A stretch of 64,000 nt of DNA from Eledone cirrhosa (taxonomy: Eukaryota), in the NCBI GenBank assembly GCA_964016885.1, contig OZ024745.1, positions 126,790,001 to 126,854,000 on the forward strand, written 5' to 3'. This document shows, in pieces, positions 1 through 64,000 of this stretch. Numbering within the stretch: the first letter of the stretch is position 1; each line of letters begins with the position of its first letter. Below the pieces are notes generated by a model. That model searched no databases, was not told the origin of the DNA, and saw nothing but the letters and a program-made list of their open reading frames with translations. Position numbers and translations under genes: made by a program.

Positions 1-106
1 TATGTATATATATAAAATATATGTATATATATATATATGTATATATATAAAATATATGTATATATATATATGTATATATATAAAATATATGTATATATAT
101 ATAAAA

Positions 107-154
<48 letters not shown>

Positions 155-288
155 AAATATATGTATATATATATATGTATATATATAAAATATATGTATA
201 TATATATATGTATATATATATAAAATATATGTATATATATATATGTATATATATATGTATATATATAAAATATATGTATATATATATG

Positions 289-324
<36 letters not shown>
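1..324. repeat. Compound (TA)n microsatellite with recurring TATAAAATATATGTATA sub-unit
   Basis: Direct inspection; generates the spurious YI-repeat ORFs 2..223 and 37..429. Confidence 0.95.
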
Positions 325-429
325 GGAACAAGTAAGACCCCTTCGTTATCTAGCTCCTATCCCCGTAGTAGAGCACTTTCCGACCCTACCACGCCTTCCT
401 TCGTTGTATATATATATATATATATGTAA

Positions 430-935
430 TAAATACAATATCGGAGAAAGCTTTTTAGCGATACTCCGGCCAAATTCCAACTCACTCAACAAACATTAGG
501 AAATAAGTCATTAGATTCCCAATTATGTGTTCGGGGTGCTAACTAAAAGTATTGCGTGGAAAATTGGCTGTATTATTTCAAATGAGACATATCTAATACA
601 TCTCTTCCCAGACGGACGTCTCGTTTCATTATAGGATTCCTACAATTTGGGTGAAATTATACCAATTTATGTAGGAACTTGTATACCATCAATAGATATA
701 TATTCAAGTGGGCTCCTATAATTCATCAGTGGGTGCCCCAATAATACTAATATTGATAATCTAACCAACATCAGCATTTAGCGATAATCACTTTCTGTTG
801 TGCCTGAGGTATCTGTCAGGTTGCCAGTCCAGCAGTTCTAAAGAAGTGCTCGAACTGATTCAAAAAATGAGGAAGTGAATTACCGCCAAAAAAACAATAC
901 AAGCGCGTGACAATGAACTCTGAAAGGAATTCAGA
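430..935 (-). mobile_element. ~500 bp non-coding element between (TA)n tracts, probably a solo pLTR of a Penelope-like element
   Basis: Complex, CpG-containing sequence sharply bounded by TA repeats; carries a complete hammerhead motif on the minus strand. PLE assignment is inferred from the known HHR-in-pLTR association. Confidence 0.6.
607..733 (-). ncRNA. Type I hammerhead ribozyme with expanded stem II
   Basis: Minus strand reads CCCA-CUGAUGA-AUUAUAGGA-[77 nt]-UCCUAUAAU-GAAA-CG-AGACGUC-CG-UC-UGGG. It has a canonical core, a 9-bp perfect stem II, a short stem III with palindromic GACGUC loop, a GUC triplet and a 4-bp proximal stem I. Predicted cleavage between 611 and 610. Confidence 0.85.
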
Positions 936-1989
936 TATATATGTATATATATATATATATATAGTTATACTTGGGAGTTTTTTGATCCTCTGTGTTCGGA
1001 CCTGGTGTACATGAGAGATGGTGAGGGCGAGAGAGACAGAGGCGATGACAGTGGGATTTTGGTTCCACTGTGTTCGGATCTGGTGTACATGTGTGTTTAA
1101 TTTTACACTGTCAACCTTTTGCTTTCCATAATTTTCTTGGTACTACACAAGTAATAGTTCTTAATCATATCAACTGAAAGAGCAATCAAATATTCAACAT
1201 CTCTCTCTCTCTCTAATTATTTATATCATAACATATTAGCTGCTCTTCAAATTGACAGTGAAATGTTAAATATATTTAGTATTAGTGAACAATGATTGCT
1301 CTCGTATTACCAACTAGTCTATAAACACAATAGGAATCACTACCAACACAGATAACATCAACAGCAGTAATTGTAGTTAGTTTTTTTATCTGCTTATTGA
1401 TGACGATCTCTTTATCTAAAGTAAACAGTTTACATTCTAATCATATAAAGAAGACTTGTTGAAGGAAGTCTATTATGCAATACAAAATTTACTTTTGTCT
1501 TTCTACCTACTGATTTCAAATCTCGCTGGGGTTGGCTTTGCCGTTAATTCCTTCAGGGTTGATAGAAAGGTGCTGATCATCAGATCAGAACAAAGAAAAC
1601 ATGTTTCATGTCTCTCCATTCCATTGCAATGCCTGGTAAAAAGAGGTATGATTTGAACTCGGAATGCACAGAGGTGGATTAGATACAGCAAAGCATCTTC
1701 TCAAACTCTTTAACATTTCCCTGGAAAGAAGAAAAGCGAAATTGATCTCAATGGGATTTGAACTCAGAAAGCTGGAACAAATACAGAAGCATATAATCTG
1801 ATGCTCTAATGACTCTGCCAATAAAGGTTGATAAAATATATGCTATTAATGCATTTAAATCAATTTACTTTGTTAGATTCTCATCCACCACCCCGCCCAA
1901 TTTAACCTGATGCCTAATAGAATGGTTTCTTTATTCACAATAATGGTTTCTTTATTCTTCATGCCTAATAGAATAATATCAAAATTCCC

Positions 1990-2590
1990 TTGGTGGTATC
2001 AGGATCCTATCTTCTTTCTTACTTATTAAGATTTTAGTCTTTGCTAGATTAACTTTCAGGCTTTTCAATTCTAGGTATTGTTTCCATTCCTGGAATTTCA
2101 CCTCTAACTTTTTGATAGATTCAACTATAAGGACTAGGCCATCAACATATTGGACTGGAGAACAAGGATAAAAAGAAAACAGCTGAGGACTTAGCCTTGT
2201 TAGATTCCTACTGGCATGCTAAATTCGTCAATGTACTCATTGCCAACTCTCAGCTTGCTGGATTTATTTGTGTACATTAATTATACGTCCCTCACAAGCC
2301 ATTTATGTACACCTAATTTTTTAGCACATACCAAATTACAGAGAGGCCTTCTCTATACCGATCAATCTTAGCAGACTATCTCAAAATCTGGAACTCTTCA
2401 TGCCTCTGAACTCATGTACCAACTTTTCTGCTTTTCCTTTAGCTAAGGTGATTGCCTCAAATGGCACAGGTGTGAAGGGATCCAAAACTTCCTCTGACCT
2501 ATCTTACCTGTTAATTCAGGTGAAGCCAAAAGTATTCTTGCTCCTGGTTGCTAAGAAGCTTTGCTATGCCACTGGAGCTACATTATCCTT
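1990..2590 (-). mobile_element. Degenerate RTE-type LINE RT fragment
   Basis: Minus strand gives LRVGNEYIDEFSMPVGI*QG*VLS-like motif (RT GVxQGSVLSP) with stops; similar to the RTE at 52.9-53.3 kb. Confidence 0.6.
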
Positions 2591-3060
2591 TTAACCTTTT
2601 TGACACCTGAAACCAGTTCTGGATCTATGATACTAACTTATTTATTTTAAAGTATTTAACTTTGCACTTAAAAACTTTCCATCATATGTTTATGTAAGAA
2701 CCTTTGTTAAATTGTTTTAACCCTTTAGCATTTAAACTGGCCATACCTGGCCAGAATTCTCTCACCTTTTTCTATTTAAACTGGCTGTAGCTGGCTGCTC
2801 ATACTGATGTTAAGATATTGTTCTCGAAATAAATATCAAAATCTCATGGATTCCATACAAGTGAGATAATTATGTGAAATAAAGTATTTACCATGAAAAT
2901 ACAATAGTAAATATAGAGTAATGTAGATGCTAAAGGGTTAAACACCAATAATAATAGGGTTTGTTATTTTACTTAATCCCTCCTAATTCTTAGATATTTA
3001 CAAAATTATTTGAAAATAGGCAATGTTTTTCATTAGCAATATGGTAACAAAAGCGTAAAA
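2591..3060. mobile_element. Degenerate TTAA/CCTTTT-type MITE (family B), interrupted by a family A MITE
   Basis: Starts TTAACCTTTTTGACACC and ends ATGGTAACAAAAGCG. Related degenerate copies near 18.8-19.35, 32.9-33.15, 37.24-37.47, 41.0-41.46 and 61.1-61.4 kb. Confidence 0.55.
2721..2937 (+). mobile_element. piggyBac-like MITE (family A)
   Basis: TTAA on both sides; TIRs CCCTTTAGCAT...ATGCTAAAGGG; about 12 copies in the window. Confidence 0.85.
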
Positions 3061-4999
3061 AGCTTTCAAGAAAGCATATAATTATTTTTAGTCTTAGTAG
3101 ATTCTTTAAAATAAAAAACAAAAAATCCTATCACTTTGCCAAGCCAAGAAATATAATACCTAAAAATAGATATTAGCCTAAATTTCTAAACTTAAAATTG
3201 ATTGATGTTAGCAATTCATTTCAAAATTTCTAAAAATACTGGATATATTTTAAAACATTATCAATATAAGGAAATTCCACTTAATAAAGGGTGGGGGTGG
3301 GGTGGGGGGTGGGGGGACTCTTCAATTGTGCCAAAAGTACAACTACTTCCTAGTGTTGGTGAGTTACATGAGAAATGTGCTCAGTATATTCTGTAAAGTG
3401 GTTGCTAATAGGAAGAGCATCCAGAAAACTTGCCAAACAAAGATATGGAAGGACTCTTCAGCTAACCTCATTTATTGGTGATTTACATGACAAAAGCACC
3501 CAGTACACTTTGTAAAGGGTTTGGTGTTACGAAGGGCATCCAACTATAGAAAACCTACTAAACAAGGACTCTTCAGCTGTGTCAAAAACAACCTAGTGTT
3601 GGTATCACGATAAAAAGAACTCAATAGTACAGACCTGTCTCAGCACTAATTAGAGTGCAAGAACATAAGCATGATACAGGCTCTAGGCCCACAGTGGGGG
3701 TCAGTACTTCCAGTATGACTACCAATACAGTCTGCTGATGACCTGTCCAACCCTTGCTAGCAGGGAAAGTAGATGTTATACAATGATGATAATAGAATGA
3801 TAATCACTGGAGATTTCTGATTTATAACAAATATGATACCAAGATGCATTTTTGAAAACAATGAGTAACTTCAACAGAAGTACTAGAATGATATCATCTT
3901 CAAAATATTTGAAATCAAATCATTTGAAATGTGTATATAGAAATGAATAATTCTTAATGACTTAAGGTAATTATCACAATTAGCTTAGCTAATTAGGACT
4001 GTTTGAGAACTCTTCCCCCCATGACCCTCTCGAGAATAAGTGTGCAAAGAAGAAGAAACAGCACGCAAAATACATTTTTTCTTTTGCTATTAGCATTCAT
4101 TAGTTGTTAGTCATGTTTTAATTTTTCTATCTAGCCCTAAAACAGAAAAAAAAGCAGAAAATTATTCTAATAGTAGTAATTTTTTAAACTTTAGTTTTAA
4201 AATTATCTAAAACGTGAAAAACAACTTAAAATGTGCAACATTAAACCTTTTCTGTAAATTCTAAGATTCAGTAAAGTAATTAATTCATTAATGCAACATC
4301 ATTATTCACATTATATTATGGTTAGTAGCTTATTGAGAGATGGCTAATTACTATTATTGTTTTCCATTGGCTATTTCAGTTGATATTTGAATTCTTTTTA
4401 TCATCCATTGAATAAGTTGAACAAATCAAATGGTTCGTTAAATTAACAAATGTTTGTTATATTAATGCTAGTTACTATAAAACTATTGATTTTTGCCTTA
4501 TTTACATTATTTCAAGTGAAGAGTTGTTTAATATTTTAATTATTTTATGAGATACTATAGTTAAGTGGGTAAGGTTTCAAACTCTTGCTTTCTAGGCTGG
4601 AGGTTTACATAGCACAAAGCATTACATTAACTCTACTGTCACTGCAGTTAAGACTATTTGCCTTGGGCCTTATATCTATGGAAGAGATTATCAAATTGTG
4701 CAATGAGTGGGTGGAAAATAATACTGAATTTCTAGTCCATTGTTTATGAATCTAATCCAAATGTAGGAATTCTGTTAAATCAATATAAAATTTGATAAGA
4801 AAATAATGATTTCTAATTTTGGAACAAAGCCAACAATTTCAGGTAACGGAAAGTCAATTGAATTGACCCCAGTACTTGACTGATACTTTATTTTATCGAC
4901 CTTGGATTTCAGAACACAAATAGCTGGAAAAATATTGCTACACATTTGTTCAATTAATCTACTGATCCACCACCCTCCATTTGAAAAAGACTATTATAT

Positions 5000-6650
5000 A
5001 AAACATTACCCACACAATACAGCACATCCACTAAATCCTCCGGTGTTGCAAACTAGCTGTGCCAGTTTTACACAAATTAACCCAGGTACTAAATGTGCTT
5101 CACCTTCCCACAACCCACTTTCCAAGCTATGTCCATCCATATCACCTCATATAATCAAAGGCCACAACCCCAAAACCACCTAAATGGTTCCTTCAAAGCT
5201 ATTGTGCTGCAGTGCAGGTAAAGAATGCTGCCTACAATTCTGAGAAAATCATATACCACCACAACTCATGGAAGAATGTCAAATGATGCTTTCATACACT
5301 ATACAGACAGCAAATTCTTCCACCTCCCAAATTGTTTTATAGCTTTCTGGCCCCTTGCCAAAAGATTCCTTCCAAATTTGTAGCATCCTTCTTGCCAAGA
5401 TGGCTCTATAAGAAATGTTTCTGCTGAAAATGCCACATTTGCTGCTTAGTTTGCTTTCAATTTCACACTACCCTCTTGTATTGAAAGTTTCCTATGAGAC
5501 CATTTCATTGCAGAGCATGCAGGCGGAGCTCATATTGACCCACACACACTCTTTTAATTATGATGTACTCCAAGGTTAGGCTGGCTTTCCTACTTCTTTC
5601 TTATACATTAACAATCTATTTACTGCCAATTTAAACAACATACACTCTTATTAAATTGATACAATTTGCACTTAGGCATCATCTTAGCCTCGTATTTCTA
5701 ATATTGTTCAAAAGAAATGGATGAGATTTTCAGGCCATTGCCATTGCACCACAAATGTAGCTGTCTCCTTTAGTGCTTTGGTAACCAACATCTGACAAAA
5801 GTCAAAGAGGTCACAAGCTGCCCTATCCAGATGTCATAGCTAGAAACTCTGGTATTGATATCCAGGGTCTAGGCAATGCAATGAGCTACAGACATACATC
5901 TATCACTGAGTTTATTTCAGCTGAGGTTGCAGGATGATGAGAAACATCTATCCAGACAGCACAGGCTCTATGAAAATAAACCATCCTCCAATGGAGACTT
6001 GATATCAGAGTCTCCTTCAACATCACAAAGACATTTTGAAGGTAATTTCATCATGTTACAATATTCTAGGAAAATAGTTTTGTACTACTTCTGCTCTACA
6101 CACAAACAACATGTAATTAAAAATTGTAAATGTTATATTTTCTCACATATATAACATTTTCATAATCTCTTGTAAAGACTAGGCTTCCTCTTTAGAACCA
6201 GAAAATACTTATACTTTTATCTGTTGCTGATCTTGAATAAAAGCTTAAGTACAACACATCATGAACTGTTGTCAAACAAACCCCCACGCAAACATACACT
6301 TCATGTTTAAGGTCTTTCAGACTATTGACAATGACGCAATCTCAAAAATATGACACCCACGTGCAGTGTTTTTTTCTGTCTCTCTCATTGCTTCCAAAAT
6401 AGCTTTTGTTTCTCCAAACTAGTCAGTTTTATAACTTTTCCACTCAATCTCACTCAACATACTTGCCTTCCTTCCTCTCAAAATCCTGTGGTGTAACATT
6501 AAACATTGTTGTTAATCAATCCTCTCTAGAACTGTAACTCTTCGGAAATTCCTCTCCACTAAAGTATTCCCTGTTGATACCTACTTACTGATGTGTAAAC
6601 TGAACATCAACCAAATTGATTGCACTTCTCTATGAATACATTCAAAGGTC
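5000..6650 (+). mobile_element. Highly degenerate LINE (CR1/L2/Jockey-like) remnant
   Basis: Remnant RT motif near 5560-5620 (VLQG...LLxYINNL-like); no open ORF; boundaries approximate. Confidence 0.4.
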
Positions 6651-7249
6651 ATCAGTTCACACTTCTTTTATTGTTTCACTTATTTTTTTAATAACTGTAT
6701 GGATATTGATGACAAATTATTATGGTTAAGCGTTTAAGGTTTGGAAAATGAAACAGTCTACTTAATATAATTTTAAGGTAATATTTTATTAGTATTCATG
6801 GTATATTGTATGTCATATGAAAATAAATTTTCTGGGAACTGCTTAAACATATCCCCAACAAAACAAAAAAAAAACAAAAAAAGAAATATCCGAATTGAGT
6901 ATTATTATATAAAATTAAATAGGAAGCTGGTAAATTTCCTGTAGAAGTTTTGCTTCTAATGAATGCAAGGATATGATGAGCCTATTCTAAACCAGACACA
7001 CACAGCGAGAGTATACATAGGAGATGAGTAAAGTATCTGCCAGAGAGAGGAAAACAAACAATGAATTGCAGAGAATGATGGGAATAGAGCCAGTGATTAA
7101 TGTTGTGAGGAGAAATGAAATGAGATAATTGCTCCATAGTGAATTATGCCGAAACTCTCCTCTAATCAATTACCCATCATCAGAAGCTATGCTGATATGC
7201 TAGTATATGCATTTAACAAGATACTTTAGAAGCATCCCAAAAAACATAT

Positions 7250-9300
7250 CTTACAGAGCAACATAAAAACATACAAGCCTAATTGATAGTCAAACTAATA
7301 TGAAATAGAAACAGTTTCAAATACAAAATGTTAATTCCACACAATAACAAAAATAAGCCCAATAATAGATCAAAGAGGACCAGAGAACTGAAAAATATTT
7401 CCATTCTTAAAACAAAAGCCTAAATTAAGAAGTAAATCTAACACATCACCTGATTTAATATGACCACCAAGTCATTGGGGGTAATTTAGCAGAATTCACA
7501 CTATTGCAAACAATCACATCATTCCTTAGCTCCATCCACCTGTATATCTCAAGTTATTCCTGCATACAATGTTCAGCAGTTTTTCAGGTTGGTCATCAGC
7601 CACATCAATTTTACCAATCTGAGAGGGTATGTAAAGGCTTTGTGCACTGTTTCCATTAATCTTATTATCTTATAAGCTACAAAAAGCAAATGTAATTAGC
7701 AATATTTACAATTCTAAAATAGCAGCCACCATCTTACAATCACAATTTCAATAACACAGTTAGGGTTAGGGTAAAACCAGTTAAAAAGGACACTACTGAA
7801 GAACTAGAAACACAAGTATATTCCACCTAGAACATAACCTGAACACTTTCCTTCTATATGCACCATAAAAGCAAGATAAAAAGATAAAAACTAAAAGACT
7901 TCAGGACCCAACAAAAAGCACAAACACTCATCTGAAATAAATAAAGTCTTGAAGCAATTATTGCACTCACTAACGTCTTCATTTACTCATACCAAAAACG
8001 AAATCCTCAGAATCAAGAAAACAGTCATAATCATATTTTAATGTCAAACAACAACCAAGATGCAGTAGTGTTATATAGACCCATCACCCTCCTATTTACA
8101 TTGTCACACATTCTAAAAAGAGTTATTATGGACTTCCACACTGTAAATGTGGTTGGTATTAGGAAGGGTATCCAACTGTGAAAATCCCTGCCAAAATACA
8201 GTTCCCGTTGAGAAAGGTATAGTGCGGCCAACTGGCCAGAACTGTCTCATAATGTGGACAATCCGTCTAACCCATGCAAGCATGGAAAAATAGCCTTTAA
8301 ATGGTGATGATGATGACTAGCCCACACATTCTTGTTCACAACTTACAACATTATATTCATTTGTTAGCCTGCAACATTCTATCTTTGACATTCATGAACT
8401 GTTTGACTCCATTCCCAGTGAATCATTCATAAGGAAAACATTAAATATTTTCTTATAAAACAGCCAAAAATGTTGGCTGGCAAACTACCTCTCAGATCAG
8501 CAAGCCTACATAAAATACACTAACAATATATTTAAAAAATCTGTAATCTCCCAAACATAATGCCTTGTGGATCCAACCTCTTGCTCATTATTTATAACTT
8601 ATATCTATATAAACTTCTCGTCCCCCAGTCCCCAAAATACACAAGCAGTCATATATGAAAACAATATCACAGTTACCTTCTACTATTCTAGAGACTTACC
8701 ATTGCAACAATGCCAATCCAATATCAACCATCAAGAAGCTTAGCTTCAAAGGAGTACTAAAAATAGAACATGGTATATCCTCCTCCCCCATCTAAACTTC
8801 TCACCAGCAATTCCAAATAATACCAAATACAACCAGCCATCATACATAACAACTTAAACATACTACACAGATAGAAGACAAAAAGAATTCTTGAAATTAC
8901 CTATACACCTCCACAACATTCACTACACAAGTAAAAGACAGTAAAAAACAGCAAAAAAACTATGTACATAAATATTAAATGCACTCACATGACCTTATTT
9001 ACCAAAACATAAATACTAACAATACAAACATATCAACAATATATAAAATCCATCATAGATGATGCCTGTCATGCTGGTCTGCAATATTATCCATAACACA
9101 TTACCACTACATTAGCACAATTTTATCTCCCTCATAAGAGCAATATCCCATTACTGACAAACATAAGAATCAAATATACACAAAAATTAACTGCACCATC
9201 AATAACTTGATTGACACCAAACATTGTGTTAGAATGTCCATCACTAGACACCAGAGATAAATGTAGAGCACCAATTCCATCTTAACTATCATCACTGCAG
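7250..9300 (+). mobile_element. A/C-rich degenerate LINE remnant with a SINE fragment inserted at ~8135-8315
   Basis: Strong A/C strand bias; FDI..LFDSI-like and MPCGSNLL..IYN-like RT remnants at ~8380-8600. Confidence 0.35.
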
Positions 9301-9401
9301 TCACACACTATCTACATGTTTTCTTGTCTCCAGGGGCTTATATGCCCAATATTTAAGTAAAAAACGGGCATTGAAACTTCTAATTTGAAGTTAAATTCAA
9401 T

Positions 9402-9437
<36 letters not shown>

Positions 9438-9513
9438 GCTGAAAAGTTCCTGGCTTTAAGGGTATCATGAAAGGGTAGAGCTGTTACATTTACAGGGGAG
9501 GTAGGACAACTAT

Positions 9514-9579
<66 letters not shown>

Positions 9580-9581
<2 letters not shown>

Positions 9582-9837
9582 TTTCGCCTTAACTCTCCTG
9601 CTCTGAGCCAGTGCTATAGTAAAACCAGAGTCCTGGTGTTTCTCCAGTGCAAGGCGCATACAATAGTCCACTACGATGATAAAAAGGTAGGGAGCCAATG
9701 TATCTCCCTGGAGCACTCCAGCCAGTATCTCAAAGAACTCTGTCATCCCATCAGGTGTAATGACTTGGGCTTTGGTATTGGTGTAGAGCAGTGATATCAG
9801 GTCCACTATCTTCTTGGGGATTCCATAAGACTGTAAG

Positions 9838-9840
<3 letters not shown>
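9580..9840 (-). mobile_element. Internal non-LTR RT fragment (RTE-group/Proto2-like) embedded in (TA)n
   Basis: Open frame [15 protein letters not shown]...[19 protein letters not shown] (RT motif B) within ORF 9510..9896; TA repeats on both sides. Confidence 0.85.
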
Positions 9841-9889
<49 letters not shown>

Positions 9890-9924
9890 TATACATATAA
9901 ATATAAATATATATATATATATAA

Positions 9925-9997
<73 letters not shown>

Positions 9998-10003
<6 letters not shown>

Positions 10004-10275
10004 GATTTCAATTCTCAGACCAGCTGATGTGTTGTTTCCTTGAGCAAGACACTTTATTTCACATTGCTCCAGTTTACTCAGCTTACTCCAGTTTACCCCA
10101 GTCCCTATCATTCCACTGCAAAGTGGTCGTGGAGGTGCCACGGCAAAAAAGCACTCACTGTAAATAAGGTTGGTGTTAGGAAGGGCATCCAGCTGTAGAA
10201 ATCAAGCCAGAATCAGTTCCCGTCTCACCCTTGCAAGCAGGGAAAAGAGGACATAAAATGATGATGATTTGATGA
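9998..10275 (+). mobile_element. 5'-truncated SINE-B copy with (GAT)n tail
   Basis: Reverse complement of the copies at 24901-25244 and 59318-59661. Confidence 0.85.
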
Positions 10276-10309
10276 TTTATATATATATATATATATATTT
10301 ATTAAAATA

Positions 10310-10385
10310 ACAGATTAAAGTTTAAGCAAAGAATCGCTGCTTTCACCCTTAACGGGATCTTCTGAAACTACCAAAGTCAATCTGT
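10310..10385 (-). ncRNA. Variant hammerhead-like motif (inverted pLTR copy)
   Basis: Reverse complement of 12734-12809. Confidence 0.55.
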
Positions 10386-10629
10386 AAACGCAGAAGGGGA
10401 TATTTCAAAAAACGTTGCAACCGGAGGAAAACAGGAAGACGATACTTTGGTTCGTGGAAACGTTCGCTGGCAAAGAACGGGAAAAACGAATATAATACGT
10501 CATTAATAGGAGCGGTGAAAAACAATTACGCGCAAAGACAGAACCACGTTTATGGTATAAAAGAGGTCGTAGACTAATGTTCTCTTAGGTGGTGCATAGA
10601 GACGTTCTCTGGCGATGAACGAAAAAAAC

Positions 10630-11812
10630 AGTGATTCTGCGGAGGTTACTGTTCTTATCGGCCTTTTCCTTCTTTTCTCTATCAAGGACGAATTGCCCAA
10701 CGCGGGCGGTGGTTTGTACCGTGACGATGGTCTTTTGACCATGACTAAGTGCGGACCTCGTGCTTGCGACAGGTTCAGAAAAGAACTCACAGCCTTCTTT
10801 AAAGGCTTCAACCTCTCTATACAGGTTGAGGCCAATCTCTCGGTCGTTAATTACCTCGACGTTACCCTCAATTTATTGAATGGGTTGTATTACTCGTATA
10901 GAAAGCTGAAGGGTACGCTTAATTACATAAGTAAGTATTCCAACCATCCTGCCAGCATAACCAAGAACCTGGTAAGAAACGTTTCGTTGAGGCTTTCCCG
11001 TCTTTCCACCAACGAGCGTATTTTCAACGACCATTCCACTTATTACAATGAAGCTCTTATTCGAAGTGGATTTGTCGATAAGGTAGCATATACAGAGTAC
11101 GAAAATAGACCTAGAAGAAATAGATCCCGTCGCATTTGTTGGTATAACCCACCATATAATATGGAGGTGGCCACACCATTAGCTAAGATCTTTCTTTCCC
11201 TTATTACGAAGCATTTTCTCCCTACACATAAATATAGTAAAATTTAATAGAAATACTATTAAAATTTCTTACTCTACTACTCCTAACCTTGCACATAACA
11301 TCACAGCTTCAAATTTAGCTAAACTACCTTGCCGTAGGAACACGTGCAACCCTGTAGTTAGTACTAACTGTAATTGTAGGAATCGGGTTGATTGCCCCCT
11401 ATCCGGGAAATCCCTCTCTAGTAACATTGTCTACAAATGTAAGGTTGTAACACCCACGTCCTGTAGGGCCTACATAGGGTTAACCGCCAATAGATTCAAG
11501 CAGCGTCTTTACATGCATACCCATTCTTTTCGTTACCCTCTAAGAAGGAATATGACGTCACTTTCAGCTTATATATGGAGTCTAAAAGACAACCACACCC
11601 AATATAAGTTACATACACTGGGAGATCCTAGCTAGGGCTAGATCGTATAACGGAAACAAAAGACAATGTGACCTCTGCGCCGCTGAGGCCCTGGAAATAC
11701 TCTACGCCACAGACCACATCTTAAACAAAAAATGTGAGGCAATTTCGGCTTGTAAACATAAATTGCACAAAACTTTCCTGTATTACAGCCCCACGTTATA
11801 CCCTAACGGATT
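10630..11812 (+). pseudogene. PLE RT-thumb-GIY-YIG ORF, truncated and frameshifted
   Basis: ORF 10615..11247 (SAEV..IGLFLL, YRDD, VNYLDVTLNL, SNHP, WYNPPY). Frameshift at ~11245 into NRNTIKISYS...NCNCRNRVDCPL...IVYKC...YIGLT. A 4-bp insertion at ~11612 relative to the 44.4 kb copy. Confidence 0.9.
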
Positions 11813-12733
11813 GTACGATTTATACGTGGATATTTTACGTCTTGATATGGGAGCTAAGTATATGTTTTGTTTATACCATTACTTATTTGCATAGGTAAGT
11901 ATATATTACCCGTATGTTTTGTGAAGGTACGTATACCTTCTTGTACGTATATTTGATTGTTTATGTTATGGCGTATAATTTTATATATTCTGGTACATAT
12001 GGTTTGGCTATGTGTATACGGGAGTTTTGCGTCTGTGTGAGTATGCAGGTTCGTACGTATATGGGAGTGTGTATATGTGGACTTCATGTTTTGGTTGACT
12101 TACGTCTCCGAACATTCGTGTATTTACATGTAGGTATGTGTGTGCGCTTGTTATATACGTATTTATTTATTTATATACGTTTATATATTTATTTATTTAT
12201 TTTTATACACGCATACACACGCACACATATTTATATGTGCGTGGTTTTGTATACCTATGGTAAGTGTTTTGCGTATGCTTGTGTATGTACGTATTTGTTT
12301 GCGTGTATGTATTTATTTATTTCTATTACTTCTGTATTGTATTTATTTACTTTGTTCTTAACTCTGTAGCGGAGATTCATTCGGTCTCCTAGTTAGAATT
12401 TTAGTTTACGACTTCTGCTATACCATTTCCTTGGTTTTGTCTTTGCGTGCTATTGTTCTCCATGCTCCACATATGACGTATTATCTTCGTTTTTTTCGTT
12501 CATCGCCAGAGAACGTCTCTATGAACCACCTAAGAGAACATTAGTCTACGACCTCTTTTATACCATAAACGTGGTTCTGTCTTTGCGCGTAATTGTTTTT
12601 CACCGCTCCTATTAATGACGTATTATATTCTTTTTTTCCCGTTCTTTGCCAGCGAACGTTTCCACGAACCAAAGTATCGTCTTCCTGTCTTCCTCCGGTT
12701 GCAACGTTTTTTTAAATATCCACTTCTGCGTTT

Positions 12734-12809
12734 ACAGATTGACTTTGGTAGTTTCAGAAGATCCCGTTAAGGGTGAAAGCAGCGATTCTTTGCTTAAACT
12801 TTAATCTGT
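12734..12809 (+). ncRNA. Variant type I hammerhead-like motif in PLE pLTR
   Basis: ACAGAUUGA-cuuuggu-AGUUU-CAGAAGA-UCCC guuaa GGGU-GAAA-GCAG...UUGC-UU-AAACU-UUAAUCUGU. Stem I is 5+9 bp with a bulge; stems II and III form. The core deviates: U4A, U10.1.U11.1, CUU triplet. Confidence 0.6.
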
Positions 12810-12907
12810 TATTTTAATAAATATTTGCTCTACGGTTCATGTATATTTGATATATATTTATCCTTATCGAGCCCTCTTTGGATTTTAGTCTTCAAATTTA
12901 TTATTAT

Positions 12908-12967
<60 letters not shown>

Positions 12968-13169
12968 ATATATATATCATCATCATCGTTTAACGTCCAT
13001 TTTCCACACTAGCATGGGTTAGACGAGTTGTCCCATTTGAGGTAAGTTGGGTCAGTTGACCGTGTCTTGCTCATAGAACTGTTTCTGACTAGATTTTTAC
13101 AGCTGGATGCTCTTCTTAATGCCAACAACATTTACAGTTTGGCTGGGTGCTTTTTGTTATGTCACCTCA

Positions 13170-13204
<35 letters not shown>

Positions 13205-13246
13205 CATTGCTGTTTTTTAGTAGATGTTAAAATGACAATGATGAGC

Positions 13247-13292
<46 letters not shown>

Positions 13293-14681
13293 TATACACA
13301 CACACACACTCAATACACTCATTAGCTTCTTTATTTTCTCTAGAATCTATTGTTGTTGTTCACTTTATTGATATTATCTCATTAATATCCATTGAATGAC
13401 TATCATTTCATTTTTCTGAAACCTTTAACGATTCTCATTGTATCGTCTACAACAACGTGAAAACCATTCCATGAGATTGAACATGTTACTACTTGTTTCT
13501 GTTAACTTAGCTCAAACTAGAGTCCACATTTACTTTGTGATTGAGTTGATTTTAATCGTTTTGAAGCCAAACTGCCTGAAACCACCTTGGATTTATGATA
13601 CAACACTACTGATTTTAAAATGTTTATACTTTTATTAAATGCTTCCATCATAATTTAATATAAGAAATATTTGTTAAGTAATGTTCTAAATAGGCATCAA
13701 ATTGGCAGTTGTTAGAATATTAGAACATTGGAAAGAGTGCTTTGCAGAATTCATTTGACCTCTCTGCAGTTCAAATCCCACTGATGTCAACTTTTCCTTT
13801 CATCCGTTTGAGTTTGATTAAAAAAGTGTATCAGTCCTGTACTGTGGCCAATTGTTCATCTATATCTCCTCACCTCATATCTCCCCTTTTCCAGAGAATT
13901 TGCCTGTGTTCAGATCTGAGAATGGGATGGGCTCTGCCAGGTTTAAAATGCCCAAGAAACAATAAATCGATAGCACCCTACAACTGTACCAAGGATTATG
14001 TATCCATACATACAATGTTTTAAATATTAGCTTACTAATTTCATAGTTAGTGATTTTATTAAACTCCTCCAAATATTTGTTTATTTCCAAAATTAATTGA
14101 AACTCAGGTTGAGTAATCATGTAGAAGCTTCCTTGTGTGCATGTATGTGAGCATGAATATATATGTATGTGTTTACAGATATCAAAGATATCAGTAACCT
14201 ATATCATCGCTACCCCAGTTGAAACACAAGCAGAATATTTCATTAAAAATACAGCAATGAAAGAGTTAAAGATAATGGTTTCTGATTTAAGCGCAAGGCC
14301 AACAATTTTATGGGAGGGTAAAGTCAATTAAATCGACCTTAGTGTGTTACTGGTACTTCATTGTTTTTTTTATTGGCCCCATAAGGATGAAAGGCAAAGC
14401 TAATGTTGGTGAGATTTGAACTCAGAACATAAAGGGTCATAATTATATGCTACAAAGAATGTTGTTCAACAAACTACCAATATTGCCAAACCACCACCCT
14501 TAGAGTTAAAGATAATAATACTTGCTCCTACAATTTCTGAACTATCTCAATGTGCTGAACTTGAAAAAGCAACATAAAACTTTGTTAAAAACTTATAGTT
14601 TCTTTTGTCTATACATAATTTTCGAAATCAATGTAATATACTTGTTAGGACATATTTGGTTTGTGGAATAATTTCTTTTAA

Positions 14682-14902
14682 CCCTTTAGCATTTAAACCA
14701 GCCATATCTGGCCAGAATTCTTTCACCTCTTCCTGTTCAAACTGCTCATAACTGGCCGTTCATACTGATGTTACGATATTGTTCTCAAAATAGATAATAT
14801 CAAAATTTCATAGATTCAATATTATGTGATATAATTATGTGAGGTAAAGCATTTACCGTGAAAATATAATAGTAAATATAGAGTAATGTAAATGCTAAAG
14901 GG
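14682..14902 (+). mobile_element. piggyBac-like MITE (family A)
   Basis: TTAA-CCCTTTAGCATTTA...TAAATGCTAAAGGG-CTAA. Confidence 0.85.
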
Positions 14903-15912
14903 CTAAATGTATTGTCAAAATTCTGTTTTCATCAGCTAAATTTCACTACCAGACTTCCAACTCTTTTCTATCACATGAGTATCTGTGTGCTACAGTAAAT
15001 ATAAAACAGAAGTTTCATAGACTGTAATGGATTCATAAGATAGATAATTTTAAAAAATTGAATTGTATATTTTGATTCTTGAAGAGAGCAAACACAATAT
15101 TATAGTGATAACAAGCAAAAATTATCATATATCATTTTCTATTTATTGCATTACTATAAAAATAAACCTTTTTATATGTAGCCTCTTCTAGTTTTGTTCC
15201 TTTGTTTATAGTCATCTCATCACTTTATATTGTCATGCGCATATATGAAAGTCTATATTTATGTTAAAGCAAGGGTACTTAACCATGTCATGATTCCAGA
15301 ACCAATAAAGTATTGTCCAATATATCCCCATATCATTGTCAGATAGTCGAGATAGGGGCCACTATGAGTTCAAAAGTTTGTTTTTTCTTTTACACATCAT
15401 AAACCAGGAACAGAACAGGAAATAGAATCATAATGATTTTGTCATCATCTTTATCATGTCCCCATTCCACACAGGCAAGGTTGGACAGGTTGTTCCAGTC
15501 TGAGACAAGGCAGGTCAGAGTGACCAATCTTGCTTGTTATATTCTGTATTTGGCGTAGTTTCTATGGCTAGATGCCCTTCCTAACAACAATCATATTGGA
15601 AGGTGTGCTGGGTGCATTTTTCATGATATAGGAACAGGCGCATTTTTCATGACACCAGCACGAATGCATTTTCATAACACCAGCACAGTTGTGTTTTTCA
15701 TTACACCAACACTACCATTTTACAGTGTAGACTGGGGGCATTTTTCGTGGTACTAACACTAAGACATTACATGGTCATATTTGTTATTTATGGAAAACAA
15801 TACTAGAGATCAAGTCTCATAGCCCCAACACTTAGTTCCCTTATTCTTAGGAGGAATGTATCTTCATCTGTTAAGTGTTTCAGTTGTTTGATCAATGGAT
15901 TGTCCTACTTAA

Positions 15913-16119
15913 CCATTTAGTATTTAAACCAGCCATATCCGGCCAAATACTCTTACCTCTTTCAGTTCAAACCACCTGCAACTAGCCACTCATACTGATG
16001 TTAAGGTATTGTTCACAAAATAAATAATATAAAAATCTCATAGATTCGATATTATTTAAGCTAAAGCTTTTACTGCGAAAATACAATAGTAAATATAGAG
16101 TAATGTAAATGCTAAAGGA
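15913..16119 (+). mobile_element. piggyBac-like MITE (family A)
   Basis: Same internal sequence; TTAA flanks. Confidence 0.8.
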
Positions 16120-16310
16120 TTAAAACATGCATGTGTAAATGGTTGAGCAGTCCATTGACACATGTACTCTTAACATAATTGAGTCAACCTGAAGCTATGG
16201 CAAATGACACTGGTCTGTGATGACATGCAGTGGGCTTGAACCTGAAACCTTCTGATTGTGAAACAAACTTCTTAACTATTCAGCCATGCTGTATCCATGA
16301 TGATATAAAT

Positions 16311-16677
16311 CAGAAGCTCTCAAAGTGGGTGTTACTGCACCCTCAGAGGACATTGAGAAGGTCCAGGGTGGGGGGTGCGGTGGCACTGGAGCCTAAGAGG
16401 GAAGTGGGGTGGTAGAGATGATACAATAGTATATTAAATATCAAATGATGCATATTATATATAAATGTAGTAAAATAAAAAATATATATATTTATTTATG
16501 CATAGTATATATTATATTATTTATTGTATATCAATTAACGATATTATTTATTATATATTATTTGCAATTTGTGTATAGACAGGTCACTCTGGAAATAGGG
16601 GTGGGGTGCTGAGGGTATTATGTGGCCATGAGGGGGGGGGGGGGGGGGCAGTGACCCGAAAAGTTTGAGAACCTCTG
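16311..16677. mobile_element. hAT (Charlie-like) non-autonomous element
   Basis: TIRs CAGAAGCTCTCAAA / TTTGAGAACCTCTG; 8-bp flanks ATATAAAT / GTATTAAT (6/8 match); G-rich subtermini. Confidence 0.65.
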
Positions 16678-17109
16678 GTATTAATACTTCAGTTAAGAAG
16701 TTCTGTATTATAAGTTAACTGGAATATTGATTTATTATGTTGACACAAAGCCACAAATTTTCAGGAAATCTATGAAGATTAAATAAACCCTAGTACTTGA
16801 CTGCTTCTTTATTGTATCAACTTCAGAAGGGTCAAATGTAAAGTTGGCCTGGATGGAATATTGGCAGTGAAAATTATGAATAAGTATAGTTAAATGATAA
16901 GACATTATTTTACATTGACATATATGGAATATTGATTTCTTTCTTAAAGACTAATTTGTCTTTTGTAAAGTAGGAATAGATAGAAAAAAAGAAGTATTAC
17001 TGGTATCAATTTCCCAATGGCTCTGCAGGAAAATTTGAATTTAGAAATGCTAGGCAATGAACTTGCTTCTAGCTTGGTTCTTTATGACAGCTCCAGCATC
17101 TCATTGTTC

Positions 17110-17293
17110 AAGATCAGTATTGGTAGAGCATCAGACACTATGTTTTGCAGCATGGAGTTATGGTCCTTTACATTCTGAATTCAAATCCTGCTGAGATTAA
17201 CTTTGCCTTTCATCCTTACGGGGTCGATAAAATGAAGTACCAGTAATGCACTGGTGTAATTGCTGGCCTTGTGCCAAAAGTAGAAACAATTAT
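17110..17293 (+). mobile_element. SINE-A copy
   Basis: B-box-like TTCAAATCC plus conserved CTTTGCCTTTCATCCTTACGGGGTCGATAAAAT core. Confidence 0.8.
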
Positions 17294-18441
17294 CTACAAA
17301 CAAGACTTCACTTTATTAACAAGAAAGAATATAATGTGAAGAGTGAATATCCTGAAATATTTAACCAATTATTAAAAACATTTGTGCAACATTTTCTTAG
17401 AGATTTTCAATTGCCAAGAAAAACACCTAAAGAAATGAAACACAAATTTCCTTTACTTAGTTTTTATTTTCTTTATAAAGAATGTTGAACCACCAGAAGC
17501 AACCTTACCTCTTCTCTTCTTAGTGGATCAAATATTTTTGATGTCTTCAGGCTATATTTTTCTCTAAATGAATAAATACGTGAAACTTTTATGGAGATGA
17601 AGCAACAGTTTTATTTTAAAACTCAAATACATGTATGTATGTGTGTATGTGTGGGGTGTATGTTCTTTTTTTTTCTTTCTATCTCACCAATAGAGAGAGA
17701 ATCAGTTTCTAAACCAGAAACAGAGCTCTTTCATTGATCTTTAGACAACATCAATTAGGTAATTATGTATGTTTGTGTGTGTGTGTGTGTATGTGCATGT
17801 ATGTATGTCATTTGTATGTGTGGATCTGTCTGTTTGAAGTTATATATGCACATATACATATGCTTCTACATCTATACATGTGTATATGCAGTTATTACAC
17901 ATGAAACTTCTAGAATTTATGTATGTATGTATGTATGTTTTGACAATTTATATCAGCTAAAAAGAAACACTATTTTATGAACAGTTCCTTGAATTGGGTT
18001 AAACACTCCCTCATCACTTTCATTGTCAATGGTGTTATGGTTTACAAACTGCATTATAAAATACATAAAGATAGATAAATCATCTGCCTCACACCATGAT
18101 ATTAGAGCTAAGTGCCAACTCATTACAGTCTTTTAGAAATTATGAAATACTAACATTTATAGCTAGATTATCATCCTTAATCCTCTTTTGGTGTCTGATG
18201 AAATACACCATTAATGTTTTTCAATCAAACAATTTGAAGGAATTTAGTAAAATAACTAATCATATTATTAAGTTGGTGTTTAGTACATAGCTTAACGAAT
18301 ATACTCTTTTCTAGCATTATATTTTATTTAAATATGAATACTATAAAACAAGAGGTTTGTTGTCTTAGAACTGAGGCAGTTTTTGGTGGATTGGTATTCA
18401 ACATTCAACAGTGAAATCTATCACAATGTTGGTTTAATTAA

Positions 18442-18625
18442 TCTTTTAGCATTTAAACCAGCCATAATTCTCTCTTCCCTTTCTGTTCAAACCGGTTGTG
18501 ACTGGCTGCTCCTACTGATGTTACGGTATTATTCTCAAAATAAATATCAAAATCTTATCGATTCGATATTATGTGAGATAAAACCTTTTTTGTGAAAATA
18601 CAATAGTAATGTGGATACTAAAGGG
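18442..18625 (+). mobile_element. piggyBac-like MITE (family A), internally deleted
   Basis: Family A internal sequence and termini. Confidence 0.75.
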
Positions 18626-18866
18626 TTACAGGGATATCAATATGCCAATTTTTAGGGTTTGAACTCAATCCAATAATTTAACCATTTAGTTACTGATTGT
18701 GTGCACTTGAAAATATTGCATGATTAAATCACATTTTTTTATCACACTAACCTATATGACGTGATATATTTTCTTAATTAGGTATGTTACATTTTTTCAT
18801 AGTTTTAACTCTTTTGACAACAACCCACATAAAACCACCTTTGGTTTTATAAAACTGAACCACCCA

Positions 18867-19165
18867 TCTATATATAAATTTCTGTGATTCTGTCACAATA
18901 CGTAAAGAGAGAGGAATAGTTTGACTACCTCATACTACTCCTCTCTCTTTACGTCTGCTGCCTGTGTGACTGTGTGTGTGTAAAAGGAAGGGAGGGGATG
19001 GTGACAAAACTACGCTGTGTATGAGTGAGTGTGTATGAGTTTTTGTAAGCGTGTCTGTGTTTGCACGTTTATATCTATATACTCATACATATAATTGTAT
19101 GCATATGCACACACACATGCACATAAATATACACATATGCGCCAGCGTATGGAAAAATATTCTAG
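18867..19165 (+). mobile_element. Non-autonomous Helitron
   Basis: A|TCTATATATAAA 5' end and ...CTAG|T 3' end; subterminal hairpin CATATGC-GCCA-GCGTATG about 10 nt before CTAG; no TSD; interrupts a family B MITE. Confidence 0.8.
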
Positions 19166-20613
19166 TTATAAAAATTTCCTACTTAAATTACAATCTTCCA
19201 ACATAATTTAATATAAGAATCATATGTTAAATTAGTATCTTAATAATTAAATAATTAATCATTTTAGTAAATCTCTCAAATTGTTTCATTAATTGATTGA
19301 AATAGAGTGTATTTCATAAGAAATATGATCCTGAACAGGTTCTCTTGACTAGAAACAGCATTAAGTTAGTAGTAGTAGTAGTAGTAGTAGCAATAGCAGC
19401 AGCAGCAGCTGCTGCTCTTCTTCTTGGAGGGTCATGAAGGTCCTCAAATATTCGTTCCAGCTGGTCCTGTTAGAAGCAACTATCTCCAATTTATCCAGCT
19501 GGATCCCCAAGCAAGACCAGCCAAGATCATAGATGTTATCCAGCATCCTGCTCAGAGCTGTTTTACCTGTAAAACTCTCCTTGTCATACTACATGAGTTG
19601 TGAGAATTTTCAGGAGCTAAAGGTGTCACCCACTGCTTCATCTCCCCTAGTAGTTTATTGCTATTGGTCTGGGGTTGCTTAATCATCTGAAAGTGCCTGC
19701 TTATATCATAACTAACCATCATATCTGGTGGCTATATCGCTATCCACCACCTGTGACTTGTTCTTTAGTTATACTACTATTCCAGTTTTCCACTGTGTCG
19801 TAGTTGATGAGAGAGTTAGATTTAGGCATAAAATATGGGTTTATGACTTCAACCCTAATAGCTTGAACACATATATCAACCTTACAAATAGAGTACCTGA
19901 TAATGGGTCGAGATCAAATCATCTGAAACCTAATAGTACCAACTGGTAGTTATAAATACACACCCCGAATTAGAATTTCACCACCTCTTTCTTTCTTTTG
20001 GGGGGTAGGGTGCGGGTAGGTGGGATGGCTATTTTGCAGGTTTCAGTATATCAGATGATAATAATTTTATTCTGTCAAAGTATTAAGTATACTTTTCCCT
20101 ATGTTCTTTATTTCATAATGAAGAAAGCAAGACTTTTTTTTTTAAATCTAACAATATTTATACAACCTTTTGCTATAGGGCCATGTTTCCATAGTGTTGA
20201 AATACAAAATAGATAAAGACAAAAACATACTAGCCAATATAAGAAATCTTTCAATATCTGAAACTATTTAAAAAATTCATATTGAAAGATATAACTCAAT
20301 TATTCCAGTATAACATTGAGGCAAGTAGAAAATGGATACATACTTTATAAAAGAATTTTCTTTGCAAAATATATTCTCTTATTTGTATATGAAAAGAACA
20401 TTTATTGATTCACTCCACCAACGTTTGTGTTGCCTTCCCCATCTAAAAAACAAACAAAGATGCCTTGTTTTCATACTTTGTCATACTTATTTTACAAAAA
20501 TATATAATTATCAGTCCCATCTGTGCAATATCCTGTTATTTCAAAAGAACTTACAATACTGCATTATTATTTCTAGTTTATTGTATGTGTTAGTAATGTT
20601 ATTAACTAATAAT

Positions 20614-20808
20614 CAGGCGGTGGATTGGCAGTATCGGTGGAGGGTCGGACGCCATGCTTTCCAGCATAGTTACGTCCCTTTACGATCTGAGTTCAAATCC
20701 CGCCGAGGTTGACTTTGCCTTTCATCCTTACGGGGTCGATAAAATAAAGTACCAGTAATGCACTGGATAATTGCTGGCCTTGTGCCTAAAGTAGAAACAA
20801 TTATTATT
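20614..20808 (+). mobile_element. SINE-A, near full length
   Basis: GGCGGTGGATTGGCAG head, GAGTTCAAATCCC B box, conserved core, (ATT) tail. Confidence 0.85.
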
Positions 20809-20914
20809 TCTAGTTTATATTTCTTCACAGTTAAATTTAAATCAATAAGGAGTGGTTACCGCAAAAGGAGGTGCATGGGAAGGAGAAGGCTGAGGAAGTT
20901 TTTGCCGAAAATAA

Positions 20915-21335
20915 TAGAGGGTGGGTCTTCTGTAATACTGCATAATGCCAGAGGTCGCAGTCCTGCTTTGGTGAGGTGTAATTGTGTAAGATCAGCTTTT
21001 ATTACCTCATCGCAAGTCTTCCTAGGCCTGCCCACACCACGGCTACCATCAACTTTAAACACTCTGCACCTTTTTATACAGCTGTCATCCTTCATACGCA
21101 TCACATGTCCATACCAACACAATCTCCTCTCCTGCACACAACAACTGATCCCTCTTATGCTTAATTTCTCATGCAGTACATTTATACTTTGCCATTCACG
21201 TATATTGCTATTACACATCCAGCGAAGCATGGAGGCTTCATCTCTTTCCAATCTTCACAGGTCCTCAGCACACAGTGCCCAGGTCTCGCTGCTGTGCAAC
21301 ATTGCTGTTCATATACATGCATCATACAGTCTGCC
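20915..21335 (-). mobile_element. RTE LINE ORF2 3' fragment
   Basis: ORF 20856..21251: ERDEASMLRWMC...ERRLCWYGHVMRM...GRPRKT. Confidence 0.85.
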
Positions 21336-22459
21336 ATATATATATATATACACATATACATAGAAATGAAATGGACCTCCATCAGTTTTGATGATGAGGG
21401 TTCCACATTTTTGATCTGTTAATGAAATTAATATGTAAGTGTCTGGGCATTTTACAGACATGTGTAAACTTAACATAATTTTTAGGGAGATTCAGCATAA
21501 CATAGTGCGGGAAAAAGCTGGCCCTTTGAATTTCAGATACAGTTAATCTGAGAAGCTTTGAAACAGTTTCCTTCTACACAATTTCACTCATGAGGATTGG
21601 GCTCACCTGAAAAATGACACTTGCCCAAGATGCTATTCAGTGTCCACTATACATAGGAATATATTGAGGACAACCTGATGAGATGAATTTTATAGAACTA
21701 GAACTCTTGATTTTCAAGTTGTAAAATCTTAGACTTACTAAGATGCACAAAGAGAACATAATTTCATAAACCATTAGAATAATAACCCAAAATCCATATA
21801 CTTTCTTCCATTATTCCCAACATGATACAAGACCAACTTCCTAATGTTGATGCCATGATAAAATACACCCAGTATACTCTGTAAAGTGGTTGGTAAACAA
21901 TTGAAGAAAACTTATTGTAGCTGAGGACAGTACAACAAACATTTTAATATGTGTAAAATAAACTGACCATAATACAGACCTGTTTGAGCAAGGTACAACA
22001 TGGCCAGATGGCCAATGGCCAGACTTGCCTCATTGCATAGACAACCCATCTGTTCCATGAAAGCATTTTTGTTGTTGTTGATGAGGATGATGATGATGCA
22101 CTCATCACATTTTAATGGTGATGATGATGATGATGATACACTTATCACATTTTAACGACCCTAAGTAATGGCAGAACAGCAAACATTCTAATGTAACATT
22201 ATATTTATCATGTTCTAATGACACTGAATAATGGCAGAAACTATTATGTCTTTATGATAGTATATTTAATTCATTCTGGAGCTGAACTTACAGGATATGG
22301 GTTTAATGGGATTATATGTAGTATATATATACATTAAACTTGAAAGACAGCAGAAATTGTGTCTGTTTAACATCAAAATAGTAACCATTTAATGAATTAT
22401 GCATTGAATTCCATGCATTAAATTAGCATTTAATAATATATTGGAAATTATTGACCTTT

Positions 22460-23200
22460 TCATCATCATCATCATTATCATCATCAATATTTACATCTAT
22501 TTTTCTGAGCTTGCACGAGTTGGCTAGATTTTGTTCAACTCAACCTACCTCAACTTTGTCATCTCATCTGGGAGGTTCAACATTTTGAGATTAGTTCTAA
22601 TCAATTCTGTCCAGGTCTTCCTCAGTCCTCCACTATTGCAGCTTTGTTCCACTAAGATCTCTTGGTACTTCTTCATCCAACAATCATCATCTATATGCAT
22701 CAGATGTCAATACAAATGCAGTCTTCTTTCTTGCACACTACATCTGATTCCTCTTATATCCAGTTTTTCTCTCAGTTCACCTCTGCTTCTCATTCTGATA
22801 TCACTAATAACTAACTTATGCTGTGTGATGCATTCTTCTCTAAGAAAAGACTTAGTATTTAAAACCATCTGTCTATCCTATTTTCTAACAAGCATGAAGT
22901 TAATCTGACTTGTGTGTTCACCTGATTTGTAGATAATCAAGTGACTGATCAGTTTTCTGATGTTATTGATGCAAATGGTTTGGTCATTTACATCACAAAC
23001 CTTTAGGAAACTTGATCCTTCTTCATTTCTTGAGCCAGACCCATAGCAAATGTCTACTCCAAAATAATTATCTTGGTGCTTCCCAATATGCCTGTTGAAG
23101 TCACAAGCCAGGATAATAAAGTTGCTGTCATTTGTTATCGATGTTTCTGTATGAAGTCCTCATAAAAACGCCATTTTTGTTCTTTACATAGCTCTGATGG
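22460..23200 (-). mobile_element. Degenerate RTE 3' end with (CAT)n tail joined to an endonuclease-like remnant
   Basis: Similar to 52120-52450; the distal part gives a LACDFNRHIG-like (GDFN) remnant on the minus strand. Confidence 0.6.
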
Positions 23201-24524
23201 TAGTGCATAAGTAATGCAACTGTTTTAGTGTAATAATTTATGACTGTCCTCATCATCATCACCATTCTATGTCCATTTTTCCATGTTAGCATCAGTTAAA
23301 TGAGTTGTCCTGTTGTGGGCAATGCTAGGTCAGGTGAACATGTGTTGCTCATACAGAACTGATTTTGGCTTGATTTCTACAGCTGGTTGCCTTTCCTGAT
23401 GCCAACCTCATTTACAGTGAGTACTGGGTGCTTTTTGTCACAACGCCTACATGACCACTTTACAGAGTGAGGGGTGGCATACTGTATATATGCTTCAGCT
23501 TTGGCCTGTCCCAATGGGAAGTCGGGTCTTCTGTATTACTGCATAATGCCAGAAGTCTCAGTCCCATGTCATGCAGTCTTGTCCTGAGCTTGATAATTCT
23601 GTCACATACTCTAACTACCTTAGTTACTTAATTTATCCATTTCTCAGCTAGTAAAATGCTTTCTCCACCTGGCCTGTCATTATTTCCTTCTCAGAAGAGA
23701 TTATATCTATATTGTTTGCCTGTTAGATGTCTGGTTGATGCTCCCCTCCATCTCACCTCTTGCACATCTCATATATCTACTTGTCTACACTGAAGCATCT
23801 CCCAAATTTCCCCCTACCTACCTTTCAGTGTGCCAACATTAAGAGTGATAAACCTGATATGTGTCACCTTCCAGTAAGGAGGAGTCCAGTGGAGATTTGG
23901 TCATCTTTTGATAGCATCTTTCTATACTTGAAAGAGACTGCATGTAGAATCACTCGATGATGGCCAGTGGTTCTTGCACAAGGTTAGAATAATTAACATT
24001 TATAGTTTTAGTCTGGGTTGGTACTTTTTACCCGGTCAAAAAAGAGGGCCCTTCACTGACACACACAATGTTATCTTATCAGTTACTCTAACATTAATCT
24101 CTGAAAAGTTCTTGGCTTAATTCGTCTTATACTGAAAGTGATTATTTTCTCTCTTTCCTCAAATATCAGCCTACCATGCACAAAGTAATGAACTTTAAGA
24201 AACCAAAATGACCTCATTTCCTGTTTCCTGTGGACACAGTATGAGGTTACCAATTATTTAAAGCAATAACCAAAAATATATTGAAAAAAACTCAAATATG
24301 AAATTATTGGCTTCAAGAAAAAAAAATTGGACCATTATCACAGGAGGACATTTTTCTAATTGAATTTTACCATATGATCTATCGATTGATTCATTTTCTC
24401 AATTGATATTTTAGCTTCTGCAAATATATGAACAAGTGATACATAAAGAATTAATTTTTTTTATACATCCTATAACTTAAATGATGTCTACTTATAAATT
24501 GAATTACTCTTATTATATTAGATA

Positions 24525-24670
24525 TTTCCAGCATAGTTACGTCCCTTTACGATCTGAGTTCAAATCCCGCCGAGGTTGACTTTGCCTTTCATCCTTACGG
24601 GGTCGATAAAATAAAGTACCAGTAATGCACTGGGTAATTGCTGGCCTTGTGCCTAAAGTAGAAACAATTA
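24525..24670 (+). mobile_element. SINE-A, 5'-truncated
   Basis: Nearly identical to 20659-20803. Confidence 0.85.
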
Positions 24671-24721
24671 TATTAGATACATTTAGAATACATCTATTAT
24701 GATAGGTGTATATCCCATAAT

Positions 24722-24895
24722 GATTATTTCTACTTTTGGCATAAGGCCAGCAATTACCCCACCAGTGTATTACTGTAAGGATGAAAGGCAAAGCTAACCT
24801 CGGTGGGATTTGAACTCAGAACATAAAGGGGCATAACTCTGTGCTGCAAAGCATGGTTTCTGACGATCTACCGATACTGCCAATACACCGCCCTT
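24722..24895 (-). mobile_element. SINE-A
   Basis: Reverse complement of the SINE-A consensus with a small internal deletion. Confidence 0.85.
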
Positions 24896-24900
24896 GTATA

Positions 24901-25244
24901 TCATTTCATTTCATCATTTCATTTTACGTCCGCTTTTTCCCTGCTTGCAAGGGTGGGACGGGAACTGATTCTGGCTTGATTTCTACAGCTGGATGCCCTT
25001 CCTAACACCAACCTCATTTACAGTGAGTGCTGGGTGCTTTTTTGCCGTGGCACCTCCACGACCACTTTACAGTGGAATGATAGGGACCCCAGTCCCTATC
25101 ATCTCATTTCTACAGCTGAGTAAACTGGAACAACATGAAATAAAGTGTCTTGCTCAAGGAAACAACACATCATCCGGTCTGAGAATTGAACTCAACCTTT
25201 CGGTTGCAAGGCCAATGCTCTAACCACTAAGCCATGTGCCTCCA
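24901..25244 (-). mobile_element. SINE-B, full length (tRNA head, RTE-type tail)
   Basis: Minus head TGGAGGCACATGGCTTAGTGGTTAGAGC...GAGTTCAATTCTC (A/B boxes), AGGAAGGGCATCCAGC block, tail CCCTTGCAAGCAGGGAAAA..GTAAAATGA. Confidence 0.9.
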
Positions 25245-25247
25245 CTA

Positions 25248-25274
<27 letters not shown>

Positions 25275-25279
<5 letters not shown>

Positions 25280-25490
25280 AATGATTTCTAACAAGGCCAG
25301 TCATTTTGGGGGAGGGGAAAGTCGATCAAATTGATCCAGTACATTATGGTGCTTTATTTTATCGACCCCATAAGGATGAAAGGCAAAGTTACACTCAGCG
25401 GGATTTGAACTCAGACTGTAAAGGGCCGTAATTCTAATCTGCAAAGCATGATGTCTGACTCTCTACCGATACTGCCAATACACCACCCTT
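25275..25490 (-). mobile_element. SINE-A
   Basis: Reverse-complement match; (TAA)n flanks. Confidence 0.8.
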
Positions 25491-25491
25491 G

Positions 25492-25526
<35 letters not shown>

Positions 25527-28500
25527 TGAAACATGTGCACGTGGTGGATTTATTATGGAATATTTCCCATAAGTTTGTGGGTTTTTTTTACATGTTTAAA
25601 ACATTTATATAATTTTTGTTGCAAGGAGGACATAAGACATCAGCCTTGCCCTCAAGAAGTGAGACTCCATAATATTTGCGCCCAACCCCCCTAATTTTAA
25701 CAAATGGAGGCAAACACCTCCACTGCAACCACTCAATGGAATGATCAAAATAATGGCAATATCACCACTTTCACCAACACCACCAATCTCACTAACACAA
25801 TGACAGACATCACAAACCTGTGTTGCTCATAGAGAACTTATTTTGGCTTGATTGCTACAGCTGGATGCCCTTCCTAACACCAACCTCATTTACAGTGAGT
25901 ACTAGGTGCTTTTTATCATGATGCCTACATGACCACTTTAAAGTGAGGGCTGGATGCTTTTTGTCATGACACCTACACGACCACTTTACAGTGAAAAGGG
26001 GGTGTCATGGTGATAATGATAATAATTTCTTTCTTTATTTATTTATTTATAATGATAATCATAATTAATTAAGTGTAGAGGCTTGCATTAGGCTCTCAAT
26101 CCTTACCCAGAGTCTTTTTTTATTATTTGGTCATTGTTTTGAAATACTGGGATGGTGGTCAATGCAGGTAAACTCACCTCAATGAGGGCAGACAAGCCTC
26201 TCCAAGCTTCTTTAGTGTGGTACACAAATATATACCACTTGCCAATAAGGATAAAATAGAATTTATAAGTGCAAAATGCCTAAACCCCTTAAATTGGCAA
26301 CAAGAACAACCTCCCCAACTAACAGGTCACCAGAACCAAGAAATCCCCAGCCTTGGAGTAGTAGAACAAACACAAACAAACAACACCTGTGTTGGATTTA
26401 GACCTTGGGAGGCCTGGGGCACTTTAGGTTTGGGGAGGGGGGAGTCCCTCATACACAAACAAATTAGAATACACAGCACCCCACCCCCCAATTTTACATA
26501 TCAAAGTTAGCTTGGTGCAAGTAATTGGAATTGAAAAGTTATACATACAGGTGTTAAATTCAAAAATTCTAACCATCCTAAAACAAAAAAGCCCAGCTGA
26601 GGGCACAAATAAATTGCTATAGCCATTACTGGTGGTGCCCCAACTACAGAGGCCTAGGACAACTGCCTCCTTTGCCCCCCATTAAATCCAGTCTTGAACG
26701 ACACACAAAATCAGAAAACAAAACAAAAATGTCAGCCTTTTATTTACATATACTTACATTCATGTGAATGTACTTGTGTATCTATTGATGCATACACATT
26801 CATCCTTATCTTGTGTATATAAATGTGTGTATTTGTGTATGTATACTTTTTGTGTAATGTATGTTGATATGGTTTTACTTCATTGTAAAGTTAAGTTCAT
26901 GGCTAACTAATTATTATAAAACATGGTCTTTTAATTAATTAAAATAAAAATGTGTATTTTTTTTAATTAATGAAAATAACTATAAAACGAAATAATCATG
27001 ACAAAGTAATTACTTTATTTTAAAGAATTTTAAAACATAATGAATTTTCAAAATATAAATAAAAATGATTAAAGAATAGAAAAATAAACAACACATTCTT
27101 TCCCAAATATTACTGTATCAGTTATTCTACAGCTCAATAACTGTCTCCTTAAAATGGAAAATTATTTGGCAACATTAAAATGCATACATCAAATATTTGA
27201 TTTTAACATTGAAAATGTTCATTTCATATTTAAATACTCTTTGTATAAACAGCTTTTGAAATAGATGGCATCTTAAATTGACAACTGAAGAACAAAATAA
27301 AGATTATTTTAGAAGTGCCTTAAATTTCTGTTTATTTAGCATTATCGCCATCATCATCGTTTCACAACTGTTTTTCCATGCTAGAATGGATTGAATGAGT
27401 CTTTTGTCTGACTCACTCTAAATGAAAACTGCCAATATCTGTTGTTGTTTACAACTTCATTTTTCTATGACATCAAGTACCATTCATCATATTGGATGCA
27501 TCAGAATGTTTGGAGACATGGTGGAAGCCTATTGATAAAAATTAGGTTCGAGTGGGAAATAAAGTGGAGTTTTTTCTGTAAGACAGATTTCACTATATTT
27601 TAACTAATTTCTAAATGTTATTGTTAGGCCTGGATTTCACATGTAGTACTAATAGTTTTATCTTAATCTTCAATATTTTTCTAAGAGAATGTGATAGAAA
27701 GATTTGTTGTGTTAGTGTGGACAATCTTTGCATGACTGTAATATGAGTCAACAATCTCTTTCTCTTCTTCTCTGTATTCATAATAGGAGAAAGATTGGGT
27801 TTTGCCAGGTTTTAAAAATGCTCAAGATATATACCCCTATGGCATCCCTATGACTACATCAAGAGTTACAGGTCTATAAATACAATATGTCAGAAATAGC
27901 TGACAAAGATGATTCCTATAGTTGTGAAACCATTCAAACATTCAGCTATTACTTATTACTTCTGACCCGCTGTTAAGTTCAGTTAGTAGTCCAATACTCA
28001 TCAGAATGGATGTCAAGAAAGGGTTGCTGAAGATAATGTAGTCTTAGATACACCTATAGCAATGATTTGATGGTCACGTTGATAGTGGTAGTTGATTGTA
28101 TTGTGGTGTTGATCCATTTGTTGATCCATTTGTAGCTTGTGTTGTGTGGTCACTGTTGTGTGATACAGTGTGACCAGAGGCTGCATGTGTGCAGGTAAGT
28201 AAGTAAGTGTTCAATAAGATGATGATGATATGATAGTTCCTTGATCACGCAGAAAATGCTACGCCACAAAACACCACATTATTAATTTATTGAAAATAAC
28301 CCACAACAAGGCTATATGAAAAATACACAGGAATTATGGACATTATTTGTTTGTTTGTAAAAGTAGAATTAAATTGTATTTATCAAGAAAACTTCATGAA
28401 CTACACTGGTTTGGTGAAGAGAGAGACCAAGATATAGAGATTGAGGGGAAGAGAGAATAACAGAAAGTAAGAGTCTGTAAGACCCTAAGAAGTCTGTAGA

Positions 28501-28861
28501 AAGCAATAGTTTACATGTTTACTCTATTAAGAACCACTCTGAACTTCTGCTGGCCTGATCTAAGGCAAGCAATTTATCTATGTCGCTTCCTCTGTCTCCT
28601 GACTTGAGAACAAAGGGCTGACCATTCGAGGTCGTTCAGTTCTAGACTTGTTGATGCCCAAAAGGAGATAACCCAGAAAATGACCATTATATGTCATCCA
28701 GGGATCAAGGTGGGGACAGATTTTGCTACACACCTATTGCTAAACAACATGGTGGTACGTCAGATTTCTATAAGTTCCATCAGAGGACAATATACCAAAG
28801 TGATTTATCTATATTTATTTATTTCTGACTTTGAAATTTACCTGGTTCCAAAGTTTCTTGT

Positions 28862-29290
28862 TTACTACATCCATTTTTCCATGCTTGCATGGGTTAGATG
28901 GGTCCTTCTTAGATTGGCGTCTTTTCACTCATCACATTCCTTCATCATTTCCTCTGCGATTCTCAGTGATTTGAGGTCAGTTCTCACAACCTTTGCTCAG
29001 GTCTTTCTTGGTCTACCTCTACTGCAGCTTCTTTCCACTAGGATTTCCTGGCACTTCTTCACCCAGTGAGCATTGTCTATGCACATCACATGTCCATACC
29101 AATGCAGTCTTCTCTCCTGCTTACTACTTCAGATTCCCCTTAAACCCTCAACTCATCTAAGCTCTGCCTTTCTATCACACTTACATTGCATATCCAACAA
29201 AGTATGGTTGCTTCATTTCTCTCCAGTCTATGCATGTCCTCAGCAGTCACAATCCATGTTTCACTACAATGCAGCATTGCACTTCACACA
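28862..29290 (-). mobile_element. RTE LINE 3' fragment
   Basis: Collinear with 52140-52580. Confidence 0.8.
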
Positions 29291-29625
29291 CTGATACAAG
29301 TATACATGTGTTCCAATTGCAAATGACCAAGTTAGCTAGGTTGAAAAATACAAATTTAGAATTTGTCCGGGTATCACGGCCATTGCCAATATAGGTTTGA
29401 TATTTTTATTGATTTATTATTTTAAATCGAGACAGGCAAACCATATTATTTTAAATTAGTATTTTTCAACCTAGCTAACTTGGTCATTTGCAGTTGGAAC
29501 ACATGTATACTTGTATCAGTGTTCATCCCTCTCATATATTGATTTGTATTACACGGATCGGAAATATTCCCTTCTTTGAGCTATTTAATTGTAAAAGACT
29601 ATTTCGAGTTTATAACTCAATATAT
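29288..29625 (-). mobile_element. Probable PLE terminal remnant with a ~64-bp inverted duplication
   Basis: 29288-29351 is a near-perfect reverse complement of 29459-29522. Minus strand next to the TA tract reads GAGTT-ATA-AACTC-GAAA-TAG-TC (3' half of an HHR). Confidence 0.55.
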
Positions 29626-29632
29626 AATATAT

Positions 29633-29666
<34 letters not shown>

Positions 29667-29877
29667 GGGTAATTATTGTAAGTAGCGCAGAGAGTATTAT
29701 TATGAGGAGGAGGTTAGACTATGATGGAAGTGGCACTGTGGAGGGAACAATGGCCACTACACACACACATTTTATATATATATACACACACACACATATA
29801 TATATGGCTGGCTGAATCCACACATGCCTTCCTCTTCTCACTCTCTGTCTTTCAATTTCATCTTTAATTTCTCATTC

Positions 29878-29916
29878 TATCTTCTGATGAAGGATTAGTG
29901 TCTGAAACATTAAGAC
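29878..29916 (+). ncRNA. Minimal hammerhead remnant (PLE-type)
   Basis: TCTT-CTGATGA-A-GGA ttagtg TCT-GAAA-CA-TT-AAGA; fits CTGATGA...CGAAACGTT with two CpG-type decays. Confidence 0.55.
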
Positions 29917-30567
29917 TCTTTTCCTTCTATATCAAGCGTTAAACTAATACATTTCTTCATTGTACTGTGTCATTTTCTGTTTTTTCTGTTTACTTTTTGC
30001 ATACATATACATATATATAATTACTTGGTTTAAGTTGCAGCAAAATATATTTGTTTATTTACATAAAATAAAAAAATATAAAAGAAATTTCTTTTTATCA
30101 AAATATTGTCATATGTTTATGTCTGAAACCTTACTGTCTTAAGTGAAGAACAACTATTTAAATACACTAACAAATATATTGATTATATTTTCATAAGCAT
30201 CTGATGTGCAACTGTTGTAGTTTTATTAATGTATTGTTTCAGTGTGTTCACCCATCTAAACTAGTCAGGTTTGTTTTTAGTTACTTATAGATGTTTACTT
30301 AGTCTAGTTAAATAAACACACTATCTGGAAAGAACATTTGAAATAGGAGTAAGTAGAAGCCGATTCTGGATTAGAAATTGGCTTATGTTACTATTTGAGT
30401 TGGCACAATTTCTCATTGTCCAGATGACAATCAATAAAATCAAAAATTAGTCTGTAACTGATAGCTGCTCTGACTTACAAAATATGATTTTCTATAAAGA
30501 ATATGATCAACTAACTTGATTGTTATATGTTTAGTGCCACATTCGTCAAGGTATTTGCTTTCTGGAA

Positions 30568-31160
30568 TCATCATAATCATCATCATTATTTATGGCCACG
30601 TTTTCATACTTGCATGGGTTGGATGGCTCCTTTCCAGCACAGCCTACCTGCACTAATTTCATTCATTTGTCCTTTCATCTGTGATGTTCAGCATTCATAG
30701 ATTGGCTCTAATCACCTCTGAGCAGGCTTACTTCAGTCTTACTCTACAGTAGCTTCCTTCCACTACTATTTCCTGTGACCATCACACATACATATCACAT
30801 GTCCATATCTTCTCTCTTGCATACCCCATCTAATTCCACTTATACCCATTTTTTTCTTTCAGTTCATTCATACACACTAAAATTACACATTCAATGGAAC
30901 ATGCTCACTACATTTCTCTCCAACCTCTGTATAACCTCTAATTTTACCATTCATGTCTCACTGCCATGCAGCTTTGCACACCTCATGCAGGCATCATACA
31001 ATTTACCCTTTGCACAGGGAAAAAATCCCTTTCTTGTCAACAGAGGTAGTATCTTCCTGAACGTTTTCCAACCTGTTCTTGTTTTAAATAGTCTGTTTCA
31101 GAGTCAGTTACCTCTTCCACTGCTAATAAGATCACATAAGTAGAAACTATCAACTACTTC
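30568..31160 (-). mobile_element. Degenerate RTE LINE 3' fragment with (CAT)n tail
   Basis: Collinear with 52120-52750. Confidence 0.75.
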
Positions 31161-31774
31161 TTTACATTTATCTATTTTCACTTCTGTTTTCCTTTGTACT
31201 CTGTTTACTTTATTACATTTTCTCTTTAGTTATGTTTATATTAAATACTTATTAAAGATTATGATATCCTTCTTTTAACTCTTCTTTAGAAGCTAAACAA
31301 TATATTAGCATTTGTAACAACATATAAACTTTATTCTCATAACAAGCTGCAAGTTGTCTTAATCACAAACAGTCAGTAGCAATGTTTTAAGCCTCTTACT
31401 TTATATCAACATCCTCAGAGAATTTGCCATATCATGTTTTCGTTGGTCTTTCCATCTTAATTCATTTATGTTGTATTGTAAATTGGTAGAGGAGAGTGTT
31501 GTTGGTTACACAGATTTCTAACAAGCCAATCATTCATTCACTGCACTTCTGATAGCAAGATGACAAGCTATTGTCTATGCAACTGTGCAGAACAAATACC
31601 ACTGTTTGTTTGTTATTGTTTACTGGTTTCCTTGCCTTTATGTTTGTATATTTCACTGATATACTATCAACAGAAGATATATACACACATATTCACACAA
31701 ATACATGCACACATCTACACACACACACACACGCACACACACATATATATTATTAATACAGATTAAAAATTTAA

Positions 31775-31975
31775 CCCTTTAGCATTTAATCCAGACCATA
31801 TCCAGTAGCCAGAATTCTCTCACCTCTTTCTGTTTAAACTGGCTGCTCATAATTATGTTATGGTATTGTTATCAAAATAAATAATCTAAAAATCTCATAG
31901 ATTTGATATCATGTGAGATAAAGTGTTTACTGTGAAAATACAATAGTATATTTTGGTAATGTAAATGCTAAAAGT
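31775..31975 (+). mobile_element. piggyBac-like MITE (family A)
   Basis: Family A sequence, TTAA 5' flank. Confidence 0.8.
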
Positions 31976-32269
31976 TTAAGCAGAATCATTTGAAACTGAG
32001 AAAAATCAATCTGTATATGCAGAAGTAAATATTTCACAAAAGTTACAACCAAATATTGCTTTTAGAAAACAGGAAGATATAACCTGCACCCTTACTAGAA
32101 AATATATTATTTTAAATCAATATTCCTATATCTATTTTTTTAAATTCAATTATTGTCAATTTAGTGTTTTAATTTTTTTTTTTAGTTGAACAAATGTATT
32201 TCATAGTTTTATTTTCATTGTTAAACCTTGTAAATATAACATATAACACTATTTTTATATTAATTTCAG

Positions 32270-32481
32270 GATCATTGTCTTGGCTTCAACACTTGTTATG
32301 GTTGATTTTGCTTCCGAACTGGTCTGCATGAGGGACTTAAAAGGCCATATATTTGGGTATCTTGTCATTCTTTCCATCTGCCTTTTAGTAGAAATAACTA
32401 TGGCTTGGATCAGTATGCGAGGGAGCATTATAAACACTGAGCCAAGATGGTGTATGCAATATATCATCTATATTCGGTTAT
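32270..32481 (+). CDS. DAGLA: Diacylglycerol lipase alpha-like, internal coding exon (212 bp; TM1 end-TM2)
   Basis: tttcag|G acceptor and T|gtaagt donor. Encodes IIVLASTLVMVDFASELVCMRDLKGHIFGYLVILSICLLVEITMAWISMRGSIINTEPRWCMQYIIYIRL, which matches the recalled DAGLA segment GYLGILLSCMIAEMAIIWLSMRGGILYTEPRDSMQYVLYVRL better than DAGLB. Confidence 0.93.
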
Positions 32482-32514
32482 GTAAGTATATTTGCATTTG
32501 ATTTCATCTTATTT

Positions 32515-32732
32515 GTTTTAACATTTAAACCTGGTGAATCCGGCCAGAATTCTCTCACATCTTTCTGTTCAAACTGGCCATAACCGGCCACTCATACTGA
32601 TGTTAAAGTATTGTTCTCAAAATAAATAATATCAAAATCTTGTAGATTCGATATTATGTGAGATAATTATGTGAAAAAGTGTTTACCATGAAAATACAAT
32701 AGTAAATAAAGAGTAATGTGAATGCTAAAGGG
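32515..32732 (+). mobile_element. piggyBac-like MITE (family A), left TIR eroded, ~30 bp downstream of the exon donor
   Basis: Family A sequence ending GCTAAAGGG-TTAA. Confidence 0.8.
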
Positions 32733-33181
32733 TTAAAGTTCAAAACAGTATTAAACTTAAAATTTTCTTATACTACGTTAAGGAAACAAGCTTCAGATAT
32801 GAATAAAATATTCAAATATTATCAATTGAAGGAAAAATTAAATATCCTTAACCATAAATCTCATGATTATCATTTAAATATTTGGGTCTCCCTTCTAAAG
32901 CACCAACAATGTTGTTTAACCCTTTTGTTACCATATTTCTAATGCAATATACTGCCTATGATTTTCAAATGATTTGAAAATATTCAAAAATTTGGAAGGA
33001 TTTAGTAATGTAACTAACTTTCTCAGTATTAAGTTGATATTTGGAACATAAATCAAGATGGAAGGTTTTTAGACAAAAATAACACTAAAATAAAACAGCT
33101 TCGTATTGCAGAACCATCAGTAGTTTCAGACAGTTTGGTATCAAAAGTCTAAATTTCTTGCAATTAAAAGAATAGTAAATA

Positions 33182-33362
33182 GTAATTGTTTCTACTATTG
33201 GCACAAGGCCAGAAATTACCCAGTACATTACTGGTACTTTATTTTATCGACCCCGTAAGGATGAAAGGCAAAGTTAACCTCGGCGGGATTTGAACTCAGA
33301 ATGGCAAGGGCCGTAACTCTATGCGTCAAAGCATGGCGTCCGACCCTCTACCGATACTGCCA
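33182..33362 (-). mobile_element. SINE-A
   Basis: Reverse complement of the 20614 copy. Confidence 0.85.
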
Positions 33363-33492
33363 TAGTAAATAGTAATATTTACTAATTATGTTTTTAACAT
33401 ATAATAATTTATTGTCTTTGATCATAAAATAAATTCATTAAAGAAATATGAATTTTTTAAAATACGCTTTATGTAAGATTGTTCCTATTATT

Positions 33493-33682
33493 AGGTGGAT
33501 TGGCAGTATCAGTAGAGCGTCAGACACCATACTTTGCAGCATAGAGTTATGGCCCTTTACGTTTGAGTTAAAATCCCGCCGAGGTTAACTTTGCCTTTCA
33601 TCCTTACGGAGTCGATAAAATAAAGTACCAGTAATGCACTAAGGTAATTGCTGGCCTTGTGCCAAAAGTAGAAACAATTATT
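33493..33682 (+). mobile_element. SINE-A
   Basis: Match to the SINE-A consensus. Confidence 0.85.
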
Positions 33683-33912
33683 AGGACTGAGCCACCAGTA
33701 ATTAATATACCTAATTAATTAAATAATTCATTCATTCTTAGCTAAGTCTTTACCACAAATTTTTAGATAAATTTTATATATATATGTGTGTGTGTCAGTG
33801 TTTATGTATTGTAATTTACTGGTTCAATAAAAAAAACAGATCAGTAAAATAAGTACCAGACTTGGAAAAAATAAGTACCAAGGGCCATATTATCGACTAA
33901 AAATCTCTTTAA

Positions 33913-34126
33913 CCATTTAGCATTTACATTACTCTATATTGTATTTTTGTGGTAAAGGCTTTATCTTACATAATTATCTCACATAATATTGAATCTACAA
34001 AATTTTTATATTATCTATTTTGAGAACAATACCCTAACATCAGTATGAGCAGCCAGTTATGGCTGGATTGAACAGAAAGAGGTGAGAGAATTCTGGCCAT
34101 ATATGGTCGGTTTAAATACTATAGGG
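33913..34126 (-). mobile_element. piggyBac-like MITE (family A), reverse orientation
   Basis: TTAA flanks; internal sequence is the reverse complement of the 14682 copy. Confidence 0.85.
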
Positions 34127-35654
34127 TTAAGGTTGTGCTGCAACATGGCCACAGTCTAATGACTGAAACCAGTAAAAGTGAAAATTATAAATGATACGAT
34201 AACCAAAGAGTCCAGTTGCTGTTTGTGTTATTTCCATTGCCCTCAGAAATCTTTTCATAGTTGGAAAAGTTAGATTTATTCTTATGTATATTCTCCATAT
34301 ACATAAGAATAAATCTCACTTGTATTATGCTACTAGCTAGAGAATAGGGTAACCTATATTAGCAAATGGGTCACTTGTTTTAGCACTGTCACCAAAAAGA
34401 AATATCTAGAAAGAAATAATAGTGCAAAAAAAACAACAACACAAATGAAGAAATTTGGCAGGGAGTAAATCACATAGCTAATACTTAAGTATTATTTATC
34501 TTAATATGATCCAATATTTTAGGAGAAAAACATATAAAAAAGATATACTACTACTACTACTACTACTACTACTAATAATAATAATAATAATAATAGTTAT
34601 GCAGTGATGTATACTTATGAGAAAATATCTCTGCATTCTTTATGTTTCACAGAAATATCTTTTGGTTTTAATACATACCAAGAAGAAAACACAACTCAAA
34701 CAAAGCTGATCTTGTTGAATATTTACATTTACAATTTTAGACTTGATTTCCACGTTCATAGTTATGGTATGATAATCAAACTCTTAGTACATTTTACATA
34801 TATATCTCTATAAATCAAAATCTTAAAATAGATTGCTGCTTATTGACAAAAATATTATTAAATGGTTGGATAATTTCTGTCTCATATTAAATGCCATAAA
34901 ATCTAAAATAGTTACCTTTCTCTCAATAATTTGTGATGAATTTTGTTATTGAAAGCAATTGTCTTGATGGAAATAACATACCTATTTCTCAATAGGCCAC
35001 AAGTTTTAGTAAATAGATAAATACATGACCTTTATCTAACTTATATATTGGTTTATCAATACATTACGCTAAGAAGTATTGGAAATAAAATTAAAACAAC
35101 ATTTCTTACTCATCATCAAAGGTAGATTCTCATCTACTTTATTATCTCATGAAATTGATTTAAACAAATCAGGTGGTAGTGGTGTACATGCCGTGGAGTG
35201 GTTGGCATTAGGAAGGGCATCCAAAAATAAAAACCATGCCAAAATAAAGTGTATGAGCAAAACACAGTCATCTAACTTATCTAGCCTCAGAACATGACAG
35301 CCTGTCTAACCCATGTAAGCATGGAAAATAGATATAAAATGTTTATGATGATGATGGTGGTGGTGGTGGTGGTGGGGGGGGGGGTACTTCTATCCCTCAA
35401 AAAACAAAAAAAAAACAAAAAAAAACACATTTCCTAAAATTCAAGCAAACAATTGTCTTATTGGTGACAATAACATTTAAAAAATCCTGATCCACTTCGA
35501 AAGTCAAAAAGAAATTATAGCACAACTAATTTAATTTTTCTAAATTATCTTGTTGTGTAGTGTCTTTGGATTACTCATTGCTAATTTATATTTTATTGGA
35601 ATCAGCTGCAGCAACACTAGTAGCATAATCATCAAGACTGGGTAGAAGATAAAG

Positions 35655-35968
35655 AGCCCCTTTGCTCATGAATAATCATAGGTTTTGTACTTAGAAAGTT
35701 CTCCTCTGAGACCCTAGCCCTGGCAAGGTGTTTTTGTGGAAAACCATAAGTAGCCTATGCATACCAGTCTCCCTTCTCATGCTGACGATGTTTTCCAAGG
35801 GAAAAGCAAAGGCTGATACAGCTTGACATCAGTGATGTCACAACTCATTTGTTACCTAGAGCAATGTAAAATAAAGTATCTCTCTGAAGGTCACAGTGCA
35901 CTACTCAATCTGGGATTCAAACTCACAATTTCATGATTGTGAACCCAATGCTCTAATTACTAAGCCAA
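35655..35968 (-). mobile_element. Older tRNA-head SINE with a different 3' part
   Basis: Minus head TGGCTTAGTAATTAGAGCATTGGG...GAGTTTGAATCCC; shares the AAATAAAGTRTCT block with SINE-B. Confidence 0.6.
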
Positions 35969-37699
35969 GATTGGGTTGCTGTTTAGATATAAAATATGGT
36001 TTTCATACTTTACATTTACATTTTCATGCTTGCATAAGTGGTATGGTTGATTGGAATAACTGTGTCTTCAAATGGATAAATTCCCGTAGCTAATCTTAAA
36101 ACAAGAATTAAAAATAGAAATTTATTGTCTGAAAAAGCCCAATAATATAAACAGGGCACAACACAATGGCTGTATTGAGGTTGGTGCAAATGATCACATG
36201 ATAAGTAGTCTAACATTACGAAATCATAACCATTGCTTGTTATTACAACGACAACGATGATGATGATGATATGTCTACTTTTCTACATACCATCCAATTC
36301 AGATACTATTTCAAATTACTGTCCACCTGTGAAAGTTGGAGAACATATCTCATTCATAAACTACATTTTTAGCATAGTTTCTATGATTGGATGCTATTCC
36401 TCTTACCTATCACTTTATAAAGTATATTGAGTACATTTTATGTTTCTTTGTTCACCCACCAGCACAAGAGAGGTTGTTTTTCTCCCACCAAGGTGAAAAA
36501 AAATCCCCTATTCCTTCCTTGTGTTATCATTGTACATTTATTATCTCTTTTATTCATCCTCTTGGTCACATTGACTAGAATGAATATAGACAATATTGAG
36601 TAGTGAGTAATATTTAGGCATGCAAAATTCAATGTAACCTCACTTGAACTGATGTCAAGATAAAATGCACCCAATATACCCTGTATAAGTGTTGATATTA
36701 GAAAGGGCATTCAGTCATAGAGATCATATAAAAAATTGGGTGTATGAAGAAGACAGTGTTAGACAATCTTCCAAAAAACATTGTATGTCAATAAACAAAC
36801 AAGTTATATTTGATTTATGAAACCAATTGAAATTCATAATCACTTGAGAATTTAACTGAAGTATCTAGAGGGAATGCAGAGGTTAAATAGATTAAAAATC
36901 CTTCATAGTAGTTTTTCCCATAGGAGAAATTAGACATTGTTTTGCAAGCTAAGGAAGTATTCAATTCTACCAAAGTTTGTCTTTGTGAATTATAATATCT
37001 GCAATACATATTTAGAGCAATGTAGACTCAGCTGCTGTGAGGAGCTAACTGTCCTTGCTATCACAAGTCTTGAATGTGTGCACAATTCTTTTCTCCATGA
37101 CTTCTTTCTATATATTAGTTATGTTCATACCTGTTTAAATATCTAAACTGAAATTTGATGCATTTAATCAAATGTGGAGATAAATAAGACATGCAAGCAA
37201 AAGATTGTACTGAAATTCACCTCAGTGCTAACAATGAAAACATATTCAATATCTTGGCCTTAAGCCTTTTATTACCATATTTCTAATGAAGTACACTGTA
37301 TTTGAATTGATTAATGAAGAATTTGAGGGGATTTACTAAAATTGTCAATTAGTTCATTACTAAGATAGTAACTTAACATACTTGGAAAATTTTATTTTAA
37401 GTAGGAAACCTTTAAATAGATGATTTTGTTTCATAAAACCAGAGCTGGTTATAGGCAGGTTGGCATCTAAACAAAATATTTTATTTATACAGCATTAAAA
37501 CTGAAACATTGAGTAAGTTAATTTTTTGTTCTCTAGCACAGTGGAGGCTTTAATTGTTTCCTCCGTGCTTCTATAACAAGGCCTCAAGTGAACAAGAACT
37601 TGTTCTTGTAATCAATGGCTTTATCTCATCAGAGAAATAGAGAAATTTAAAAAAGAAATATCAATGCCAGGCTCCAAAGCTGTGGTTCCATACCTGTCT

Positions 37700-37985
37700 C
37701 TCCTCATAGAAGTGTCATCCAGTACCAGGCTATAAAACTATGGCAATATTGTGAGATGGGTTTGCCATGGCCAACTGACCTGCCCCTGCTCATAGCGGTG
37801 CCATCCAGTACTGAGTCCCAAAACTATGGCTACACTGTGAGATGGGTTAGGCTCCTCATATTGGTGCCATCCAATACTGGGCTCCAAAACTATGGTTCTG
37901 CTGTGAGATGGGTCGAGCTCCAAAACTGAGACGGGTTCAGCATGGCCAACTGGCCTGTCTTCCTCATAACGGAGCCATCCAGTTC
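37700..37985 (+). repeat. Imperfect tandem array (units ~66-106 bp) leading into a SINE-B-like 3' end
   Basis: Recurring CTCATA..GGTGCCATCCAGTACT...AAAACTATGG...TGTGAGATGGGT, 3-4 copies. Confidence 0.7.
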
Positions 37986-40609
37986 CACACTGTAAATGTG
38001 GTTGGTGTTAGGAAAGGCATCCAGCTGTAAAATACCCGGCCAAATCTACAGTTCTCATCGGAGCAAGGTGTGACATGACCAACTCTGGCCAGACTTGCCT
38101 CTGGTGTTGATGACCTGTCTAACCCATGCAAGCATGGATGCAAAATGATGATGATGATGATGATGATTTTATCATGTTCAGTGATGGAAGCAAATCTCAC
38201 TAAATCTGCTCCCAGGAACCTGACCCCATCCATAACTGTCATTTGAACTTTTTTTTCATGTAATCTGTATAATGAGAATAATGAGATTTGAAATAAGAAG
38301 ACACTCTAGCAAATATCTAGTATGACAATTAAAAGTAATTTATCATTGTTTGGAATATAATTCTTGCAGAAAAATAAATGTTCAAAATCTTAGTAAATAT
38401 GTTTTGCTTGATGGATGGATGATTTTCATTCACTGTAATATATTTTTATTCTGCAGTGTATGATTATACATTTATTTCTGTGATTTTAAAATAACATCTA
38501 TAAAAATCTCTTTTTCTGATGTTTTAGATAATTTAACAAAATTATTTATAACTGATATATTCATTTTGACATACATCATTTTAAAGAATGTATTCTCCTA
38601 CCGACATAGATTTAATGGGTCTGTAGTACAGCCTATCAAGGTAACAAATTGGCTGAGTTGTTAAGACATTAGATAGAAAATATCTCATCTATTTGTGACT
38701 TTTATGTATCAATTGTACAAAACTGAGTGTTTATTAAGCAAGACCAGTTCTTAGATGACATTAGCCTGTTCTAATCAATACCCTTGTTCTGTTAGATATT
38801 TGACCATTCTTCCATATTTTAAACTCTTATGAGATTTTCACTAGATTCTGCAATGAGCAGAAAAAAACAATTGTAAATTTATAAGATGTAAAAGTTCACC
38901 ATGACATTTAAAAGTTCACCATGGCCATATCCGGCCAGAATTATTTCACCTCTTTCTGTTCAAATTGGCTGTAACTGGCCACTCATACTGATGTTAAGGT
39001 ATTGTTCTCAAAATAGATAATATCAAAATCTCATAGATTCAATATTTTTTTATATATTTATGTAAGATAAAGTATTAAAGAGAATGTGGCCAAGGACAAA
39101 GCTGTGATGAACATCGTAATATCTTCTTAAATCCACTGCTAATCATTCCTTTCTCACAACACTTTTGTATGTGGCTTGAAGTACTTTCATTAGCTACTCA
39201 TCTATCCATAGACTACTCAGCATTAATAACCAGAATATGGAGGGTGAGAACCTATGAAAACTTTCTTCATTTCAACAAATGTAAAGTTCATTTGTTAATT
39301 ATTGACCAGTGTCTTTTGCAACTACCTTAATAGAAATATGGCTTGCTTGCTTTATCCATAGCAAATTTCTACGGCTAGATGTCCTTTCTGATGCCAACCT
39401 ATACATTTCAGTAGCAGGAAAAGCATTAAATGATGATAATGATGATGATGGTGATGATGACTTATGCAGCCACACACATACATACAAACAACAAGCTTTC
39501 AGAGTACCCATCTACTAAATTTACAAGGAATTGGTCAGCTTTAATCTATAGTAGAAGACATTTGCCCAATGTACAACACAGCGGGACAAGACCTAGAACT
39601 ATATACTTTAGAAACAGACTTTTAAACCATACAGCCTTTCTAAACTAATTCTGTCTTGTACTAACATTAACTTTTTTAGCTTCTTTTGATACTTGTTTCA
39701 TCATCTTGATAATTGCTCCTCTTTAGAGCTATACCAGCTATTGGAATTGTCACATTTCTACACAACCTACTTAATTGAGTAATTAGTATAGTACCTATAT
39801 AGCTTGATGTTTTTAGTAGCTATCCTTGGTTAACTGTCATGATCTTAATTGATTTACATGTCATGTTTGAACTAATCTCTATAGTATTTGGCTTGTATAT
39901 GATATGTCCAAAAAGATAGTCATTAATCATAGATCATGAATTCACACCCAATGCTGGTATTTTTGTTGTATTTCTGGATATAAATCTATTTTTACATTAT
40001 TCACTTCACCTAGCTGTTCTTACCTGAAATAAACTATTAACCCAGCCAGTAGGACATATATTTCTCATTCTATTCAAGTAATGAAATCAAAATCAAACAT
40101 TGACCTTAAAAGCCCTTCAAAGTTTAAGTTTACCAGTATTTGTTTCCTCTATCTATTCTCAAATTTCTCATTTAACAACATTACATTGTAACTCTTTTAT
40201 GCTTCCTTCTTTTCTCTTTCACTGAAATCAAGTACATTGTTTGATTTTGAATATACTTCCCTTTAAGGATGCCCTGGTTTGCAATTCAAAATACTTCATG
40301 CTTTTCATTTTCAAAGTACATAAAGGGAGAAAACCATCAAAGTTTTTTATATATTTAATTCTATTTCTCTAATTATCTACACTTTTTTCTGATCTCAACA
40401 AATTTGTTTCTGCTAATACTCAAAGTGTTCATGATTTTGTTATTGTTATTTAATATAGACATTCCTTTAAATGGCTCTTAGTTTCATTTAGCTGTAGGTG
40501 CAGTGTTTTGTTTTGATGATTATAAAGAATGTCTTTATAAGCCAAATTAAAAAAAAGCCAAATTAAAAAAAAATGTATAGATGAGAATTAGAAGAATGTA
40601 ATATCTCTA

Positions 40610-40912
40610 AGGCAGCGAATTGACAGAGTCGTTAAGATGTCGGATAGATTGCTTTATAGCATTCTTCCCACCTCATTGCGTGCTCTGACTTCAAATTCTG
40701 CTGGGGTCAACTTTGCCTTTCATCCTTTTGAGATCGATAAAAAAAAGTACCAGTCCAGTACTGGGGTCGATTCTTCTATAGGAAAAATCAGCTGTGTTCA
40801 GACCTGGAGAGGTTTGGGCTCTGCCAGGTTTAAAAAGTGCCCTAGACATGCCGTTATGCCGTTTGATGGTGCCTCTATGACTCCACAAGGAGTTACGGGA
40901 TCTTTATCCTTT
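40610..40912 (+). mobile_element. SINE-A variant with a longer 3' tail
   Basis: Same core plus GGGCTCTGCCAGGTTTAAAAAGTGCC tail; related copies ~13700-14000(+), 43135-43462(-), 48695-49020(+). Confidence 0.75.
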
Positions 40913-42060
40913 TAATATCTCTGAGAAGATATTTAACCCACCTTAGCATTTTTGGTTTTTAATACTTCACTCAGAATATCGAATTCCTAACCTCTCAGAT
41001 GTTTGTTTAACTCTTTTAGTACCAAACTTATTCACTCTCCACCATTCTGTGATACAAAGCTGTTTGCTTTAAAATGTATATATTTGTTTAAAAACTTTCA
41101 TCATAATTTTGTGTATGAACCTCTGTTAATTTTGTGTATGAACCAACTTAATAATGATTTCTAATTTAGGCACTAGGCCAGCAATTTTGTGGGAGGGGAA
41201 GGTCGATTAAATCATCTCTAGTACTTTATCTTAATGTTCTTGGAAGGATGAAAGAAAAAGTTGACTTTGGCAGGAGTTGAATTCAGATTGAAAAGAGCTG
41301 GAACAAATACTACAAAATTATCTGTCCAGTGCTGAAATGGCTCTGCCAATCCATGACAATTAAAACACCAGCTAAATCCCTCCAAATTCTTGATTATTTT
41401 CAAAATTATTTAAAAATCATAGACAGCATATTTCATTAGAAATATGGAAACTAAGGAGTTAAACAGTACTCTTAATCTGTACTCATCTTTCTTTAGCCCC
41501 ATTAATTTCTAAGGAAGAGCTGTTTGCCTAATAGTGCATGTAGTTCTGCTATTCCATGTGATAAGGAGAACATCTATGATTAATGAGAGAAAAGAGAAGT
41601 GAAAAGAAGGAATGAGGTAAAATAATGTGTAACTGAATTGTTATAAATACATATACAAAAAATAAACAAAAACTGGCATCATGATAATGTGCCTAAATAA
41701 ATAGTGTAAAAGAGTACATGTTTATTATGGGATGATGAGGCTCATTTAAGTGGAAGACTATTGGTTATTAGGTAAAATTCCGAGCATATTACGTTTAATT
41801 AGAACAGTTCACATCATTAGCTTTGCAAAGTAGAATAAACATGAAGTATTGTACATTATAAGAAAATACTTCCAATGTTTTTTTAGAGCCCACACTCTGT
41901 TGCAAGAATTCAAGGTAGGTTTCTAGTTCAGGGATAACTCCATCCTTTCATACAACCAGTCTCTGAAAAGAGCCATTAAAATAATATAGGAAAACAAAAC
42001 ATAATTAATTGTAGTTTTGTAGAAAGATTTAAAAAAATCAAAGATATTAATTCAGATTAA

Positions 42061-42280
42061 CCCTTTAGCATTTAAACCGGCCATATCCAGCCAAAATTCT
42101 TGTACCCCTTTCTATTCAAACCAGCCATAACCGGACACTCATACTGATGTTACAGTATTATTCGCAAAATAAATAATATCAAAATCTCATAGATTTGATA
42201 TTATATGAGATAATTATGTAAGGAAAGTCTTTACCACAAAAATACAATAGTAAATATAGAGTAATGTAAATGCTAAAGGG
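42061..42280 (+). mobile_element. piggyBac-like MITE (family A)
   Basis: CCCTTTAGCATTTA...TAAATGCTAAAGGG. Confidence 0.85.
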
Positions 42281-42334
42281 TGAAATTGAGTAGTGTAGTT
42301 AATATGAAGCATTGTGAGATATGTAGTAGATTAA

Positions 42335-42565
42335 CCCTTTAGTATTTACATTAGTTTATATTTAGTATTTACATTACTATTATATTTTCACAGTAAACAC
42401 TTTATCTCATTATTATCTCACATAATATCAAGTCTACGAGATTTCGATATTATCTATTTTGAGAACAATACCTTCACATGAGTATGAGCAGCCAGTTTTG
42501 ACTGGTTTGAACAGAAAGAGGTGAATGAATTCTGGCTGGATATGGCCAGTTTAACTGCTAAAGGG
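42335..42565 (-). mobile_element. piggyBac-like MITE (family A), reverse orientation
   Basis: TTAA flanks; inverted relative to the copy 54 bp upstream. Confidence 0.85.
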
Positions 42566-43789
42566 TTAAATTATTTACTGATACAAACATTATGACCTGT
42601 ATAAAATAGTTGTTACAGTTGTGACATCACGCAATTCCTAAAATTAGATCTGGAAAGCTACTTTTTTAGGAATTACAAACAAGAAATCATATATGCTTTT
42701 TTTCAAGTCTGTATTGGGGACATATAAGTTGTTGATAAAATATTCTAGACCATTTCAATTTGAATATATGTTTCCTACTTAAAACTAAAGACACTTGAGC
42801 CTAAGAAGGAAATTACTATATATTTATATATTAGTAATATATTATATTACTATATATATATAACTGTCATCATTATCATCGCTGTTTAATGTCTATATTC
42901 CATGCTTGTATGAGTTGCATGGGTTGTCAGGTGACTATATCTCGCTCATATGTTCCATTTGGGGCTTGGTTTCCTATGGTCAGATACCCTTTCCAATGCC
43001 AAACACCTTACAGGGTGGACTGGATGCTTTTCTGTGGCATCAGTATGTTCATGTTTCAGAGTGTACTGGGTGCTTTTTGTTATGGCACCAGCATGACCTG
43101 CTTAATTTATAAATTACTATTTAATTTATATATTGTATGTATGGTCCTGCAACTCCTGATAGAGTCGTAGGGGTGCCGTATTGACATGCAGTGTTTCTTA
43201 GGCATTTTAAGCCTAGCATAACCCACCCCTCTCCAGGCCTGAGTACAGCTGATTTCTTCCAGAGAAAGATAGAAATTGAGAGAGAGGAAATGAGAAAGAG
43301 ATATAGAGGAAGAATCAACCCCAGTACTAGACTGGTACTTCTTTTATTGACCTTGAAATGATGAAAGGCAAAGTTGACCTCAGTGGGATTTGAACTCAGA
43401 GAGCTGGAATGAATACCATAAGGCATTCTATCCGATGCTCTAACGACTGTTAATTAGCCGCTTATTTTACCATATATAAGTTACTATTATAGAATGTTAT
43501 TTTTTAAACATCATCATCATCATCTTCCTCTTATTAAATTTACTTCTACGTACATACATGTATGCATGTATGTACGTACAAGTATATATATATATACATA
43601 TAAAATATATATATATACACAGAACATACATATATATAAAATATATATATATACATAAAATATATACATACACAAAATATATACACACATAAAACATACA
43701 TACATATACATATATAAAATACACATATATACACATATAATATATATATATATATATACACACATGATATATATATACATATATATATA

Positions 43790-44355
43790 TAAAATCAGGT
43801 TCAATAAAACGTGGTTTAGATGACTCCTAAATAGTAGAGGATCTGGTGGACCATCCACCATAGGGACCACAAGCTATGGGTGGTTGTTGTTGTCCAATGG
43901 TCATTGGTACGGGGTGTAGGGGACCTACAGAGGGGGCGTTGTGGGAGGCCGTAACCGGGGTTTATCTATATAGCTAGAGGAAAGTTCCCGTCCTTAGGTG
44001 TCTGCAGGCACCGAATAAGTCGGCCCTTCTGTTTAATAGCTTGGTTCCGCCATGAAGAATCTCGAGTGTCTCACTAAGACAGAGGTTGCAAATACCAGAC
44101 CCGCCTCTGTCTGGGAGAACCTTTCTAACCATGGACCAGACCAGAGAGTGCGGGGTCTTTTCAAGTTTGAGCTTCCATATCGATTCAGAAAGGGCCGTAC
44201 ATTTCCTCTTGTCTATTCTGTTAAAGGAATGGCGATGGTTATACCACCGATCTTTGAAGCTCGTCGCTGTGGATCCTATGTAGTGGTGCTCCGAGTTAGG
44301 GGTTGTGACCTTGCACCTGTAGACTACGTTTTTCGTCATGCATTCATTACTAAGG
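43790..44355 (-). mobile_element. PLE family B 3' fragment: GIY-YIG endonuclease plus 3' UTR
   Basis: ORF 43974..44369: NVVYRCKV...HYIGSTATSFKDRWYNHRHSF...LSESIWKLK...CNLCLSETLEIL...LLNRR...CRH. Confidence 0.9.
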
Positions 44356-45728
44356 GCCAATATATTCAAGCAGCGTCTTTACATGCATACCCATTCTTTT
44401 CGATACCCTCTAAGAAGGAATATGACGTCACTTTCAGCTTATATCTGGAGTCTAAAAGACAACCACACCCAATATAAGTTACACTGGGAGATCCTAGCTA
44501 GGGCTAGATCGTATAACGGAAATAAAAGACCATGTGACCTCTGCGCTGCTGAGGCCCTGGAAATACTCTACGCCACAGACCACATCTTAAACAAAAAATC
44601 TGAGGTAATTTCGGCTTGTAAACATAAATTGGACAAACCTTTCCTGTATTACAGCCCCACATTATACCCTAACGGATAGTACGATCTATACGCGTATATT
44701 TTACGTCTTGATGTGGTAGCTAAGTATATGTTATGTTTATACCATTACTTATTTGTATAGGTAAGTATATATTACCTGTATGTTTTGTGAAGGTACGTAT
44801 TCTTTCTCGTACGTATATTTGATTGTATATGTTTTGGCGTATATTTTATATATTCTGGTACATATGCTTTTGGTTATGTGTATACGTGAGTTTTGCGTCT
44901 GTGTGAGTATGCGGGTTCGTACGTATGTAGGGTGTGTGTATATGTGTACTTCGTGTTTTGGTTGACGTACGTCTCCGAACATATGTGTATTTACATGTAA
45001 TTATGTGTGTGCGCTTGTTATATACGTATTTATTTATTTATATGTTTATTTAATTATTTGTATACACGCGCACACACATATATATGTATGCGTGTATTTG
45101 TATACCTATGGTGAGTGTTTTCGCGTATGCTTGTGTATGTACTTATATGGATGCGTGTATGTATTTATTTAATTTCAATTACCTCTCTATTTTATTTACT
45201 TTATTCTTAACTCTGAAGCCGAGAATCATTCGGTTTCCTAGTTAGAATTTTAGTCTACGACTTCAGTTATACCATTTACGCGGTTTTGTCTTTGCGTGCA
45301 ATTGTTCTCCCCGCTCCACACATGACGTATTATCTTCATTTTTTCCGTTCATTGCCAGAGAACGTCTCTATGAACCACCTCATAGAATATTAGTCTACGA
45401 CTTCTTTTATACCATAAACGTGGTTTTGTCTTTGCGTGTAATTGTTTTTCACCGCTCCAAATAATTGTTTCTACTTTTGGCACAAGGCCAGCAATTACCC
45501 AGTGTATCACTGGTACTTTATTTTATCGACCCCGTATTCGTTTTTTCCCGTTCTTCGGCACCGAACGTTTCCACGAACCAAAGTATCGTCTTCCTGTCTT
45601 CCTCCGGTTGCAACGTTTTTTGAAATATCCACTTCTGCGTTTACAGATTGACTTTGTTAGTTTCAGAAGATCCCGTTAAGGGTGAAAGCTGCGATTCTTT
45701 GCTTAAACTTTAATCTGTTATTTTAATA
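44356..45728 (+). mobile_element. PLE family A 3' fragment (second copy): endonuclease C-terminus plus pLTR
   Basis: Highly similar to 11486-12818; ORF 44338..44679 FKQRLYMHTHSF...CDLCAAEALEIL...ACKH. Confidence 0.92.
45643..45718 (+). ncRNA. Variant hammerhead-like motif (third copy)
   Basis: Same as 12734-12809 with one substitution in stem III and one in the stem I bulge. Confidence 0.55.
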
Positions 45729-45799
45729 TATATATATATATATGTGTGTGTGTATATATACACACACATATATATATGTATATATATATATATATGTGC

Positions 45800-45832
<33 letters not shown>

Positions 45833-45836
<4 letters not shown>

Positions 45837-46030
45837 GGTCGGCCGAAAAGTTCATAGGCTGACCAAGATACTCTCATTGAATGACCAAATGCAATTTATT
45901 TTTCAACATAGTCCCTGCAAAGAAACAATTCAGTTATTAATAAGAAGAGTTGAAATGAATGCATGCAAGATTTCACAGCTCAAGCATCACTCTTTCATAG
46001 TCAGCCTATGAACCTTTCAGTTTACCGTCA
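45833..46030. mobile_element. Tc1/mariner-like MITE
   Basis: TA-flanked TIRs TGAGGGTCGGCCGAAAAGTTCATAGGCTGAC / GTCAGCCTATGAACCTTTCAG...GTCA. Confidence 0.8.
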
Positions 46031-46348
46031 TATATGCAGGGACATGCATACCTGTAATACATGTGTACACATATGTCTATATGGGTGCCAACAAGGATAA
46101 ATGGTTAAAATTTCACTTCACACTCAAGAGATCCCAGTTAGTTAATGTCTTCTGCCTTAGCCCTGGGTCAACTCAAGTCTTTGAGTAAATTTGGGTAGGC
46201 AGAAATTGTGTGGAAGCCTGTTGAATCCTATCTGCAATTCAAACAGCCATACTTGTCACATTGTGTCATACAGATTTTGCCTGGGTATTATGTCAATGAT
46301 ACATGTATCTATAAGAATAATCAATCACTTATGCTATAACTCAATGAG

Positions 46349-46900
46349 TCTTCTTCTTCTTCTTCTTCTTCTTCTTTTTCTTTTTCTTTTTCTTTTTCTT
46401 TTCCTTCTTCTTCTTCTTTTTCTTTTCCTTCTTCTTCTTCTTCTTCTTCTTCTTCTTCTTCTTCTTCTTCTTCTTCTTCTTCTTCTTCTTCTTCTTCCAC
46501 TTATTCCTGGAAGGATCATGGGTGCAGAGTCCTCAAAAACTCCCTCAAACACGAGACCAGCCAAGCACATGGCTGTTATCCAACCATCCTGCTCAGGTTC
46601 TACCCCTGGGTCTCCTGCCGGTTGGTTTCGTCCATAAAATCTGTCCAGCAATTCTTTCCTGAGATATTTTAACCACATACCCATAGTATCAGCTGTGATC
46701 TTTCAATTCAGAGAAGTAGCAGCTCTACCTGGAATGACTCTCTGATCTCCGAGCTACACACTTTGTCGAGTAACATTACTCCAAAGACCCTTTAAAGGAA
46801 TCCCATTTCAGTCGCTTGTATTCATGATCATATTCTTTCAGTCATCACGCAAGATTCATTACCATAGGTAAGGGTTGGCATGAAAACCAAACTGAAGATA
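46349..46900 (-). mobile_element. Retroelement 3' end with a long (GAA)n tail ((CTT)n at 46349-46497)
   Basis: Paralogous to ~57727-58135; the poly-R and poly-L ORFs are repeat artefacts. Confidence 0.65.
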
Positions 46901-47237
46901 GCAAGTACGGCTTTTACGCCTTCGTTCCTTCTTCTGATTATTCAATGAATAGATAGCACAATTGACTAAACAACTGAAATAGGCATCATTGTAATATATG
47001 TAGGTTACCTTTTTTGCATTCTGAGGGTTTTTAAAAATCCCAACTAATAGACTAATTTACTTAGTCAAAATATGGTGTAAGCACTATTTACTAGCTATTT
47101 TTCAAATCTCCACTGTTTATAAACAAAGCCAAGCTTTGTATCTTCTACATGTGTAAACAATATTAAAATAAAAAGTTAAAAACATCATATATAATGTTCT
47201 ATTTACTAAATCAATATTTAATTTTCTTTTCATCCAG

Positions 47238-47339
47238 TTATTCTACTAGTAGAGTTGGCTTGGCTAATTGTTGGAGTTGTTTGGACGGCAAAGTATTACC
47301 AATCATGTGGCTCAGGTTCAGTGAACAAAATTGTTCTTG
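47238..47339 (+). CDS. DAGLA: Diacylglycerol lipase alpha-like, next coding exon (102 bp; TM3)
   Basis: ttttcatccag|TT acceptor and G|gtaagt donor; phase 1 joins the previous exon (T+TT=Phe). Encodes FILLVELAWLIVGVVWTAKYYQSCGSGSVNKIVL(G) versus recalled DAGLA AILVIEFIYAIVGIVWLTQYYTSCNDLTAKNVTLG. Confidence 0.93.
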
Positions 47340-47557
47340 GTAAGTTTCTAAATTTTTATAATGATATATTTATATATGTCTGTATTCTGTGTATCTTTCT
47401 AATGTCACCTCTATTGAAGTAACATCATGTCTAGGAAGTGGAGTTGTGAACCTGCCATGTGAGAGTTCTTACCAGTTAGGTTCTACATCTTAAAAAGAAA
47501 GAAGTGGGAAGTACAAAAGGAGATCATACTCAATAGTGAGTCAACACCAATATATAT

Positions 47558-48312
47558 ATGGGCATTACTGTCAGCAGTGATTTGCGTTGGACAAAGCATG
47601 TCTCTAAGATTGTCAAGAAGGCCGAGGGTGTCTTGGCATCACTCAGCAAGACCTTTGTTAGCCGCTCTCCAGCCATCTATTTAAAGCTGGCTACAGCTAT
47701 GGTACAACCACACTTGGAATTCGCATCATCAGTCTGGAACCCCTATCTTGCTCAGAACATTGACATCCTGGAAACTGTTCAGAGACGAGCAATCAAGCGC
47801 ATACCCTCCATCAGACACCTACCATACTCTGAACGCCTTGCTTCCCTGGGCATGGATTCATTGAAGCTCCGACATCTGGCAATGGACTTGGTAAACGCCC
47901 ACAAAGTTATTAACCATCTCGCCAACAACAACCCTAAGCACCTTTTTGATCTCCATGTGTCTAACACACGTGGACATGCCTACAAAATCAGAAAACAACA
48001 CAGCTCCCATGACTTTCGGAAACATTTTTTCACGCTCAGAGTTGCTGAAGCATGGAACAAACTGCCTGCGTCAGTTGTTAGCTGCCGAGACACTGCACCC
48101 TTTAAAACCCTCATGCTTCCCGAAATTTGCCAAAACTACACCTGATGTACCCCTTCCATACACAGCACACATGTGTATATCATGACTAATGTACTGTTCA
48201 TTTTCCTGACGTCTGTACATTACCCTATGTACTATACATACACTTTTTGATGAGTTGTAGTGCACCTGAGCACTGTATTTTCACACAATATTTTCATTAT
48301 TATCATTATTAT
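47558..48312 (+). mobile_element. CR1-clade LINE 3' fragment with (ATT)n tail
   Basis: 195-aa open frame: GITVSSDLRW...VQPHLEFASSVWNPY...ILETVQRRA...YSERL..LG...TRGH..K....FFTLRVAEAWNKLP; short TA tracts on both sides. Confidence 0.92.
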
Positions 48313-48431
48313 ATATATATAGATGAAAGTTTCAGAGTCATGACTCTTTTATATAACCATACTTTACTACCCCAAGTATCGAGTACTCTGGTGAGTAATG
48401 GTAAAACTAGTTTCTAACTAAATCCATCCTG

Positions 48432-48692
48432 AGATGGTATGGACATGTGATGTGCATGGACGATGACCGATGGGTGAAAAAGTGCCAGGAAGTCCCAGTG
48501 AAGGGAAGACGCAGTAGAGGTTGACCACGAAAAACATGGGCGGAGGGGGTGAGAGCAGACCTCAGATCGCTGAAACTCACAGAGGAGATGACGAAGGACC
48601 GTGACAAGTGGAGAGATGCTGTGCTGAATAGGACCCGTCCAACCCTTGCAAGCAGGGAAAAGCAGACATAAAATGATGATGATGATGATGAT
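48432..48692 (+). mobile_element. RTE LINE 3' end with (GAT)n tail
   Basis: WYGHVMCMDDDRWVKKC...; close reverse complement of 52140-52385. Confidence 0.88.
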
Positions 48693-49036
48693 AGTAGGTG
48701 AATTGGCAGAGTCGTTAGAATGTCAGATAGAATACTTTGTAGCATTCATTTCGGCTCTCTACTCTCTCAGTACAAATCCCGCTGAGGTGAACTTTGCCTT
48801 TCATCCATTTGGGGTCAATAAAAAAGTACCAGCCAAGTACTGGGGTTGATTATTCCTCTATATCTCTTTCTCACTTCCTTTCTCTCACACTCTCTATCCT
48901 TATCTTGAAGAAATCTACTGTTTTCAGACCTGGAGAGGAGATGGGCTCTGCTAGGTTTAAAAAATGCCCTATGTCAATATGCCGCCCCTACAACTCCCTT
49001 AGGAGTTACGGGTCCATACCATACCATATATATATA

Positions 49037-49202
49037 TAAGGGCTGGCTGAAAAATTCATAGGCTGACTATGAAGAGGTGATGCTAGAGCTGTGAAATCTT
49101 GCATGCATTAATTTCAACTCTTCTTATTAATAACGGCATTGCTTCTTTGGTCCTTCCATGAGAGTGCCTTGGTCAGCCTATAAAATTTTCAGCCAACCCT
49201 CA
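49037..49202. mobile_element. Tc1/mariner-like MITE, same family as 45833-46030, opposite orientation
   Basis: TIRs AGGGCTGGCTGAAAAATTCATAGGCTGAC / GTCAGCCTATAAAATTTTCAGCCAACCCT. Confidence 0.8.
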
Positions 49203-49224
49203 TTATATAAATATATATATATAT

Positions 49225-49444
49225 AACAAAGGAATTGTGGTAAGGAACCAGATGGACCATAACGCACCAGAGTACTCAATACTTAGGGTAGTAGAGTGGG
49301 AAATAGGAAAAAGTATGACCCTGACGGCAGAGCTCAAGCCATTTTGACGGCTATTTCTGGACTAAATTAGAATTTAAATTCTAATTTAGTCCAGAAATAG
49401 TTGTCGAAACGGCTTGAGCTCTGCCGTCGGGTTCATACTTTTTC
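49225..49444. mobile_element. Probable PLE terminal remnant with a spacerless ~138-bp palindrome (49307-49444)
   Basis: Arms centred on GAATTT|AAATTC. Right arm contains GAAA-CGGC-TTGAGCTCT-GCCG-TC (HHR stem III plus GUC). TA tracts on both flanks. Confidence 0.6.
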
Positions 49445-49473
49445 ATATATATATGTATATGTATATGTATATA

Positions 49474-49553
<80 letters not shown>

Positions 49554-49554
49554 C

Positions 49555-49637
<83 letters not shown>

Positions 49638-49640
<3 letters not shown>

Positions 49641-50212
49641 TCATCATCATCATTTCATTTTACGTCCACTTTTCCCTGCTTGCAAGGGTGGGACGGGAAC
49701 TGATTCTGGCTTGATTTCTACAGCTGGATGCCCTTCCTAACACCAACCTCATTTACAGTGAGTGCTTCGGTGCTTTTTCGTGGCGCCTACACGTCCACTT
49801 TACAGTGTGGGCTGGGTGCTTTTTTTGCCGTGGCACCTCCACGACCACCTTGCAGTGGGGGGGGGGCATATTGTCTATATGCTTCAGCTTGTACCCATGG
49901 GAGGTCGGGTACTCTGTATTACTGCGTGACGCCAGAGGTCACGGTCGTGTGTCATCGCCTTTGAGAGGTGTAATTGGGTAAGGTAAGGTCAGCTTTTATC
50001 ACCTCATCCCAGGTCATCTTGGGTCTCCCCACTCTGCGGTTTCCATCGACTTCTAGTGCTCTGCACCTTTTTATGCAGCTGTCATCCTTCACACGCATCA
50101 CATGTCCATACTAACGCAACCGCCTCTCCTGCACACAGCATTTGATTCCTCTTATGCTCAGTCTCTCTCTCAATTCATTTATGCTTTGTCGTTCGCGTAT
50201 ATTACTATTACA
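49638..50212 (-). mobile_element. RTE LINE 3' fragment whose 3' UTR ends in the SINE-B tail
   Basis: 49970-50210 encodes RLR*YGHVMRV...GRPKMTW; continues into sequence near-identical to SINE-B 59318-59490. Confidence 0.85.
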
Positions 50213-50366
50213 TATATATATATATGCAACTATTGCACCAAGAAAAATATAGATTTCGGCGATAAAGGAGAGTAGGAATTTATTAGCTTTAATATATGTT
50301 TCTGTGAGCAGTTATCTTGTTTAAGCATTCATTCTTGATATACATAAACAAAATCTTATCTACCCT

Positions 50367-50403
<37 letters not shown>

Positions 50404-50413
50404 ATATATATAT

Positions 50414-50457
<44 letters not shown>

Positions 50458-50495
50458 ATTTATGTATATTATATATGTATGTATATTATATATGA

Positions 50496-50535
<40 letters not shown>

Positions 50536-51026
50536 CATAAATACACATACACTCACATTGTAGCTGATTATTTAGGAAATATTTTATTAAAACACTCATT
50601 GGTCAATAGTAAAAGGGTGAATGGGAAGATAATCTCAGTGGATTTCTATTTTAAAGAGATAATTGTTGGTAAAGTATTTAGTGCAGGATCTGGGATGTGA
50701 GACACAGTCGGTCTGGTTCAGTAGAAAGATGCTGTTCTAGTAGTGATAGTAGAGACAAAGAAATGAAACTACATTATGTGAGCTAGTAACTGTAGTTAGT
50801 CAGCAAATAAATCATTACTAATCTATTCTTTTGGATGTGATCTAGGATGCCAGCATGCAAGCCATTCCCATCCTATACATGTGAGTAGTACTCATATGTG
50901 GACCTGAAGAGGTTCAACAACTATTCAAAGATGTGAGTTGAATACTATAGAGGTTTTTCAAAACCCACAAAAGGAGTTAAACTTAGCTTTGCAAGCTAAT
51001 GTAACACTTGTCAATATTACAATGAA

Positions 51027-51450
51027 GGACGGTGGATTGACAGTATTGGTAGGTCAGACACCATGCTTTGCAGTATAGAGTAATGCCACTTTATGGTCGA
51101 TGTTCAGATCCCGCCAAAGTTAACTTTGCCTTTCATCCTTACGGGGTCGATAAAATAAAGCACCAGTAATGCACTGGGGTAATTGCTGGCCTTGTGCTAA
51201 AAGTATAAACAATATTACAATGATGGCAGTAAATTAGTTGTGTCAGACAAGATGCTTGGAAGTATTTGTTCTGCCTCTTTACATTCTGAGTTCAAATCCT
51301 GCCGAGGTCAACTTTACCTTTCATCCTTCTGGGGAGGGGGGGGGGGGGGTCAATTAAATAAAGTACCAGTCAAATACTGGAGTTGATTTTATCAACTTTG
51401 TATTTCCCACAAATTTGCTAGCCTTGTGCCTAATATGAAATCAATATTAC
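51027..51450 (+). mobile_element. Two tandem SINE-A copies
   Basis: Two cores; CAATATTACAATG recurs before, between and after them. Confidence 0.75.
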
Positions 51451-52119
51451 AATGTTGCTGTTATTTAGAAAAGCTGTTTTTTTTCTTTCTAATCTGCAAG
51501 ATCTATTTTCTGCAATATTAACTTTTTATTAAGTATCTTTACCATTCATACAATGCAGTATTTATGACATTATACAAACCATTGATCTCTCAGCTGACTC
51601 TTCTATAAAACAATAAAACAGAAACATCCTCTCCTTAACTCTGTATTAGTTTTTGTTGTTGTTAGATAGCCCCAATCAGCTCCACTCAAGCAGGAAATAG
51701 TTAACTTTTATATATGTAAGATCATCATCATCATCACTGTTTAATGTCCATTTTTCCATGCTAGCATGTCATCATCATCATCATTGTTTAATGTCCATCT
51801 TCCATGCTAGCATGGGTAGGACGGGCTGTCCCTTTGTGAAGGATCAGGTCGAGGGATCGTGATTTATTCACACAGAACTGATTTTGCTTTGGTTTCTATG
51901 TATGGATGCCCTTCCTAATGCCAACCACATTTACAGTGTGTGCTGGTTGCTTTTTGCTGTGTTGCCTACACAACAACTTTACAGTGTGGACTGGGTGCTT
52001 TTTGTCATGACACCTATATAGCCACTTTGCAGTGTGGGCTGGGCTCTTTTGTGGCTCCAGGGGGGATCATTTTAAAGAGGAGGCTGGAAACTTGGGAGTG
52101 GTGAGGGAAGATGAATATA

Positions 52120-53270
52120 ATCATTATCATCATCATTATCATCATTTTACATCCGCTTTTCCCTGCTTGCAATGGTGGAATGGGTTCTATTCAGCACAGC
52201 ATCTCTCCACCTGTCATGGTCCTTCGTCATCTCCTCCGTGAGCTTCAGCGATCTGAGGTCTGCTCTCACCCCCTCCACCCATGTTTTTCGTGGTCTTTCT
52301 CTACTGCGTCTTCCTTCTACTGGGATTTTCTGGCACTTCTTTACCCAGCGGTCATCCTCCATGCGCATCATGTCCATACCATCTCACTCTTCTCTCCTGC
52401 ACACCACAACTTATCCCTCTTATACCCAGTTTCTTTCTCAACTCATCTATGCTTGGTCGTTCACACACATTGACATTACACATCCAATGGAGCATGCTTG
52501 CTTCATTTCTCTCCAGCAATCGCATATCCTCTGCAGTTGCTGCCCATGTCTCACTACCATGCAGCATTGCGCATCTCACACAGGCATCATATAACCAGCC
52601 TTTCGTATGCAAGGAGAAACCCTTCTCTGTTAACAGAGGAAGCAGCTCCCTAAACTTCTTCCAGTCTATCCTTATTCTAGATACTATGGTCTCGGACCCC
52701 CCCCCCCCTGCATGCTAATCTGATCACCTAGGTACCGGAAGCTATCAACCTCTTCTATAGAACCCACCTGCATTTGCAAACTGTGTCTATCACTGTGATT
52801 ACTACTGTCAACTTTCCCTGTACATCTACTGCATACATAGTTTTCCCTACCTTTTAGTTTGCCTGCTATTCCACTATATCTCTTGTGTACCCAAAATCTG
52901 GATTGTGTATATTTTATAGAATTTATGCCAGTTCCTTTTCTACATGTTTAACATGGCCATTTCCCTGATGGAATCAGAGTTTTGTCCTCTTTTCTACTTA
53001 TCAACACTTTTGTCTTAGCTATGTTCACTCTCAGTCCTCTTGATTCCAACTGCTGGTTCCATAGCCAGAATTTCTTCTCTAGCTCCTCTACTGATTCTGC
53101 TATAAGAACCAGATCATCAGCATAGAGAAGTTCCCATGGGCAGCCAGTCTTAAACTCCTCTGTTATGGCTTGGAGGATTATAATGAACATGAGCGGGTTG
53201 AGGACCAAAACCTGATGCACTCCAACTTGTATCTGGAATTCCTCACTAAACTCCATTCCTACTCTCGCTA
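52120..53270 (-). mobile_element. RTE LINE 3' ~1.15 kb, frameshifted
   Basis: ORFs 52948..53406 (VGVHQ...ELLYADDLVL...GLRVNIAKTKVL), 52352..52612 and 52147..52377; (CAT)n tail. Confidence 0.92.
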
Positions 53271-53464
53271 TAATATAATATACATAAAAAATACTACAAA
53301 AGAAGTTGCTGATCCCTAGCTTAGCTAAACAGAAACCTGATGAAACTTTCTGAAGAAAAATAGTTTCTTGAAAAAATATATATATAACATGAGAAAGAAT
53401 ACTCAATCATTGCCCCACTAATGATATGAGCCTAGACAGCGTGGAGGAATACTATCTGGTGCGC

Positions 53465-53860
53465 AGAACCACAGGCTAAAACTGCCTCATGGTCCCTGTG
53501 GACAGAATGAAGGACAGCAAAGAAGAAGAATTGAAATAGCCATTCAAACTCACAAGGCTCATTCCTGCAGGTGGTCAAACTCTACTCTGATGGCAGTGAG
53601 TAGGGAAGTGGTACATAACAGCGGGGACTTCTGGTGTCCTTGGCTCTAGGGCCACTTCCCTACTCACCACCATCAGCACAGAGTTGGCTTCCTGCCGGTG
53701 TGAGCCTCACAATCCTCCAGGGAAATGCCTTCTCTATTCTGTCCACCAGGGTCGTGGGGTAGCCTGTGCATGGGCCCCCATTTATTGCTCATAATACTGA
53801 GAGATGGAGGCAGTGACAGTTGGAGGTTGGTTCATTGTGTTCGTACCTGGTGTATATGTA
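53465..53860. repeat. Interspersed repeat with an inverted partial duplicate; related to 60605-60900 and 970-1095
   Basis: Shared GACTTCTGGTGTCCTTGGC...TGTGTTC..ACCTGGTGT; 53587-53611 is inverted to 53652-53676. Confidence 0.6.
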
Positions 53861-54186
53861 TATGTTTCACTGAGGCAATTCAATTTGATATTTAACCACT
53901 GGTTTAGTAACCCTGGAGGTGGTACAGGAACATAGATTGTCACAAGTCTCTACTACTACATGGCCAACTAGAAGTTTAAAAGAATTTCATTAGTCTTTCC
54001 CTTTCCTATGATAACTATATACATGTAGATGAATTGAACCAATGATTGTCAAGTGTGTGAACCATAGGCAGAGCACAGCATTTCTTATGATATATAAACC
54101 ATAAAGATATTGTCATCAGGCTGGCATGCTGTCAATCCAGTCTACTGTAATTCTCTATGAGAGCTATAAAATACAACATATCAACA

Positions 54187-54260
54187 CTTCTTCTTCTTCG
54201 TCTTCGTCTTCGTCTTCGTCTTCGTCTTCGTCTTCTTCATCTTCGTCTTCTTCTTCTTCT
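54187..54260. repeat. (CTT)/(CTTCGT)n microsatellite
   Basis: Direct inspection. Confidence 0.9.
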
Positions 54261-55431
54261 CAATGATCCGCAATCAAGGCCTCCTCCTCCTTCTTATCTA
54301 GATGCATGGTTTTATGTCGAATCTCATCAGTAATTCCTGTTTCCTATAGCTCCCTTGTAGCTTGATATAGCAATTGTATGTGACATTGCTATTGTAAGTG
54401 AACCTTCTTTGTGTAAGAAGTGCCCCCAGTTTGCAGTGATTGTTCATTTGTACAAGCCGCTTCTCCAGATATTTATCAACAATACTCTTTGATCTGATAG
54501 CATTGCATGTGATGACTGAAAGATTATTTGGGATAACTGCTTTGTTGCATTAGCTTAGGTTTTAAGTAGCAAGGATACAATACTTGTTATATTTTTATAT
54601 GGGAAGGGAGCTATGACATATGACTCAGATAAATAAATAAATGATAAATAAATAATAAATAAAATTATCATTATTGTATGACTTTGTAGAAAGTAATAAC
54701 ACCTCATTTTTTTTTTTTTTTCATGTAAGAAATTTTACACATTTTTTTCATCTATTCACAGTAGAAATACAAATCAACAAGTTTAAAAAAAAATTAATTT
54801 GTTATTTAAAGCTTGCCATACAAAAGAGTTGTAGAAAGAGAGGAAAATTAAAAAAAGATTTCTTTTGTATAATGTATGATTCCTGATGGGGTATTTTTCA
54901 ATCTCATGATTTAATTAGGATAGATAACTAGATTGGTTAATTTTGGTATCTATATTTGCACCTAGTACTTCGTAATTTCTACTTTCCTAATTCTGGATTT
55001 ATCATACTTCCATCCATTCAGTAGCATGCAACTCAGTCCTAGACATCCACATAAGGGCAGGTTGTAGGGACATCTAACCAAAGGGTTCTCCATTTAACTG
55101 AGCACAGTACCCATCCAAATTTTTTATCCAGTTTTCTGCCCATATAAAAGGCTGAGAAATTTATCAACTTGAAATTCAATGCTTATGTTTAAACAAACTT
55201 AGAAATGGCATGTATGCTTGTTTTCTGACAGAAGATCTCTTTTTGGGAACTAGATTTGATAAATGTGGCTAATTTTAAATTCATTTTATTGAAGTCTTTT
55301 TTTTCATGTTTCATCTATTTTTTATATATTTAAAATGTCCTCCTTGTTCTTATTTCTCAATACTAGGCCCTATACTTGAGTTTTAGGGACATACAACCAT
55401 GAAACCCTTGTATATCACTGCACCTAAAGTA

Positions 55432-55820
55432 ATAGTAGTATAACTAATAAAGAGAATGTTAGGAAAGCTGGTACAATGTGGATAGAAATGTAAAGATGAA
55501 GTAATAATTTTGTTACCTTATATATTTCATGATATTTCAAGGTAAAGACCTTTTCAAATGATGAATGCAGAAAAACAAAATGTTCTGTTCTGTTATGAAC
55601 TTTCCCTGTGTTGAGTGTGTAACTGACCATTGAGAACAGAACACTTCATTTTTCTGTGTTCATCATTTGAAAAGAAAGTCTTTATCTTGAAATATAATGA
55701 AATATAGAGGATAAAAACATTATTTTGATTTATTTTGTCATCCTTTTTACCCTAGTTCCATCTTTATATTTCTAACTGCATTGTACCAACTTTCCTAACA
55801 CCCTCTTTATTATTTAGTAG
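55432..55820. mobile_element. Old fold-back (MITE-like) element
   Basis: Long imperfect inverted arms, e.g. AATAAAGAGAATGTTAGGAAAGCTGGTACAATG vs CATTGTACCAACTTTCCTAACACCCTCTTTATT. Confidence 0.7.
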
Positions 55821-56208
55821 CAATATGTTTGGTTGTATTGACTGATTATATACCGTTTCTCTTTGAAAAATATGTTATGTATCTCATTAAAAAAAACTCT
55901 GAGAAATAAATAATTATATTTAACAAGTTCATTTATTATAATCACTAAATAAATCAAGAAAAAAATTCGTTTTTAACCTTTCACAAATATTTATAGATGA
56001 TTGTGATCTATTCTCATGGAGTTTATGTAAATTTTTCATTATATCACTAAGCTTTCAATAAAATATTCATTTTTCTCCAGAGAAGAAAAGAAATCTACAT
56101 TTGGTTTAATATATTTGGCAAAAACAAAATAGCAAACTGTAATATTATATCAATATATTAATTTGAATAACACATCCAACCCTTGTTATAAGGGAAAATG
56201 GACATTAA

Positions 56209-56429
56209 CCTTTTAGCATTTACATTACTTTATATTTATTATTATATTACCATGGTAAAGGCTTTACCTCACATAATTATCTTATATAATATCGAATCTA
56301 TGAGATTTTAATATGATTTATTTTGAGAACAATACCTTATCATCAGTATCAGTGGCTAGTTACAGCTGGTTTGAACAGAAAGAGGTGAGAGAATTCTGGC
56401 CAGATACGGCCAGTTTAAATGCTAAAGGG
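56209..56429 (-). mobile_element. piggyBac-like MITE (family A) inserted in the TTAA of a SINE/RTE tail
   Basis: TTAA TSD; flanks read GGAAAATGGACA-TTAA-ACAACAACGATGA. Confidence 0.85.
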
Positions 56430-57726
56430 TTAAACAACAACGATGAAGATGGTTTATTTTTACAAAAGTTATTCAATTTTTAATTTTGGTGTAGAGGAAG
56501 AATAAATAAATCTTATCTTAAATTAATCATTTTCAGTTGCATTAAGTAGAAAAGTACTATGGATTCATGTCACAATAGCAGTGCTAAGAGTTAATTTTAG
56601 AAGTAATACATCAAATATAACCAACTTCATAGATATTATCTTTTATATTTTATTTATATTTTTTTAATGAATCAGTTTTACAGATTTGACAGAATATGTT
56701 TTAGATTCTATTTATATTTCTTTCAAAATGAATCAATACTTTCACTTAAGGTTCAGCATTGTATAGTACTATTCAGAGTTTAGATTGTTTTTAGTGATAA
56801 TTTGTTTTACATTATTATGCGAAGTCAAGCAGCTAGTCGATTTAAAATTAAAGAAACATAAAACAAGTTTGCATTTCCTCTGCTTTGTACATCGAGTTGC
56901 ATGAATCATATATTCATCCCAATTTTCTAATCTGATTTAAATAACTAATTCTTATAAGCTTAGATATTTACCCTACAATTCTTTCATTTTGACTAAGAGA
57001 TAAAAATAAATAATTGCTTTAAATAATCCACAAAATAGCACACAGTAATTTAATACATGTTTAGACTGTTCCCTTAGCTCTATTGACTAAGCAAGTTGAT
57101 GAATCAAAATCTGATTTTCAAAGCAAGGTAAACTATGTTAACTCAACCTTTCTCAAATTATTTGAGCAGACTTATGACAAATACTCTATAATGTAAATCT
57201 GCAAGCCCAGCCAGTTTATTATTGTCATCTAAGATTATAATTTGTTGTAGAAGATTGATTTTAAAATTGGGTGGGGGCAATATCAGCTATTACTTTTGTT
57301 TTGTTTTTCCTTTTTTATAAATTGAGTCAGGGATTTATGGTTTTAAGTATTACTTCATTTAAATCTGTACACAGGTCCTTTATCTGAAAAGAATAAATGT
57401 AGTTTTTATGTTTTCTCAATAATTTTTGCAGTTCTGAATTTGCTTTAACTGTAAACAAAACCGGCTCAAGATTTACTCTATCAATTTTATTTTACTTTAA
57501 TATTGATGTTAAACTCCTATGCAGTGAATTTAGATAAGTATCTGATAAACTGTGTCCATAGAAAAATTTCAATTTTTGTAGTTATTTACCTTAACTAATG
57601 AATGTTATGCAATCTCATTTACCTTCTTCCATACATATGAGAACTTGTACCTACACAAGAAAGCATATTTTATAAGAGAGAGAAATAGCTCTATGATGAT
57701 ATAATTCATTTGAAAATACATAAATT

Positions 57727-59010
57727 TCTTCTTCTTCTTTGCCCACTTATTCCTGGGGAGGTTGTGGAGGTAAAGTCCACAAACACCTTTTCCAGCAGGT
57801 CCATTTCCAATTGATCCCCAAGTGAGACCAGCCAAGCTCATGGATATTATCCAACCATCTTGCTTGGGGTCTACCCTTGGGAATCATACTGGTTGGTTTT
57901 TGCCTGTAAAATCTGTCCAGTGATTCTTTCCTGAGACATTTTAATTACATGCCCATAGTATTGAAGCTGTAATCTCTCAATTTGGAGAAATAGCAATTCT
58001 ACCTGGAGCAACGCTCTGATCTCTAAGCTATGTACTCTATCAAGTAATGTTACTCCAAAGACCCTTCAGAGGAACTCCATTTCGGCCAATTGTATGTGTG
58101 ATTATTTTATTTCAGTCATTATCCAAGATTCAAGACTGGAGAGGCTTAACAAGAAGATCCCTCAAAAATTGGAGCAACTTCTCTTGTGTCCCTTTCTGAA
58201 AATTGCTCAGGTGCTTTTCCAGAGATTCAGGCCACCTGGGACACATGAGTCAGCCAGAGAATACCTTTTCTAATTAAGGCTTTTAACATGAGGCCTTTTT
58301 CTTCTTCTTATCATATGACATATGCACAATGTTTAGAGAGACAGATCGAGATTGGTGAGCCAGACTAAGGCATCATTTGTAGTATTATGGATTGCCTCCC
58401 AGTCACTAGGAAAACATCTGAAGGGGCAATTCTGAACAACATGCTGCTCTAGGGTCAAATTTCATTTTCGTCGGTGGCCTTGCCACATTTGAACTCTTTA
58501 ATTGCTCTTGTGACCTCGATTCCAAGAGATTAGTCATTGCTCCCAAATTCACCTCATGTACATCAAATGATGTTGCTGTGACATGGCTTAGGAAATCAGC
58601 AAAGTATTCTCTCCACATCATAAGAATGCACCTCTCAGAAGAGAGGCGAACCCAAGATGCATTCCTGATAGCAGGTGTCAAGGCAGGTTTCTTATTACGA
58701 AGGTGGCAGATGATCTGCTAGAACACTTTATTTGCTTTTCTGAAGTTGGATTCTAGCTTAACTCCAAAGTCTTAACTTTGAACGCTTTTACTGTGATTTT
58801 TTTCATTTGTTTATACTGCAAGTGCATGAAGGAGGACTAATTTCCAAGTCAAGATTTGAATGCCTCCTTCTTCTTAGATGGTATCTTTGACCTCTTTGAT
58901 TGAACCAAGGGGTCCTCCTGCCACCCTGTGTCACATCAAGCTGCTTTTGCCCAAAGCGTTTCACATCTGAAGCAGAAACTGTTGATTTGAACAGTCTCCA
59001 CTTCAATTTC
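57727..59010 (-). mobile_element. Degenerate RTE-group LINE remnants
   Basis: 57727-58135 is paralogous to 46490-46860; RTPWFN and WREYFADFL motifs in ORFs 58803..59006 and 58406..58681. Confidence 0.6.
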
Positions 59011-59317
59011 TTTCATTGGTAAATTACAAGAAAGTCAAAAAAGATGTTGAACATAACTACAAAGCCACAAATTTTGTGTAACAGCTCATTTGATTAAGCT
59101 GACCCTACTACTTGAGCAATACTTATTTTATCAGACCTAGAAGTATGAGAGCCAGTGTTGGTTTCAATTTCAAGGTATTTTATCTCATGCATACCAATTC
59201 TGCCAATCTATTCTAATCTACCATTCTCAGAAGTAATTATTAAGTTGTTATTTAATATTTTGGTAATTCTTTTATCTAGTACTCCAGCTGATATGTGTTA
59301 CTTCTAATTAGTTTAGT

Positions 59318-59661
59318 ATCATCATCATCATCATTTCATTTTACGTCCACTTTTCCCTGCTTGCAAGGGTGGGACGGGAACTGATTCTGGCTTGATTTCT
59401 ACAGCTGGATGCCCTTTCTAACACCAACCTCATTTACAGTGAGTGCTGGGTGCTTTTTTGCCGTGACACCTCCACGACCACTTTGCAGTGGAATGATAGG
59501 GACCCTAGTCCTATCATCTCATTTCTACAGCTGAGTAAACTGGAGCAATGTGAAATAAAGTGTCTTGTTCAAGGAAACAACACATCACCCGGTCTGAGAA
59601 TTGAACTCACAACCTTTCGATTGCAAGGCCAATGCTCTAACCACTAAGCCATGTGCCTCCA
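59318..59661 (-). mobile_element. SINE-B, full length
   Basis: Near-identical to 24901-25244. Confidence 0.9.
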
Positions 59662-61502
59662 TAGTAAATAAATGTAATGGACAAAATTAAATAATTTGAT
59701 AATAATACATTAAGATTATTATATTCTGTAATTTCTTTTATTAAAACAAAACTTTAGAAATTAATATTTTCTCTTAAATCTTTAATGTTCTTGTTTATAT
59801 TCTACAGTTATTTTAGTTTTTTTATTTTAATTGCTTTATGTAGATGAGAGAACAACTGTCCAAATGTTTTAATATTCTACTTTTGATCTTGTTTATTCTG
59901 CACCAACACCTGGAATTAAATCAGATTCTCCCTCTGTTCAGTTGATTTTCTTATTTAATCATTATGTTTTATTACACCAAACACATTTCTGTCTTACTTC
60001 TTTAGCCAAGTAATAAAACAGAAATTATTGTTATTTAACTTTCTCTCAGATAAAATTGACTTCCTAGTCTTCAATAAGATTCTTATTCAATATTTTCTTT
60101 GTTGATTCAATTAATCTACCATTTATCATCATCATCATCATCATTGTTTAACGTCCATCTTCCACGCTAGCATGGGTTGGACTGTTTTTCCCACTTGAGG
60201 CAAGATTGGTTGGGAGACCATGTCTCGCTCATACAGAACTGTTTCTGGCAGGTTTTCTATGGCTGGATGCCCTTCCTAACACCAACCACTTTACAGTGTG
60301 GACTGTGCTTTTTGTTGTGTCACCTACACAACCACTTTACAGTGGACGGAAATATTTGAAAATCATATTTATTCTTTCCGTGGGTTTCTTATGTAATAGA
60401 GAAATGTATATATTTTTTATATATGATACATATATTTACATACATTTACAAACCCAAAGATTTCACAGTTGAATTTGCCATAACATCAAAATGCAGATTC
60501 AAAACAAACAAAAGGCATTAGTAAATACGGATGGTTAGGATCCCAAAACAATTGCTGACTTACTATGTAGATATACAAAAAGTTAAGTTAATACCAACAT
60601 GAGCCCTTAGCAGTGGAGACTTCTGGTGTCCTTGGCCCTAGGGCTACCTCCCTACTTACCACCATAGGCGCTGAGCTGGCGAGCCACAGGTGTAAGCCTC
60701 GTGAGGTGGAATGGCTCTTCCAGCACATCTCCTTTACCATCCTCTGGGTATACGATTTCTCCATTCTGTCCGCCAGGGCTGTGGGGTGACCAGCACGTGA
60801 AACCCCATTTGCTCATAATAGTGAGAGATGGGGAGGGCGAGAGAGATGGAGGTGATGACAGTGGGAGTTTGGTTCCTCTGTGTTCACACCTGGTGTCCAA
60901 CAAATTGTAAAAAGCTTTACAAAACGCGTAGTTGAAAGTCACATTTGTTAAGTTAAGCTACAAATACTAACTTACATACTCAATATAGTGAACTAGGAAT
61001 TTTTAATAAATTAAAATTACACTGACAGTTTGATTATTAATTCTGGCCAAGAAAGACATGGGAATCAATTCTGAAATTTAAAATAATCAAAATAAATTAA
61101 AACTTGAAATGGATAGGCAGTAGTGAAAGAGTCTTCAGTAGAGTATTATATTATGCTGCCAGTGCTTAAAACGATTAAGTATTTTGGTAACAAACTACTT
61201 GAAACCACTCTAGGGTCTATGATAAAAAGTTGCATATTTTAAAGTGTTTATATTTATCTAAAAAAACTTGCATCTTAATTTTATGTAAGAACCCATTTTA
61301 AAAGTTATATATGTTGAAGTCCCAAGTTTGATAACTACAGAGTTAGGCGAGGTAATATATGATAGAAGTCTACAATGTATTTAAAACATCTTATTAAATG
61401 AATAATTAACTAATAATTTCTAACATAGCTATCATCATCTTCATTATCGATTTTATGTTCATTTTTCTATGCTGACTTAGTGGTGGTGGTGAGACTTTTT
61501 AA

Positions 61503-61723
61503 CCCTTTAGCATTTACATTACTCTATATTTACTATTGTATATTCATGGTAAACACTTTATTTCACATAATTATCTCACATAATATCGAATCTATGAGAT
61601 TTTGATATTATTTATTTTGAGAACAATACCTTAACATAAGTATGACCAGCCAGTTATGGCCGGTTGGAACAGAAAGATGTGAGAGAATTCTGGCCGGATA
61701 CGGCCGGTTTAAATGTTAAAGGG
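61503..61723 (-). mobile_element. piggyBac-like MITE (family A)
   Basis: TTAA TSD and TIRs; retains CpGs (close to consensus). Confidence 0.88.
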
Positions 61724-61795
61724 TTAAGGCAATGTTTTGGGATCAAATGCTCTTCTTGATGCCAACTCATTTATCACCTTTTCTGATATGCAAGG

Positions 61796-62165
61796 ATCAT
61801 CATCATCATTATCAGTCCCTTAAATTCTGTAGTCGTTGGGTGGATCCTACTGTAGAAGCAGCACACACTCAAAATAGTCTATCAATGGTGGCTGTCAACA
61901 AACCTGGTGTCATCATTTGCGTCCATTCTGACATTGTCCAACCAATTTTTGTTTTGGCGTACCCTCCTGTGTCCACCTTCAACAGTGCCTTGCATGATGA
62001 TCTTGCACAGGCCGCCATGTCATGTGACATGGCCAAATCACGCCAGTTTCCTCTTCTTGACAGTGCCGAGGAGAGGTTCCTGGTGACCCATAAAACTTTT
62101 AACCTTACTCCACACATATTAATTGGTTTTACATTCTCAATAGGAAATCCGAAGGAGTTTTCTCA
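61796..62165 (-). mobile_element. RTE LINE 3' fragment (different family)
   Basis: Minus strand KRRKLA*FGHVT*H...KIIMQGTVEGG...NWLDNV; (CAT)n tail. Confidence 0.75.
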
Positions 62166-63399
62166 TGCAAGGATACAGTGTGCCTATTCCCAAAATCAGG
62201 ATATGCATGATATTATAGTTTTTCAAATAGGTGCACTATATATCAGCACTTCATAAAAGGTTATTATATGGATAGTGTCAGGAACTAATAATTATTTATT
62301 AATTACTCATGAAATCCAGTGAGAATTATTTTACAAATATATAGAGACAGTAAAAAGAATAAGAGGTATTGCTGTTCGGATATTTCCTTAGATCAGTACT
62401 TCAAATCATTCCTACTAAGAATTGAAATCCAAAATGTATAGCTGCATCAATCACCCACTTCACATTTCTTGTAGCTTAAAAAGTACAATATTCTTGAGAA
62501 ATATAGGCAATTTAACAGTGCCTGCATAAGAATTTCTTCAATTCAATTAAATCGAAAGAATGTAATAAAAAACTATTTTAGAATGTGAATATTATCATTT
62601 GTTCATTAATTTAATGTTGGACATGAAGCTTTGTAATCTTTAGAAAGTTACATAGAATGTAAACACTATATTTAGCTATTAGCTGTTCATATTCTGAGCT
62701 GTCAATTGTGGTTGCCTTGTGTCTTAATAAATCCCAAATGGTTGACTAAACTAAATAGGTTTATAAAATATAATAGTACTTAGATGTTTTGCAGACTTTT
62801 GAAAATGAGGAATGTGTAATAATTCATAGCTATTTTCTATATGATGGAGATAAAAATAGGAGTTTAAAAATGAAACAGATCTAACAACTTATCGCATATC
62901 TTACGCCTTAAAAGATACTTCAAATTAATAGAATTAAAAACATATTAGAAAATTAAAACCTCTTTAAAATAATTTGAATTCAAGTGCAAATCAAGTAGTT
63001 GTTTAAGTAGTTGTGAACTAGAATAAAAGTGAGGTTTTTATAAAAGCACTTTAAAGATATTTTTGATGTTGAAAAGGAGAGGTGCATTAATTAAAATGAA
63101 TACAATTATCTTGTATGGATAATTAAAAAATAACCGCAAGCAAGCCATACCAATCTTACTACCATCTGTAATCGGTCAGGTGTATTTATTTTTTTCTCAA
63201 CAGCAGCAAATTAATTGAGTAAATTATCTCTTAGTTCACCCTTTACCCTACAAACATTAAAAATAAAACTGAATAACCAATTCAGTTATATCAAAATATA
63301 TAATTTGTCTGGAATACCAAATCCTTTCACTGGACATTTTTCTCATATTAATATAAATTGATCTTCTTATCATGTCTACATAAATGTCAGTTACAAAGC

Positions 63400-63660
63400 T
63401 TGGCTAGATGTAGTTCCACCACAGCTGAACACATTGCTGTCCTTTCTCATTAAACTCTGCCAAGTCCAATGCTGTGCAGGGGTGTTCCAGCAGGAAGTGC
63501 TGCGTAGTATGTGGTCACACACAACATCCCCATCCTTTAAATATCCCCATTTTGCAAGATTGACTTTTGCACGTCCAACACCAGATCTTAGTCTGTTTAG
63601 GTATTTCTACACTGCATAGTTTTTATCTGCTCCAGGGAACAAGGCCTCTGTTTCAATAAA
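63400..63660 (-). mobile_element. Ingi/Vingi-like LINE C-terminal fragment
   Basis: Minus strand YLNRLRSGVGRAKVNLAKWGYL...VVCD resembles the LNRLRTG.GR....KW...C motif preceding the C-terminal Zn knuckle. Confidence 0.6.
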
Positions 63661-64000
63661 AAATATCTTTAGTTTGATGACTTTAAACTTATATTCCTAC
63701 ACAATTAAATAAATTTAAAGGTTTATGATTTTAATTTTAATTTGTATATATTTCACCAGGCTAATATAAGTTAAAGTTTTTGAAAATTCAGATCATTATT
63801 ATCTTTTTATCACCCATACTTTCTCATTACCAAATGACTCCTTTTAACAGTTATGCTAAGAAGCCTGTTGATTTTCAAGGGTAACTAACTGTGTGGTGAT
63901 GAAGTTTAATTTTTCTATTAACATCTCTTTTTAGCATAATGACTTTAATCCTTTGCTAGCTGAATGTTGTAAGAAAAAATTAGTTCTTTATAGCTGAAGG

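Follow-up and report, generated by a model that had tools for sequence, protein, structure and literature searches.

The minus strand of the analyzed DNA carries, at positions 733-607, a type I hammerhead that likely cleaves itself and whose stem II bears a conserved branched domain. Its carrier, a 707-bp repeat without coding capacity, likely spreads in the manner of a non-autonomous Penelope-type retrozyme; from the comparison of genomic copies, we give this reading a probability of roughly 0.7. The window, that is, the whole stretch of DNA that was analyzed, comprises 64,000 nucleotides of Eledone cirrhosa (GCA_964016885.1, contig OZ024745.1, positions 126,790,001 to 126,854,000 of the forward strand). 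The comparative evidence for a putative hammerhead with a branched domain is strong, and the architecture of the repeat's hammerhead is best read as new.

The hammerhead motif in the window

A complete type I hammerhead had been predicted from the letters of the window, and the minus strand at 733-607 contains the full core together with a 9-bp stem II and a 77-nt loop II. The core consists of C3 U4 G5 A6 N7 G8 A9, G12 A13 A14, the A15.1-U16.1 pair, and H17, and is surrounded by three helices with stem I open, which is the type I layout. Such a motif was found once only in the window; none of 200 block-shuffled windows contained one with a 9-bp stem II, and two matches overall had a stem II of at least 4 bp. 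The components of the motif, its neighbors, and the repeat copy that carries it are as follows.

730-733, minus strand: 5′ strand of stem I; CCCA here, UCCA facing UGGA in other subfamilies (C-G in 25 and U-A in 20 of 49 copies)
723-729, minus strand: catalytic core CUGAUGA (C3-U4-G5-A6-N7-G8-A9), in which N7 is U or A, subfamily by subfamily
714-722, minus strand: 5′ strand of stem II, which forms 9 bp with 636-628; pairing in 93.4% of cells, two-sided changes at 5 of the 9 pairs
710-713, minus strand: GCCC, single-stranded in a three-way junction; predicted pseudoknot partner of 738-735
678-708, minus strand: side hairpin P2a of loop II, 10 + 3 bp; the most covarying helix, with 5 of 13 pairs changed on both sides
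638-676, minus strand: inner arm of loop II, in which P2b is capped by an internal loop and P2c
676-670 / 644-638, minus strand: P2b, 7 bp, 98.3% paired; one pair is U-A (36) or C-G (8)
663-661 / 652-650, minus strand: P2c, 3 bp; U-A (26) or A-U (20)
628-636, minus strand: stem II 3′ strand, pairing with 722-714
611-627, minus strand: G12-A13-A14 (627-625), 3-bp stem III with palindromic loop, U16.1, and C17; predicted cut 611/610
607-610, minus strand: stem I 3′ strand UGGG, which would be the 5′ end of the cleaved RNA
735-738, minus strand: GGGC, predicted pseudoknot 5′ strand, conserved
743-778, minus strand: hairpin of 15 bp that precedes stem I and is predicted by RNAalifold; its pairing is kept by 16 inherited changes and broken by 5
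584-604, minus strand: hairpin downstream of stem I of at least 7 bp, moderately conserved (84.3% paired); RNAalifold does not predict it
430-934, minus strand: 5′-truncated repeat copy (unit positions approximately 205-708) between (TA)n runs, with its fixed 3′ end at 430

The proposed 3-bp stem III with a palindromic GACGUC was seen as ACG/CGU (624-622 / 614-612) with the loop AGACGUC. Cleavage had been placed at 610; C17 is nucleotide 611, which sets the predicted cut between 611 and 610. When folded by RNAfold, as had been advised, the RNA formed stem II and both inner helices of loop II (z -3.36). The pairing of the helix proposed between UUCCUACA and UGUAGGAA is kept in the family, at a length of 7 bp and not 8 bp, because the U at 677 is private to the window copy (C in 33/33 other aligned rows). 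The G at 599, in GAGAUGUA, is also private to the window copy, with A in 33/33 other aligned rows. At the base of stem II, the window copy has A-U in place of the usual G10.1-C11.1, and other subfamilies have G-C, G-U, or U.U.

Standard descriptors miss the motif, as the original prediction had anticipated: an Rfam scan of window positions 1-6000 up to an E-value of 5 returned 21 weak matches, none of them a hammerhead, and the 18 matches of a genome search with Hammerhead_1 (RF00163; 74 scored of 415,510 candidates) included none on the repeat.

The carrier repeat and its insertion pattern

A search of the 3.0-Gb genome with the element, which had been suggested as a check, identified at least 39 other matches at 96-98% (scored among 2,378 candidates). 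Tandem copies define a unit of 707 bp; in other subfamilies, the unit is 682-767 bp with a GC content of 31-36% (five units), and the tandem spacing is 699-767. Two different stem III patterns gave 986 and 660 genome matches (6 and 1 in the controls), the latter including a few matches of other families, and the repeat copies therefore number at least approximately 1,600; the loop II pattern gave 508 matches. Copies occur singly or in head-to-tail arrays of two to four units; as in non-LTR retrozymes, the tandem units are non-coding and each has its own type I hammerhead. The longest ATG ORF was 33-70 aa in five units, comparison of the unit with six PLE protein pieces yielded no significant match and no protein remnant, and a search of the unit for tRNA found none. 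The unit itself thus lacks the ORF with RT, C-terminal GIY-YIG, RWK, DKT, and CxCx5C of an autonomous Hydra-clade PLE.

A TA run follows 119 of 155 terminal motifs, and another 34 lead into the next unit (153/155 together). Thirty loci were selected with a motif that lies 3′ of the cleavage site: the 3′ end is at unit positions 700-708 in 28 of them, and the 5′ ends are scattered from 1 to 527; an inverted pair of copies is present at locus L171. Insertion into (TA)n, a constant 3′ end, truncated 5′ ends, partial tandems, and inverted copies make up the Penelope-like insertion pattern described by Craig et al. 2021, where (TA)n is the Hydra-clade target (PMC8557442). These properties, together with the tandem-prone and non-coding character of the unit, support the earlier proposal of a non-autonomous PLE- or retrozyme-like element. 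That the unit is instead the long 3′ end (pseudo-LTR) of an unsampled autonomous Penelope-like family is very improbable: the sample comprises only about 300 loci and retrozymes are reported to derive from PLE pseudo-LTRs (Li et al. 2026 preprint, 10.64898/2026.07.22.740005), but the head-to-tail arrays of two to four units have no ORF between units, and no full-length copy examined sits behind an ORF in unit register.

Counted by eye, the cleavage site lies within 97 of the 100 listed copies, and the other 3 start no more than 1 nt away from it; the latter 5′ ends are only a hint of possible self-cleavage. Since copies span the site, the RNA that was copied was intact there, as either a religated circle or an uncleaved multimer. 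Copying from uncleaved multimeric transcripts, with the hammerhead as an occasional trimmer or slow passenger, is an unlikely though not negligible alternative that accords with the spanning copies, with the position of the fixed 3′ end about 180 nt past the predicted cleavage site, with an unfavorable monomer fold (see below), and with the successful proliferation of hammerhead-less PLEs (Craig 2021, PMC8557442); against it, the persistence of core and palindrome in the different subfamilies implies selection for cleavage, and known retrozymes accumulate as circles (PMC7229834).

Core and stem III across subfamilies

Loss of the core among genomic copies had been named as part of what would refute the original prediction; subfamilies down to approximately 73% identity (73-87% alike) keep the core. 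H17 is C in 67, U in 15, A in 12, and G in none of 94 rows, some of which were forced to C by the search pattern used to pick the loci. Because most loci were picked with core patterns, so that core conservation in those is partly by construction, 30 further loci were drawn with a core-blind loop II pattern. In these, CUGANGA is intact in 25 of the 28 loci that reach the core, each miss being a different single copy, and GAA is present in 30/30, A15.1 in 29/30, and C or A at H17 in 30/30 (partly read by eye).

The stem III palindrome switches between subfamilies among GAUC, GGCC, and GACGUC, and the switch from AU to GC preserves the palindrome through a double change. Four versions of the stem III segment (ACGAUCGU, ACGGCCGU, ACGAGUCGU, and ACGAGACGUCCGU) are all self-complementary, with energies of -9.6 to -14.7 kcal/mol; each palindrome version alone was equalled by 79-191 of 2000 shuffles (4-10%). 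Stem III is 98% paired among aligned copies, and its predicted probability in the monomer is at most 0.02 in six copies. A self-complementary stem III that is weak in the monomer fits the dimer mode described for metazoan type I hammerheads (PMC4209133, PMC3088659, PMC7229834), those of PLEs and retrozymes being reported to act as dimers (PMC4209133, PMC7229834). Comparison of the copies shows selection on the core, the palindrome, and the stem II domain.

Conservation of the branched stem II domain

The check for covariation that had been called for was run on 49 of 100 extracted copies, selected to spread over clusters, and stem II with its branched loop II proved to be kept by inherited changes that preserve structure. 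From this alignment, RNAalifold predicts stem II, P2a, and P2b unaided. In the 73-pair structure, 88.3% of cells are paired, as compared with 35-45% when the partners are slid, and 173 cells are changed on both sides versus 71 in shuffles (0/500); two of the five measures, the number of pairs with a two-sided change and that of further pair types, do not beat shuffles (152/500 and 495/500, respectively). The swaps are C-G/U-A in stem I, A-U/G-C at the base and seventh pair and A-U/U-A at the end of stem II, and, within loop II, five pairs in P2a and one each in P2b and P2c.

Changes were also placed on a tree of 94 of the 100 rows (one row from another family, one duplicate locus, and four truncated or rearranged rows were left out), in which a change common to at least three copies was taken as inherited and a change in one copy as private. 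For stem II, P2a, P2b, and P2c combined, inherited changes keep pairing in 22 and break it in 9 cases, versus 21 and 52 for private changes (p = 8.6e-5). Only three two-sided changes in the stem II domain fall on single internal branches, and the remainder pass through G-U. As pairing is kept by inherited changes, the layout consists of stem II, a three-way junction with single-stranded GCCCAC, P2a, and P2b-P2c. The insert retains 95-97 nt and the same three-way layout in subfamilies 73% alike, and the sequence of P2b hardly varies. The bias between kept and broken pairs is shared by the unit's other hairpins.

Other pairings were considered. A helix between the stem II 5′ strand and the P2a/P2b junction has six inherited changes that keep it and one that breaks it, though one of its pairs is broken in 43/49 copies. 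On that ground, and for want of compensation in the helix, a cruciform alternative of stem II was rejected. Pairing of the P2c loop with the downstream AAAUAAU tract is likewise not supported: it is 67% paired, with one C-G/U-A pair and inherited changes that mostly fail to preserve pairing.

Predicted pseudoknot and competing folds

The GGGC/GCCC pseudoknot, predicted between the junction and the segment beside stem I, is 91.8% paired without compensatory change. Its eight columns contain 0 inherited and 34 private changes, compared with 71 and 314 in 133 flanking columns. Another proposed feature near stem I, the distal helix GUAUUAUU/AAUAAUAC, is not supported: part of its strand is taken up by the hairpin of 15 bp at 778-743, 38/49 copies lack its G-C pair, and it performs no better than shuffles.

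In a model without pseudoknots, the minimum free energy (MFE) fold of the window copy is 5.2 kcal/mol more stable than its hammerhead-competent fold, and stem I has a probability of 0.02; for the natural dimer, the same kind of model gives -343.0 for the double-hammerhead fold, -349.1 for two monomer folds, and -364.2 for the MFE. Competing predicted folds hide stem I or stem II, and GGGC/GCCC pairing would explain how stem I escapes from the UGGG/CCCA hairpin preferred in the MFE. PLE hammerheads are reported to cleave poorly in vitro (PMC4209133).

The competing folds also bear on the idea that the domain is a putative binding or switching module, which would recruit the helper RT/EN or a host factor, or act as a natural aptazyme by refolding so that the ribozyme stays inactive as long as the RNA is unbound. 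The near-invariance of P2b, which exceeds what pairing alone needs, and the enlargement of stem II in autonomous Hydra elements (see below) point in the same direction; we nevertheless regard this idea as distinctly unlikely, as the insert has no detectable similarity to the rod of the Hydra-1 elements and the alternative helix is without compensation.

Enlarged stem II regions elsewhere in the genome

A relaxed pattern (core, 10-130 nt, GAAACGATCGT) gave 13,304 genome matches versus 38 in the control. Most of the 100 matches listed belong to one family, Hydra-1, with a stem II rod of about 99-126 nt; RNAalifold folded this rod and stem I from 13 copies. Its representative features are as follows.

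L169:996-1130, plus strand: Hydra-1 hammerhead with a stem II rod of about 100-116 nt, about 300 nt upstream of the 830-aa ORF and about 65 nt inside the pseudo-LTR end
L169:1433-3922: Hydra-1 830-aa ORF of an autonomous Hydra-clade PLE with a 6.2-6.7-kb unit

Three ORFs (830, 784, and 713 aa) carry the Hydra motifs RWR, DKT, YRDD, CxCx5C, GIY-YIG-like, CxxC, and CxH, with DKT absent in one of two Hydra-3 copies. Pfam and PDB searches with these ORFs gave no match, and their assignment to Hydra therefore rests on Craig's motif list. The repeat unit has no DNA match to the Hydra-1 and Hydra-2 loci. Across the three sampled Hydra families, there is no clear DNA homology to the repeat except at the 3′ end of one subfamily, whose terminal 33 nt match Hydra-3 at 26 positions (0/5000 shuffles; post hoc); for the window copy's subfamily, 367/5000 shuffles were as good, which is no match.

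In a second Hydra family (L206, 3.5-kb tandem unit), the hammerhead core shows the rare exchange to U3-A8 and the stem II region measures 54 nt; a fragment of this family's 5′ region lies at window positions 325-395, in the TA run beside the hammerhead repeat copy. A third family is present at window positions 10292-12860, truncated and with an inverted end, and at 45607-45736; A replaces U4 of its compact hammerhead-like motif in all copies seen, which may represent an inactive or variant core. A fragment of another Hydra-like GIY-YIG domain is located at 43977-44378 on the minus strand. Further hammerhead-like motifs, unrelated to these and with about 47-100 nt in the stem II region, were observed at L213:1442-1674 and L173:3086-3201 (both minus strand) and in L011, L015, L039, and L057.

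Over all fetched loci, the stem II regions of hammerhead-like motifs range from 12 to 116 nt. Enlarged stem II domains thus recur in several retroelement families, and the motif of the window is one case of a genome-wide trend. It is possible, if somewhat doubtful, that the hammerhead is real and its branched domain only tolerated, in which case stem II could be closed, or the RNA compacted, by any stable fold, with no specific contact or partner. The unrelated sequences of the inserts across this size range, the plain rod of Hydra-1, and the bias shared by the unit's other hairpins would be expected if so, but tolerance alone sits poorly with the constancy of the 95-97-nt insert and its three-way layout across subfamilies 73% alike, and with the 0 inherited changes in the junction GCCC and the flanking GGGC.

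Comparison with known hammerheads and proposed mechanism

The repeat resembles the non-LTR retrozymes described in animals: its tandem units are non-coding and low in GC, and each has a single type I hammerhead with a weak palindromic stem III; autonomous PLEs co-occur in both cases (PMC7229834; Li, Clavereau & Pollet 2026 preprint, 10.64898/2026.07.22.740005). Their monomers are described as approximately 170-400 nt, a reported range and not a strict definition, whereas the unit here is 682-767 nt, and their stem II has 4 bp and a short loop, as compared with 9 bp and a 77-nt branched loop here (PMC7229834). Unlike them, the repeat is mostly dispersed, 5′-truncated, and located in (TA)n.

Like the Hydra-clade PLE hammerheads described by Craig et al. 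(PMC8557442), that of the repeat lies near the 3′ end of its element and has a short stem I, a stem II that opens with U.U or G-C, and GUA, GUU, or GUC as its site. The (TA)n target is also common to both, as are partial tandems and truncated copies in inverted orientation. In contrast to those elements, the repeat has no ORF, and their loop 2 is 3-9 nt in the Hydra rows examined in File S2 of that work, as opposed to 77 nt (PMC8557442). The largest loops in File S2, 29 and 35 nt (PMC8557442), are those of the Selaginella PLE-X1 elements, which are marked there as deviating from canonical: PLE-X1_sMoe shares the 9-bp stem II and has a 35-nt loop 2, and PLE-X1_sTam has a 29-nt loop 2 on a 4-bp stem. 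These loops are less than half the size of the one here, and File S2 gives no branched fold or covariation for them (PMC8557442).

In about 40% of the hammerheads reported by Perreault et al. 2011 (PMC3088659), a pseudoknot of at least 4 bp between the regions of stem I and stem II replaces the loop-loop contact, and stem lengths constrain such pseudoknots (PMC3088659); here, by contrast, the predicted partner strand belongs to a three-way junction that tops a stem of 9 bp. The discontinuous Clec2 hammerhead is likewise a natural hammerhead with core halves far apart, but is of type III, with an insertion of 150-1500 nt in helix I of an mRNA (PMC6155905), whereas here helix II carries the insertion, which is folded and belongs to a mobile element. 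Helix II is reported to be 4-5 bp in most type I motifs (De la Pena 2026, PMC13725137). Within the literature searched, whose coverage was limited, we found no report of a natural hammerhead with a branched loop II.

In the retrozyme mechanism that we favor, tandem copies would be transcribed as multimers, in which two hammerheads would pair via the palindromic stem III and then cut at GUH (611/610). A host ligase may close the 707-nt monomer into a circle; RtcB circularizes retrozyme monomers in vitro (PMC7229834), for which reason we favor circles as the probable template. A Hydra-clade RT/GIY-YIG protein would prime at (TA)n from the fixed site beyond the cut, and copying through the cut site would place full units behind a 5′-truncated one. 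The add-on domain, with P2a and P2b as a putative folded scaffold, would present the junction GCCC to the GGGC beside stem I in place of the usual loop 1-loop 2 contact, and this pairing would block the competing hairpin that hides stem I.

Retroelement hammerheads have been described as small or minimal, and a 77-nt branched domain and an approximately 100-nt rod in thousands of copies mean that short-loop censuses undercount them. The core search of Craig 2021 used a core spacer of 7-17 nt, and some PLEs are listed there with only a 'half core' 35-50 nt apart (PMC8557442). A broader conjecture, doubtful at this stage and on the whole unlikely, is that stem II serves as a natural expansion slot whose folded module couples cleavage to a helper protein or a pseudoknot switch (a natural aptazyme), and that many PLEs scored as hammerhead-less may hold split-core ribozymes unseen by short-loop descriptors. 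The family offers ready-made natural variants for mutational tests and a direct test of what role PLE hammerheads play and whether 'half core' PLEs contain a working ribozyme.

Additional observations on the unit

A 101-bp piece downstream of the hammerhead (L013:1548-1648) is the sole part shared with a deep contig in two public runs, where its flanks differ; the other flank of that contig is absent from the fetched loci, and the arrangement suggests that the piece was captured by another repeat. The public sequencing runs listed as containing the repeat include no RNA run, a result that bears on expression in neither direction. Contigs from four runs with different organism labels match parts of the unit, the U7A subfamily among them. 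Outside the window copy, a near-perfect hairpin of approximately 22 bp lies in the 5′ part of the unit, at L013 unit positions 123-175.
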